Positions 1 through 64,000 of a stretch of DNA of 64,000 bases are shown piece after piece. The first letter of the stretch is position 1, and the number at the start of each line of letters is the position of its first letter. Under the pieces are notes generated by a model. The model searched no databases and was not told the origin of the DNA. It saw only the letters and a list, made by a program, of their open reading frames with translations. A program made the position numbers and the translations under genes. Source of the DNA: Tricharina praecox (lineage: Eukaryota); contig NW_026250414.1 in the NCBI RefSeq assembly GCF_024521635.1, positions 124,001-188,000 on the forward strand, read 5' to 3'.

Positions 1-1812
1 TGCCGGCGTGTGTGGCGTCGCACTATATTGCGATGCAAGGACGTGAGTGGAGGAGGCTTGCTCATGTCGTGCCCATTCTTCGGCGCTAGCTTCCACCCTC
101 GCTTTGTGTTCCTCTTCTGCCGTTGCAGCTGCAGTTGCGGCACCCCACCAATGCGCCGCTACTACCGCCTCCGCCGCAACGGTGTCGGTGGTCGAAAGCG
201 CGGGGGCCACTTCGGCGATGCCATGTTCGGGAGGGAACGCTTGCGCCCATGCCGCCGCTCGGTGGTGATCGTACTCGTCGACGGGGTGCGAGAAGGAAGA
301 GTGCCGCGACTGTTGGACGAAGACGGCCTCGGTTGGGTCGCTGCTCCGTCGAACGGCGTACTGCTCAGCAGTGTTGGCCTCGGTGGAGGTTTCGTGGATC
401 GTATTGCTGTGGAGGGATGAGGACATGCTGTGTGATCTCGATGCGATTCCCGTGTTGAAGGCATATTGCGTGTGCAGGCCGTCGGCAGATAAACCATCGT
501 TCATATAGTGGTGCGGGTTGTTGTTGTCGTTATTGCCGTTGTCGTGGTGCTGGTGCTGGTGGTTGTGGTGGTGCGCCCCCGCACCGTTGCTACCACAATA
601 CCGGGGAGTATTGGAGGTGGCGGTGGTGACAATCATGTGAGAGAGATCGTTGTTCTGGGTCGTGCCAGCTTCGCGAATGATTTCTTCCAGCTCGCCTGGT
701 GTCAAGGAAGACTCGGAGAGTAGACGATGCTGGGACGCACGGTGGTGACAGTCTTCCATGCTTTTGAACGGCCGCAGCTCGTTGACGAGAGATCGACGCA
801 CCGAAGAGAGATCCCGGCTTTGTCGACGGTGGACTCGTTTCTGGACGGTGATGGCTAAGGGATCACGGTGAAAGGGGGTTGCTTTTGGTTTCGTCGTGAT
901 GGCGGTTGAAGATGATTCAAGGTAGTAGTCTATTGGGGGTGAGGGTGGAATTCTCGAGGGGGTGGTGGGATTGGGAGTGGTGGTGGTAGTGGATCGAGTG
1001 GACGAAGGCACGGAGGCTAGTAGCGGCAGTGGGAAGTGTTTGGTGCCGTTGCGGCTACTATTGCTGATCGACTGCTGCTGCTGCTGCTGATAGCGGATGT
1101 GGATGTGCTGGTGCTGCTGGCGTCGATGCAGCTGGCGGTGGTGTGGTGCGGCGGCGGGCGTTGGGATGAGGGTACCGGGCTCAGTGGCACTACTGTAGAA
1201 TAATCCACGGTTCCCTTGGGTGGTAGTAGTGGTGGTAGCAGTGGTGTGCAGGAGGTGCGTGTGTCTGGGTCTCTTTGAATATCGGATTGGGTACTCTCTC
1301 TCTACTGACTGCTGATACTCATCGGCGGCGACGGACTGGTCCAACCGACCGTCCTTATAGCCTTCCTGTATCTGTGCTACCGAACCCATGCATTCAACAA
1401 CGGGCGACATTTTTACGACGGCTTCCTGATGGGGAGGGGACCAAGGCGATCCGCCTCGATACCGTGCATTGGGATCTTCGGCAAGGTTGAGGGAAAGATG
1501 AGCTGCAGGGCATGCTGGCGACGGAGGAGAGGAAGACGGAGAGGCAGGAGCAGGAGAAGGAGGAGAAGGAGGAGGGTGAGTAGGATATGGCGAAAGATTA
1601 ACGTTGGCGAGCAGAGACATCGAACGCGAAGGGGAAGAGGGCTGCGTAGCAAACGTATGCACGGGATTGGACGAGGACGAGGTTAGACTCATTGGACGCC
1701 CAGCCGCTGTGGCGCTTGACGTAACGTGCCCTCTGTGGGTACTGAAGCCATGCTGATTATTGCTGGTGGTGGTGGTGGTTGTGTTGGTGGTGGTGAAGGG
1801 TGTGGTGGCCAT
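1..1812 (-). CDS. N-terminal part (>=604 aa) of a low-complexity S/T/P/H/Q-rich protein; continues beyond the left window edge; function unknown
   Basis: Manual translation finds no stop from ATG 1812 to base 1, with an in-frame upstream stop at 1903-1905. Reads MATTPFTTTNTTTTTSNNQHGFSTHR...SESSLTPGELEEIIREAG...AAHWWGAATAAATAEEEHKARVEASAEEWARHEQ. Absent from the ORF track, probably because it has no stop codon in the window. Confidence 0.75.
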   Translation of the reverse strand, partial: MATTPFTTTNTTTTTTSNNQHGFSTHRGHVTSSATAAGRPMSLTSSSSNPVHTFATQPSSPSRSMSLLANVNLSPYPTHPPPSPPSPAPASPSSSPPSPACPAAHLSLNLAEDPNARYRGGSPWSPPHQEAVVKMSPVVECMGSVAQIQEGYKDGRLDQSVAADEYQQSVEREYPIRYSKRPRHTHLLHTTATTTTTTQGNRGLFYSSATEPGTLIPTPAAAPHHRQLHRRQQHQHIHIRYQQQQQQSISNSSRNGTKHFPLPLLASVPSSTRSTTTTTPNPTTPSRIPPSPPIDYYLESSSTAITTKPKATPFHRDPLAITVQKRVHRRQSRDLSSVRRSLVNELRPFKSMEDCHHRASQHRLLSESSLTPGELEEIIREAGTTQNNDLSHMIVTTATSNTPRYCGSNGAGAHHHNHQHQHHDNGNNDNNNPHHYMNDGLSADGLHTQYAFNTGIASRSHSMSSSLHSNTIHETSTEANTAEQYAVRRSSDPTEAVFVQQSRHSSFSHPVDEYDHHRAAAWAQAFPPEHGIAEVAPALSTTDTVAAEAVVAAHWWGAATAAATAEEEHKARVEASAEEWARHEQASSTHVLASQYSATPHTPA

Positions 1813-2034
1813 GGGAGAAAGCGGGAGGCGGGATTGCAGGTGCGGGCCTGGCAATCCTGATTTCAATCTGGAGGATCCAGAACTTGTACCCCCTTAGTCT
1901 GTATTAATCAGGCGTCGGTGGTCGTCGTCGAGCGTGGTACAAGTGTCGGACGGGATGATGACGAGAAGAAGGATCGATGTCTGGTTCTACGGCCACGGGA
2001 GGGGATTGATGCACACGGGGGAGGGGGGTATGAG

Positions 2035-2150
2035 AAGGGGAAGGGGAAGGAGACGGAGGAGCTGGAGAAGGAGAAGGAGAAGGAGAAGGAGAAGGAGAAG
2101 GAGAAGGGGATGAGGATGAAGACGAGGACGAGGACGAAGACTAAGACTAG
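2035..2150. repeat. (GAGAAG)n / (GAGGAC)n purine microsatellite
   Basis: Direct reading: gagaaggagaaggagaag... then gacgaggacgag. Confidence 0.9.
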
Positions 2151-4239
2151 GACGATTATCAGGATTCAGGATGAGGTGAGCATTGGGGAAAGTTAGCATG
2201 ACCGACCGTCACTGCAGCAGCAGCAGTGGCAGCAGCAGTGGCAGAAGCTAGTACAGCCCGTTTGCTGCTATACCGTTGGAAGGGGGAGAGCATTGAGCAT
2301 GTATGTAGCACCAAGGTCGTGGCTGCTGCTAGTAGAATGGATGCTGGTAGAGTGGATGCTGGTCAAAAAGTGGACCCCCCAGCAGCAGCAGCAGCAGTTG
2401 TGCACCGCAGCCCTGGCACCAGAAGCACCAGCACCAGCCCGAAGGCACGGCGAATATCGGAGGCCAGCCAGCCAGCCAGCTGCCAGCCTGTCTCCGTTTT
2501 CGGCGGCGGCGGCGGCGGCGGCGGCGGCGTGATGTCGCTCTGCCACGCCGGTCGTCGAAAGTGTGCAGTTATTAGTGAGTATCGGCCTCGCCCTCGCCTG
2601 ATGATGTCTGCCCCCGGGCGTCTCACCGGCGCCGCTCGTTGCTTTTTCCTCCGTCCCGGTTCGGACCGTAGTAACTAGTACCTACTACGTAGCCCAGAGC
2701 CAGTCTGAGACTCTACTCACTTCACTTCGCGCGGGTAGGTAGGAAGCTCTCAAGCCTCTTTGAGTGTGCTCTCAGACACCACCGAGACTGCGGGGTACGG
2801 TACGCAGGCATGCAGGCAGGCTGGCAGTTGAACTATTTCCTACATACAGACATACATAGCTGCCTTCCAGCACGAACGGATAATGCACGCCTCTCCCGCT
2901 GCAGTTGTCGCAGCAGCGGTTGTTGTTGTTTTGTTGTTGTTTTGTTGTTATTTTGGTTGTTGTGCTGTTGTGGTTGTTGTTATTCTTGTTAGTTATCATT
3001 GTTGTTGTTACCTATTCCTGTTGGATCGGAACGAAACCTCTCTCTCTCGCTCTCTCTCTCGCAAGGTCCGAATGATCATTGGCCTCCGGCTTCCTAGTAT
3101 ACCATCAGCAGCAGCGAGCCTGCTGACGATTATGGCGGGCCGGGATGGAGACAACAATATCGATGGGGGGTGGGGAACCCAGGTGAGTTCGGGAGATCGC
3201 TCCAGCTCTGGAAGGAAAAACCAAAAATAAAACAAAATCAACACAAAAGAAAAGAAAAGAAACCAAAAAAAGGAAAGAAACACCGCCCGAAACAAAAGAA
3301 ACGAGAAAAAGCACTCTCAAACCTCTTATCATTAGGGGACTAGTAGAGTTGACTCTAACTAGAGCATCTAAACTAAACTACCCGCTTTCCACTAACAACT
3401 AGACTAACCATAGAACCACACTAACTAGAATACTACCTAGCGGTGTATGATATGATGTAGGGGGATTTGGTATGGTCGTGTGCACACCGACTCCCGAGTC
3501 CCTCTCTCACTCTCTTGGAGAACCGTACCGAACAAAGAAAAACAAAACAAAAAGGCGGAACAGAGAAGTTACCACACAGCACAATACCACTAATAGAATA
3601 GAGTAGTCCTCGACTCCTCGGAAGGCAGCCAATCATCGCTAGTTCGTTCGTTAAGTAAGTCCCGTAGTCACTAGTCCTGGATGCTTACCACTCTCCAGTG
3701 TCCAGTGCCAGCCCCCAGCCTCCAGGTCAGGCTTCAACACACTCGGAGCCCGAGTCTGAGCCGGAGCCGGAGTCCGGAGCCCCAGGAACTCCACTGTCTC
3801 AACTGTCTCCTTGATGATCTATTTCCAGCACTGACGCCGCCGTTCGCCCGTTGGACTTACCCGAGTACTGGAGTACTACTACTGCTACTACTCCTGCTGG
3901 TGGTAGTGGTACTGCCAGTACTGCTCTGCCGAGGACGTGGGGGTCATTAGGCTGGCCGGCAGGTAGACAGGCACCTGGCAGGCAGGCAGATAGGCAGTTT
4001 ATTTATTCATGCTGGTGATGTGGGGAAAGATGAACGAGTGACGAGTGACGAGTGACCCCGGCCGTAATCAACACTGGTGTAGATATCGATATCGATACCG
4101 GTATCGGTATCGGTATCTAACGAACTCCACTACACAGCGGCATGGCTATCTCATACCCATTATCGTTTGTCCTTTGACATTTTGATCCAGAAGAGATATT
4201 CCCCGGATCAACCAGAGTAGACATATCATACAGGAGCCC

Positions 4240-4360
4240 AGACAAGACAAAACAAAACAAAACAAAACAAAACAAAACAAAAAACAAAAACAAAAACAAA
4301 AACAAGACATTCCCGAGTTTCTTCTTGCACCAGCACCAGCACCAGCACCAGCACCAGCAT
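4240..4360. repeat. (ACAAA)n followed by (GCACCA)n microsatellites
   Basis: Direct reading of the tandem units. Confidence 0.9.
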
Positions 4361-6686
4361 TCCTCGGAGGAGGGGCGGGGCGGGGGAAGGGAGAGGAGAG
4401 GACAGAAGAGAAGAGGAACACTTTTCATGTTTCGAAAAAGTTTCGAAAGAAATCCATCCAGATGGGAGACTGGGTCCCCGCCGCCCGGCCGGAAGGATCC
4501 CGATATCTTCCTACAATCTTTCTCCTCCGCTCCACATCCGTGCGACCTCACCTACAGAGATATCTGATCGAACGATCCAGGCGGTCGTGGCTGGTGGGTT
4601 TAGTTATGGTTATGTGACTTTGAGAAAGAAAAAAAGAAAGAAAAGAGAGAAGGAATAGCCACGACGCCACGACGCCGCCGTGAGGAAACCACAAACATCA
4701 CCGTACGGATGTACAAATAACTTCCAGCTTCTAGATAACTTTAATCTTAAAACCCACCATCGCTTTCCCATTCAACGTTGTGAGCTCAGTTTTCGGATCG
4801 TCAACGCTCGCTGCGCAGCCAGCAGCCAACAGCCAACAGCAGCAGGAGCAGCAGCATCGGCGGCATAATCACAAACGTCCCGCGTGTTCGCTTCGGCTAT
4901 ATGCGAGACGAGGCCAGGCGAGTTAAACCCCAGTGGCCGCTGCAGCTGAGGGAGGCGATTGGATTGGATTGGACAGGATTGGGCGGTGGAGGGGGCAGTG
5001 GAGGGGGCAGGCTCTGGAATTTCTTGCTTGCTTTGCTTGATGTCTCTCCTGCCTGCTGTGCGAGTACTGCGGTGGAGGATGTAGGCACTTTTTTTTTTAA
5101 CTCACGTATGATATGTACGTGCTAGTTTCAGAAACCACACTTCAACCGTCCTGCAGTGGGCAGCTGCCAGTGTGGGACGGTGGGACCTGGGTGGTCACTG
5201 GTGCGAGGAATGGAATGGAAGGGAATTCCCAGTGGGCGCCACGGCCTACGGGGATTTACATGAGTACATTTCCTGGTCACGTAAGCCGATAGAATAGTAG
5301 CGGGGTTCCCGCCGCCGTCCGGTGTGTAGGAGCAAGTGCTGGTGTATACTTAGCAAGTATTATGACCATCGACGTCTCCAGTGTCCACCATGTCGAGATC
5401 ACCCGCCGCCTCACCTCGCCTCGCCGCCTCGCCGCCTCGCCGCCGCACCGCCGCACCACCACTAGCCGTCCCTTGCCCGTGGAGGAGCATGGGCAAATGC
5501 AAATGCGCATCCCGATTCCGCAGCCACCTTACCCATCCTATCCATCCTACCCAGTAGTCCAGTAGTTTACCCAGTGTACCCAGTGTACCCAGTAGTTTAC
5601 CCAGTGCCCCCCCCCCCCCAGGTAGGCGCAAGTCCCAACACATCGACCGTCCAAAAGCGGATGTCTCAACCACTCTCTGGCTCCCGATTCGGTCGCGCCA
5701 GGACGCGACAGGTCGCGACAGGGCGCCCGGAACGGACAAGTGCACATCGAAGCGGTAATTTTGTCCCTGATCTACTTGTCTAACCCCTTCCCACCACCAC
5801 CCCAGCCAGCCAGTAATATCCGGACTACAGAAAATACATACAAGAGTGGAGTGGAGGTTGGACTGGACTCGACTGGACTGGTCGCTGGCTGGCCAGGGGT
5901 GGCGAGGGACGGGGAGGGACGGGGAGGGACGGGGAGGGACGGGGCGGGTATGTAGAGTAGAGTAGAGTAGGGGCGAGACGAGAGAGAGAGATGATGGGAA
6001 AGAGAGAAAGAGAGAAAGAGAGACATTCGGGTAACGACAGCGGTCAGTTATAAAAAGTAAGATTGCCCTGGCGAAGAATGAAAAAAGAAGGAAAAAGAAA
6101 AGAAAAACACACTTTTTGTACAGTACGGTACAATACTTGTGCTCGCCGTGTTCGACCGAGCAGCAGCTACGGCCTGCGGCCTGCGGCGTTCACACACGTA
6201 GACTCTAGAGTACTCTTGGGATATACATACGGAAATATATCCCACGCGAGAGGCGACGCGAAACTCGAGAGTTGAGATGGCACACTCATAAAGGAATTGG
6301 AGGGGCCCGGGGGAAAAGATAAACGGAAAGGAAGGGAGGAAATGGGGTGTGTGGAATGGGGTCCAGTGTATGCATATTTACATGTGATGCACCCTTCCGT
6401 GAGGGAATTGCCATCTTGCACTTTGCCATGGGCCGTACAGCGGGGGCAGCCACGGGGAACAGGAGGATGAAAATCCTGCCGCAGGTCGTGATGGTAAATT
6501 CGTGGAGACGACGACGGCGGCGGCGGTGTGACGGAGCGATGAAGGAGCCGTCGGCGAGAGGAGCAAGTGAACGAGGACTCTGTCGGCGGGAGGAAACGGA
6601 TGTGGTTAGTATGTAGTGGGCATCAACGTTGGCTGGCATGGCGGGGTCTTCTTCTTCTCTTCTTCTTCCTCTTGCTTGATCATCAT

Positions 6687-6773
6687 CTACAGAATAGACG
6701 GTCAACCTCTACCTCCTCTCTCTCTCTCTCATCGCCTACAGAATAGACGATCAACCTCTACCTCGTCTCTCTC
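6687..6773. repeat. Tandem duplication, 49-nt period
   Basis: ctacagaatagacgRtcaacctctacctcStctctctc at 6687 and 6736. Confidence 0.85.
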
Positions 6774-9700
6774 CTTGTGTGTTCTCCTCCTCTCGATCCG
6801 CTTCCCGGCCTGGAGAGGCATTGGCGAAACTCGCAAAAATGGTGGTCGCAACGGACGGGTGCATCATGCGCTGCAGCGCTGCAGTGCTGTGCGGATATCC
6901 ACCGCAGAAGGACGAACACGTGCCCGATGCAAGACGCGTTTGCCGGGCCAACTTGTGCGGATGCTTGGAGGGTGAGGAATCTTGCCGCCAACAAACACGT
7001 CCTGACCGCGCCGGGCTCGAAGGGGAACAACAGAGTCCAAATGGGTGAGGATTACTCTGCTTTAGCGTGGTTGTTCGAGATCAATCGGAGGAAGGGTGAT
7101 CTGAATGGGAAGGGAAGCGAAGGGACGGACGGCAAGAAGAAGCAAAATCCTCAGCAGCGATCCTTGGTTGGTCACTTGCAACCTCCTATCACCTTCCCCC
7201 TCTCTCTCCTCCCCACTCAAGTAAGAAATAGGTAACTTCTCACCCCCCCCCCCCCCCCCCCCCCTCGGCTACATACCTCCTAACCTAATATTACTTACAT
7301 CTTTTACTTCTTCTTACTGACTCTAGCCTCCAACAGAAACATGGCCTATCCCGTAAGAACAATCGACCAGACCAAACCAGACCGCGCCAACTAACCAAGC
7401 ATTCTGTGAGTTGGATAGAGCTGCCGCACGCTGTCTCAGTTCGCTCCATGTTCCAGAGATGCTTATGTGCTCGTTAGCTATCTCGGATGACCGTCTATCT
7501 TAGCAGCGGCAGCAGCCAGCAGAGGGTGATTGTTCATTCATGCTCACTAGTAACGGCATGGCATGGAAGCTGCAGTGCAGCCGTCCACCCACCCACGCAC
7601 CCACCAACCAACCCACATATATGCTACAGCGCGCGATGGAAAAAGTGACTGGCGTCGGAACGATCTGGTTCATGTTTTTCAGTGCATTGGCGCGGCGACG
7701 GGGATCCGCTACTAAGTACTTGGTTACAACTTAACTTACCTGTCATTTGCCGAACATCGTCGCAGGGAAGAAGGAAGAGTGCGGCCCACCCAAGCCTGTC
7801 AGGAATCTGTGATTTCCCACATCCCCTCCCAATGATGGCCTCCCCCATGATGCCCCCTCGAGGCTATCCGTGGCCTACGCTCCTCCCGAATCTTGGAGGA
7901 TCGAGTCCAGCACAGCAGGCACTGGTGCGATTTACCGCCGTGCGCGGGATGGCGTCACTACATACGAAAAAATCAACTCCCCGTTCGTGCGGTGCCTGCG
8001 GTACATACAATACGGTGCGTGCGGTACTGACTCATGAGGCGGTGGGGTGGGGGGTGGGCTGATGTGCGGGGCTGATGGCCCATGGGCGATGGATGGATGC
8101 GATATACCCTAGTCGGAGTGCCGGCATGTCACATCCAGACTATGTGGATCTGCTCCACTTGCGATTAGTTAGCCCAGCCCAGCACTCCCTAACTACCGAG
8201 TTGTTGGTGCGCATCGAGCGAGTAGGTACTATACATAACCCCATAAGTACACGTACCGCTACAAGCAGAAGAACTCTAAAACAAGAACATGGCATTGGCA
8301 AGAGTCAAAACGCGAGAAAGCAGCATCGAGAGTCGAGATGCACGGTCAGCAAAAAATGCAAAAACATGCGTGCTCAAAGTCACGTACCGTACACATCAGC
8401 GCGCAAAAAAAAGCTATTTGCAACTTGCAAGCCGTCACGCGGTATAAATACCTACACAGACTACAGACTTTACTTGCTTAGCGTGGAAAAGAGAGACCCG
8501 CTTTGCAGCGGAGGTATGTATGCACGGCACATATCCATCTATCATACCGTGCCATTATCGATCGAGGCGCCACGAGACGAGATGAGACGGACGCAGTTAT
8601 CTGATCCTCTCGGACATGATTGGGGGGGTGGCGCCTGCTCGGTGCACGTAGCGACGTGTACATCACCTGAGCAAGTACATACTTCTTACTTACTTGCCTA
8701 TGGGTTCGTCTGTGCACGATTACTACGACTACCTACTCTACTTACCTACAGTCAGTGGCCGCAATCGGCAGCTCCGCGAATCGCACCTGTGGAGGGGGAG
8801 CGACGGGCCGTCCGATCCGACAGTTCGGTCGGCGCCGGGATAGGGCCGGGGACAGGACAAGGCCGGGGCCCCCGCCCCCGCCCCCGTTATTAGTAAACGG
8901 AAAGTCCGTCGTGGGTTGAGAACCAGGAAGCAGAGCCGAGCGGGAGGTGCCGACCGCATGTCGAGCCGAGTCTTGCACGATACCTACATGGCCTGGCTTA
9001 TAGGGTAGGTACTTACTTACTTACCTGTCAAACAGCGTCTAACGCGGTGGTGCGTGGGTTAGGTACTGCATGCGCTGTCACGCTCGTCGAATCGAGGAGA
9101 ACGCCCGCTCTGGATGGATGGTTGGAGATTCCCCCTCCCCCCTCGACACCCATTGAGGAAGGAGCAGGAGGACGAGGAGGAGAAGGAGGGAATTCGACTT
9201 GGAGTCTCCCCTCCCCTTCCACCCGCCTGCCCCCCGTCGGATACGTTTGAGTGCAGACTTATTCATACCATACAGATACCGATTGAGCAACGTCGAGTCG
9301 GTGCTATGTACTCACTCATCCACAGAGTTCTGGACGGATGTGGGTAGTTGGTTATGTACTCCACTATCCGATGAGGCAGAAATTGGCGGCGTGCAGGCAT
9401 GGCAATGACAGCTCTTTCCGTACGAACGATACGCTCGTTAATCCTGAGACTGAGACTTGCTTGCATGACCGAAGTGGGAGAGGAGCACAATAACTGGAGC
9501 AAAAACGGCCGCAAGAAAGCAAGATTGGTGCAAACGTCTCTGAGGATTGATGGCAAGAGTCGAGAGAATGTCGTCCAGCCGACTCACGCGGGAGTGAGAG
9601 AGGAGGGCTCTTCCGCCACCGGATCAGCAGTGGCGAGGGCCATAGGAATTGCTCAGCTGGTCCGGTCCGCTGATAGCGGGAGATTTCGGACTTCAAGAGG

Positions 9701-12700
9701 CGGGAAAAGGAGGAGGACCTCAGAGCTCCCCCCCATCCCACAGGAACATATATCCTAGCACACGGGGGAGAGATACACAGCACGTGAAAGTGGATCAGAG
9801 AGTAGGTGCATGGCGGCTGGGTGGTGTCCGTGAGTGGTTGAAATCTTTCATGGAAGAGCCCTGAAGAATATACGGTTATGTCCGCGCTGCCAAGCAGGCT
9901 CGTCGCCGTCTCTCCCCCCCTCTTCAAGTGTATGTTGGTGTTTCTCGAGCCCCCCGACATACCTACTTGGGTATCGTCACGAGTGCTCGATTGGTAAATG
10001 CATGCGCACTCGGATTTCAGGGAGGGGGAGGCTCTTCAAACTGGCTCCAAACCCATAACTGTTTCATCATCGTGGGGCACGCACTAGTAGGTAAGTAGCC
10101 CAGGAACGAGTCGAGTCGAGCACCCCAAAGTCGTTCTTCGTTCCTTCCCGTCGGCCATCCTATGCCGCCTGGTTAGTTCGGTGTTTATATCCAGGTTCTG
10201 TCTCTGAATTCCAGTTCGGTCCTTGAGTCCGGCCTCGCAGGTGGTACGGACTAGAGCTCGAGCACCACCGCCACTGCAATCAGTCCAAGATCTCTGAGAG
10301 GGGAGGGGGGTATCCTCAGAATGGCCCCCTCCCTACTAGTATCGAATATCCTGCTTCTCACCCCCGTCAGAACATGATCAGCGGGCACCGATCCCCCATC
10401 ACGAGCGTTGGATTCTGCTAGTGATGCGAGTGGAGCTATAGCTCTGCAGGCCATAGGAAACGCCGAGATGCGAAAGATAGAGAAATCGGGGGTTTCCTGC
10501 GGTCATATCATCACCCCGTAGATATGCGAGGCAACGCATCCAGATCGAACGAGACGAGGGGCGAGCAGGATAACAACAACAACATCAACAACAACGAGAA
10601 GAACAACAATAACAAGAACAACGAGAAGAACAACAACAACACAACTGCCAGGGCAGTGAGCGATTAAATTAGTCGCGGTTTCCTTCTCGGTCCCCCATCC
10701 TTCACCGTTCATCCTTCCGTCTGCAAGCAGCGGCAAGTCGAAGGGGTGCCATCGTAAAGCACTCCTGCTCCTGACGATGGCTTTGGGTAGCGGCGCCGCG
10801 AGAGTTCGAGTTCCGAGCTGACCAGAACACGCACAGTGTACCCACAGTGGTGTACCCACAGTGATGGTGGTGCACCCACAGTGTGTGCCTGTCAATCTAT
10901 CACCCGCTGTGGTACCCGCATGCCGAGAGCGAGAGGAAGGGTTGCTGGACATATGGCCACGCAATTAGCTACATACTGCAGTTGAGAAGCACCTCCTCAA
11001 GCCTTTACAGCAGCCGCAGCAGCACCAGCAGGATCTACCGGTCTTAGCCATAGCCACGATAAGCATGTGGTTGATTTGTGGGACCACTTATTTTTTTTGT
11101 TCGCGGTCTTTAGGCGAGCAGAGCAGCGCGGGACAGGAGTCATTCTCGCAGTAACAGTAACAGCAACAGCAGATAGGTATGCCCATTCTTCGCCGACGAT
11201 TGAACCTGGCTGGGCATGAGGGGGGCCACGGCCACTGGGAGTCGTTGTCATCCACGCATAAGACTAAACGTTATCGAATCACTCCCGGCACGCATCCATG
11301 TCATTGCCTTCCTGCCTGTCCTCATGCTTGCCCGTTCTTTCCCTATGGAATGCGCCAACTATTCCGATAATATATACTATGATTTGCAGGTAAATCCTCC
11401 TCAGCTATCCTTTCCGCTAGCAGACGCATTGCTCACAAATTCCCCAAGGACGAAAATGCGATATACGGCCCGAACGAGCAGTGATATAGTGCCAATCGGT
11501 GTGATTCCACAGACTATACCACATCGCAAGTATATATCACCGCCTCTCGACCCGTGGCCCAGGAACCGCACTGCGACCCTCCCGCTGTCAGTGCGAACAC
11601 GGATCATGCACTTTTGGAAATTGCTAATTAATACTCTTGTTCCCTTCTGGACGATGATCGAAGCCCCCTGGTATTCACACCTGATACTTTTATTTCTACT
11701 ACCATACCCATCACAAACTTTTGATCGCACTCCGTTCGGAGGAGGAGAAGGAGAACCCACTCATGCTGGCAGCTGGCAGACACGCGGAACGAACTTTACG
11801 CATCTCTCCTCCACCCACGCAGCACACACAGCACACACACACACACACAGCAGCAGTATAACAGTCCTGCGAGCCCATCATGGCCGCGCGTACACCCACA
11901 GCACACAACACAACCCTTTCGTGTCTCCTATCCGTCCATCCATCCATCCAGCACAACACACCGCACCGCACTGCACTGCACTTCCTCCGCTCTCGCCCCT
12001 CGCCCCTCGCACCACCACCACCCACACGAACCCCGTCCCCACCCCATCCCACTCCACCCTTGCAAACTCTGATAACCGCTCACATATCCGATATTAGTAG
12101 GCCCCGTACCATTGCATCAACATCATGCATCCATCTCTTTCCCTCCCTTGACCCTCCCTCCCTCCCTCCCTCGCCTTCAACGGCCTAGTATTTAGCGAAC
12201 GCCGTATCATGTATGTCAATGCGCACCCCGTTTATATTGGAGCGTGGCGGGCATACATAGATGGATCGGCAGAAGAACGTCCGGGTATAATCCACTCTAT
12301 TCCAATTTCCAGATTAATCGGAGTATGATACTTCATGTATGTACCACCTTAACCTACCACCCTAACCTGCTACCCCTCCCGCCCCACCGCCGGCTGTACC
12401 ACGGAGAGCCTATCTTAAGCTTTTGACCAGATGAGTCGCCGCCAGGCTAGTATGTACTGAGACTTGGGGGAGGGGGGGGACTATTCCTGTACTCCCGTGT
12501 GTGCAATGTGTGTGTGTGTATTCGGCTGCCAGCTGATGGGTGATGGCCCTGGGTGATCATCGCAAGGGAGCCTTGCGCTGAATGTTCAACGGGCGGACTG
12601 TACTCGGGGCCTGGTCGCTACCGCCGTTGATGTCCGCCGGCTGCTGCTGTGGTATGTATTATGGATGTATGAATGGATGTATGGATGTATGGATGTATCA

Positions 12701-13849
12701 TGTATGTCGAAGGGTGGTGGTGCGGATCCCCTGGATTAATCATTACACAGTTGACAGTTGTTGGAAGTTGGGTTTGCGGCGTGCGCCCCACTTCTGCACG
12801 GCGGCGGCGGCAGCGGTGGATGGATAGTATATGGATAGAATCTTCATGGATGGATGGATGGATGAATAGATGGATGGATGAAATACGTAGATCCTTCTCG
12901 TCCACTGTCCGACCGAAAGGGAAAGGGCTGGTCCTTGTATGCCTATTCACCAACTAACCGTAGCTAAAGTGTAGTTGGGTGGTGTGCGGCCATTGGACCG
13001 CAGGATTTACGATTCTTCAGGACTTGAAGCTAGGTAGTAAGTAGCTTCCTGATGATCTGATCCGATCGTTTGCATGATGGGTAGTTTGCAATGTGCATGA
13101 TGTGTAGAGTAGTGTGGTGGATGGAGTGTGGTGGATGGAGTGGAGATGCGCACCACCCCTCACACTCACAGTCACGGTCACGGCCACAGCCACACTAGAC
13201 TACTACATGAGCGGGGCGGGGCATCGGAGATTGTGATGAATGGAGAATCGAGAATGGGGGGAGAATGGGGGGGAGCCATCCAGCCCGTTGTGCAGAGCAG
13301 GAGTCAGGACATTGATCGGACCGTTTCCCCGACTCCCCACGCTTGCCGCGCTTCTGGTCTGCGGAGTGCGGACTAGTAGACACCAGAGCCGTGTTCTTGC
13401 TGCTGCTGCTGCTGCTCCTAGCTGCTCCTGTATCGCTCCTCGACTAACAGCTCCACCATGGCCTCCGTCAGCCTTTTTTCTTCCTTTTCCCTTTCGTCTC
13501 GTCGAGACTTTCGAGCTATGTAGGGAGAAGATGGCGGTTTTGTCCAGACTCCAGTGCAGAGTGCAGCGGTACAGAGTTCAGCGAGTGATACTGTGTGCGT
13601 TTCCATCCCGCACGCACGGAAAACTCTTCTCACCACTGTCTTCATGCCACACACATATCTCCCTCCTCCTACTAAGCCTTTCGTTCATCATACCAACCAA
13701 CCACCTCCGCTCGACTTACATACAATACACATAAGAGCATCCATCCAGTTAGTTCCAGTCAAGTTAACTCCAGTTAGCTCCAGCGGGGCCCCGGGCCGTC
13801 CGACAGGCAGGATTCGATTCGAAATTCGATTTCAAAATTCAAAAAGAAA

Positions 13850-13953
13850 CGAGACGAGACGAGACGAGACGAGACGAGACGGGACGGGACGAGACGAGAC
13901 GAGACGAGACGAGACGAGACGAGACGAGACGGGACGGGACGAGACGAGACGAG
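13850..13953. repeat. (GAGAC/GGGAC)n pentamer microsatellite
   Basis: About 20 tandem pentamers read directly. Confidence 0.95.
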
Positions 13954-14355
13954 CCCAAAGAATGCGGGGAAGTCAAAAGGAAAGAAAATATCTAACGGCT
14001 GCCACCCGCTGGCTCTGCTGGCGATTCAGAGGCGCGAACGGGATCGAGATTTCTTTCGCGTTTCACCACCACTAGCAGCAGCAGCGCCTGAAAAGAAAAG
14101 AAAAGGAAAAAGAGGGAGAAACAGCACACACGCACGAACATGCACACGAACATGCACATGCAGTGACCGCGGATTCTTCCGGCAAAATGCAAACCACAAC
14201 ACCCACCCACCCACACAGCGACAGGTGGAGCTTTGCCGGTACAGCACTGCACACTGCACACTGCACACATGCCATAGTTTGCCATAGTTTGCCATAGTTT
14301 GCCATATGTAGTTCGCAATGCAGCTCCTGGCATGCGGCACGCTGGCAGATGTGGC

Positions 14356-14427
14356 CGCTGCTGCTGCTGGTGGTGCTGGTGCTGGTGCTGGTGCTGGTGC
14401 TGGTGCTGGTGCTGGTGCTGGTGCTGG
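14356..14427. repeat. (GCTGGT)n hexamer microsatellite
   Basis: Direct reading. Confidence 0.9.
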
Positions 14428-17343
14428 AGCAACGCAGGGCGGAGGTTAAACCGTTCGTTAGCCCTGGACGCACGAGCTCCGCACCGCACTGCACCGGACA
14501 GAGAAACGGCGCTGCTGCACGCGCACCACCACCACCACGATAGTGGTGCGTGAACTCCTGTATGAAGTATGTACTGAGCAGTGGGTGCTGAGTGCTAGCT
14601 GGCTGGCTGGCGGTGGGCTGCGTAACACAGTAACACTCAGCTCCCTCTCCCTCTCTCTTTGATCGCCCCAGTCGACCGCCTCCCTCCCTCCCTCCCTTTC
14701 CTCGCTGAATGCCTAGAATGCACGGAATGCACAGTCAGTGGGACGGCAGGAAGATGGAGGGGATGACAGATATACCATGCCACTTCCAAGTCCACTTCGA
14801 AATTCGCATATAGCGAGTACATACCAGCTTGCTTGCAGGTTTCGAACTAGACCTATCACTCACAGACTCGCAGTATTCAGACCAAAAAGGGGGTAAGGAA
14901 ACGTCGCATCGACAAGTCGGGACTCGGGCTGGCTGGCTGGCTGAGTTTTTTTTTGTTTCCCGGCGCAGATCTAGTTCGGTATTTTTCTTTTCTTTCTTTT
15001 CTTTCTTTTCTTCCTTTCTTTCCAGAGTTAGCGTCAGATGTGTCAAAATCCGGTGGGTGGAACCATGGTTTTTTAAAAACAAAAATACATCTCTCGGTTG
15101 ATCGAATTGGTTGAGCGAATGATTTCTGCCGAGAGTCGTACTTCTCATATAGAGTACTGCCGCTCTTCTTTACCGATTCCCTCGGTTTTTCTGTCCCCCG
15201 GGGGCCCCGCGCCCAAGGTTGCCCTGCCCGTACACTCTACGGAACACCTCCGACCCCAACTCCGACTCCGACTTCGGCGTCAATGGAGCAGTGGAGCAGT
15301 GATTCGTGAAGCCCGAGTTGAAACTCGGACAGTGTCGGAGTTTTTTATACACGCCCTTGGCAGTAGTAATTACTAGGTAGGCTATGTGCTAGCGCCCAGC
15401 GGCCTGGAAAAGGAACCGGCCGCTACACATGTACCACCTGGCCTGTCACCGTTGTATTACTCTAGCGGCCTCTCGCTTGGCGGTGGCAGCCGCTGAAACT
15501 TGCAGCCAGTACTACATATAATAGACATCGGTCTTGGCCACGCCCATGATCAGTCTGTCAGCCTGTCAGATGAACCTTAATCCCCCCCCTCCTTCCCTTC
15601 CCTCTGGGCCCTCTCCTCTCCAGAGCAATGAGTTATGAGTTATGTACGCCGGAGGGAACGTAGAGTATTTCCTTGCTGCAGCTGTTCGGACGAACAGACA
15701 GACGAACAGACGAACGGACGGCCCAGGTGTTAAGTTGGCCAGTTAGTTACGTAAACTCGCCAGCACGACGCTGTCGCCCGGCGGGGCGGCCCATAGTAGG
15801 CAGAATACACTTCGGCGCGGACTCGCGGAGTTTATATCCGTGGGTTCTACAAATCGTTGATGCAGCAGCACAAAATTGAACACACACGCTACATACCGTG
15901 CTTTATGTGTACTGTATTGTACATACAGCGCTAGGGTGAGGAGCAGGACGAGGAGCAGGAGAAGCAGGAGGTGGAGGTGGAGGAAGGGGGTGATATATCA
16001 TGACCCGACTCGGACTCCCCCCCCCCCCCAACCGGTGGCACCCCCTGAGTAGGTATTTGGAATACACACCTACCTACCTCCTTATGCCATGCGCAGTATC
16101 CTTCCGCCCGCTGCGGCTAGGGATGAAATCTGTTGAGACGTTTTGATTGATTGCTAACTTTTCCAACTTTGCTTGTCAGGCAGGCAGGCAGGCGATAGGG
16201 TTTGGGGCTATATGCCGAGGCTCCTAAGTATCCATCCCTTTCGGTAGATGCAGATGCAGAATTCAGATCCCCACAGGGGGGAGGGACGGTGGGGGGCGGA
16301 GCTCACCTCGTCTTGCTTTGCCTCGTCTTGCTTATTCATGGAGGACGAGGTGAAGTAAGGGTGAGACTAATCAGTGATGACTGTGTATCATATGAGATCA
16401 CTCGGTTAACCTGAGATCCCGATTCTTGGAATTGAGAGAAGAACTTGGCTTGACTAATGAGATGAATGAGTAAGACGAGAAGAGAAACTGCTCTTGAGGG
16501 GTAAACAACGAACTGAAGGGATGAAGTTTCAGACAGAGACTGCGACGATAGCCGTCGCCCGGGCTGGGGGCTTCAGGAGGCTTATTCTAGTGAGAAGCCA
16601 GGGACAATGTTGAGAAGCCACAAAGGCCATAATGGCTGCTTATACGACGATTCAAAAGGACAAAGAGCAGAAAAAAGAACCAGTGACACCGGAATAGACA
16701 TACCAAGAGGCATGATACAAACAGATCCTGATTCCCGACACGGCCCCCCGAAACAGAGAGACTGATGTTTGTCGTATGTACGTCTGTACTGATGTGGCAC
16801 AGGTGCTTCGGAGTACCGTGGTTTGGAGCATTGTGGTTCGGAGTACCGTGGGTATGTATGCAGTAGACGATTGGATGGTATTAATGTTGCTGCCGGCTGC
16901 TTTGTAAGCCGAACCCGGGCGTCGGGGAAAGCGGCCGATAGGTTTAGGTGTTCGATGGTAAGCAAGTAGACTTATTTGGACTGCTAATGTACCCCGCGAC
17001 TTGGTTCTACTTCGTGTAGGATTGCTGATTACATATGCACAATGGTATGGGACGATGATTAGCGACTACAATTGCCGGGATGTCATACAGTGCTTAGTAT
17101 TCAGGGAGCTGTTTGATGATCCGTAGTGGTTCCATCCTTGTTCCCGACGCGCATATCGACATTTGTCGGTACAAGATCTTCGTACGGGCATACACGCTGG
17201 TTGCGCCATCGATTGCATTGCACTCGAAATGTTCGTAATCATAGAATACCCCGCCTCGAGCACGCAAGCCAAGAGACCATGATACCTACTGGATCGATGA
17301 CAGCTCCTTGCATCCCGCTGGATGATCGAACGGCGTCGTTCTG

Positions 17344-17350
17344 TATAAAA
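17344..17350 (+). promoter_or_regulatory. TATA box of the epimerase-like gene
   Basis: TATAAAA 138 nt upstream of ATG 17482. Confidence 0.55.
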
Positions 17351-17481
17351 GGGCTCTCCGAGGCGTTCATTCAGCAATAGTTAGTACACAACACATTAAT
17401 AACTTCTTCGGCTTCCATTCAGCAGTAGTCCACAACACATCAATAACGTCTACAGCTTCACCCCACGCACACACAGTTCTC

Positions 17482-18721
17482 ATGGCACCCAAGTTTTTCC
17501 TGTCGGTCCAAGTTCGTCTCCTGCTTCTACGATCTACATACTGACATCCCCTCCAGCACCGGCGTAACCGGCTACATCGGCGGCAGCGTCTTTGCCCGCC
17601 TTGCCTCCACCCACCCAGAATACGAAATCACCGTTCTCCTGCGCAGCGTGCCCGACGGTTTCAAGGAGAAATATCCCAACGTCAAAATCGTCAAGGGCGA
17701 CTTTGATAGCGCCGACATCATCACCGCGGCAGCCGAAAATGCCGATATCGTGATCCGTATGTACTCCCCCTCCATTTCCATCAGGTGGACAAAGGCTGAC
17801 CTTCTCGCAGACGCCGGCAACTCAGACCACGTTGCCGCCAACGCCGCCATCCTGGCCGGCCTCTCCAAGAGCAAGACACCCACCTACCTCCTGCACCTCA
17901 GCGGCACAGGTACGGTAGCGGACTTCACGTCGCCCGACTTCGTCCCGGGAGCGCCCAACCCCAAGATCTGGAGCGACGTATCGGACCTTCCCACGATCAG
18001 CACGTTCCCTTTGTCCTTCCTCCACCGGCCCGTCGACAGCAAGATCCTCTCAGCGGCATCCACTCTGGGCGGCGGTGGCAACATCCGCACGGCGATCGTC
18101 GCACCGCCAGCCGTGTACGGGCGCGGCTCGGGCCCGCGCGTCACGCAGAGCTTCGCGATCCCGTTCTTTGTCGAGGACGTCCAGAAGTTCGGCGGGCGCA
18201 CGTTCTACATCGGCGATGGCGCCAACGAGGCCGCCGTCGCGCACATCGACGATGTTGCCGCGGTGTTTGTCAAGTTGGCCGAGATCGCTGTCGCCGGTGG
18301 TGAAGGCGCGGATTGGAACGAGAAGGTACGCGCACAACCACCCCCCGGGATCGATTGAAAATTTGTTCGTCGCTGACACGCATAGGGCTACTACTTTGTT
18401 CCCGTTCACCAGCCCGGTATCACCTGGAAGTCCGTCGCTGCCGCGGTGGGAAAGAGCCTGAAGGCTCGAGGCATCATCAAGAACGCCGAGCCGATCTCGG
18501 TCGGGCCCGAGGACACCGACAAGATGATTGACGGTTCGCAGATAGGACTCTACATCTACGGATCGAATTCAAAGATCCGCGCGGATCGCGCAACGACCCT
18601 GCTGGGTCTTGAAGCAAAGGCTCCAGGGTTCTTTGAGGTGTTGGAGGAGGATTTGGATGATGCGTTGAACGATAAACAAAGGGATTCAGCGCAAATGAGA
18701 GCGTTGACCGGGACGAAGTAG
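17482..18721 (+). CDS. NAD(P)-binding Rossmann-fold protein, extended/atypical SDR (NAD-dependent epimerase/dehydratase-like), ~356 aa
   Basis: Spliced N-terminus MAPKFFLTGVTGYIGGSV carries the GxTGxxG motif; later LHLSGTG, IVAPPAVYGRG and AHIDDVA. Introns 17502-17556, 17757-17810 and 18326-18385 (GT..CTGAC..AG) give an intact 1071-nt frame. Confidence 0.9.
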
Positions 18722-18777
18722 CGAAAGAATGGAAGAATGTATGGATCTATTACATAGGAAGCGGGGAAACAAAAAAA

Positions 18778-18859
18778 TGGAGGACTTGGGAATCGAACCC
18801 AAGACCTTCTCAAGTCACGATGATGCGAATGAGACGTTATACCCCTAAACCAGACCCCC
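18778..18859 (-). tRNA. tRNA-Ala(CGC) with a 10-nt intron
   Basis: Reverse complement GGGGGTC TG GTTTAGGGGTATAAC G TCTCA TTCGCA[tcatcgtgac]T TGAGA AGGTC TTGGG TTCGATT CCCAA GTCCTCC A. Has the G3:U70 Ala identity pair and a T7 terminator immediately downstream. Confidence 0.95.
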
Positions 18860-19264
18860 ATGTGATACTAAACATGTTTAATAGTATGATAATATATGAA
18901 AACCCAAAATCAACCACCAGCTAGCGACCATTTCATCCAATTTCTTCACGCGTGCCTACCTTCTGGAACCCGGCGATCACAACAACCAAGTACTCATATG
19001 CATAAATGTTGCCCGCATAAAATCAAACTACAGGATTCAAGTTCCGAAATAATATTTACGCCACTTCCAACGAGTGGTACCTAGCATGCTTACAACGCAC
19101 CATCCTTCTGGCCAAAGTTGCAGCCACCTGAAGATCTTACCACGCAGCCCCACCAACGTCCGAACTCACCACACAGCCCGCGAAAAGAAGAAAAAAACGA
19201 TATCTCACTACCATTGGTCAAATTCCGCATATGGACCTTCGGGGATATACAAAAACAAAACGAA

Positions 19265-19354
19265 TGGAGAACTAGGGAATCGAACCCTAGACCTTCTCAA
19301 ACTATGACATTTTGCCAATGCAAATGAGACGTTATACCACTAAACCAGATCCCC
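19265..19354 (-). tRNA. tRNA-Ala(TGC) with an 18-nt intron
   Basis: GGGGATC TG GTTTAGTGGTATAAC G TCTCA TTTGCA[ttggcaaaatgtcatagt]T TGAGA AGGTC TAGGG TTCGATT CCCTA GTTCTCC A. G3:U70 present; T tracts downstream. Confidence 0.95.
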
Positions 19355-20170
19355 ACAACGATGATGATGACGAAAACTACGCAATTTGATACTATAATCT
19401 AACCGATATTATGCTAGATCGTGGCAAAAGTTTACAACACGTCCGTCCTACAGTGTCATACTGGGATGTAGTCCCCTCATAGGTAATAATCCATCTAGAA
19501 TTGCGCCACTATGTCCACATTTGCAACCGGTATATCATCAACAGCACACCTACCGCCCACTCCAGCCGAAATATAACAGCACAACGTTTATAAGAACGTC
19601 TGTCGTATGGGTGACGATTCGACGAACCGAAGGGCTCGTGCACTATCGCATCACCATCAACCTTTCCAAGCTCTATCGACATCTTGGAATGCTAGGCTCG
19701 TCCTCTTTGTCTACCATCAGCGAGCCACTTGACCATCAGCTTACATTCCAGTCCGCGCTAACCACAGCAAGCCTATCTCGTCATTGATCATCACCCTCAT
19801 CAGGTGACCAACACGTTATGCCATCACATTTACCACATACTCCTCACCGTTCCTTTGAGTACGACTATGCTGTCGTAAAATATTCCGGGCCTATCGATTC
19901 AAGGCGATATTACTTGAATTACCGCGAATCTCCAAGAGGTTGACAAAGAATCGAGTGACTCAGTGTGCATTCGGGCCTTCTGGGTGCCTCCAGCTAGACA
20001 ACTGTACAGGCGGCAGATGGCTATAAAACTCTGGAGAATTTGCATGGAGATAGTACCACCCGACCATACGAATCTCTTAATCGGCTAGGTCATTCACACT
20101 GTCATGTTAGTCCTCCAAACGAGACAAAACAAAACAACAGATCAATGAAAGAGCGGTTTTATAGAGCAGT

Positions 20171-21151
20171 CTACAAATCGAGTGTGGCGAGCCCCTCACC
20201 AAACCCCTCAACAACGTCCCTCCTGACCAACCCGTCCCCCCACTCCTTCACTTTCGCCGACCAGAACTCCTTTCCATCAGCACCATACCACGCGCCCGCA
20301 ATACCACCATAAACCGCGGCGACGGTATCTGCATCATCCCCCAAATTTACCACATCAATCGCGCCCTCCTCAAAGCTATCCGTCCTAAAAAACACCCAAA
20401 GTGCCGCCTCCAGAGTATGGACCACATACCCGGAGGAACTAATCTTCGCCTCCTCCTTCGCGACCCACTTTCCATCCGCAAACGTCGCCGAAAGCTCATC
20501 CGTCTGCCATTCCCACTTATTCACCATCCCCAGCAACTCCGACTTCTTCATCCCCCTCCCCTCTGCCGCCCTCCTCAGAATCTCGACGACCAACGAAACA
20601 TACAGCGCGCACGCCTCCTGACAGACACTGTGTGGATGCGTGACCGCGGAGCTTCTCCTCGCCAACGCCTTCGCGTTCTCCGCATCGCGCCAGTACGCGA
20701 GCGCCACCGGCAGCACGCGCATCAGCGATCCATTGCCGCATCTATTCTTATGGTCCAGACTCTTTTTTATCTCCTGGAGCCCTCTGCCGCTGCGCCAGAT
20801 ATCCACCGCCACCCTTGTGGCCATCCCGGCATCGAAGAACGTGCCGGTCGCGGAAAGGTAGCCTTCGTCAACCCACCGGACGTAGCGCGATCCTTGGTCG
20901 GCTTCCGAGAAGCCCTCGCGGGAGTTGATCAGCGAGTCGGCGAGGCACAACGCCATCGATGTGTCGTCGGTCCAGCACCCCGCGGGAAGGCCGAAGTTGT
21001 TGTTGGGGACGAAGGAGGTGATGTGCGGGAAGGTGCCCCGCCGGTGGAATTCGGCGGGGCCGCCGAGCGCATCACAGATGGCGACGGAGAGCAGGGATAT
21101 GTGGATCTTAGTCGCGATGGGCGCTGGAACAAGGGGTGTGGTGGAGGTCAT
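20171..21151 (-). CDS. ADP-ribosylglycohydrolase (ARH/DraG family), ~326 aa, intronless
   Basis: Motifs DALGGPAEF, WTDDTSMALCLADSL, GNGSLMR, HTLEAALW and NLGDDADTVAAVYGGIAGAWYG. ATG at 21151 (MTSTTP). Confidence 0.92.
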   Translation of the reverse strand: MTSTTPLVPAPIATKIHISLLSVAICDALGGPAEFHRRGTFPHITSFVPNNNFGLPAGCWTDDTSMALCLADSLINSREGFSEADQGSRYVRWVDEGYLSATGTFFDAGMATRVAVDIWRSGRGLQEIKKSLDHKNRCGNGSLMRVLPVALAYWRDAENAKALARRSSAVTHPHSVCQEACALYVSLVVEILRRAAEGRGMKKSELLGMVNKWEWQTDELSATFADGKWVAKEEAKISSSGYVVHTLEAALWVFFRTDSFEEGAIDVVNLGDDADTVAAVYGGIAGAWYGADGKEFWSAKVKEWGDGLVRRDVVEGFGEGLATLDL

Positions 21152-21743
21152 GGTGGGATAGCGGGTGGATATCGAGTTTGTAACGATATGTATACACAAG
21201 TAGCGGTCGGTACGTCTTGTATCATATACCTTTGCGGGGCGATGGGCTGAGCTGGTTGGGGAAGCTGAGGCCTGAGGGCGTTACACCACGGCTTACAGGG
21301 ATTGCTAATTCGATACCAACAGGGTTAGATGGGGCTGAGTGAGTCAGTGTGACTCATGCAGCTGCAATGCGAGTGAGTGTAATCTGGAAACCCAGAGACT
21401 TCAGTGTGGCGAGGTAGATAGATACTCTACACACCAGATTTAACATGAAAAAAAACACGCGGGTTTCCATTCCGCTCATTCGTGCTATACAGTCACTGCC
21501 GTCTACGGTATGTAGATACAGATCACTCTTTTTCCCCATGGTAGTTGGGCGGTGGTTCGTTTAGAAATTGCTGCGCCCTAGAAGAATTGCTGGACACGGA
21601 GTTGAAAAGGCCGAGTGAGGTCCATGACTACGAGTGATTCTTCTATCGATCGAGTCTAACCCTATGAGACCTAGCGTCGATGCATGAAGTTCGGCATCTA
21701 CCGGCCATATAGCGAACAAGAACTTCGACATCCACCACCAGCG

Positions 21744-23230
21744 ATGCCGCCCCTCCATCTTCCGCCCCGCTTCTTGCTCCCATCAGGAACTACCCGCCGG
21801 GGATTGCTACACTTCTGCCGAAACTACAGCGCATCTAGTTCCCCGCGCCCCTCTCCCACCGACAAAAGCATACGCACCCATGCCCCATCTTCAAATCTCC
21901 ACTAACGAGCTGCACAGTCTTTATCGCGCTATCCTCGGGCATCGATAGCACCGTCACGACATCACTGCTACTCCGCCACCACCCACGCGAGAACCTGCAC
22001 CCGATCTACCTAGCGAACTGGGAGCCCTCTCAGCACCCGACTTCATCTGCGCCCAAGCTCGGCCCCTACGGAAAACCTCTCTCCGCCGATGCCGCTTCGC
22101 CCCAGCCGGAGAAGCAGAAATGCGTCGACCGGGAGTTCTCACGCGTGCAGCAGATCTGTGAGCACTTCGGACTGCCGAACAAACCGCTGAGGCTCAGCTT
22201 TGAGAAGGAGTACTGGAACGATGTTTTCGAGCCGATGCTAAACGCGTACGCTAGCGGCGTCACGCCGAATCCGGACATAGGCTGTAATCGCGAGGTGAAG
22301 TTTGGCGCGCTCGCGAAAACTCTAAGTGATATGGCCGGCGGTCGGAATTGGTGGCTGGCGACGGGACATTATGCCCGTGCCGATGCGGCGGGCAGGCTCT
22401 ATAGGAGCGCGGATAAAAGGAAGGATCAGACTTATTTCCTGTCCACGGTGACCGCTGAGGTGCTGAAGCACTGTCTTTTCCCGCTGGGTGCAGAGGGGTT
22501 GTTGAAGACGGAGGTTAAGGAGCAGGCGAAGAAGCTCGCAGTTCCGGGATGGCGCGAAGGGGAGGAGACCGGGGAGTCCTTTGGGCTATGTTTCGTTGAG
22601 CCTGCGGGCGGCAGGAATTCCGGGTTTCGAAGGTTCCTGGGAGAATATCTTCAGCCGGACCCGGGGTACTTCGTGGTGGGCGAATCGCGGGAGTCCTGGC
22701 CGAGTGGAGAGAAGATTAACATGCCGAGTGCCGGGTCCGTGGTGGGAACACATGAGGGGCTGTGGCATGCTACGATCGGTGAGAAGGCACGCCTGGAGCT
22801 GCCGCAAGGTTTGCCAATGTTTCAAGGCCGATGGTTCGTCAGCCGGAAGGATCGGAGGCGAAACACCATCGAGATTGTCAAGGGCGGCGATAATCGCGCG
22901 CTGTTTTCGAAGTCAATGGTGATCGATGATTGGTATTGGCACGGTAATGACGCGGAGGCAGCTGCCACGCGGCATCAACCACGGCCGGCGGAGACGGCGG
23001 AAGGAGAAACTTGGGAGAAGGGACTTGTGACACAATTCCGGCATATGCAGAGGCCGATTCGAGTCCGGGAGGTTAGGGTATTGGGCGAGGGCAGGAAGAT
23101 GGGAACGAAGAGGATCATGATCTCGTTCGACACGCCGCAGAAGTCGGTGGCGGAGGGACAGAATGCAGCCTTGTGGGACGGTGAGAGGTGCTTGGGTGGT
23201 GGGGTCATCGAGGAAATGGAGGCAGTGTGA
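21744..23230 (+). CDS. SLM3: Mitochondrial tRNA-specific 2-thiouridylase (MnmA/TRMU/Mtu1 family), ~478 aa
   Basis: Arg-rich presequence-like N-terminus; PP-loop IALSSGIDS; TPNPDIGCNREVKFG, LATGHYA, KDQTYFL, ESFGLCF and GQNAALWDGERCLGGG. One intron is required, predicted at 21868-21917. Confidence 0.92.
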
Positions 23231-23409
23231 TCTTATAAAACTATGTCCGACTGTGTTTATCTCCGCTCTGCGCCATATCTGACCTCAGCACGGCCATTCG
23301 ATCTCATCGCAATGTGTTCGTTGAGCGTATGATTCTCTTGTGCATTATCACCCGCTCAACAGTAAGGCGCTCTCGAAACATCCATAATGTACGTAACGAA
23401 TATGACGAT

Positions 23410-23640
23410 TAAACAAAAGAGAAAAACTGATATTAGCGCTTTTGGTCGGAGACGAGTGTCATTCCATGCACCGCCGGTTTCAAACCCACGGCAAAAGCAA
23501 AAACCATCACCACCCCCGGTGGGGTGGCTTGGAAACCCCAAGAGCGGAAAGATATATTTTTCACCCGGGTTGGAGCCCGGAACTTTCTCTCCACTCCCCT
23601 CGCCGATTGCATGTCCCAGACCACTGGACCACGCGGAGGT
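23410..23640 (-). ncRNA. Candidate Pol III element: degenerate tRNA-derived head plus structured body (ncRNA, SINE or tRNA pseudogene)
   Basis: A-box TGGTCCAGTGG inside an intact GTCC/GGAC D-stem; CCGGG-ctccaa-CCCGG T-arm-like hairpin; several downstream stems; T5/T4 tracts at the 3' end. Confidence 0.45.
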
Positions 23641-24881
23641 TTTTTCCGCGATGGGAACTCGGATTTGAAAACTATGAACCCGTGATATAAGTGCTCCGAG
23701 ATGGACTCGGCTTGCCTGCAGGTAGCCCCGCTCCCTCCCTCCCCCTACCTCCAGCTTCCAAGTTAGCTGTTCCATTCTCTGCTCGAGCAATACAAATTTA
23801 AACGGAATCAATGCTACTCAGCTACATACACGGCCATTCAGTTCCACTGACATGCAAAACCGGTACATACGGCCATCTACTATACACAGGCATCTGGCTA
23901 CGCAATTACCCCGGCATGCAGTTTCATACGTTCGTCGATCCATCCTGATAGATTAAACCCCACTTCTGTAGTTTCTTTTATTTCCCATCAGGCAGTCATT
24001 TTTCCTTAACTGGCGGACTACTGGTGGTGGTATGTACATAATACCTATGTTTGACGGTCTTGCTCACTATCCTTAGGATCGCGGGGCCTACATCTTTCGC
24101 TCCACACACGCTTATGGAGGCTGAGCAGCTTTCATGTCCCTTAAAGGCGAGGCATGAGAGTGTGTAATCGCCGCACAACCCCCCATGCGGTACTTTCCTT
24201 ATAACACCAGCAGCCTCTCCGCGGCACTGATGAACCACCTCCCACCCTTCGCCGATCCGCCTTCCAGCCGACCAGGTACTTCCAAATGCCGCCGTCGGAA
24301 TCGCCTCGCTCCATCCCAGCCGGTAAGTAGGCAAGAACCGACACCCATCCCCTCCCATCCTCTCATACACGAACTCACGCACAAGCATTCTGTTCTCATC
24401 CTTCTCATCCAACTAATCAAGTCTTCTTCTAACTACATTTCAACATGGGGCCATAACCGTCAGTCGAGTGACACATTATGGCTACTATCCTTGGTATGTA
24501 CCAGAAATCATCAGGATACGAGATGATATTAGGTAACTAAGGGTGAGTGCTACTGCCATACGAGAAATAAATGATCCTCAATAATAGAACGTATAGATCG
24601 AAGCAGAACCGACGCTCCCTAAAATTCCGTTTTTTTTGAACAGCAAAGCGAACGGAATTCCGAACAGCCTGCGCGGAGTGGACCGCGAATTACTCGCATG
24701 TCTTTGTTCGACCGGGACTCAGATTTCCGATCGCAGGAAAATAAAGCTACAGCGGCGATACCGTACCTATCTGCTTATATCTAATTCAGAAAATATTCTC
24801 CCACCCCCACGCGTCCGTTCTCTGTGATTCGCCTAACCATCGCGCGACCAATTCTGTGCGATCGCAAAATCTCCCAACGAT

Positions 24882-24985
24882 GGGGATCTGGTTTAGTGGT
24901 ATAACGTCTCATTTGCATTGCCGTTTCTTCACCAAAAGAGCGGCGCGATTTGAGAAGGTCTAGGGTTCGATTCCCTAGTTCTCCA
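24882..24985 (+). tRNA. tRNA-Ala(TGC) with a 32-nt intron (24918-24949)
   Basis: Mature sequence identical to the copy at 19265-19354; followed by a T5 tract. Confidence 0.95.
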
Positions 24986-26397
24986 TACCTTTTATCCCAG
25001 CCCGGAACAGTGAGTGCTCCTTGTTACTCTGTTGGCAGGGTGGACTAGTGAAAGAAGGAGCTTGGAAGTGTTCGGACACTGGTGCCTGGAAGGAAAATAG
25101 CCGAGGGCCTGTGAAAACAGTGATGATAATAACCCTTGTCTGGAATTCTTCCCACTGGCCCGGACACGGTTAATTTTGTTAGAGCAAAGCAAATCTCGGA
25201 TACGTCGTTCGAAATTCTCGTATATATGTTGGAGCTCGCATCATCGACAAGAGTTCCATACGGTATCGATCCCGTTGCCAAGTTCCAACATACAGTTTTC
25301 GGCTAGGTGGGCATTCTTGACGGCGAAACACCCATGCCCGCCACCGCCAGCGGCCATAATGAATAATTTGTCGACCGGCCCATTTCTTGTGGAAACGGCT
25401 TCGAGGGGGGTGTCGCATACCTACTCAGATGCACATTGATTTTCTTGCCATTTGGCAATTTTCTTGAGAGTCGTTTGACCGCTTTTCCTCCTGAGACCTC
25501 CAGCGGCCGCTTCCGGTGGATTTCGGCCCCCAGTGTCCACTGTCTGGATACCTACCTAATGTACTTGCTTGTGCGTATTCTTGCTTACGAGTATTCAGCC
25601 TGTGGAGAGGCTTATGTACGCCGCCCAGTGGTGGGGGTTCAGCATAGGCATAAGGTATGTACGGTAGGTACCTGCTTATGTCTCGGCCGGTGAGGAACAG
25701 CCTCCCCCGTACCGAACAGCAGTGCGGTGGGGGGGATGAAGTCTGGCCGAGCAGTGACCGGTCTCCTCCCTCAAGCCAGTACGAACCACTCCCCATGGTT
25801 CGCATTCTCTATCAGCGGCGTATGCATCTTCCGTATCTTCCGTATCTTCCATATCCTCCGTTTCCTCCGTTTCCTCCGTTTCCGGTGGCGACGTTGAAAC
25901 CGCTACATAATCCCGGCCGCCTGCCCGCCGGCATGTACGGTAGAGTACTCTACACAACCCCGGACTTCCCCGGATCCATCATCGCCCCCGGGCCCCAACC
26001 CGCATCCCGCTAGTGCCACTGCTCTGCCGCACCACGGAAATTCCAGGATCAGCACTAGAGTAGTTAACTAAACCCCAAGTATCTAACGCTTTTTCGAGTC
26101 TCGATCACAAACCTCCTAATTCCCGCATCGGGGCTTTATCCGGCGCTGGACGGGGCATGCTCTACTATCTATACTATAGAGTCTACACATTCGTGGGAGT
26201 GGGTACGTACGCCGGCCGCCGCACGGATACATAAATCCCCAATGCCCCCTCGCCCCGCGCGGCGAGCGCCCATCACTACCACCACTCACCACGACCACCA
26301 CGACCACCGCGCACTCACCACCACCCTCACCCTCACCCTCACCTTCACCCTCACCTCTTCCACCCCCCCCCTCACCACCCAACACACACAAACAGCA

Positions 26398-26613
26398 ATG
26401 CCCCCCCGCCGCCGCACCCTAACCCTCTCAACCTCGGCGCGGCAGGCGCGCATAGAGCTGATCCAGCGGTGCACGGACGACGCGCAGCTTCGCGGGATGT
26501 TCGAGAGCTCGTACGACCTGTACGAGCGCAACCGCAAAATGTTTCCCGCCGAGGAGCGGTACGGAACGTTTCGTGGGTGGTTGGTTGGGATTTATGCTGC
26601 CCCGCAGTCGTGA
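26398..26613 (+). CDS. Small hypothetical protein, 71 aa
   Basis: cagcaATG context after a C/A-rich leader; coding-like GC3 and non-repetitive sequence MPPRRRTLTLSTSARQARIELIQRCTDDAQLRGMFESSYDLYERNRKMFPAEERYGTFRGWLVGIYAAPQS. Confidence 0.5.
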   Translation: MPPRRRTLTLSTSARQARIELIQRCTDDAQLRGMFESSYDLYERNRKMFPAEERYGTFRGWLVGIYAAPQS

Positions 26614-27760
26614 GGGCCTGGGGAGGGAGGGGGAGGGGGGAGGGGAGGGGGGAGGGGTGAAAGGGGTGGGGTGGGGTGGAGGTGGAGGAAGACAGGAGGA
26701 ATTTTGGGAGGCGAGTTCTGTGGATGGTGGATGGTGGATCAGGGGGGGTGGGGGCGGGGAGCTACTTACGCGGCGATACGATAATGGGGGTGGAGGTGGT
26801 GGAGATGATGGAGGTGGAGATGATGTGTACGATATATGCCGCCTGAGCTCGGGCTCGCGGAAGAATGGCTCCCTGTTCTGCTGTGCAGACGGTGAGAAGA
26901 AGATTACGGAAAATAATCCATCTATTAGCAGCACGGCACGATATTTGCGAGTGATATCGCGTGCTTCAATCTGTGCACTGGAGGAATGCGGAAAGGCAAA
27001 CCGCGGTTGATACAGTACAGCTGCGAGCTGCATACGAGGATAGGCACCACTGAATAGTAGAGAGAGAGATATCTTCAGTTTATTTCGCATGCAGTCTATC
27101 TAGACTGTGGCAAAAACACTGTGTGGTAGGGTTGGAAAGTGGCTTGCCAAATAATGCGCGACGCGAGTGATGGGAACCGGATGGCAGCCGGTGCACGGCA
27201 CACAGTCTAGTCTCGGCACCACTCCAATGCGGTACAACAATCTTCTAGACCGACTTTCGGCGACGGAAGAAGTGTAGTAATCCCGCCTAGACCAAAGCCG
27301 GGGTGGGCGGATCGGGGTTTTCTGTTTTCTTTTTTTTGTTTCATAATTCTTCATACCATATTCGACCTGATCCGGCCAGAATGGAACAGCCTTTTTTTTT
27401 GTTCACTCATTGATCGGGCAGGACAGCCGGGACGCTCTCAGCGAATGGCGAATGATATTTGATGTTTTTTTTTTGACTTTAGAAGGTATTCTCATGTATG
27501 TAGCATGTGCAGACTTTTGATATCAATTCCTAATTCACCACTGCCGCCCACCAGTCCACAGCACCGAGACTTGTATATCCCACAGCCCTCCATCTACCAG
27601 GTAAAAACATAGGTATTGCACTTACCCACCGCACCAAACAAACAGAACGTATTGTACATAACCCCCATCAAACAACCCACAAACGCAAACTCAACGCCGA
27701 ACCCGCAGCCGTAAAACACAATCCATTCACCCAATCCCCCACCTAATCCCCCACCAGCAC

Positions 27761-29302
27761 CTACGCCATCTCAGCCACCATCGTCTCCGCCGCAGGCGCG
27801 GCCTTAGTCCCAACGGCCTCCTCTAGCAGCCCGGCGACGCCGACGACCCTCTCGACCCTCCCCCCGAGGGCCTTAACCAGCTCCCTCCTGGTATCTCTCG
27901 CAAACTCCTTCCCAAAGACAGCGACATTGACTTCCTGGGACGTATACCAACTCGCTCTGTCACCGTTCGCACTGCCAAGCACCGTGATCTCCGCGTCGAA
28001 AATCATGGCCTTGACGTGGCTCTGCACTGCGTCCTCGGCGGGGTGGGCCGGTGGCGACCGGCTCGTCGATGCGCCCGTGTAGTACCATATCCCCAGCAGG
28101 CCTTTGGATACGCGTTGCTGCCGCGCGACGTAGCCGCGCCCCGCGCGCAGGGATTCGTCAGCCTTGATGAGGGAGCGCATGCACCCCTCGGTTGTGGCGG
28201 TGCCCGCCGTCGTCACTAGCTGCTCGATGAACATCATGCCCCGGCACGTGACGATGTCGATGTTTACGCCGCGGGCGAGAGCGGCCTCGAGCGCGTGCAG
28301 GAGCGGTTGGGATGTTAGGTTCGGGGTGTGTAAGTAGACGTTGGTGGTGGCGCAGTTCAGGGCGTGGAGGAGGAAGGTGTTTTGAGGGGTGCTGGGTGGG
28401 AGTGGCGGTGGAGCGCTGGGGAAGCAGAGGGCTTTTAGGGGGAGCGAAGGGCGGAACGAGGGGTTTCGGTGGTGTGGATGTGGGAGGAAGATGGTTGGGT
28501 AGGTTTTTGATGTTGGTGGAGGGGGATCGGGGGAGTCTGCTGGTGGTGGGAGCGCGAGTACGTTCGAGCCCGCCCAGATCTGCTGCCAGAATTGCGTGAA
28601 TGCGGTAACGATGGGGCCGGTGAGTGTTGTGCACTGTTCCAGCCATGTTTCCCAGCTGATATTGGCCGAGGGCAGAAACAACGTGTGGCCGTCGACGATG
28701 CAAAATTTGCTGTGGAGCACACTGAACGGAAGGAAGAATATGCTCTTCACGCTCATATCCAGTCCCAGCAACTCCTCTGGCCCAGGCAATCCCATGGTGG
28801 CCCACGTACTTGGCAGATGCGTTTTCCCTTGTGGAGAGCTGGTGTGGAATAACTTCTGTGCGGCGGACGAAGACGAGAAGCCGATTCTCACCACTACCTT
28901 CCTCCCCGCGATATTCGCCAAGGCCCGGTGCGAGAGGTCCCGCAGCGCCTCGGCCAGCACCTCGCGGCTTTGCGATTCGGCCCAGAAGCATGTACTGAAG
29001 AGAACAGAGTGTTTTGCGTTAGCTATAGCGGCGGCGATGGTCTTCGTGACCGTGAGCCCCGTGCCAACGTGGAAAGCGGTTGGTGTGCTCATCGTGAGCA
29101 GATCTGCGGGTGGAAGGACAGTCTCTGACAGGTTGTCGCATGCCACCAGCGTCGACAGGAAACCAGTGATGATCTCGCGGTGGTGCTCGGTCAGCCCGAG
29201 GTTGTGCGAGGACAGTGCCGAGATGTATTTGTCCATCACCACGGACACGATGGAGGATGTGCGAGTTTTCGGCCGCATCATGGGATGACGCAGGGGGTCC
29301 AT
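27761..29302 (-). CDS. Phospholipase D/nuclease superfamily protein with two HKD motifs, intronless (start codon uncertain)
   Basis: HSKFCIVD...LPSANI and HVKAMIFD...LGSANGD...EVNV motifs in a long ORF. The frame is open further upstream, to 29482. Confidence 0.85.
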   Translation of the reverse strand: MDPLRHPMMRPKTRTSSIVSVVMDKYISALSSHNLGLTEHHREIITGFLSTLVACDNLSETVLPPADLLTMSTPTAFHVGTGLTVTKTIAAAIANAKHSVLFSTCFWAESQSREVLAEALRDLSHRALANIAGRKVVVRIGFSSSSAAQKLFHTSSPQGKTHLPSTWATMGLPGPEELLGLDMSVKSIFFLPFSVLHSKFCIVDGHTLFLPSANISWETWLEQCTTLTGPIVTAFTQFWQQIWAGSNVLALPPPADSPDPPPPTSKTYPTIFLPHPHHRNPSFRPSLPLKALCFPSAPPPLPPSTPQNTFLLHALNCATTNVYLHTPNLTSQPLLHALEAALARGVNIDIVTCRGMMFIEQLVTTAGTATTEGCMRSLIKADESLRAGRGYVARQQRVSKGLLGIWYYTGASTSRSPPAHPAEDAVQSHVKAMIFDAEITVLGSANGDRASWYTSQEVNVAVFGKEFARDTRRELVKALGGRVERVVGVAGLLEEAVGTKAAPAAETMVAEMA

Positions 29303-31664
29303 CGGATTCAGCGTATGCGTATACGTGTACGTTCGCAGCTGCGCGGGCGTGATGGGGATGTTAAAGACCAGCGATGCGATGAAGGCGAGAGTTTTCAGCA
29401 GCTCTGCGTGCTCGCTTCGAGCCCAAAGTGGCGAGACCAACTGCACTCGCCGGAACGGCCGGTCAGCTACATGCGCATGCACTATATCTTGCGAAGTTCC
29501 ACAACCTCGAATCTAGGTATGTAGGACTCACAACAGCGGAGGTGACAATGGCCGTTGAGATGCGTTGCATGGAATGCGCTGATATGGGCCCACGGTTCCC
29601 TGGGCCAGGCACAGGTTTGGCTAGGCCACGTCAGGAAACTGGCCTTCCCTTCGACGTCGATGGTGAAATTGTAGCGACCGACGGGTGGAGTGATCTTTGC
29701 GTTCGTTCCTGCCTTGCTCGCTTCGGGGTGCCTGGGGACACGTGAAGTGAATTGGCGAGAACGGACCCGGGACAGGGCAGGGGGACGGAGTGACTTGACG
29801 AGGACGAATCCGGGCAGGGGGACGTGACGTCGCCATGATCCTAGCCCTTAGTCTTGGTTGGCGTGCCGGACCGTTGGCGCTCGGGTATCTCCGCGGGTGA
29901 CACGCCATGTTGGCGCGGAGATCCACCACCGCAGTACCGCACCGCAGCGCACCGCTTCGTCGCTGCCGCCGCCGTTTCGATCGTTATGCTTTTTCTGACA
30001 GCCCCGAAGATCGAGCTAAATCACCCGTCAAACCCCGTAAGAATGCCCCGTGGAAGCGTCGTGGAACAGAAAATATTTTCCTGTGGCGTGGCAGCATGCA
30101 AACGCTCAGGGGCACGCCTATTTCCAGAAACCAGGTTACCACCGTTTCGAGTTCCGGTGGATTCGTATCCAGCATCCCACGGACGTAGGGTTCCCCCAGG
30201 AATGAACTGAGCGAAAATGAGCATCAAGGAGTCGATCATACCAGGAAGCCCTATACACCAAGCGCGAGTAGTATATGCTAGCAAGAGTGAAGAGGTGAAT
30301 CACCCTACCGTATCACTCCTCCTCGCCTCATCCCCCATTCAAATGTAAACCCAATCCTAATCCCGAACCACCATCACCGAGAATTTATCACGCCTCTCAG
30401 CTCTGTAGCTGAAGCTTGATCCCAGAGCAGAGAGCAGAGAGCAGAGTATACGAAACCACACTCAGCGTCTGTGTCATTATCCGCCGTGAACACCGTTTCC
30501 CGAAGGCTGACATTAGTCCATTGGTGGAAAGCTGCAGAGGCAAGCTCCCCGCCGGGGCTGCTTTAGTCTTCGGGGGCTCGGAAGATCTATCCAGCCGACA
30601 CTTCCGTGGATCCCACCTGCCTATGTTTTTAGGCCAGCACCTTACGGGTTGCTTTTGGATTAGTCGGCACTTTCGAATAAGTTACGATACCGTACAATGC
30701 TAGGGTAAGTAATCCCAGGGGGCGTGGGGTTCAGGTTGGTTCTCGGTGAGGCGACCACTCGTACCGTGGAAAGGCTGTGGGCCAAGAGGACAAGGGATTT
30801 TGAGGCGTGATGCTCGATGGAGTGCCCGCGTTGGAACACCTTGTGGCCAGATACCCCAACAATCTCGAAACGAAATCTGCATGACAACCAAAGAACCAAG
30901 TCGGCGATACCGAAGTACCCCTCGAAGTACATTCATCCCTGGCCTCAAAAGTAAGATATAACTTCCAAGCCTGCTTGGAATCACGCATGCGGATTCAGGC
31001 GCATACACAGGGTATCACTCGAGTTTCCAACGCAACCCAGAACCGCAAGAGCCAACTTATGCGCCAGAATCAATTGAGTGATATAAGAGTGAGTTACGTA
31101 CAAAGCCATGGTCTTTTATCTTCCAAGCCCCACACTCAAGCACCAGCCACAATCACTCCTCGCCGCGATCGATTCATAGATCTAGGTCGATACTGTGGGC
31201 CTCATGACGCCAGACCCGATTCTGTCGGCCCCAACAATGAGATGTTGCTGGATACATACTTTTTATGTTCGTCTGGTCGGTTGGTCAACACACACACAAC
31301 CATCATAGACCTTATCACCCCTCATTCATCATTGCTTTTCATCTTTGCGTTCATCACCTGAACAACACGGGTGGCTCTTTTCTTTCATTGTCGTTTCTCT
31401 CTCTAGTAAAATACGATCGGTCTCCTATGTATCTTCTTTTTAAAGTTGTCTAAGGGTCATCTCGTCCCCAGTGCTTCAATCCATACCCACCATACCTATT
31501 CCATCAAAAACAACCAGCCCAAATCTTCTTCCCAGCTTTCTCTCTTTTCAAGCCGGCCCTCTTTCACCCTTTCCAAGCCCGCCCTCGACCCCTCACTCAT
31601 CCCACCCCCCCTCCACCAAACCCCAACCCTTTACCAGACCCATTGAAGCCACACAACAAAAGAA

Positions 31665-31754
31665 TGGAGGACTTGGGAATCGAACCCAAGACCTTCTCAA
31701 GTCACGATCTATCAAAGATGCGAATGAGACGTTATACCCCTAAACCAGACCCCC
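31665..31754 (-). tRNA. tRNA-Ala(CGC) with an 18-nt intron
   Basis: Mature sequence identical to the copy at 18778-18859; intron tctttgatagatcgtgac. Confidence 0.95.
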
Positions 31755-32682
31755 ATAGATGGCTAGTTTGTATGGCATTGGTTTGAAACCTAATTAAAGC
31801 AGAATTGACGAGCAGTGAGTATTAGGCGGGTAAGGCGGGTGATAGCGCACGCATGCACGTAAGCCGGTCTCCATGGTGAAAGGCGGCTGGGCTGGTCGGT
31901 AGGTGGATTCCAGGTGGTTTTCAGGTGGTGTTGTGTGGGTATGGGTGCTGGGTGTGGTTTTGGGTTGGTCGGAACTCGGAAGTGTAGACGAAGCATATGA
32001 TGGTTTGTTCATGGGATGTGATTCGCTTTGTCCGTTCGCCTCGTAGATATTAGAAAACTACAACCGTCGTCTCTAGTTTGACTTCCCCCCAAGTACTGTA
32101 ATGGGTAGGATTGAAGGCGGACGACAAGGGTGGAAGAAAACGAGTAGTGGAAGGAAATGGGGGTGGAAGGAACAAGAGGATGAGAAATGTAGGTAGGTAA
32201 CTTGCGTTTGTTATTGCACCTTTCCATCCGGGAGAGTGATGGCAGAACCCATTAAGGGCGGAGTTAACCGATGCCGTTCATCGTGAATACCACTCACACA
32301 GTTTGGTTTACGTCTGATGGTCAAGACCAATAGCCCTTCGAGGCAACAACCATGATCCTCGTAGTTACCAGGAGTGTCGTGAATATCAATATTTGTACTT
32401 GACATCAGTTTCCTCATTCACTGCATGCAGCCACCCTACTTCACTTACGGGTGATGTAGGTGACTATAAGAGTTCAAAAGTTCCAAGAGTTGGAGTTGAC
32501 AGGCCATGATTAAGAATACACACGGCTATGACCATTTTAATGATAGTGCCAGCCCCCTCGCCCCCCCTCGCCCTGCAGTACGCATTCTCCAACCCCCCCG
32601 CTTACAAAAGACCAAACCAAGGTATCATCATCACATCACATCGTATCATATCAATCACTCCCCTTCGCCCTCACTATCACCG

Positions 32683-33834
32683 TCACTGCGCGGTCATATG
32701 CGTCGCCATCCAGGCGCCAAACGCGGTCGGATTCCTGGTCTGGATGAAGACGGTTCCCGGGCCCGTAAACCTACACACCAGGCCCTCAGCAGACGCCATG
32801 CCCGAGAGCACGCCTCCACTGGCGATACGCTCGATGGTGTACTTCGAGTTCCACGCGACGAGGTGCTCGTTGTCGACGATGTACTGTTCTCCTGGTGCCA
32901 TCTATTTATCGTCAGTAATGGGCGAGTGGGGGGGAGGAGGCGCGGGGCGCGGGACTGACATTTTTCTGGATGATTGCGCCGAGCGAGGTGACGAATAGGA
33001 CTCCCTGCCCGAAGATCTTGTAGACGAACAGCCCCTCGCCCGAGAACATGGCCTTGCCCAGTCCCTGAGTCTTGTAGTCCTTCTGTACGCCCTGGGTGCA
33101 TGCCAGAAACGCGTCACGGCCCACATTCCACGTCTGCTGGCCGTCGAGTCTGATCGGAACGATATCGCCCAGCGCCGCTGGGGCGAGCAGCAGCTCTCCC
33201 GGGCCAGTGTAGGTCGACTGCGCGAAATCACCCCCGGCGATGAGCTTTTTGAACGAGAATTTCACCTGGCCCTTGAGCGTGACTGAGGGCGACATGGCCA
33301 CCATCGCGCCGGGCTTGGCCTGGATGGGACATCCGTGGGCGAGCTGGAGTGTGAGAAGCGTGTTGGTGTCTCGGTGGTCGATGCGGTAGCTGCCGCCGTT
33401 AAAGCTGCCGATTGTGTCCGTGACCGTGTTGTTTCCCTGCGCGGGCGTCTGTTGCGGTGCTGGTGGAGGAATGGCGGAGTGCGAGGGGTCAAAGGCGGTT
33501 TTCGTAATCGACGGAGGGTGGGAGATCGGTGCGGCGCCTGTGTTGGGGGGCGGAGGATACTGGCCTTGCTGCGGCTGTGGAGGTGGCGGGTATTGGCCCT
33601 GTTGGGGGGACTGTGGCTGCTGAGGTGGGGGAGGATAGTAGCCTTGCTGTGGCTGCTGATGGACTGGCGTGCCAGGCGGCGGTGGGTATTGCTGTTGCTG
33701 CTGGCCGTATTGCGCCTTTTCGGGGGGTGCTAGATGAAGCTGTCAGCTACATGCGTGGGCGGGGAGCTTCCGGGTAGCTCACGGGGGTAGTAGTTTCCTT
33801 GCGGAGGTGGGGGGGATCCGGCGAAGCCCGACAT
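32683..33834 (-). CDS. AIM24/DUF124-family protein with a P/Q/Y-rich N-terminus, ~346 aa
   Basis: [17 protein letters not shown]...[10 protein letters not shown]...MFSGEGLF...[11 protein letters not shown]...[19 protein letters not shown]. Introns at 33730-33782 and 32902-32959, plus a probable 5'-UTR intron at 33869-34028. Confidence 0.85.
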
Positions 33835-35675
33835 CTTGCGATTGTATTAAAGCGATTGTTCCGTGGAGCTGCCCATTGGTTAGCAAGTGGTCGATACCTT
33901 CACTTCACGTCGCTGCACGCCCATCCCAAGCCATGCGTAGCCAAGTAGCGGCTGCGTTCATGGACAGGCTGCGAAGCAACTACCCCGCATAACTAACAGG
34001 GATGTGTGGGTGGAATGGGGAAACTTACAGAAAGATGTGTGTTGCAACGAGAAGCTGGGAGACGTTTATCTTAAACGGATGGAATCGCGGCTTGGTGAAG
34101 TAGGGGATTTATGTGAGAGATGAGGAGAAGTGAGGAGGAGGCGGAGGAAGAGGAGGGGGGGAGCAGGATGGCTCATATTATAGCTGTGCGACGTGACACA
34201 GCGGCTGAAAGTCCGGGTGTGGTATTTTTGGGTACTGGCCTAACTGATGGCTTTGGCGTCAACGTAACTCGTCTGCGGATGGTTGCATAGCCCAGCGCCT
34301 CACGAAACAACGGTTGTTGAAGCAGGAAGGTGGTGAAAATTAGTCGTATGTGCAAGGCGAGTGATGACATATGCCGCATTGCATTAGATTTAAATTCCTC
34401 AACCGATCTGACGAGAGATACATAGCGCAGTCCCAATATCTGGCGATAGTATGCGCATGCAGAATTCGATAGTTACTATCACTCAGGCCGTCGCTACTTA
34501 GTGTCCGTTCCGATATGGCTTCGATTTGACGAGTTGCCAGCATTTACCGCACTTTGCCACCACTTGCACTCAAAACTAAAGTTTTAACGAGATAGAAACC
34601 GTTAGATATCAACGAAGGGTTTTGAGCACATAAATTTTTCGGCACTTCAGGTTGGAGCTGATTTTTGTCCGGTGGTCTATGTAGGTGTTGTAATCTCATT
34701 GGGCCGAGAAAGCAGTATTGAAGATGACATGGAAAGATCGGATTTTGTTGTTTAATCATTGATTGCATACGACTTGGTATCTAGATCATGGCAATATACA
34801 CCCATATATACAATGTATACACTCCGTTTCCACTCCCACTTCCCAATCCGATTTTCATCGAGCGGCCCGATGTGGCTTCTCTGGCCTTTCCCGACGATAT
34901 ACCTTCTTCGCCAGCCCGGGCTGAGTCCGGTACTGGTATCCGTCCGTCTGGCAACCTCAGTAGCGACAACTTCAAGTAAGAAAGTCCAAGGCTGCCGGTC
35001 TAACTACGTGACCGTACCTCTCGCCCGCAAAGCGATCATCCACGCACTTACGAGCCCTCCCCGCCGAAACTTTTGCCCACAGGATCTTCAGCTGGCTTTT
35101 GCATCCGCAGCAGAACTTAAGTCTTGATTCTTGACTCGGAGGTGCTCCCGCCAGACCTGGGTTTTGTACTACCTAGAAGTGGCATCATCAGGCATCCGCC
35201 GCGGGCGTCTGCGCGGCTCTTTCTCCTACTGAATGTGTGTATACCGGTGAGGCAGTGCCGCAGTGCCCTGTCTTCAGCTGATCTGTAGAACCTTTTACCT
35301 TCAGGCCCGACGCATGCCCAGACGCTTGGCGTGTTATGGTCGGGATCGGGTCCGCATTCTGCCTTTTTCAGGGCAGTGGGGGGCGTCCGTCCGTCATCTG
35401 CATGTCATGTCAGCAGAGCTGACGAGTGATACTGCGTGCGGTTGCATTTCTTCGCCGATGCTTTGTCGTTTCAACATTCAAGAACTCGACGCGGTGATAG
35501 CTTGTAATAGGTGGCCACTATTTTGGAACGCAGTCAATTTCTACGGTCCAGACTCCAGAGACTCCAGCCTCTAGACGATAGTGATACTCGGAGATACGTC
35601 CAACGAAAAAAAAGTTTTTGATTCCTCCCGTCTTAATTAACCCACTACCGCATTTACAACCCACAATCCACCGCA

Positions 35676-38135
35676 TCAACCCTCCTCCCCCAACCTCTTC
35701 AACTCGCCATTCACAAACGACTCGGCATTGATGAGTTCCGTGCTTCCATAGACGACCTTGCGCCTGATGCCCGCGCCGCTCTGTCCGACCCTACGGCTCC
35801 ACTCCTGCAGATTCCCGTACTCCTCCATATTCCCGCCGCCGACGGTGAACACGACCGCCTCCGCAAAGCCCTGCCGTCGCTGGCCGAACGTGGGTCCGCC
35901 CGCAACCGGACGGCCATCGGGCCCCAGCCGCGCGACGCCCGCAGGATTCCCCGTGGTGCCGCGCGCGGACGACGAGCGCGGGTCAAAGAATAGGTAGCTC
36001 TCTGTTTTGCCCAGGGCAGAGGTCGAGGACGACGTCGGGTCCATGAGTGACTCCACAATTTTGGTGATCGTGAGGTCTTTGTTCACCGGAAGGAAGTTCT
36101 TGACACCCGAGATCAGGTTTTCGAACCCGCCGCCAAGGGCGCCCGCATCTTTCAGCCGGTCGGTGAGCTGTGGCGAGGAGGTTAACCAACACTCTGCCAA
36201 AATCTGATCGCGAGGCACATACCCTGTTACTGATGGAGCTGAATCCCCTGAACAGATCACCAGTTGTCGTTTGCGCCGCCGCCTGCTGTTGTGAAGGCGC
36301 CGAAGCCATCATTGTCATTCGGGTGATTTCGCGAACCCTGTAATACGCATTAGTCATCACGAATACCGAAATCAGTCATGAGCTTTTACTTCTTGACGTA
36401 GGCCAACGCCGCCATATCGCAGCCGGCCTCTCGCAACGCGGTTTCGTAGTCGTTCATATCGGCCTTGCTGGGGTCTTGTTCCGAGTTCAGATACCTACAA
36501 CCTTGGTAAGCAACCATTTCGTTTCGGAAACACGACTGTAGCCGTTGTACCAAATTATGAAGGCCCTCATCTTGTCTGTAGCGTTCTTCTTTTCCGGATC
36601 GTTGATAACTTCCAAGATCTGCGCCTTGTTCTGCCTTGTAATGTTTTCCTCGATCTGATAGAAATTGTCAAGTTGGCGCTCTTTGATTCCCTTCAGCAAC
36701 GCCGTAGCAATGTTCATATGCATGTCGAGAATCGCTTTCCGATCCCGCAGTTCAGGCAACTGTGTAATTGCCGCCTTGAGGTGAGCCGCCGAAGCTCCGA
36801 CGTCACTACGGATGGGGTCAGCGCTGGATCACGTGAAAAACATGGTTGGATTGTCGAGCGAACGAACTTTTGAAGATCCTCCAGAGAGCTAGCACCCGTC
36901 TTCCTCGTGATCTCGGCGACATCCTCCTTGTATTTGGTCAGCTCCGCATCGATGTCCTCCGCAACCTGCGGGAAGGGAACACCGGCGTTTTTGGCCCAGA
37001 AGAAGTCGTTCGAGTTCAAGTCATAGCTCTTTTTGCTAACTTTCCCTCCGTCCTCGACAGTTTCCACGGTGATGCGGTTCAATCGCATGCCTAGCACGTC
37101 ATGCACCAGTGCTTGATACGTCCACGAGTGCGAGAGCATCGGCACCAGATCGATGTTACGGTCAACAATGATAAGAACCGGGCGGGTCTGCGAACTGGCC
37201 GACGAAGAAGAAGAGTGCGAGGAAAACAGGTTGTTGTCACGGGAGTTCAGAACGTGGTCGCGGAGCTTTCGGTCAAGCTTCTGAGCTATTATTTCAGCGG
37301 CGTTGCCTTTGGGACATCGGATGATGGGGATGGAGCCTGTATCGCATCACAATCAGTAACCAAACATACAGTTGTCGTTCTTCCGCGGCAAGCAGTTGTG
37401 CCAACGGCGGGAAAGGCGCAAGCAATGAATCCTCACCCATTGTCACCACCACGGAAAACAAGCCGCCTACGACCTTGTCGATGGTATGCTCGATAGCGCT
37501 ATCGGCAGCTTGCGCTGAGTTTAAGGTGTAGTAGGCGTCCTTGAGGTGTAAACTGAAAAGATCCGGTTCCGAGACCACGAAATTGAGGTACTGGTCGAAG
37601 ACCTGGGCGATTTTCTCCGAGGTGTTGTTCTCCGCCGTCATTGCCGCGAAGTCCTCCAGCAAGGGTCTCGGTACCGACGAAAGAAAGTTCACATAGGCGG
37701 TCTCGTAGAGGTTTTTGGACAAGTCCGCTGCGATGGCGGCAACATTCTCGGACGTCGGCTCGACCAGATAGACGACGGGAACATCGGGGATCGGATGGCG
37801 GGGCGAATGGAGGTTCAAATGGATGGTCACGCCGAAGTTGCGAAGGTCCTGAACTCGAAGCACCGACGAGATCACATCGCGGCCCAAGTTGTCGAAGACC
37901 AACACCTTCCATATGGGTTCGCCGTCTTCGTTCAAGAGCGGTTTCGCGGCGGGAACGAGGCCATTGGCATCGGGCTCGGGCTTGGGCTGGTCATGATTGA
38001 GGTTGAGTATCTTCTCGATCGAAGCTGTGCAATGGTCGGGCCAGTCAGCGGGGCTGGAGTTCTCGCGGCACCGGGGGAGCAGAGTACACACCTACCCACT
38101 TGACGATCTCGTAGAGTTTGGCGATGCGTAGCCAT
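35676..38135 (-). CDS. SLY1: Sec1/Munc18-family ER-Golgi SM protein Sly1, ~687 aa
   Basis: [76 protein letters not shown]. Introns 38025-38095, 37337-37436, 36806-36867, 36495-36550, 36338-36389 and 36168-36222 give an intact frame. Confidence 0.96.
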
Positions 38136-40506
38136 CGTTGGAATCGGTTCCTGTGGTTTCTCGGGAATCGGAGCTCGCAGAGAGCAGGTGGATCGGGGGT
38201 GACGAGAGAGCGGGAGTTGGTTGGTGGGTGGGAGGGAGCTCTATGGTCTGTTTCGCTCCGGCAAGCAGCTGATCTTTCGCTTTCTCTCTGTGTGCGCTTG
38301 GTGGTACGTGTTTGGATCTGAAGAGTTCTGTCGTTCGGAGCTAGAGTAGAGGCAGTTCGAAGCCGAACACTCAGTTCCGCTGTCTGTTTCCGTGAGGGTC
38401 TGATGCTTTTCTGGCTCTGTATGCTTGGCGAGTTCGGTGGGGGGCAGAGTGACGACGGAGTGTACGGAGTATGCGTAACGGTGGATGTCTCGTCGTTGTC
38501 CGGATGCAATGTAGCTTTGACGGGCCTTGACTAAGCTCTCTCCGCCCATCATCATCGGCATCATCGTCGTGTCCTATTCATGGCGCCATGCCAAGCCACC
38601 GCCGCAGCAGCAACAGCAGCAGCAACTCTACACACTCTACATATGACTTGTTCTGCCTCTTTCCTTCCTCTCCCTCCTTCTTTGCCTTTCGCTCGCGCTC
38701 TCTATCTCTCAACGTTGCGGTGCGCTGTTGTTCAAGTTGCCGCGGGTCATTTCAAGTGGCACGGGCAGAGACTGAGCTTCAACGTTCAAAACGCAGGCAA
38801 GCCATTTCACCCTCCCCCTCTTCTCTTACCTACACCCGACGTTTCCTCTCTCCCTTCCACATACTCTCCCCCCTTTCCCACAACCACTCCCCCACATCCT
38901 TCTTCCTCAACATCCACTCTACACCCACCATCAAACCGCCATCATCGCTGCAGAATCACCACATATAATTCACTGTTGGAGCCGTCAGTGACAGCGCCAC
39001 CGACACCAAGGGGACTGACTCTCGCCTGCGCCTAATATTCATCACCAGGGTAAGCAGAAAATCGAGCGCGCAAAGAAGAGAAGACGCGATAAACCGCTGT
39101 CCTGACTCCTGCCGCGCTTCTTCCCATCATCATCATCCACTTGTTTTTGCTGCACGGGAGATTTGGATTTTCCTTTTTATTGTAAGAACCTTTGAAGTTT
39201 GGCAGTGTTCTCTGCGTGGCGATAGGTTTCCTCTACCTGGTCAAACCAGAAGAGACCTCCGAGAACGGAGGGGGGAGAAGAAGAAGCAGAGCAGAGGTAT
39301 CTAAAAAGACAGGGCCGTGATCGACAGAGTCGAGCGACACGAACTGCTTGAGAGAGATCATCGCTCCTTCGCTTTTCCCCTTTCCATCGTGCCCCCCTCC
39401 CCCCTCCCCACTCTTCCACTCCCGTTCCTTCTCGCAGACCCAGGTCGTTGCCACAGTGACGACGGTCAGCCGGCTTCTGAAGTGGCGGCTCTTCCACTCC
39501 CTTGCTCTCTCCCTCTGTCACCGTCATCGTGCGTATAGACAATCGGAGAAGACGAAGAAGAAGAAGAAGCAGCAGAAGCCGAAGGAGGGACGTGAAGAGA
39601 CGATAGACTCGACTCCCTTCGATCCATCTACCCCGTTGCACTCCTCCCATCCATCCTCTATTCCCCATTCCTCTTCGCCGAGTTGCTCTGTCCTGTTCAT
39701 CCGGGCTCATTTTGCCGACGAAGCCACAGACACGGCGACAGAAGCGGGACCAGACCGCATCCGATCCCAAAGACCCTTAATACCCCTCCAATCGGCAATT
39801 CCGCTGTCCGTCTTTGCGGCAAATTGTGTGTTTCGTTCGTCCTTTTCTTTTTCTTGCACTCCTCACGTACGGTCGCACACGGCCACGCCGTTCGTCGCCG
39901 CCGAGCCATCGCCATCATTTCTTTCCCCTTGATTTTGCCACACAATCGCACCCCAACGCTCAACGCTCGCACTCACTGCATCGGGATTAGCGCTAATGTA
40001 GAGTGCAGAGACACAGCGCAATCTGCAGGACACACCACCGAAGGACCGATCCCAGCCCCCCAACCGTTTCTCTTGCTCGAGTCTCGGCATCCCCCAGCCC
40101 GACGCTGACAACATTTCTTTCTTCGCATCTCGGCACCCAACTCGCAGCCAAGCCAATTCGACTCAAGCCAAGCCAACGTCAAAAGCCAAGCCCTCTCGAA
40201 CCTAATTCCGTACGACCACAAATACTTCTCTTCGCGTCTTCTTTCTCCTCACACATCTAAACTTCACTCAACTCACGCACAACCGAAGTAGCATCAACGG
40301 AAAAAAGAAAGAAACACAGAGGAACGGTGCATCGCGGTAAGATAAGAGCAGAAACTTTAAAAAGAAAAACCCCAAAAAAGCAGACACACTTGAGAGACAG
40401 TGTGAGAGAGAGAGGTCTTGTTCTGTTCCGCACTGAATTTGCCGTGTTGTCTGGGGACGAAGAAGAAGGGATCTTCTTGCCCAAACTGTCTTCTCTGGCA
40501 GTCTCC

Positions 40507-43500
40507 ATGATGTCAAATCTGGGAGACCCTGCGCGTTTGCGCTCTGGGGCCTCGGAAGGGATGCAACACCATCTCGCCGTCTCGCCGTCGGCAGCGGCAC
40601 AGGGTGACTTCGGCAATGCTTTGTACGCGCCCCATCACCAGCTCCCGAATCACCTCCAAAGTAGCCAATTCCTCTACGGCAATGGCGATCTCGCAGCCCT
40701 CCAATCCTCGCAGTACCCCGCCACAGACCTTTTCGGCCATAGCGATCTCCATTGGCAACCCCAGCATCAGCAGCAGTCGTTGCAACTGCAACTACAGCAG
40801 CACCACCAGCAGCAGCAACACCAGCAACACCAGCAGCAGCAGCAGCAACACCAGCACCGGCAACAACACCAACAACACCAGCACCAGAACCAGCCCATGC
40901 TCCAGCATCTCCAACACCATCCGCTCGCGGCTCAGAATTTCCAGCCTCAACAGCAGCAATTCAGCCAGACCGCCACGCCGTTGCCGGAACATCATACCTA
41001 CCAGCAGTTTGGAAACCAATTGGCCTGGCAATCGACCGTCGGCGGTGTTAGCGATTCTGTCGCTGCTGTCGCGTTCCCGCAGCAGCACGAGAGCATCAGC
41101 TTGCCAACTCGGATTTCGTCCCCTTTCGTGAACGGCACGCCTGCCCCCAGCAATGATCTACCAGTCGCTCAGTCGAATACTTTCTCGCACACAACGCAGC
41201 AAGAGCCTCGATTACAACAGGACAGCCAGATGGTTGATTACGCAAATTCACCGCAACCCCGCACGGTTGGCGCGATCGCGGCGACGGTCACGATGCTTGG
41301 CGGTACTCCATACGTGAGCGTTCACAACAGCGATGAATTCCCCGATACATTTGGTTAGTTTCCTTCCTTTGAACGTTATCCCTCTGTCTTCCCAATGTGT
41401 TCTTTTCTCTCTCTCTACACGTGACAGCGGCATAACTGACTTTTTTCCAGCTGCCATCGAAGCGATGGGTTATCTAGGACTACCAGAGCCAGTGGCACCA
41501 GCAACGACAACCGCTTTCGCGAACAAAAAGCCTAGACTCTCTACCCCCGTTTCGGTACCTTCACCCGCTGCAACAGCGTCACCGGCTCCGGCTACCCCTG
41601 TTCCCGCTCCTGCTCCCGCCCCTGCTCCCGCTGTCAACAACGCCGTCACCACTAAAGCCGCTCCAAAACCAGCTGCTCCTGCCCCAACTCCAAAGAGCAA
41701 GGTGCCCACAGAACCCGCCGCAAGACTAAGGTACCTTCTTACGGAATGCCTCGAAGAGGAGGAGGAGGAAGCTCGTGACCTCGCTTTGAAAGCGTGGGGA
41801 ATTGTGTCAGAAATCACCCCAGAGCAGACCGAATTGGTCACGCTCGCTGTGAACACAATCTTGAAGACTGCCGATGACCAGACACTCGTATGCATGGGCA
41901 AGATCTTGCAGTTTACTATGAGGCTCCGAAAGTGGATCGTTCACGAGCATAACAAAGAAAAGAAGAGTCCTTTAATACCGAAAATGCTCAAGGTAAGTCT
42001 TTGGATAGACAACATCAATCGCCTCCCATGACTCCGTTGCTGCCCAATCACGCCAGCCGTTGCTGATAATCTGGTGTGTAGCTTCTCTCACAGATCCGCC
42101 TACCGCTTGACATGTACGAGAAACAGCAATGGGAGAAAGTGCTCAACAACATTCAAAGAAAATCCGAACTCGACAAATCCCGAGAGTTCGCTAACCAAAT
42201 CATGACCCGCTTCCAACACCTTGATCGAGATAGGTCTCGTACTGAGCGCGATGCGAAGAAGGCTGCAGGTACTAATAATGCCGATAAACCAAAGACAGTG
42301 GCATCTTCTGGGGTGGTGAAGAAGGATGCGAGTAGTAGTCTTAATGCTGGTGTCAAGAGGACCATCGATGAGGTTGGAAAGGGTCCGCCAACGAGTGCTG
42401 CGAAGAAGGTCTCAATTGGCGATGTGCGGAATCCAATGCCAAATCCCAATCCTCCTCCTAAATCTGCGGCACCCTCTGTGCCCGCGAGAAATGGACCATC
42501 TTCCAGCGTTGGTGAAAAGAAGTCTGCAACTACGTCAAGTGTGGGAATATCCACCACCGGCCCACCACCAACAAGCACGACGGCTACGGCCACCGCGAAG
42601 AAGCCGGCGAGCTCGGGGTTCTTCAAATCCCTGAGCAAACCGGCTGAGGCTGCAAAGGCCCCCACAAAGTTCGTGCTCCCTGAATCCCATCCAATGATAT
42701 TTTCCTTCGCGACTATCCAGTCAGAATTGCCGAGGCTAACCACGGTCACGTGATTTTAGGGTGCCGGAGAAAAAGGCACCTACCCCCGCGCCAGCAGCTT
42801 CGACTACTTCGTTCACGAGTATATTCGCCCAGTTGCAACAGAGGCAGAAGGAACAGGACCGCGAGAAAAAGGATGCCGCAAACAAGGCTGCCGACGCCGC
42901 TAAGATCACGGAAGAGGACAAGAAGAAGAAGAAGAAGTCCGTGAAGTGGAAGACAGGTGACGATCTTGTTAAGGTACAGATCATTGAGTGGTTAGAACCC
43001 GAGGGCGAGTACTACGGCGGCGGAAGCGGTATGGCCCAATGGGGTGATTCCGCGGGCGAGGGGGAGGCCCTTAAGAACCGAGACTTCATCGAGGAGGAGG
43101 AGGACCTGAGGGAATGGTACCAGCCGAAACGTGAGTTCATATTATGCTGCTCAGTCCCGTTTCAATGCTAAGCTGCTGGATAGTTATCGATTTCGAGTCC
43201 CTGTATCGGAGGACACCCAAGCTGAAGGAGAACCCGGAGAAGCGTGGAGGTCAGACCGTCATCGAGACGGAGGAAGCCAAAGTGCAGAAGCAGCGTGAGC
43301 TTGTTACTCTCGCCACTTTCTACAGTTCGCCGAGAGATATTCCCACGTCACCAATGGAACCCGACGAGAGTGTTGTCGTCTTGCAAGAGGCACCCACGGA
43401 GATTCCTCTTCCTGACGATGTGAAGCTACGTCTCGGTATGCCGATTGCGTCTGCCGTGCCTGCTCCTGCCGCCATGGCTGTACCTGCCGCCATATCTCAG

Positions 43501-44126
43501 AACGATCTGTCTATGATGTTTTCCGCGCTGCAGCAACAGCCGCAACAGGCTCAGGTCAACCCGGCCCAGAACCTCATGGCCACGCTTCAGGCATTTGGGC
43601 AGATGCAGAACTCGCCGCAACAGCCACAGCCCCAGCAGCAAGCCATGCCAGCTGCCATGCCAGCTGCCGCGCCCCAGTTGGACATCGCAGCACTGATCTC
43701 GATGATCGGTGGCCAGGCCCAGCCTCAACAGCAGCAGTTCCAACAGCAACCCACGAACTTCCTGCAAAACTTCCTCCAGCCACAGGTACAGGCGGGACAG
43801 GATCCTAACGCTGCTGTGGCCGGCCTCCTCTCGCAGTTGACCACTGGTCTTGCTGCCGCCAACCCTCAAGCCGCATTCGCTCAGCAGGGATTGTTCGGAC
43901 TCTTCCCGCAGCAGCAGCAGCAGCCTCAGCAGGGCCAACAATTCCAGCAGCAGCAGCAGCAACAGCCGCCTACCACCCCCAAGGCGTGGAATGAAGGTTT
44001 CAACAACAACCAGGCTGGTTACACGGCCCAGCAGGACGAGAGGAACTCTGCGCGCGATGTCCGCCGCGAACTCCGCGATGCTGTTGGCTGGAGTGATAAC
44101 GATGCGAAGGAGAACGGGCCCCCGCC

Positions 44127-44189
<63 letters not shown>

Positions 44190-44673
44190 GCAGCAGCAGC
44201 AGCACCAGGGCGGAAACGGCACCGGTGGTGGTAAATGGGGTAAGAAAAATAAGGTACGTCGAAACAATTAGTCGTCCAGAGAGAATACAAGCTAACAGCC
44301 CCAACAGAAGGATAAGAAGAAGAACCAGGCGGATACTAAGAACACCGTCCTCTGTCTTTTCTATCAGAAGGGAAACTGCAAGCACGGCGATAGCTGCAGG
44401 TTCTCTCATGATCCGTCTCTCAGTGCCAGCAGCAACAGCGGCGGAAACGCAGCTACGGGCGGCAATGCCAATGGAAACAACAACAACCATGGCAATGGCA
44501 ACAACAACGGCGGAGGAAACAACAATGGAGGAGGAGGAGGCGGCGGCGGTGGCGGTGGAGGCGGCGGCGGCTGGAAGTCCAAGAAGCGCCATGGCCATGT
44601 CTCCCGCGGCGTAGACCAGGGAGCAAGCGCCAGCGCCGTGGGCTGGCCGGGAGCTGGAGAGCTGGAGTACTAG
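40507..44673 (+). CDS. PNUTS/PPP1R10 (Ppn1)-like PP1 regulatory subunit, ~1260 aa: TFIIS-N-like helical domain, RVxF motif, polyQ, C-terminal CCCH zinc finger
   Basis: Introns 41354-41450, 41993-42081, 42669-42759, 43131-43183 and 44254-44307 give a 3783-nt frame. Contains LRKWIV...LIPKMLKLLSQIRLPL...KVL...FANQIM, KKKKSVKWK..DDLVKVQII and CLFYQKGNCKHGDSCRFSH. Confidence 0.8.
44128..44202 (+). repeat. Coding (CAACAG)n(CAG)n tract encoding 25 Gln
   Basis: Direct reading within exon 5 of the PNUTS-like gene. Confidence 0.95.
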
Positions 44674-45877
44674 GCTACTGGTACTAGGAGGCCGAAACGA
44701 GGAGAAAAAAAAGTGCGGGCGTTCGTTTTGTGTTTCATTTCATTTTTAATCTTCTATGATTCTATAGTTGGAAGGGAGGACTGTGGGGGAAATGCGGAGT
44801 TTTCTGTATAATGATTTTTTTCATTTTTTCTAGGTGTTCACATTATGGTTTTTTTTCTTGTTTTTCTGTTGCGTTCGTTCTATAGAGAGGGCTCAGGGAA
44901 GTGGGTTGTGGGTTGTGGGTTTGTAGCATATTCGTGTTTTTTTTCTTCCCCTTATTTTGTTTTCTTTGCCTTGGTCTGTGCTGGGCTTGTTTGTACTAGG
45001 CTTGTTTGTGCTGTGCTGGACTTGGGTGGGGCTACTCTGTCTTTTTAGTTACATTGCTTTTACCTTGCGAGGCGTACATTGATTGTTTTCATTTCATCTT
45101 TTCATCTTTTCTTTTCATTGCACTTTTTTTACTTGCTTGCTTGCTTGCTTGTTTACGGATGCACCGGACGGGATGCACGGGATGGGACGCACGGGATTGG
45201 ATTGGATTGGACGGAATTCACGCTTTGTAGATGGGATGGGATGGGATGGGATGGAATGGGTTGGGATGGGATGGAGTTACGGATGACCTGTGCAGGGTTG
45301 GATGAAAGGGGGTTAATATCATCATTGGTTCCAACCATTCAAGTTGCGTTCGCAAGTGAGGCGGTATGTATGATAAGAAGTAGCGGTTTGATGTGCAATT
45401 TCTGTGAATGCTGTTGGATGGATGGGATGGGGAACAGACTTTTGTCACTCGTGTGGGACCTGGGTGGTGCGGGGGGAAGAGCGGTGGTCAGGAAGTCTCA
45501 CTCGTCGCGTCTCGTCTCGCTGCCGATTTGCTTGTTGAACTGTTTTTCCTTCCCACGTATGTAATTCCCTTGGACACTGGATACGCAATGAAGGAGACGC
45601 TGGACGGACAGCACTGGGGAGGCCACATCCAGCCAGCAGCCAGCGGTGGAGCCGGAACAGGTTATGTTATGTAACTGCCATGATCTAATAGGTATAATAA
45701 TGTCGAATGCAACAATGCTTAAACAAAACCTATGCTACTTTATCACCAAACTCCAAACTCGCCAAATACCACTGCTGATACCTCTTCTCGTATTCCTTCT
45801 CGAGCGGCACCCGCTGTGCCCCCACTTTCCTCGCCGCCGCATCCTCCTCCTCTCCGCACCTCGCCTCAACCCAGTTC

Positions 45878-47566
45878 TCAACCCCTCCCCAGCCGTTTAA
45901 TCGCCCCCAGCAGCATCTCATCATCCTCCGGATTCGCGAGGCGGGCATGTTCCCGCCAGTATCTATGTGCATAATCCATGAGCGGCCGCTTCTCAATCTC
46001 ATTCTCATGCTCTGTATCCTCTGTATTCTCTGTATCCTCGGATCCGAGAATCGAGACGCAGACGAGCGTCAAGATGCGATGCGACTCCACGGGGTGGAAA
46101 GAGTGCTTCCACACCCCCTGTGTCTGCGCGGGCGAGATTGTGGCCACAGGGTGGCAGAGGAAGTCTTTTGCGGTGTGGTGGATGAGGTGGACGCGCGAGT
46201 CGATGATAAGGATGAAGTGGCTGCAGAGCTGGCGGATCTGGATTGCGTGGGGTGGGGATGTGTGCGGCGATAGTGCGGGTGCCCGGTCGGAAGGCTGGGT
46301 GGTGGTGAATGCAGCGTGAAGCTCCTCGAGCGAAAGAGGCCGCTTAGCCGCCGAGATTATGTGCAGCAGCCTGCGTGTAGCGGCGGCATTGGAGCTGGAG
46401 GATAGGATCCGCTCGTAGACGGCGTCCAGCGTAGCCGGCGGCTTGTCGACGATCGCGCGCAGAGCTTCTGCCGACTCCCGCGCGCTGTCCGCGATCAGGC
46501 CCAGAACTAGATCCACCCAGAGGAAGTTTCCCTGCGCGTTGCGGACAAGCTTGTCCTCGATCTCAGTCCTGGACGCATCGTCGAGTCCGAGTCCGGGCCC
46601 GCGGAACTCGGGAACGCCCTCCATCCGACACCTGATCAGCGCTGCGATATCCTTCCGAGTGGACTCGACCTCGGCCTTCAGCCGGATCTTCGGGAAGGAA
46701 AAGAAATGACGTTCTATCGTGCGAGAGGGCCGGCTCGTCAGCAGGAATTTTAAAGATCCGGGGCCCGCTGTGGCTGCTGTGGCTATCGTGTACCACTTGA
46801 CGAGTGCTTCGATCAACTCCGTCTGCGACGCCTCCTCGCACTCGTCCAGTCCGTCCAGGACGCACAGAACATCGCCACACAGCGGATCATTCACAGCGTC
46901 CAGGAGTACATTCCACAGCGCTGCGAACTCCCTGGGGAAGCGACCACTCCGGTTCCGGTCCTGGCCCTGGAGCGCAGCGTGTCGGCTCAGCCGCGGATTC
47001 GCCGTGAACAGCTGGTGAAGCACAGCGCACATGGCGCGGTCCGCGCTCCGCTGCTGCGAATCGGAGTCTTGGAAGAAAAAGTAGCACACTGTCTCTGCCG
47101 CGTCTCCGCCGCCGGGGACAGTTTGCTGAAGCTCGTCGATAAGGAATGCCGCGAGCGTGGATTTTCCACTCCCGGGGTAGCCGGATAGCCATAGGAGACT
47201 GGAGCTTTGCCGCTGGCGCTTCCACGCTTGGAACGTCTGGTGCCGCAGGAGCCATTCGCATGTGCGAGGTGCTCGCGGTGTGTACCGCGAATGCTGCGTG
47301 GCGTGCGAGGAGATATACAGCTCCTTCATGATGCTCTGGTGTTCTTCTGAGGAAATGGGTGTATCCTGGAGTATGTCAGACGCGCCTCCTGATTCTTACG
47401 GGCAGGCGGTTATACGTACCTCCAGTGGTGCTACTTGTGCTCCACCCGGGCCTTCCCCCCGTACATCTGAGGAAGCAGAGTCCAGCGAGTGTTCTTGATC
47501 CCCGAGCTGCTCGCAATCGTGGTCGCCACGTTTCTTCGAGCCCCGTAGCTTCCTCAACCACCCCAT
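45878..47566 (-). CDS. NACHT-type STAND NTPase (fungal NLR-like) without a C-terminal repeat domain, ~544 aa
   Basis: TCEWLL; Walker A GYPGSGKST; Walker B VLCVLDGLDEC; FLLTSRP; GNFLWVDL; LIHHTAKDFL; YAHRYWREH. Exon 1 is 47420-47566 (MGWLRKLRGSKK...) with an intron at 47366-47419. Confidence 0.88.
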
Positions 47567-48246
47567 TATATCGATAGGCCGGCCGTCCGCGACTGAGACT
47601 GTGTATGATAGGAGATGGAAGTTGGGAAAAGATGGGCATCTCGCAGCTGGAATATATGTATTGGGATGGCTGAGAGGGTCTTGCCGAGAACCACATCATC
47701 CGTGGTGTCTCATGGCAGATCAGTCGTCGTTGACTGGCCAATGGGTTCCTCTAGCGTGTAGCTCTGCGCAGGTGTGCATGCCGTGCATGAAGGGGGGGGG
47801 GGGGCGGTGTAGAACGTGATTCGCTCAGAGTTTGCCGAACCATAGAGAAAAGGTTGGTGTTGATACAGCTATATACGTACACCAGAGTGGATCGTGTCGT
47901 CGAGATGGCGGGATGGACGAACGGGAGGGCGGGCGGGAGGGACGGGCGGAGGCAGAGCGAGGTACGATCGAAAGTCAGCCCTGTCGTGTTTACATAGGTC
48001 CGCTTGATGCGATGTTGGTGGATGAATCTCCCCTCATAGTGTTTGGATTGAACTGTGGAGTTACAAAAGTAGATGTAGAGCAGATAAAAAGTAAATAGCA
48101 CCAAGTCCACCGCCGCGGTCCAAAACTACTCAATAACAAAAGCCAATTCCCTCCTCCCCAGCACCGTATATAGATAGGTACATACGCATACAAAACACCG
48201 TGGGTATAGTATTGACCATTCACATTCAACCTCCATCAACTACACT

Positions 48247-51200
48247 CTAAACATCGAATATCCTGCCGACCGATCCCTCCCCCTCATCCCACTTGCCCTG
48301 CCCTTGGTCACGGACATTCCAGTACTCGCCGCCATCCACCGTCTCCTCGCCCTTGATGCGCCACACCTCTTCGTCCGCGTACTCTCGCACCTTGGTGAAC
48401 CAGCGGGGAGTCCAGTTTTCGCCGACATCTTCCATATCCTTCCTCCTGGCCCGCTGCGCCTCTTCGAGGCGGCCCTTGATCTCCTCGGCGTCGTCAAGAT
48501 CGCCGTTCTCGACCATTCGCTGGTCGGGCCGGAGACGCGAGTCAGTGGCAGGGAGACGGTTCTTCTCGATAGCTGTGACTTCGTTGAGTTGAGCTGCGAA
48601 CCGTGTGAAGCCATAGCGGGCCGGAGCACCATCGACAGCAGCACTAACACGCCAAACCTCGCGTGGTGGCTCCTCAGAGTCTACATCGGAGAGCAGGAGG
48701 CTTTCGGTCCACTTTCCGGCGAGAGAGGTGGGGTAGGGGGAGCCGTTCGCGTTGAAGGCTTGGATTGAAACTTCTTCTGAGCGGCCGGCGAACATCCCCT
48801 TGTTTTGTTTGAACGTCACCACGGCCTTTTCGCCGGTCGTCTCGTTATGCACATGCATGTGGCCTGTGGGCTCGACATACTTCTCGCCGGCAATGATATT
48901 GCGCAGGAAGCTGGTTGCTACCGTGTAGGAGTACCGGTCGTTGGTGGACGGGATGTAGATGCGCACGCGCCCGGAGGTGATGAGTTCCGCGGACTTGCCC
49001 CAGAATTTTTGTGTGGGCTGAGGGGATTGGGAGAACGTCCAGAGCGCGGAGTCGGCGTGGCAGGCCATGATGACGGGGCGGTGGCATACCTTCTCCGCGA
49101 TGAAGCGGAAGCCTTTGTCTTCGCGCACCAGTTCGAACGTCTCGCCGAGCATCGGGTTGAAGGGCTTGCGGATTGCACGCTCCTTGACGCGAGCGTTCGA
49201 GAACGAGCTGACGGCAAAGGCAGCGATGAGGAGGATACGCTCGCCGGTCTCTGCGGGTGCCGTAGCCGCCTGATCCAGCAGTTCGGAGTACTCCAGTTGT
49301 TCCGATACGCGCTGCAGGAGGGAGAGCGGTTCGTTTGCGGAAACGGGCATGGCGATCGTGGACAGATCTTTTCCTACGTTCTTTCTCAGGAATCCGATCA
49401 AGCTGGGTGGTAGCTGTTTCGCCTCAGGTACGGTGGTCCGTCGATTGACCGGCTCGATGGGCAACGGCTTAAGCTCCCGCTTCTCGTTACTCGGTCCTTT
49501 GGGAGCATCCAGGCTTCCCGGTGTCGCTTGAGGTGCATCATTGAAGCTGCCGCCGTCCTCTGGATCACTCTCTTCGTCGTCCGTCGCTTCGTCTTCTGCC
49601 GTACCCCCGTCCCCTCTTTGATCGTCGTCTTCATCATTGTTCAACATCACGACTCGGTCCCTATCGTCCATTGCATCTTCTGCATCAAAGAATTCATCGC
49701 TGGCGGTGGATTCCATACTCATTCGCGACGATCGTTCATGCAAGGGCTGTTGGGTGCTCGCTCTGTGGTGCAGCCATCTCCTCTGCTTATTCTCCTGCAC
49801 GAGGGACGAAAAATCCGTCACGACCGAGTCGAGATCCGTCAACAACGCATGAAGGTTGAGACTGATATCCTGGTGTCCGCCAGCTGGTGGGGAGAACGGC
49901 CGTGCAACAGCTCCTGCAGTCGTAGAGCCAAGCATTCCCACCGCTTGGCCGACAGATTTCCGGTGCTCCCGGTTTGTCGATGCTAAGGTTGGAACGGACG
50001 CCGGCGCGGACGTCTTGCGTTTCCAAAAGCCCCGTTTCGCGGCGGCAGCAGCCCTGTCATCTTGGGAAATGATAGAAGCAGAGGAGGAAGCCGCCTCCGA
50101 TCCCGCCATACCGGCAAGTGTTGGTGCTTCCGCGGCTTGGTACGCTAGACGCCTAACGGCATCGCGAACTCCGGCGACCCGGCCGACTAGGGCTTCCACG
50201 TGGGCCCAACCTCGCTCCTCCATGATCACATTTCGACTATCAACCACCCCCGGCTCGGAGTGATCCTCGGGAGGACGCAGTGAAGCTCTACCTCCGGTGC
50301 TAGCCTTCGCAGCTTCCGTTGCCGCACGCTCGAGCGCGGTCTTCCACGTCTCCCAGTCCTTGTCGTTATTGGCCCTGAGATGCCACACCTCGGCACCGGA
50401 GTCGATGCAGATCTCTCTATCTTTCTGACTCGCACTGATGGCAGCCAGCGATAACGGAATCGCGCCACGCAGCGCAGAGGACTCCCGGTTGAGGTAGTAG
50501 GACAATGTCGAGCTAGTGAAATCCAGCGAGAAGTACCGACGAGCGTAGCCCTGATGCCGCTTGCGCTTGCGCTTCTTCAGCACACCGGTTTGGAATCCCA
50601 CTGGCGTCGAGAGTTCGTCTCGATTTCCATCATGGTGGCTATAGATCGATATCGTTTCTGCGGACCGTGACGACGGTGCAAGCGTGTTCCGGGTTAACGT
50701 GTGCGATAGAGCTGTGTTCGAGTCGGCGTGATGAAGCGCGTGCGATGCAGGGGGGGGTTGGTTGGAGGGGTAGGTGAGCAAGACAAATGTCGCCGTTTTT
50801 GCGACCTGTTTCGAGAACGTGTTGTCGAAGACCTAATCGCGTCCCACTCAGCTTCCGCAGCTCTCCATCTCACCATCTCACCAAGATCTGTATATACCAA
50901 CGCAAACATTCCTCCCTGACTCTTCACTTGGTACGTCCCTGTGGTGACCTTCTCAGCCTCACACTTGCCGTGCCAGTAGACATCGAGCAGCCCCGCCGCG
51001 TGAATCTTCTCGATGGCATCGCTCTGGCCGTTTCCGGCTCGCGATGATCTCCTATCCCTGACGGTGGACGCCGATGACTCTTCGGAACGCGCTGTAGAAG
51101 GTGGGTTTATCGATACCGCGGACGAGGAGTTGCTACCAGGGTGCCGAAACAGCCCAAAGTTCCTGCGCACCAGAAAGCTGTCAGGGTCCAGTCTATTACA

Positions 51201-51421
51201 GAAGCCGAATCATCTGCTCTCCCTTACAATGACTTCTTGTGGGGCTTGATCGACCAGTGGATGGTGTTGCCAGGCGCACATTCTACCCAGCGAATGATGT
51301 AGGACTAAATGTATACACCCCCTGATAAGCGTGGTGCTCTTATGGCCGAAGTGGGTCGGGAGGATGGGATGCCGCCCGTCTAACTCACCCTGCTGGGAAC
51401 CTCAAGCTGTTCCATAGCCAT
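48247..51421 (-). CDS. OSH3: Oxysterol-binding protein homologue of the Osh3 type (GOLD-PH-FFAT-ORD), ~986 aa
   Basis: GOLD domain (SYIIRWV...KPHKKSLNFG...VFDNTFSK); PH domain (LKKRKRKRHQGYARRYFSLD); FFAT DEFFDAED; ORD (MPVSANEPLSLLQR, KPFNPMLGETFE, EKVCHRP). Introns 51305-51388, 51163-51227 and 50833-50897. Confidence 0.95.
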
Positions 51422-52180
51422 CTCTGACTTTCTTGCTTGATATAACTTTCCGACCGAGACGAGAGGGGACGAGGGTGAAGCTGGAGTCTGAACGAGGGTG
51501 AAGCTGAGCTCTGGGCGAGCGGACGAGCTGGGGCTGAACTGGTGCAATTGTACTGATGCGATGCGATGGCGATGGGGGGGAATGGATGCAACTTGAATGG
51601 AGGGGGTATATAATCCGTGTAACTGTCGGTGTGTCAATCTCACGTTTATCCCTCCCCCGACGTAAGCTTCCAAAGACAGGGCTAACTCTATGATGAGACG
51701 GGATGCGGATATCCGAGTTCAGGGTACTTTAAGGTACCAGCTAAGCGGAATTGGCGAGTGCGGTGCGGAAACTTGGCACGGCACGGGAACTCAAAGATCT
51801 TCAATTGTGTGGGCACACTCTTGCGATGACGGCCCCCCTTCATACGGCGGCAGAGGCTGATTAAGTAGTTCTCGCCGATGGTATCTCGGTCGCTTTACCC
51901 TTTGTGTCAGAAGCTATTCTTTGTGGTAGACGTGTCCTCAATTTTCGTGACGGCTGCCTTGTCTTGCCGTTGTGATCCCGAGGCAACCACCGTAGATGTC
52001 ATCAGTGCATCCCCACGTCACATTTGGCGGCACATTTGAATTTTGGACTGGGGAGTTAGTAAGCACTCAACCGACCGAGATGATTACCGCACGGTACTCC
52101 GGCATGGTACGATCCTTCGGAGTGGAGCGCGGTGTATTTCGTTTGCAGGTTTCTAGCGCCTCGTTAGGCGGTGGTGGGCC

Positions 52181-52322
52181 ATGAGTTCGAAGAGTCACGG
52201 ACTCGAGTACGGGGCAGCATGAATTCGAAGAGTCACGAACGCGAGTACGGAGCCTCGCGTCCAGGGACACGAGTACGATCACGTACCGAGCTTCGCATCT
52301 AGGGACACGGGTACGATCACGG
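52181..52322. repeat. Degenerate ~38-nt minisatellite (two duplicated units)
   Basis: atgaRttcgaagagtcacg...cgagtacgg at 52181 and 52219; gagcYtcgcRtcYagggacacgRgtacgatcacg at 52250 and 52288. Confidence 0.8.
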
Positions 52323-52918
52323 ACAATACCGCACTCCTCCCCGTCTAGACGGCCTAACCACCAAATCTCTAGTCTTCACATCTTCCATCATGACAACCCT
52401 TCTTTCACCGGACCCTCCTCTAAACCCACCTCCTCGTCGTCTGCTTTGCCCGGCACTCTCAACCATAGGCGTTACCCAACATTCACCATCCTGCTTCACA
52501 CTCCTCGGACTGCGTGAGGATCGCTTTTAGCTACCTGTAGCGGCCCTAAGAGTGACGCGTTGGCAGGGCAGTTGCGTGGGACAGAGACCGCTAGCGCAAT
52601 GGAAGGCTTCACAGATATCACTCGTGCAATCGGGCTCTCTACGGAAATGATTAGATCAATCACTCGAACTGTCGACACGGATATGTACATTGTAGTATGT
52701 AAACAGCCGTGATCATTTAGGTTGAATAAGACACTCGCACCAGTATGAACCGCCTTGTGCTGGGTACTTCGTAACTGAGGCGTGAGTCGACCATAACCCC
52801 GAAGTCGCCCTACTCCCCTTCCCAAAATCGCAATAGACTCATTCAACAGCACCTACGTAACTCATTCATTCATCACTCATCCCGTCCACACGCCCCAGCG
52901 GATCCATCCATCAACCAA

Positions 52919-54333
52919 CTACAATCTACTCATCCCCATCCCCCTCCTCTTGACACACACCGCAATATCCTCCGCCAACCCCGCCGTAACCGGCAACATC
53001 TCCCTCCCCGCCTCCTTCTTCAACGGCAATACCCTATACTTCTGCACGCCAGGGCCCCTAACGCACTCCGTGACGGGGGGATCATGCATGCGTCTTTCGA
53101 GGACGTTCAAGTCTATCTCCGCGCCGGCCTGTCGGGCCTTCTCGACGAACGCCGTGATATCGGGGAGAAACAGCTCTGCTCCGCCAGCGAGGACGTGGGT
53201 TCTCTGTGGGAGAACCGAGGAAAGGTCGTGGGAGGTGTGCACGAACTCGGTGTATTTCTGCAGTGTGGCGTCGGTGGCGGGAGTGGTCCCGCGGAAGGAC
53301 GAGGCGAAACTCTCGAGTCCCGCCGGTGGGATAAAGTCTACTAAAGCGTTGGAGGTGTAGCTGCTCCGCATTGCGTGCAGTGATACCCATGGCGAGATGA
53401 GGATCGCGAGTGATGGCTTCGCGAGGCGCGTGGTGGGGTTGGGGATTATGGAGGGGTGGGGGGAGGCGAGGTGCGTAAGAAGGCTGAGACTCAGGTTTGC
53501 TGGTACATAGATGTTAGCAGTGTGCGCAGGTGTGTAGGCGGGGAGATACCTATATGTACATACCTCCAGCCGAATCCCCCATGACCGCAATCTTCGCCGG
53601 CTCGATTCCCAACTCCTCAACGAGGTACTGATACCCTCTAGCGGCCTGCTCCAGCTGCGCAGGAAACGCAGCTTCAGGCGCGAGCGTATAGTCCAGGGCG
53701 AAGATGGAAACCTTCACGCCGCGCAGCAGCAATGCTTCGGCCAGGCGCAGCTGGAACACCAAGAAGTGGCCTGGCTGGTAAATGCAGTACGCGCCGCCGT
53801 GGAGGTAATACAACACCAGCTCCGACTCCGTCGGCGACGTTGGTTCGCTGAGCGAATTCCGCATGATCCAGTAGCCGAGCATGTTTGCGCGCCGGACGGG
53901 CTGGTATAGATGCTGCTTTACGCCGGCGAATCGCGGTACCGAGAGGACCTTTGCTGCGGCGGCATCCCCGGAGCCGTGGAAGCTGCGGATCTGCCGGCTG
54001 GAGAGGAGGGCCGTTGATCTGGCGGTTTATTAGAGCTGTGGGGATAAGAGGGGTAGAGGGACGAACGTTCGCATAGAATCCAGTCTCAAATCGAGACTGA
54101 GCGGGAGATGTGTAGGCCCAATCCCTACCTGGCGTCGAAGGATGACTTTGGGCACCGTGATACCTTTTGTCCAGTTAGCTAACCAGCCCATCTTCATACC
54201 ATCCTTCTAATCCATTAACCAAGTACTCACCGTACAAATACAGCGGAAGAAACTTGACGGAAAGTCTCTCCCAGAACGTGAGCTGCCCATAATCGGGATT
54301 GGTGTCGAAATTTGAAGTATCTCTCTCTGCCAT
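52919..54333 (-). CDS. Alpha/beta hydrolase, HSL-like (Say1/Mug180-type esterase), ~411 aa
   Basis: YYLHGGAY oxyanion motif, LDYTLAPEAAFPAQL, GDSAG nucleophile, ISPWV, ELFLPD and MHD. Introns 54164-54230, 54019-54066 and 53500-53563. Confidence 0.88.
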
Positions 54334-54813
54334 GATATGATCGTCTGGGTGTATGTTCAATACGAAAATTCAAAGATCCATGAAGAGCAAGTAAAGATGG
54401 CAGTTATTTCAATTCAAGAACGCGACGAGCCTGAGCTCGGCGGGCCGACTCTATGCCGAGGCATCATTGACACCCAGTGGAGTCGTTAGTCTCGTCCTGT
54501 CGGCAGTGGTTCCATTGCCTGAACCACAAACAAAGTGAGAGACAGACAACAACTGATTTACAGCATGGATGTATGTACGTAATGTACGTACCTATGTGTG
54601 GGTGCTAAAGTTTAAACAAAGCTACTCCACATTCTCAGGTATCCAGAGAGATGGCATATGGGTGATGGCCACTGGCCAGGCGGGCCCAGGGTTAGGTCTG
54701 GCGATGTATTCCCAAGTCATTCACTCTACCGACGGCTCAGAAAAACGTGATCCTCAGCACGGAGGTTTTGAAAGAAGGCAACAGGAATTGAAAATTCCTC
54801 GGATCACCCCACG

Positions 54814-54863
54814 AAACTCCGCCATACAAGAAGCTAACAAACTCCGCCATACAAGAAGCTGAC
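54814..54863. repeat. 25-nt tandem duplication
   Basis: aaactccgccatacaagaagctRac twice. Confidence 0.85.
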
Positions 54864-55141
54864 GTAAGACTCAATATCTAACTCAACACCCATTCTCACT
54901 CGCTCCGCACAACCATATTCGTAATCAATAACAGTGGAGATCAACTCTGTAGATATATCCGTCAGTCCAAATCTCATGAATCAAAAGGGGGCGGGGGTAA
55001 CATGCCTACAATCGCAGCAGCCGCTGCTGATTTTAATAAAACAAGACTCCTTTCATAACAATGTGTGGGGTATCGATGAATGAAAGGTAAAAGAACATTT
55101 CAGATCCTGGAGAATGCACACCACAAGAAGCCTGAAATCAG

Positions 55142-56232
55142 TCAGACCAATACCTTGTCTGTGTCCATATCAATCTTCATCTCCGTATCGATCGGGGGTA
55201 ACGGAACAAAAGTTTGAATGTCCATCTTTGTCTCCGTGTTAGTGTCCATCTTCGTCTCCGTATCGGTCAGCGGTGATGGAACAGAAGTGACAATGTCCAT
55301 TTTCGCCTCCGTCTCGGTCGGCAGTGACGGAACAGATGCGTCAGTGTCCATCTTGGTCTCCGTGTCGGTCGACGGCAATGAAACAGAAGTGTCCGTAGCT
55401 TCAACCACAGTCTCGGTAGCAGCTTCCGTGGAGTCGGTAGCACTCCCTCCATTCCATTCGGTCCAGTTTCGCTCGAATTTCCACAGGCTCTCGTCTTCAG
55501 GAAGAGATACGCATGTTATTGTAGCTGGCAGACGAGGAGATGGACACGGCCTCGAATAAGCTGGCCAATGGTGCGATCCGGAGTACGGAGACCTGCCGGT
55601 GTATTCAGGCCCTGCGTAATATATCGCTTCCAGTGGTGCTGTGTTGGTACTTAGTTCAATGTGATGTGAAGATGGCTCGATTGAGAGGACATACCGAGAG
55701 TAGAAGTCTGAGTACAAGTAACACTCTCTTCGTCAATCCGGAAGAGAGTAGCCGGACCGTCTCTATCTCCCAAGGTTGTATCCGTCGAAGGCCGTTTGTT
55801 GTACGTCGAACTCGAACCGGTGTTTACAGTCTGTCCTGAACGGTGGGCTACAAGAAGCGTGTCAGCGGAATCAAACGTAGTGGGAACCCCAGCTGAAGGC
55901 CTGAACTTACACGAGGACAGAGAATTACGAGCCGATCGATCCTTATTCTCACCAACCATCTCGTTTCCAGCCGCCTCTTCACTATCACTGGCTCGACAGC
56001 CGCGGCAGCTAGCACAAAAGCTCACCAGGAACAACACCACTGTCGAAGTGATGATAAACGTCGAACTGGAAAGCACCCAGAGGTATACCCGTGTGCTGGA
56101 TCCTCTGAGGTTGGGCAGGAATGAGATTCCGAATAGACAGCCGGAGAGGAGGAAAAGAAGGATCAGGATGCTGTAGCAAGCATTCTTTTCCCGCCTGCAT
56201 GAGAGTCTCTTGTGTTTTGGGGGTTGAGTCAT
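55142..56232 (-). CDS. Hypothetical protein with two N-terminal hydrophobic segments and C-terminal acidic T/D-rich repeats, ~344 aa
   Basis: A canonical intron at 55639-55694 (GTATGT..CTAAG..CAG) joins the two track ORFs (55651-56232 and 55142-55717) in frame. Confidence 0.7.
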
Positions 56233-56660
56233 TGAGAAAGGGATTCGACAGCGATGGCTATCACGAAAGACTTGAACAGAGGAGTTGGAGTTGAAGGTAG
56301 AAGTGATGGTGGTGGTGAAAGGAGTGCAATGGTAGTGATGGCCGTTGGTTTTTGTGAGTCTAGAGCTGCATCAAGTCGAATTCAGTCGCATAAAGCTCAA
56401 CCAGTGTACTACCCCACCACTGGCAGGTTTGGCCATAGCTCGTAAGCACAGATGGAAAACCCAGGTACTTTAGGTACATGTAATATCGTTTGTCAATGAC
56501 AGCAAATTCAATTCTTGAGTATTTCGACGTGAAATGTTTGGCCAACGAAATTCGGCCTAGCTGAAAGATGTCTAGCTCCGGGGAATGTTCGTTAATGGTA
56601 TTTACGGATCCCAGCTACGATCACCTCGCAACGGTCTTCCTCATGATGATATCTCTGCCC

Positions 56661-57486
56661 TCAACCTTGAGTCTTTTTCAATTCCGCCCTCACCATCGTC
56701 CTCACTTCCTCGGCGGTAAGGCCTTCACTCGCCATCAAGCACCTTCCAATCATCAACGTCGTCGCGACATCCCCCGAGTCAACCCACGCCTTCCCGTTTC
56801 TCCCGATAGCACACTCGAACGCTATACTCTTTCCCAGCTCTTCCAGCAGCTCGACGCCACTGCCACCTTCCCATTTCTCGCCCGCCCTCGTGGCAGCCTG
56901 CAGCATCTTTTTTCCGTCGCCCAGCAGCCGCCTGGCAAGTCCAAGGCTGATGGAAAAAATCATCCCTCCCTTTAACTCTCCGAAACCAGATCCCTTCCCC
57001 GTCTCGGCATCGTAGCATTCCAGCTCGGGGTCCATGTGTTTGTTTGCCAGTGAGATGCGCGCATACACCGTCGCGCCGGGGTGGAAAATGGGGCGTGTCT
57101 TTTTCGTAGCGTTGGGGAAAGCGAGGTGCGGAAGCGTAGCCTGTACGCTGGAAGGTGCGGGCGAGGTGGAGGAGGGAATGGCGCAGATGTAAGCGTCGGC
57201 CGAGGAGCGAAGGATAGTTGCTACGACGGCATCTTGGGGGTAAGGAATATACTATCACTCGTTAGCCGGGACATAAAGAATTATGGCACGGGATCAGTAC
57301 GCGGCGGGAGTTGCTTTCTATCCACAACGCATGTTTCCGGGCATCAACTACCAGTTCACCAGCTTTGTGAGCGGTGATGGTGGTGGGCGGAGTATGGATG
57401 AGGCCAGGTCCAAGCTTGAGGGTGGCGTTAGCTTTCTGTGGCGCCGGGAGGTCGGCGACCGTGTCGCCAGGGAAAAGGAGAGGCAT
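56661..57486 (-). CDS. RRP40: Exosome cap subunit Rrp40, ~258 aa
   Basis: LLFPGD...LKLGPGL...KAG.L...RRYIP..D.VVA...LAFPNATKKTRP...VYARISLANKHMDPELEC...FECAIGRNGKAWV. Intron 57252-57300. Confidence 0.93.
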
Positions 57487-60400
57487 GGTTTTGGAGTTTG
57501 GAGTTTGGAGGTTGGTGGTGGATTATGAAGTCGTGATTATCGCGAAGAACAAAAGCTGCATGGATAGAGAGCGCGACGGCATGTCCCGGCTTGGCTAGTG
57601 TGCGGCTCTCAGTTGAACTTAAACCCTCCCACTTATGTAATGACAATAAGCGCTCTTCACAACACATTTCCGCCCACTTCTGTTCACGATACCCTTCGCC
57701 ACTTGGCTGTATATAGCCAGCCAACCTACCCAATAATTCTTCGGTAGTCCGAGGATACAGCAAGACGGCCAAAATGGGGTCACAAGAGGCCAGATCACGG
57801 GGGTGTAGTTAGGTACCTCGCACTGGAAAACCGCCCATGTAAGGACACCCCAAGAAAGACCGTGTAATCGCACGCAACTAGTTCAAGATATTACGAGATA
57901 ATGATGTCCACTCTTCAATTACTGGCGCTTCCGGGAAAATTCATCCATGATAAAGAGCTGAAGTTCGATCGAAGAAATGCACTTCATGCGCAGCGTTGGG
58001 GGAAGTAATGAATTTTGCGCGGCAGTGGCGGCACGCTCAAGTGGCTGTACTTTTGCGTTGGATGGCAGTGAATGACGACAGTGCTCCCCCATGCGCCGTT
58101 TCCATTACCTACTCAGCGTAACGGGGCAGGAAGGACAGCAGGAGCTCGTGGGGCATCAAACTCTCCCAGCATAAGCCGTTTCAGCGATGAACTCCCTTAT
58201 GTCGATCTAACTGTATGTACCAACAGTTGACTGCGGGACCGTAATGGAGTCTGTGGCACAGGAAAGCGCTCTGTCGGTCTTCAAACCCCGTATCATAGTG
58301 AGTGATAGTTCATGAAGCGACGACAATCCACCAGTCAGGCCCATAAAACCGCTTCGAGCTCTGCCTAAAATCCAGCTCTGCCTAAAATCCAGCTCGAATG
58401 CCGCCAACGTTGCCGCACATTCGATTAAAACTTTTGCGGTCTGAATTTGATATATATTTTAGAATTTCCTTGCATACCTCTGGGGGCGGGTTGAGGATGG
58501 GTTTGAGATAAATGGTGTGGGGTACTTCACACCATCACAGAGTCATGCGTTCCACTCACGAATCCGACCTTGAGCTCCTCCATCTACCATACCTGCACTA
58601 ACATCAAATCTCAAGCTCAACCAACCGTTTTCCGAGCCTAAGGGTGATTCGTGACTAACGTTCTCTAGCCGCGCGGTTTGCCTGACCCCCGCGATGTTTC
58701 GGTCGCAAGGGGCCTAGCCGATTCGCGACACCAGAACTCGCCATACTTCTTGTACGATTACCTGCAGCGCTGCGTCATCTCATTCATCTAGGTGGTCTGT
58801 TGAACCTCGTCTTTCATGTCTCACCACACACGCAATCGGTAGAAGAGCGAGTCTCCCGACGCAGGTTGGGTACCCATCGTTCTTGATGGTGGAAACCAAA
58901 CGACCGGACAAGGCGGAGCTCGAGGTGTCGGAAGGTATACCCGTGGCGCTTCCGGACGAACCTGACCTCACTGCTAGGCTAGACTTGGACAAAGGAGAAT
59001 CGTATGTACCTATTCCGAAATTATTCTATCATACGGCTGTTTTTACGCATCCATTCTAGATCTCGACTGTGCGAATGTACTATGGAGGGGGCTTGAACCT
59101 ATATTCTCGAGTTCTTGAATGTTGGTACCTACATCTGACACCACCTCTCCTGTTGTACCAAAAAGTTTGCTATGCCTGCGTCGACATCTCGAGCGGGGAA
59201 ACAAATACAAAGGCAGGTGTCGGTTTTTAAACCCCAACTGATGGAGGCTCGCTTCAGCCGTTCGTCGCACGTGGATGGAAAGTTCCGGATATCTTTTCCA
59301 TTCAGTCCAGGCGTCATGAGCCCTTTGGAGTCTCCGGTTGCACTTTCTGGCCCAGGACATGGCCCACCAGTGTTTCGCCGTCATTTCGACGGAGTGACCG
59401 GTCATGATTGGAACATTTGCACGATGCATCCACGGCAGAGTATGCCGAGTGCAGGAAGCCACGTAATGTTTCGATGCAAGCCTGCATAACAAGCTGAACA
59501 TAATCTTCAGGTTCCCCGCGGTATGTATTGTACATATATGCTCTGGCTGGAGCGGTTGCATATCGCCGCGTGTGTAGCGGGTAGGGCATGCTGACATGCA
59601 CATGCAACATCTAGAGGAGCACACAAAAGAAAGGAAACCACCTCCGTTCGCCTGGCGCCAGATTTATACCGAACCACAATCGAGATTGACTGGTCCAAAA
59701 GGGTGTCACAGAATGGGGGCTGACAAGGCCCTGCCTCATATTTTCGTGTGCAAACGGCCTTGTTTTTGTGTAATATCTTCCGTGAGCATTCTTTCTGTGA
59801 GAACTCGATCCTCCGCACACGTATGCGTCCCCCAGGCTTTGTGCACCCAAGTACTAGGGCTGGTCGAGGGCTTCAAGGTATCCATTCCTAGCTTTGTTTG
59901 GCATTCACACCAAGATTCGAGAGTGAGGCTGATGACTGTTATCGTAGAACTCTCGTCATCCCAACGTTACCGAATCAAAACACCCTTCCGAAGTGATAAG
60001 CAAACCGCCACGGTCAATTCAAGCTGCCCTCGTCGATGAAAAACATTCCCCCTCCTCCCCGGCGCTCCTTCTGGAGGAATGCACAAAGAATTGTAAACCG
60101 AAAAAATCCCGAACGAGTTTCAGCAGCCCACTCCCCCCTGCGCCGACAAGTGGTTCGAATTCACCAACATGGCTTTGAGTGGTAATTAATAGCGGTAATA
60201 TCGTAGCGCGGTTATGCAGGTGCACCACCATTAAGCACCCATTAAACCCGCAGCAGCAGACTTGAGCCCCGCACACCCCTCCATTTGAACTCGATCCCGA
60301 TCCCAACCTTCCTTCCCTTCCCTCTCCCTCTTCCCCTTCTCCTCCTCTTTACACCTTCACCACTAGCTCCACTCAATCTCCCACGCCCGTTAAACCGCTT

Positions 60401-60907
60401 TTATCCCTCGTTCGACTGCGGTTTCGTCCCCGTTAGACGGAAAGAAAGAAAGGAAAGCGCCATCTTCTGCCATCGGCGAAACGAACTCCGGAGTACGCAT
60501 CATCCGTCGGCCATCTAGCTACCTTGGCCATCCACCCGTACTGAGCCACGCAGTCTTAGCTATCCCTCTACAGGGACCTTATAAATCCCGACCTCTGTCG
60601 GATCGAGCTTCATTCTGCACCTCCATCTCCAACCCACCCACCATCGGCACGCCTTTGTAAATTGTCCTTGGCCCATTTTGCGCCCTCGGAATAGGCATCA
60701 AATCTATCCCAGCCCCGTCCCATTCAATCGCATCATCTGCTTTCGAAAGACTTCTTTTTTCTCTCTCTTTCGGACTGCGACCTCATCTAGTTACCCGCAA
60801 TCTTGACGGCTGAGTGCACATTCCCAACTCCGCAATAATACAACGCGACACAACCAACACACTACACTACCTACTGCTACCCCCCGGCAAACCCAAACAC
60901 CTACGTC

Positions 60908-62717
<1,810 letters not shown>

Positions 62718-63360
62718 ATTCATCTTCCCATAGCCAGCCATATGTAGCTGCGGGGATGTGGGCGTTTTCTTGTAATACAAATCCTCCTCATGTCTTTCTG
62801 TTTTTTTTCTTCCACATTTTCATGTTGCAGGGCGGTGGGCGGGTGGGGGGAATCTGAGTTGGTATGATATACCTATTGCGTTTCTAAATAGGGGGCCATG
62901 GCATGGGATACCTATGAAAAAGCGGTTTGTATGGATTGTTTTTGTTTTGATTTCGCATTATTTTTTTCTCTTCTGGTGTGTTGTGTTTTTTTTTCTTTCC
63001 TACCAGCTTGCTCAGATATCCCCTAGCTAGTAAAGTCAAGTCAAGTCAAGTCGTATGATCAAGATTGAACATGAACATGAACATGAATGCTCGCTCGCTC
63101 GACGCTCGGGCTACTCGGGCTATGTAAAGGCCTGTTTATTTTATGTATCCATCCATCCTCACCGTCCACCAGAAAGAAAAAACAAGGGAAAAAAACGCCA
63201 ACCCAAATCTTGCAGTAAGTAATACGAAACACAACGGAACAGAAGAACGAGAACACAGAGAACAGAGAAACCTAAGAATAATTTGACACAAACACAAAAT
63301 ATCTGACCGTACAGTAGGCAGGTAGGATTACATAACACAACACAACACAACACATTTTGC

Positions 63361-64000
63361 TCATTTTTTCTTGCTCTTGCTGGCGGCGGTAGCTTTGGAC
63401 GTGCTGGTGGTGGAGGGCTTGGTGTCGACGCTGCTGGCTCGGCTCGTGGCGGTGCTAGTGCCGCGGCTCTCGGGTGCACTGGCTCCGCCCTTCTTGGCTT
63501 GTTCTAGGGCTTTGTTCTGTTTTCTTGTTGTTAGACGGAGGATCATGGGTGGGGGTGGGTGGGAGGAGGGAGATATACCTTGGGTTTTCCATTCGTCACG
63601 GCGGCGGCGGCGGCAGTGGTGGAGGCAGTACTCTTTCCCTTCTTCGCAGGGGGGGCGTCGCCATTATCCTCCTCTTCGTCGTCGCGGGCGTGAGTCCCCT
63701 TCTTCTTCAGCACGCCGATTCCGGGGATAGGGATCTGGTTCTCCTCGAACTCGCGCTGCACCGTGAGGATGAGGGTGTTGCACCTCCTTGAGATCTCGAG
63801 CGACGTGCGGGACAGGAAGAACCAGTCGAAGCGGAACAGCGGGCTCTCGCGAATCTCGTCCCGAATGATCTCGTGCAGGTTCTCGCAGTCGAGGCCGTAC
63901 TTGTCGAGCATCACCAGGAGGAAGCGGTCCTCTTCCTCCGTGTAGATCTTCTTGTTGGTGGTGGAGACGGAGTAGTTGAGCTTCATCTGCTGCAGCGGGA
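63361..64000 (-). CDS. ISW2: 3' end (SLIDE domain and tail) of an ISWI chromatin-remodelling ATPase; partial
   Basis: [37 protein letters not shown]...[31 protein letters not shown]. Last intron 63517-63578; stop at 63361-63363. Confidence 0.88.

Follow-up and report, generated by a model that had tools for sequence, protein, structure and literature searches.

A family of repeated, putatively Pol III-transcribed units of about 150 nt with a member beside a fungal MTU1 gene

Introduction

The minus strand of the intergenic region between a fungal MTU1 gene and a tRNA gene carries a series of promoter-like and self-complementary motifs, and the question that it raises is whether these belong to one unit and, if so, of what kind and extent. 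A preliminary description of the window (the whole 64-kb stretch of DNA that was analysed) had proposed a tRNA-derived head of RNA polymerase III (Pol III) type, joined to a structured body of ~135 nt. From this proposal a Pol III-type unit that has no match in Rfam survives, whereas the head-plus-body model does not: the locus holds one member of a family of repeated units that is undescribed, yet of a known general kind, and shorter than proposed, and that can be recognized by its borders, its motifs and its paired base changes. Judged from sequence, we take these Pol III-type units to make up a new family, and the reading of it that we favor, at somewhat less than an even chance, is a SINE-like retroposon.

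Results

Setting of the element and its motifs

On the minus strand, the element is flanked by a convergent plus-strand gene (21839-23230), which encodes a mitochondrial-type tRNA 2-thiouridylase (MTU1; Pfam PF03054, PF20259 and PF20258) whose nearest Atlas cluster is mainly from Ascomycota, and a tRNA gene at 24882-24985. The window, which is eukaryotic and probably of ascomycete origin, has four tRNA genes, all intron-bearing, whose 3' ends lie in T4-T6 runs; in three of the four, A/T-rich boxes are found some 35 to 45 nt upstream (about -35 to -45).

Every motif named in the preliminary description can be read off the minus strand: TTATAT (23690-23685); CTCCGCG-TG-GTCC-AGTGGTCTG-GGAC, which holds the A-box match TGGTCCAGTGG at 23631-23621; CCGGG-CTCCAA-CCCGG (23580-23565), with the relaxed B-box match GGCTCCAACCC at 23577-23567; the pair CCACCCC/GGGGTGG (23510-23527), recovered by an inverted-repeat search; CGCTCTTGG/CCAAAAGCG, inside a 25-nt inverted repeat that is 72% complementary; the GCCG..GGTTTGAAACC..GGCGG arm (23471-23492), which falls outside the family homology described below; and ATATCA and TTTTTCTCTTTT. 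The A box and the relaxed B box are 43 nt apart on the same strand, so that an internal Pol III promoter of SINE type, with both boxes in the 5' part, is present at the level of motifs; the B box agrees with the consensus at 8 of 11 positions. Taken alone, these motifs are weak evidence for a unit. The window contains six matches to the A-box pattern, two of them inside tRNA genes, versus 1.96 expected, and ten to the relaxed B-box pattern versus 5.4 expected.

Copies, depth and borders of the family

Logan contigs from four DNA runs (X1-X4) of one soil-metagenome study, the only runs found to contain this stretch, were aligned to positions 22900-24100 at ≥80% likeness, giving 81, 43, 13 and 26 aligned pieces in X1, X2, X3 and X4, respectively. 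X1 depth is 7.41 and 4.4 in the two flanks and 366.7 (23474-23514), 630.1 (23515-23555), 129 (23556-23596) and 189.6 (23597-23637) in between, the rise from ~7 to 130-630 being confined to 23474-23637. Counts of locus and non-locus pieces rest on the 32 pieces listed out of 167. Nine of these represent the window's own locus, with 0-4 differences, and reach its unique flanks; the remaining 23 all lie inside 23487-23709, carry 2-29 differences and then pass into unlike sequence, and none of these 23 enters 23437-23486. Beyond 23492, the sequences at loose contig ends disagree with one another (agreement 0.53) and mostly open with more T on the minus strand. Together, borders and depth define the real unit as a ~150-nt segment of the minus strand with its ends at about 23650 and 23493. 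Within it, the copies differ by single-base indels in the contig alignment, and variation is greater in the 5' part, where the alignment breaks at 23613, than in the center or the 3' part.

The full-length body of the preliminary description does not fit these borders, as the copies stop at 23487-23492, just past T5GCT4G, leaving 23437-23491 and the basal helix outside the conserved part; this stretch has the depth of single-copy flank (7.41 in X1) and is unique flank, not element. The T5-GC-T4 run at 23493-23503 constitutes the 3' edge of the family homology and is a putative Pol III terminator; because the tRNA genes of the window end in T4-T6, Pol III would be expected to terminate here. 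An end at the internal T5 close to 23500 had been named as incompatible with the long body, and this T5 coincides with the family boundary as judged from homology.

These borders bear directly on a leader of tRNA origin that, in the style of yeast RPR1 or SNR52, would drive a ~135-nt RNA ending near 23420. Such an arrangement would account for A-box and B-box-like motifs in the 5' half, for the fold of the 133-nt body (z -2.41) and for a 5' part more variable than the 3' part, but it places the T5 and T4 runs, sufficient at the window's tRNA genes, inside the body, whose 3' half and basal helix are covered by 0 of the 23 listed non-locus pieces, homology ending at 23487-23492; it also lacks an Rfam match to RNase P, MRP or snoRNA, and we regard it as very improbable.

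Many copies in unlike flanks were thus found, in metagenome contigs and not as a count per genome; the preliminary description had named many copies with target-site duplications as a pointer to a SINE. Peak depth exceeds the depth of the own locus about 150-fold in X1 but only about 7-fold in X3. From this spread we infer that a single genome cannot contain all of the copies and that they come from more than one organism, with assembly drop-out as a caveat. One further copy aligns up to 23709 and is represented by one listed piece each in X1, X3 and X4; its depth (5.5, 3.2 and 2.7, respectively) matches that of the own locus (4.4-7.4, 2.1-2.5 and 2.5-3.0), which suggests a paralogue in the same genome. 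The element is present in the strains of X2 and X3 that cover the locus, and the X1 assembly splits the own locus at 23520-23538.

The window itself contains a single copy, and the 301-nt region, compared by blastn-short with the window and with 11 other MTU1-containing loci, has no match longer than 15 nt, so that none of the 11 carries the element. Only two of these loci, which were found through the MTU1 protein, are close (L001 and L002; 84% identical MTU1, 18 kb); both are devoid of the element downstream of MTU1 or elsewhere, their intergenic region is not alignable with the window, and they yield one tRNA with Rfam and none with ARAGORN.

A lone decayed tRNA pseudogene beside chance hairpins, with neither function nor family, would agree with the single copy in the window, with the absence from the closest relative found and with a head that forms no cloverleaf. 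It is contradicted by a family of dozens of copies in unlike flanks, by base pairs that change on both sides and by a 3' edge at the T run in every copy seen, and is scarcely credible in this form; more generally, both a decayed tRNA pseudogene and the full 220-nt model are unlikely.

Comparison with known RNA and protein families

Searches of the element against Rfam returned nothing above 16 bits (gathering score 48) and thus no match to any family; RNase P, MRP, snoRNA and snRNA families in particular gave no match at E ≤ 10. The tRNA ancestry that had been ascribed to the head finds no echo in these comparisons, since ARAGORN detects three tRNAs elsewhere in the window and none at the element, and neither 23300-23800 nor 23488-23662 matches the tRNA model of Rfam on the minus strand at E ≤ 10. 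The only tRNA-type match in Rfam is a 14.3-bit tRNA-Sec on the plus strand. No 3' acceptor strand CGCGGAG, complementary to CTCCGCG, is found downstream.

Inspection by eye detected neither a RUGAUGA/CUGA pair nor C/D or H/ACA boxes that would indicate a snoRNA cargo. Kinship with RNase P RNA was considered in view of a CR-I look-alike at a hairpin tip and rejected, as the look-alike contains two insertions; resemblances to a permuted tRNA and to the SRP Alu domain, seen by eye only, were dropped for want of support by a tool. A coding exon was likewise rejected as the cause of conservation, because the five open frames of the element have no Pfam match and 1-nt indels separate the copies. The commonest variant also introduces a stop into the translation of the element.

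Outside eukaryotes, a core 19-mer has four exact matches in prokaryote genomes (596 billion bases), each extending over 19-20 nt, versus ~4.3 expected, and core strings have no match among the viral contigs of IMG/VR. The literature search, which covered papers exclusive of their supplements, retrieved no fungal element of this kind and no occurrence of the core strings.

Anatomy and predicted fold of the unit

For the 151-nt segment 23650-23500, the predicted folding energy is -64.9 kcal/mol (z -3.0), a value equaled by none of 200 shuffled sequences. By comparison, the longer units of the preliminary description, which had argued for a structured RNA, fold better than most shuffles, though only modestly so (z -1.74 for the 219-nt unit, equaled by 15 of 200 shuffles, and z -2.41 for the 133-nt body, equaled by 5 of 200).

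In the minimum free energy fold, the unit forms a closing helix between AAACCUC (23642-23636) and GGGGUUU (23539-23533), from which two hairpins emerge. Hairpin 1 (23634-23609), GCGUGGUCCAG-UGGU-CUGGGACAUGC, contains the A box TGGTCCAGTGG; hairpin 2 (23598-23540) is predicted to have a lower helix of 13 bp, in which 23598-23586 pairs with 23552-23540, and, beyond an asymmetric internal loop, a tip of 6 bp, in which 23581-23576 pairs with 23569-23564 and whose apical loop carries the B-box-like GGCTCCAACCC. Seen against this fold, the cloverleaf arms that had been assigned to the head exist as sequence but more likely belong to hairpins: in most other copies the "D arm" falls within a hairpin of 11 bp and the "T arm" forms the tip of one of 13+6 bp, and a cloverleaf reading of the head is doubtful. 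At the other end, the strand GGGGUUU opens a 3' module (23539-23504) that continues with a GC-rich hairpin, CCACCCC-ACCG-GGGGUGG (23532-23504), and is followed by the T5-GC-T4 run.

Upstream, the A/T-rich boxes TTATAT (23690-23685) and TTCATAG (23678-23672), which together span 23690-23672 on the minus strand and are putatively TATA-like, stand ~35-50 nt ahead of the A-box hairpin, and TTCATAG corresponds, in an alignment by eye, to TTTATAG in other copies. These boxes, like the T run at the 3' end, are similar to their counterparts at the tRNA genes of the window. CGCGGA lies between them and the A-box hairpin, at 23650-23645. Three contigs in X1 and three in X2 cease to align with the window at 23646/23648, and their next 30 nt are alike (agreement 0.78 in X1 and 0.75 in X2), ending in CTATAAA or TCATAA (plus strand), which were aligned to TTCATAG of the window by eye.

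Conservation of this kind would not be expected if the copies arose from a transcript that began near the A box, because such a transcript could not carry its upstream flank; it favors genes that have their own promoter. It thereby brings in a second explanation, which we consider a serious possibility although clearly below an even chance: a non-mobile family of genes for a small RNA made by Pol III, comparable to rodent 4.5SI, vault, Y or adenovirus VA RNAs. Each of many soil fungi would have one or a few such genes, every copy with its own TATA-like promoter, and the RNA would be a structured component of a ribonucleoprotein (a candidate role). Upstream flanks that are alike over 30 nt and end in a TATAAA-like box, next to downstream flanks that are unlike, fit such genes, as do a unit that ends exactly at the T run, without an A-rich tail or, around the window copy, a target-site duplication that fits its borders, a fold with a z of -3.0 and a concentration of variants in the 5' part relative to the rest of the unit. 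We know of no such small Pol III RNA family in fungi. Precedent is provided by the 4.5SI genes, in which A and B boxes are accompanied by TATA-like boxes at -31/-24 (PMC10137851).

The conserved upstream region would also suit a Pol II gene of snRNA type, in which a TATA box would be followed by GGUUUUUGC as an Sm-like site and by a varying 3' hairpin, the T run not being a terminator; in the window, the U-rich tract does lie between the GC hairpin and a GCCG..CGGC hairpin (23471-23492). The usual Sm consensus contains an A, which the tract of the element does not. Given A and B boxes at tRNA-like spacing, the lack of an Rfam snRNA match at E ≤ 10 and other copies that continue past the T run into further T runs and then into sequence of no relation, we judge a gene of this type improbable.

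Paired base changes in the predicted helices

Variants were mapped onto the fold predicted from the window sequence alone. Of the 40 variant entries listed (80 in all), the 23 at 23546-23649 were used; three entries in the downstream flank, one at 23900 and 13 at 23652-23674 were left out, the last being found in at most one contig per run each and probably representing one divergent copy. Unpaired positions take up 11 of the 23 mapped entries, and most variants and indels of hairpin 2 sit in its two loops.

At three of the predicted pairs, both partners are changed. The C-G of 23626/23617 is replaced by U-A in most other copies, and in other copies 23592/23546 goes from G-C to U-A and 23579/23566 from C-G to U-A. 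As to co-occurrence, the depth of the variant in X2 amounts to 51.1 of 54.8 at 23592 and 125.8 of 125.8 at 23546, and so these two changes must mostly occur together; for the other pairs we infer the same from frequencies. Three pairs with apparently compensatory changes in predicted helices compare with ~0.6 pairs with both partners variable expected by chance, on a rough estimate of our own. One-sided changes that retain a standard pair occur at 23637, 23593 and 23588, the first being a U>C change opposite G23538 that turns U-G into C-G in 7, 3, 2 and 3 contigs of X1, X2, X3 and X4. By inspection, 23614 A>C would close the sole G-A mismatch of hairpin 1, which with the commonest variants becomes a continuous 11-bp helix.

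Pair-breaking changes are limited to three entries at two places (23578, twice, and 23551). They speak against a family of genes for a functional RNA, for which the three pairs changed on both sides, the three further changes that retain pairing and the 11 of 23 entries at unpaired positions argue. For a SINE, the double-sided changes are an objection, since they fit a functional RNA at least as well.

A 3' module common to other repeats

The 3' module is the most abundant and least variable portion of the unit, with a depth at 23521 of 1098 in X1, ~6-8x that of the central part, and other families of sequences with different upstream parts carry it too. Loose contig ends behind 23539 are found in X1 (5), X2 (5) and X4 (2), and the last 48 nt follow at least two other upstream sequences, one identical in X1 and X2 (5 reads each) and another in X4. 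The tail of the unit is T-rich or T/G-rich, not A-rich.

These observations are difficult to accommodate in a family of non-mobile genes. A summed depth of the 3' module ~150x that of the own locus in X1 and 81 pieces in one run are hard to reconcile with single-copy genes, as is a module placed behind at least two other upstream sequences; the element is, moreover, missing downstream of MTU1, in an intergenic region that is not alignable, in a relative whose MTU1 is 84% identical. Copy number, downstream flanks that are unlike, a head that varies and a 3' module common to more abundant sequences instead favor a SINE.

The lack of hallmarks of retroposition counts against the latter, as the end of the unit has no A-rich tail, inverted- and direct-repeat searches around the window copy revealed no target-site duplication that fits the family borders, and no empty site was found. 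Further points against it are the upstream flanks of several copies, alike over 30 nt, and a single copy in the window with none in the 11 other loci. A 13-nt repeat that flanks the element (23428-23440 and 23683-23695, 11 of 13 identical) was rejected as a target-site duplication, being at chance level by our own estimate and enclosing DNA that is not conserved.

Discussion

The evidence summarized above is compatible with the following mechanism for a SINE-like retroposon. TFIIIC would bind the A and B boxes and TFIIIB would be positioned over the A/T box; Pol III would start near 23650 and stop in the T run, producing a small RNA with a three-way junction closed by a helix of its 5' and 3' parts. 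The promoter-bearing 5' part would have been joined to a 48-nt 3' module that is common to other, more abundant repeats and that may be a LINE-type tail through which copies arise, and selection on master copies would retain the fold of the RNA. Fungal precedents are two tRNA-related SINEs, the Mg-SINE of Magnaporthe and AfuSINE2 of Aspergillus fumigatus, the latter described below.

A more ambitious interpretation, which we put forward as tentative, is that the unit encodes an undescribed, structurally conserved Pol III small RNA of soil ascomycetes, ~150 nt long, with a three-way junction, a GC hairpin and a U tail, which would be expressed from TATA-type promoters and whose paralogues would have a common 3' module. 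Such an RNA would be the equivalent in fungi of RNAs of the vault, Y, VA or 4.5SI type. Bolder still, and resting on the predicted fold, the hairpin tip of such an RNA may imitate the CR-I/P4 core of RNase P/MRP RNA and recruit the proteins of these particles.

Short Pol III elements of fungi are poorly catalogued and absent from Rfam. Should the element be a SINE, it would represent a new compact family and a possible insertion marker, and would account for the breaks that occur when soil ascomycetes are assembled from metagenomes, whereas a family of non-mobile genes would give fungi a new class of abundant structured small RNA beyond tRNA, 5S, U6, SRP and RNase P RNAs, whose protein partners become a question. 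Either way, a filamentous fungus would here provide a natural cassette of Pol III promoter and terminator in compact form.

In overall architecture, the element resembles several known systems. Adenovirus VA and vault RNAs are 100-160 nt long, have internal A and B boxes and a helix that closes the 5' and 3' ends, and end in a U run, as does the element; they differ in that they are without the extra 3' hairpin, have other hosts and partners and, according to Rfam, bear no sequence relation to it. The promoters of yeast RPR1 and SNR52 place A and B boxes 5' of a more conserved part of the transcript, as is also the case here. In the element, however, the B-box-like motif belongs to the main conserved hairpin, whose apical loop it occupies, rather than to a disposable leader, and what follows it is neither an RNase P RNA nor a C/D snoRNA (Rfam; boxes by eye). 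The 4.5SI RNAs are known only from rodents and are encoded by few genes, and homology with the element is not expected. They are similar in being small Pol III RNAs related to tRNA or SINE sequences, with internal A and B boxes and a TATA-like box in the 5' flank (PMC10137851).

A further comparison is with the SINEs, which are described as a head derived from a small RNA combined with a LINE-derived tail (PMC5786205). AfuSINE2 of Aspergillus fumigatus measures 140-493 bp and has target-site duplications of 4-14 bp, a low copy number and, in one case, an (ACT)n tail (PMC5063351). Compared by description, the element differs in having no duplication that fits its borders around the window copy, an end in a T run, an upstream flank that is partly conserved and a tRNA ancestry that cannot be demonstrated. 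Some tRNA-related SINEs of ascomycetes have a 3' end in common with a LINE-like element (PMC5063351). Like AfuSINE2, the element is short and dispersed, and the 5' part with its Pol III A and B boxes precedes a stretch that has no relation to tRNA (PMC5063351).

Organization of the element and its copies

The element ends in a 48-nt 3' module (23492-23539, minus strand) comprising GGGGUUU, a GC hairpin and a T run, and in soil contigs this module also stands downstream of at least two unrelated sequences, which may represent a LINE end, a paralogous RNA or another repeat. In X1, one of the soil-metagenome runs, the summed depth of the module is about 3-5 times as high as across the remainder of the element. 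The same run splits the window's own locus into two contigs whose overlap is confined to 23520-23538, inside the stretch where the element is most repeated, and the position of this break is as expected for a repeat tangling the assembly graph.

The entire longer unit of the preliminary description is framed by an imperfect 13-nt direct repeat (23428-23440 and 23683-23695, 11/13 identical), which includes both the TTATAT and the ATATCA assigned to that unit. This degree of identity is at chance level, and the positions of the repeat disagree with the borders of the family.

Of the six reading frames across the element (23356-23817), five are open over 82-153 codons from stop to stop, and none of these five has a match in Pfam. 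Spurious ORFs could be an easy error for gene callers in this stretch.

Genomic surroundings

The surroundings of the element are rich in Pol III genes: 13 kb of the window holds four intron-bearing tRNA genes, all of one kind (18777-18860, 19264-19355 and 31664-31755 on the minus strand, and 24882-24985 on the plus strand), which share the 5' end GGGG[AG]TCTGGTTTAG. Because their anticodon loops read TGC or CGC, the four are, judged by sequence, probably of the Ala type. ARAGORN called one Met and another '???' and missed the fourth, and Rfam detects three, missing the gene at 18777. On L002, a locus from a related fungus, Rfam recognises a tRNA gene at 2319-2401 (minus strand); a second stretch (10313-10437) is 85% identical to the window gene at 24882-24985, and ARAGORN reports no tRNA there, nor does Rfam at gathering score.

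Comparison with RNase P RNA

Within hairpin 2 of the element, GGAGTGGAGAGAAAGTTCCGGGCTCCA (23565-23598, minus strand) has a likeness to the CR-I/P4 core of RNase P RNA from bacteria. Aligned with Vibrio rnpB, in a comparison picked post hoc once the likeness had been spotted, it is identical in 23/27 columns with two gaps and scores 30, where shuffles average 17.1 and none of 300 is as good; against two other bacteria the likeness is weak (29/300 and 111/300 shuffles as good). The RNase P models of Rfam do not match this stretch, and the CR-I/P4-like sequence is probably a look-alike of RNase P RNA.
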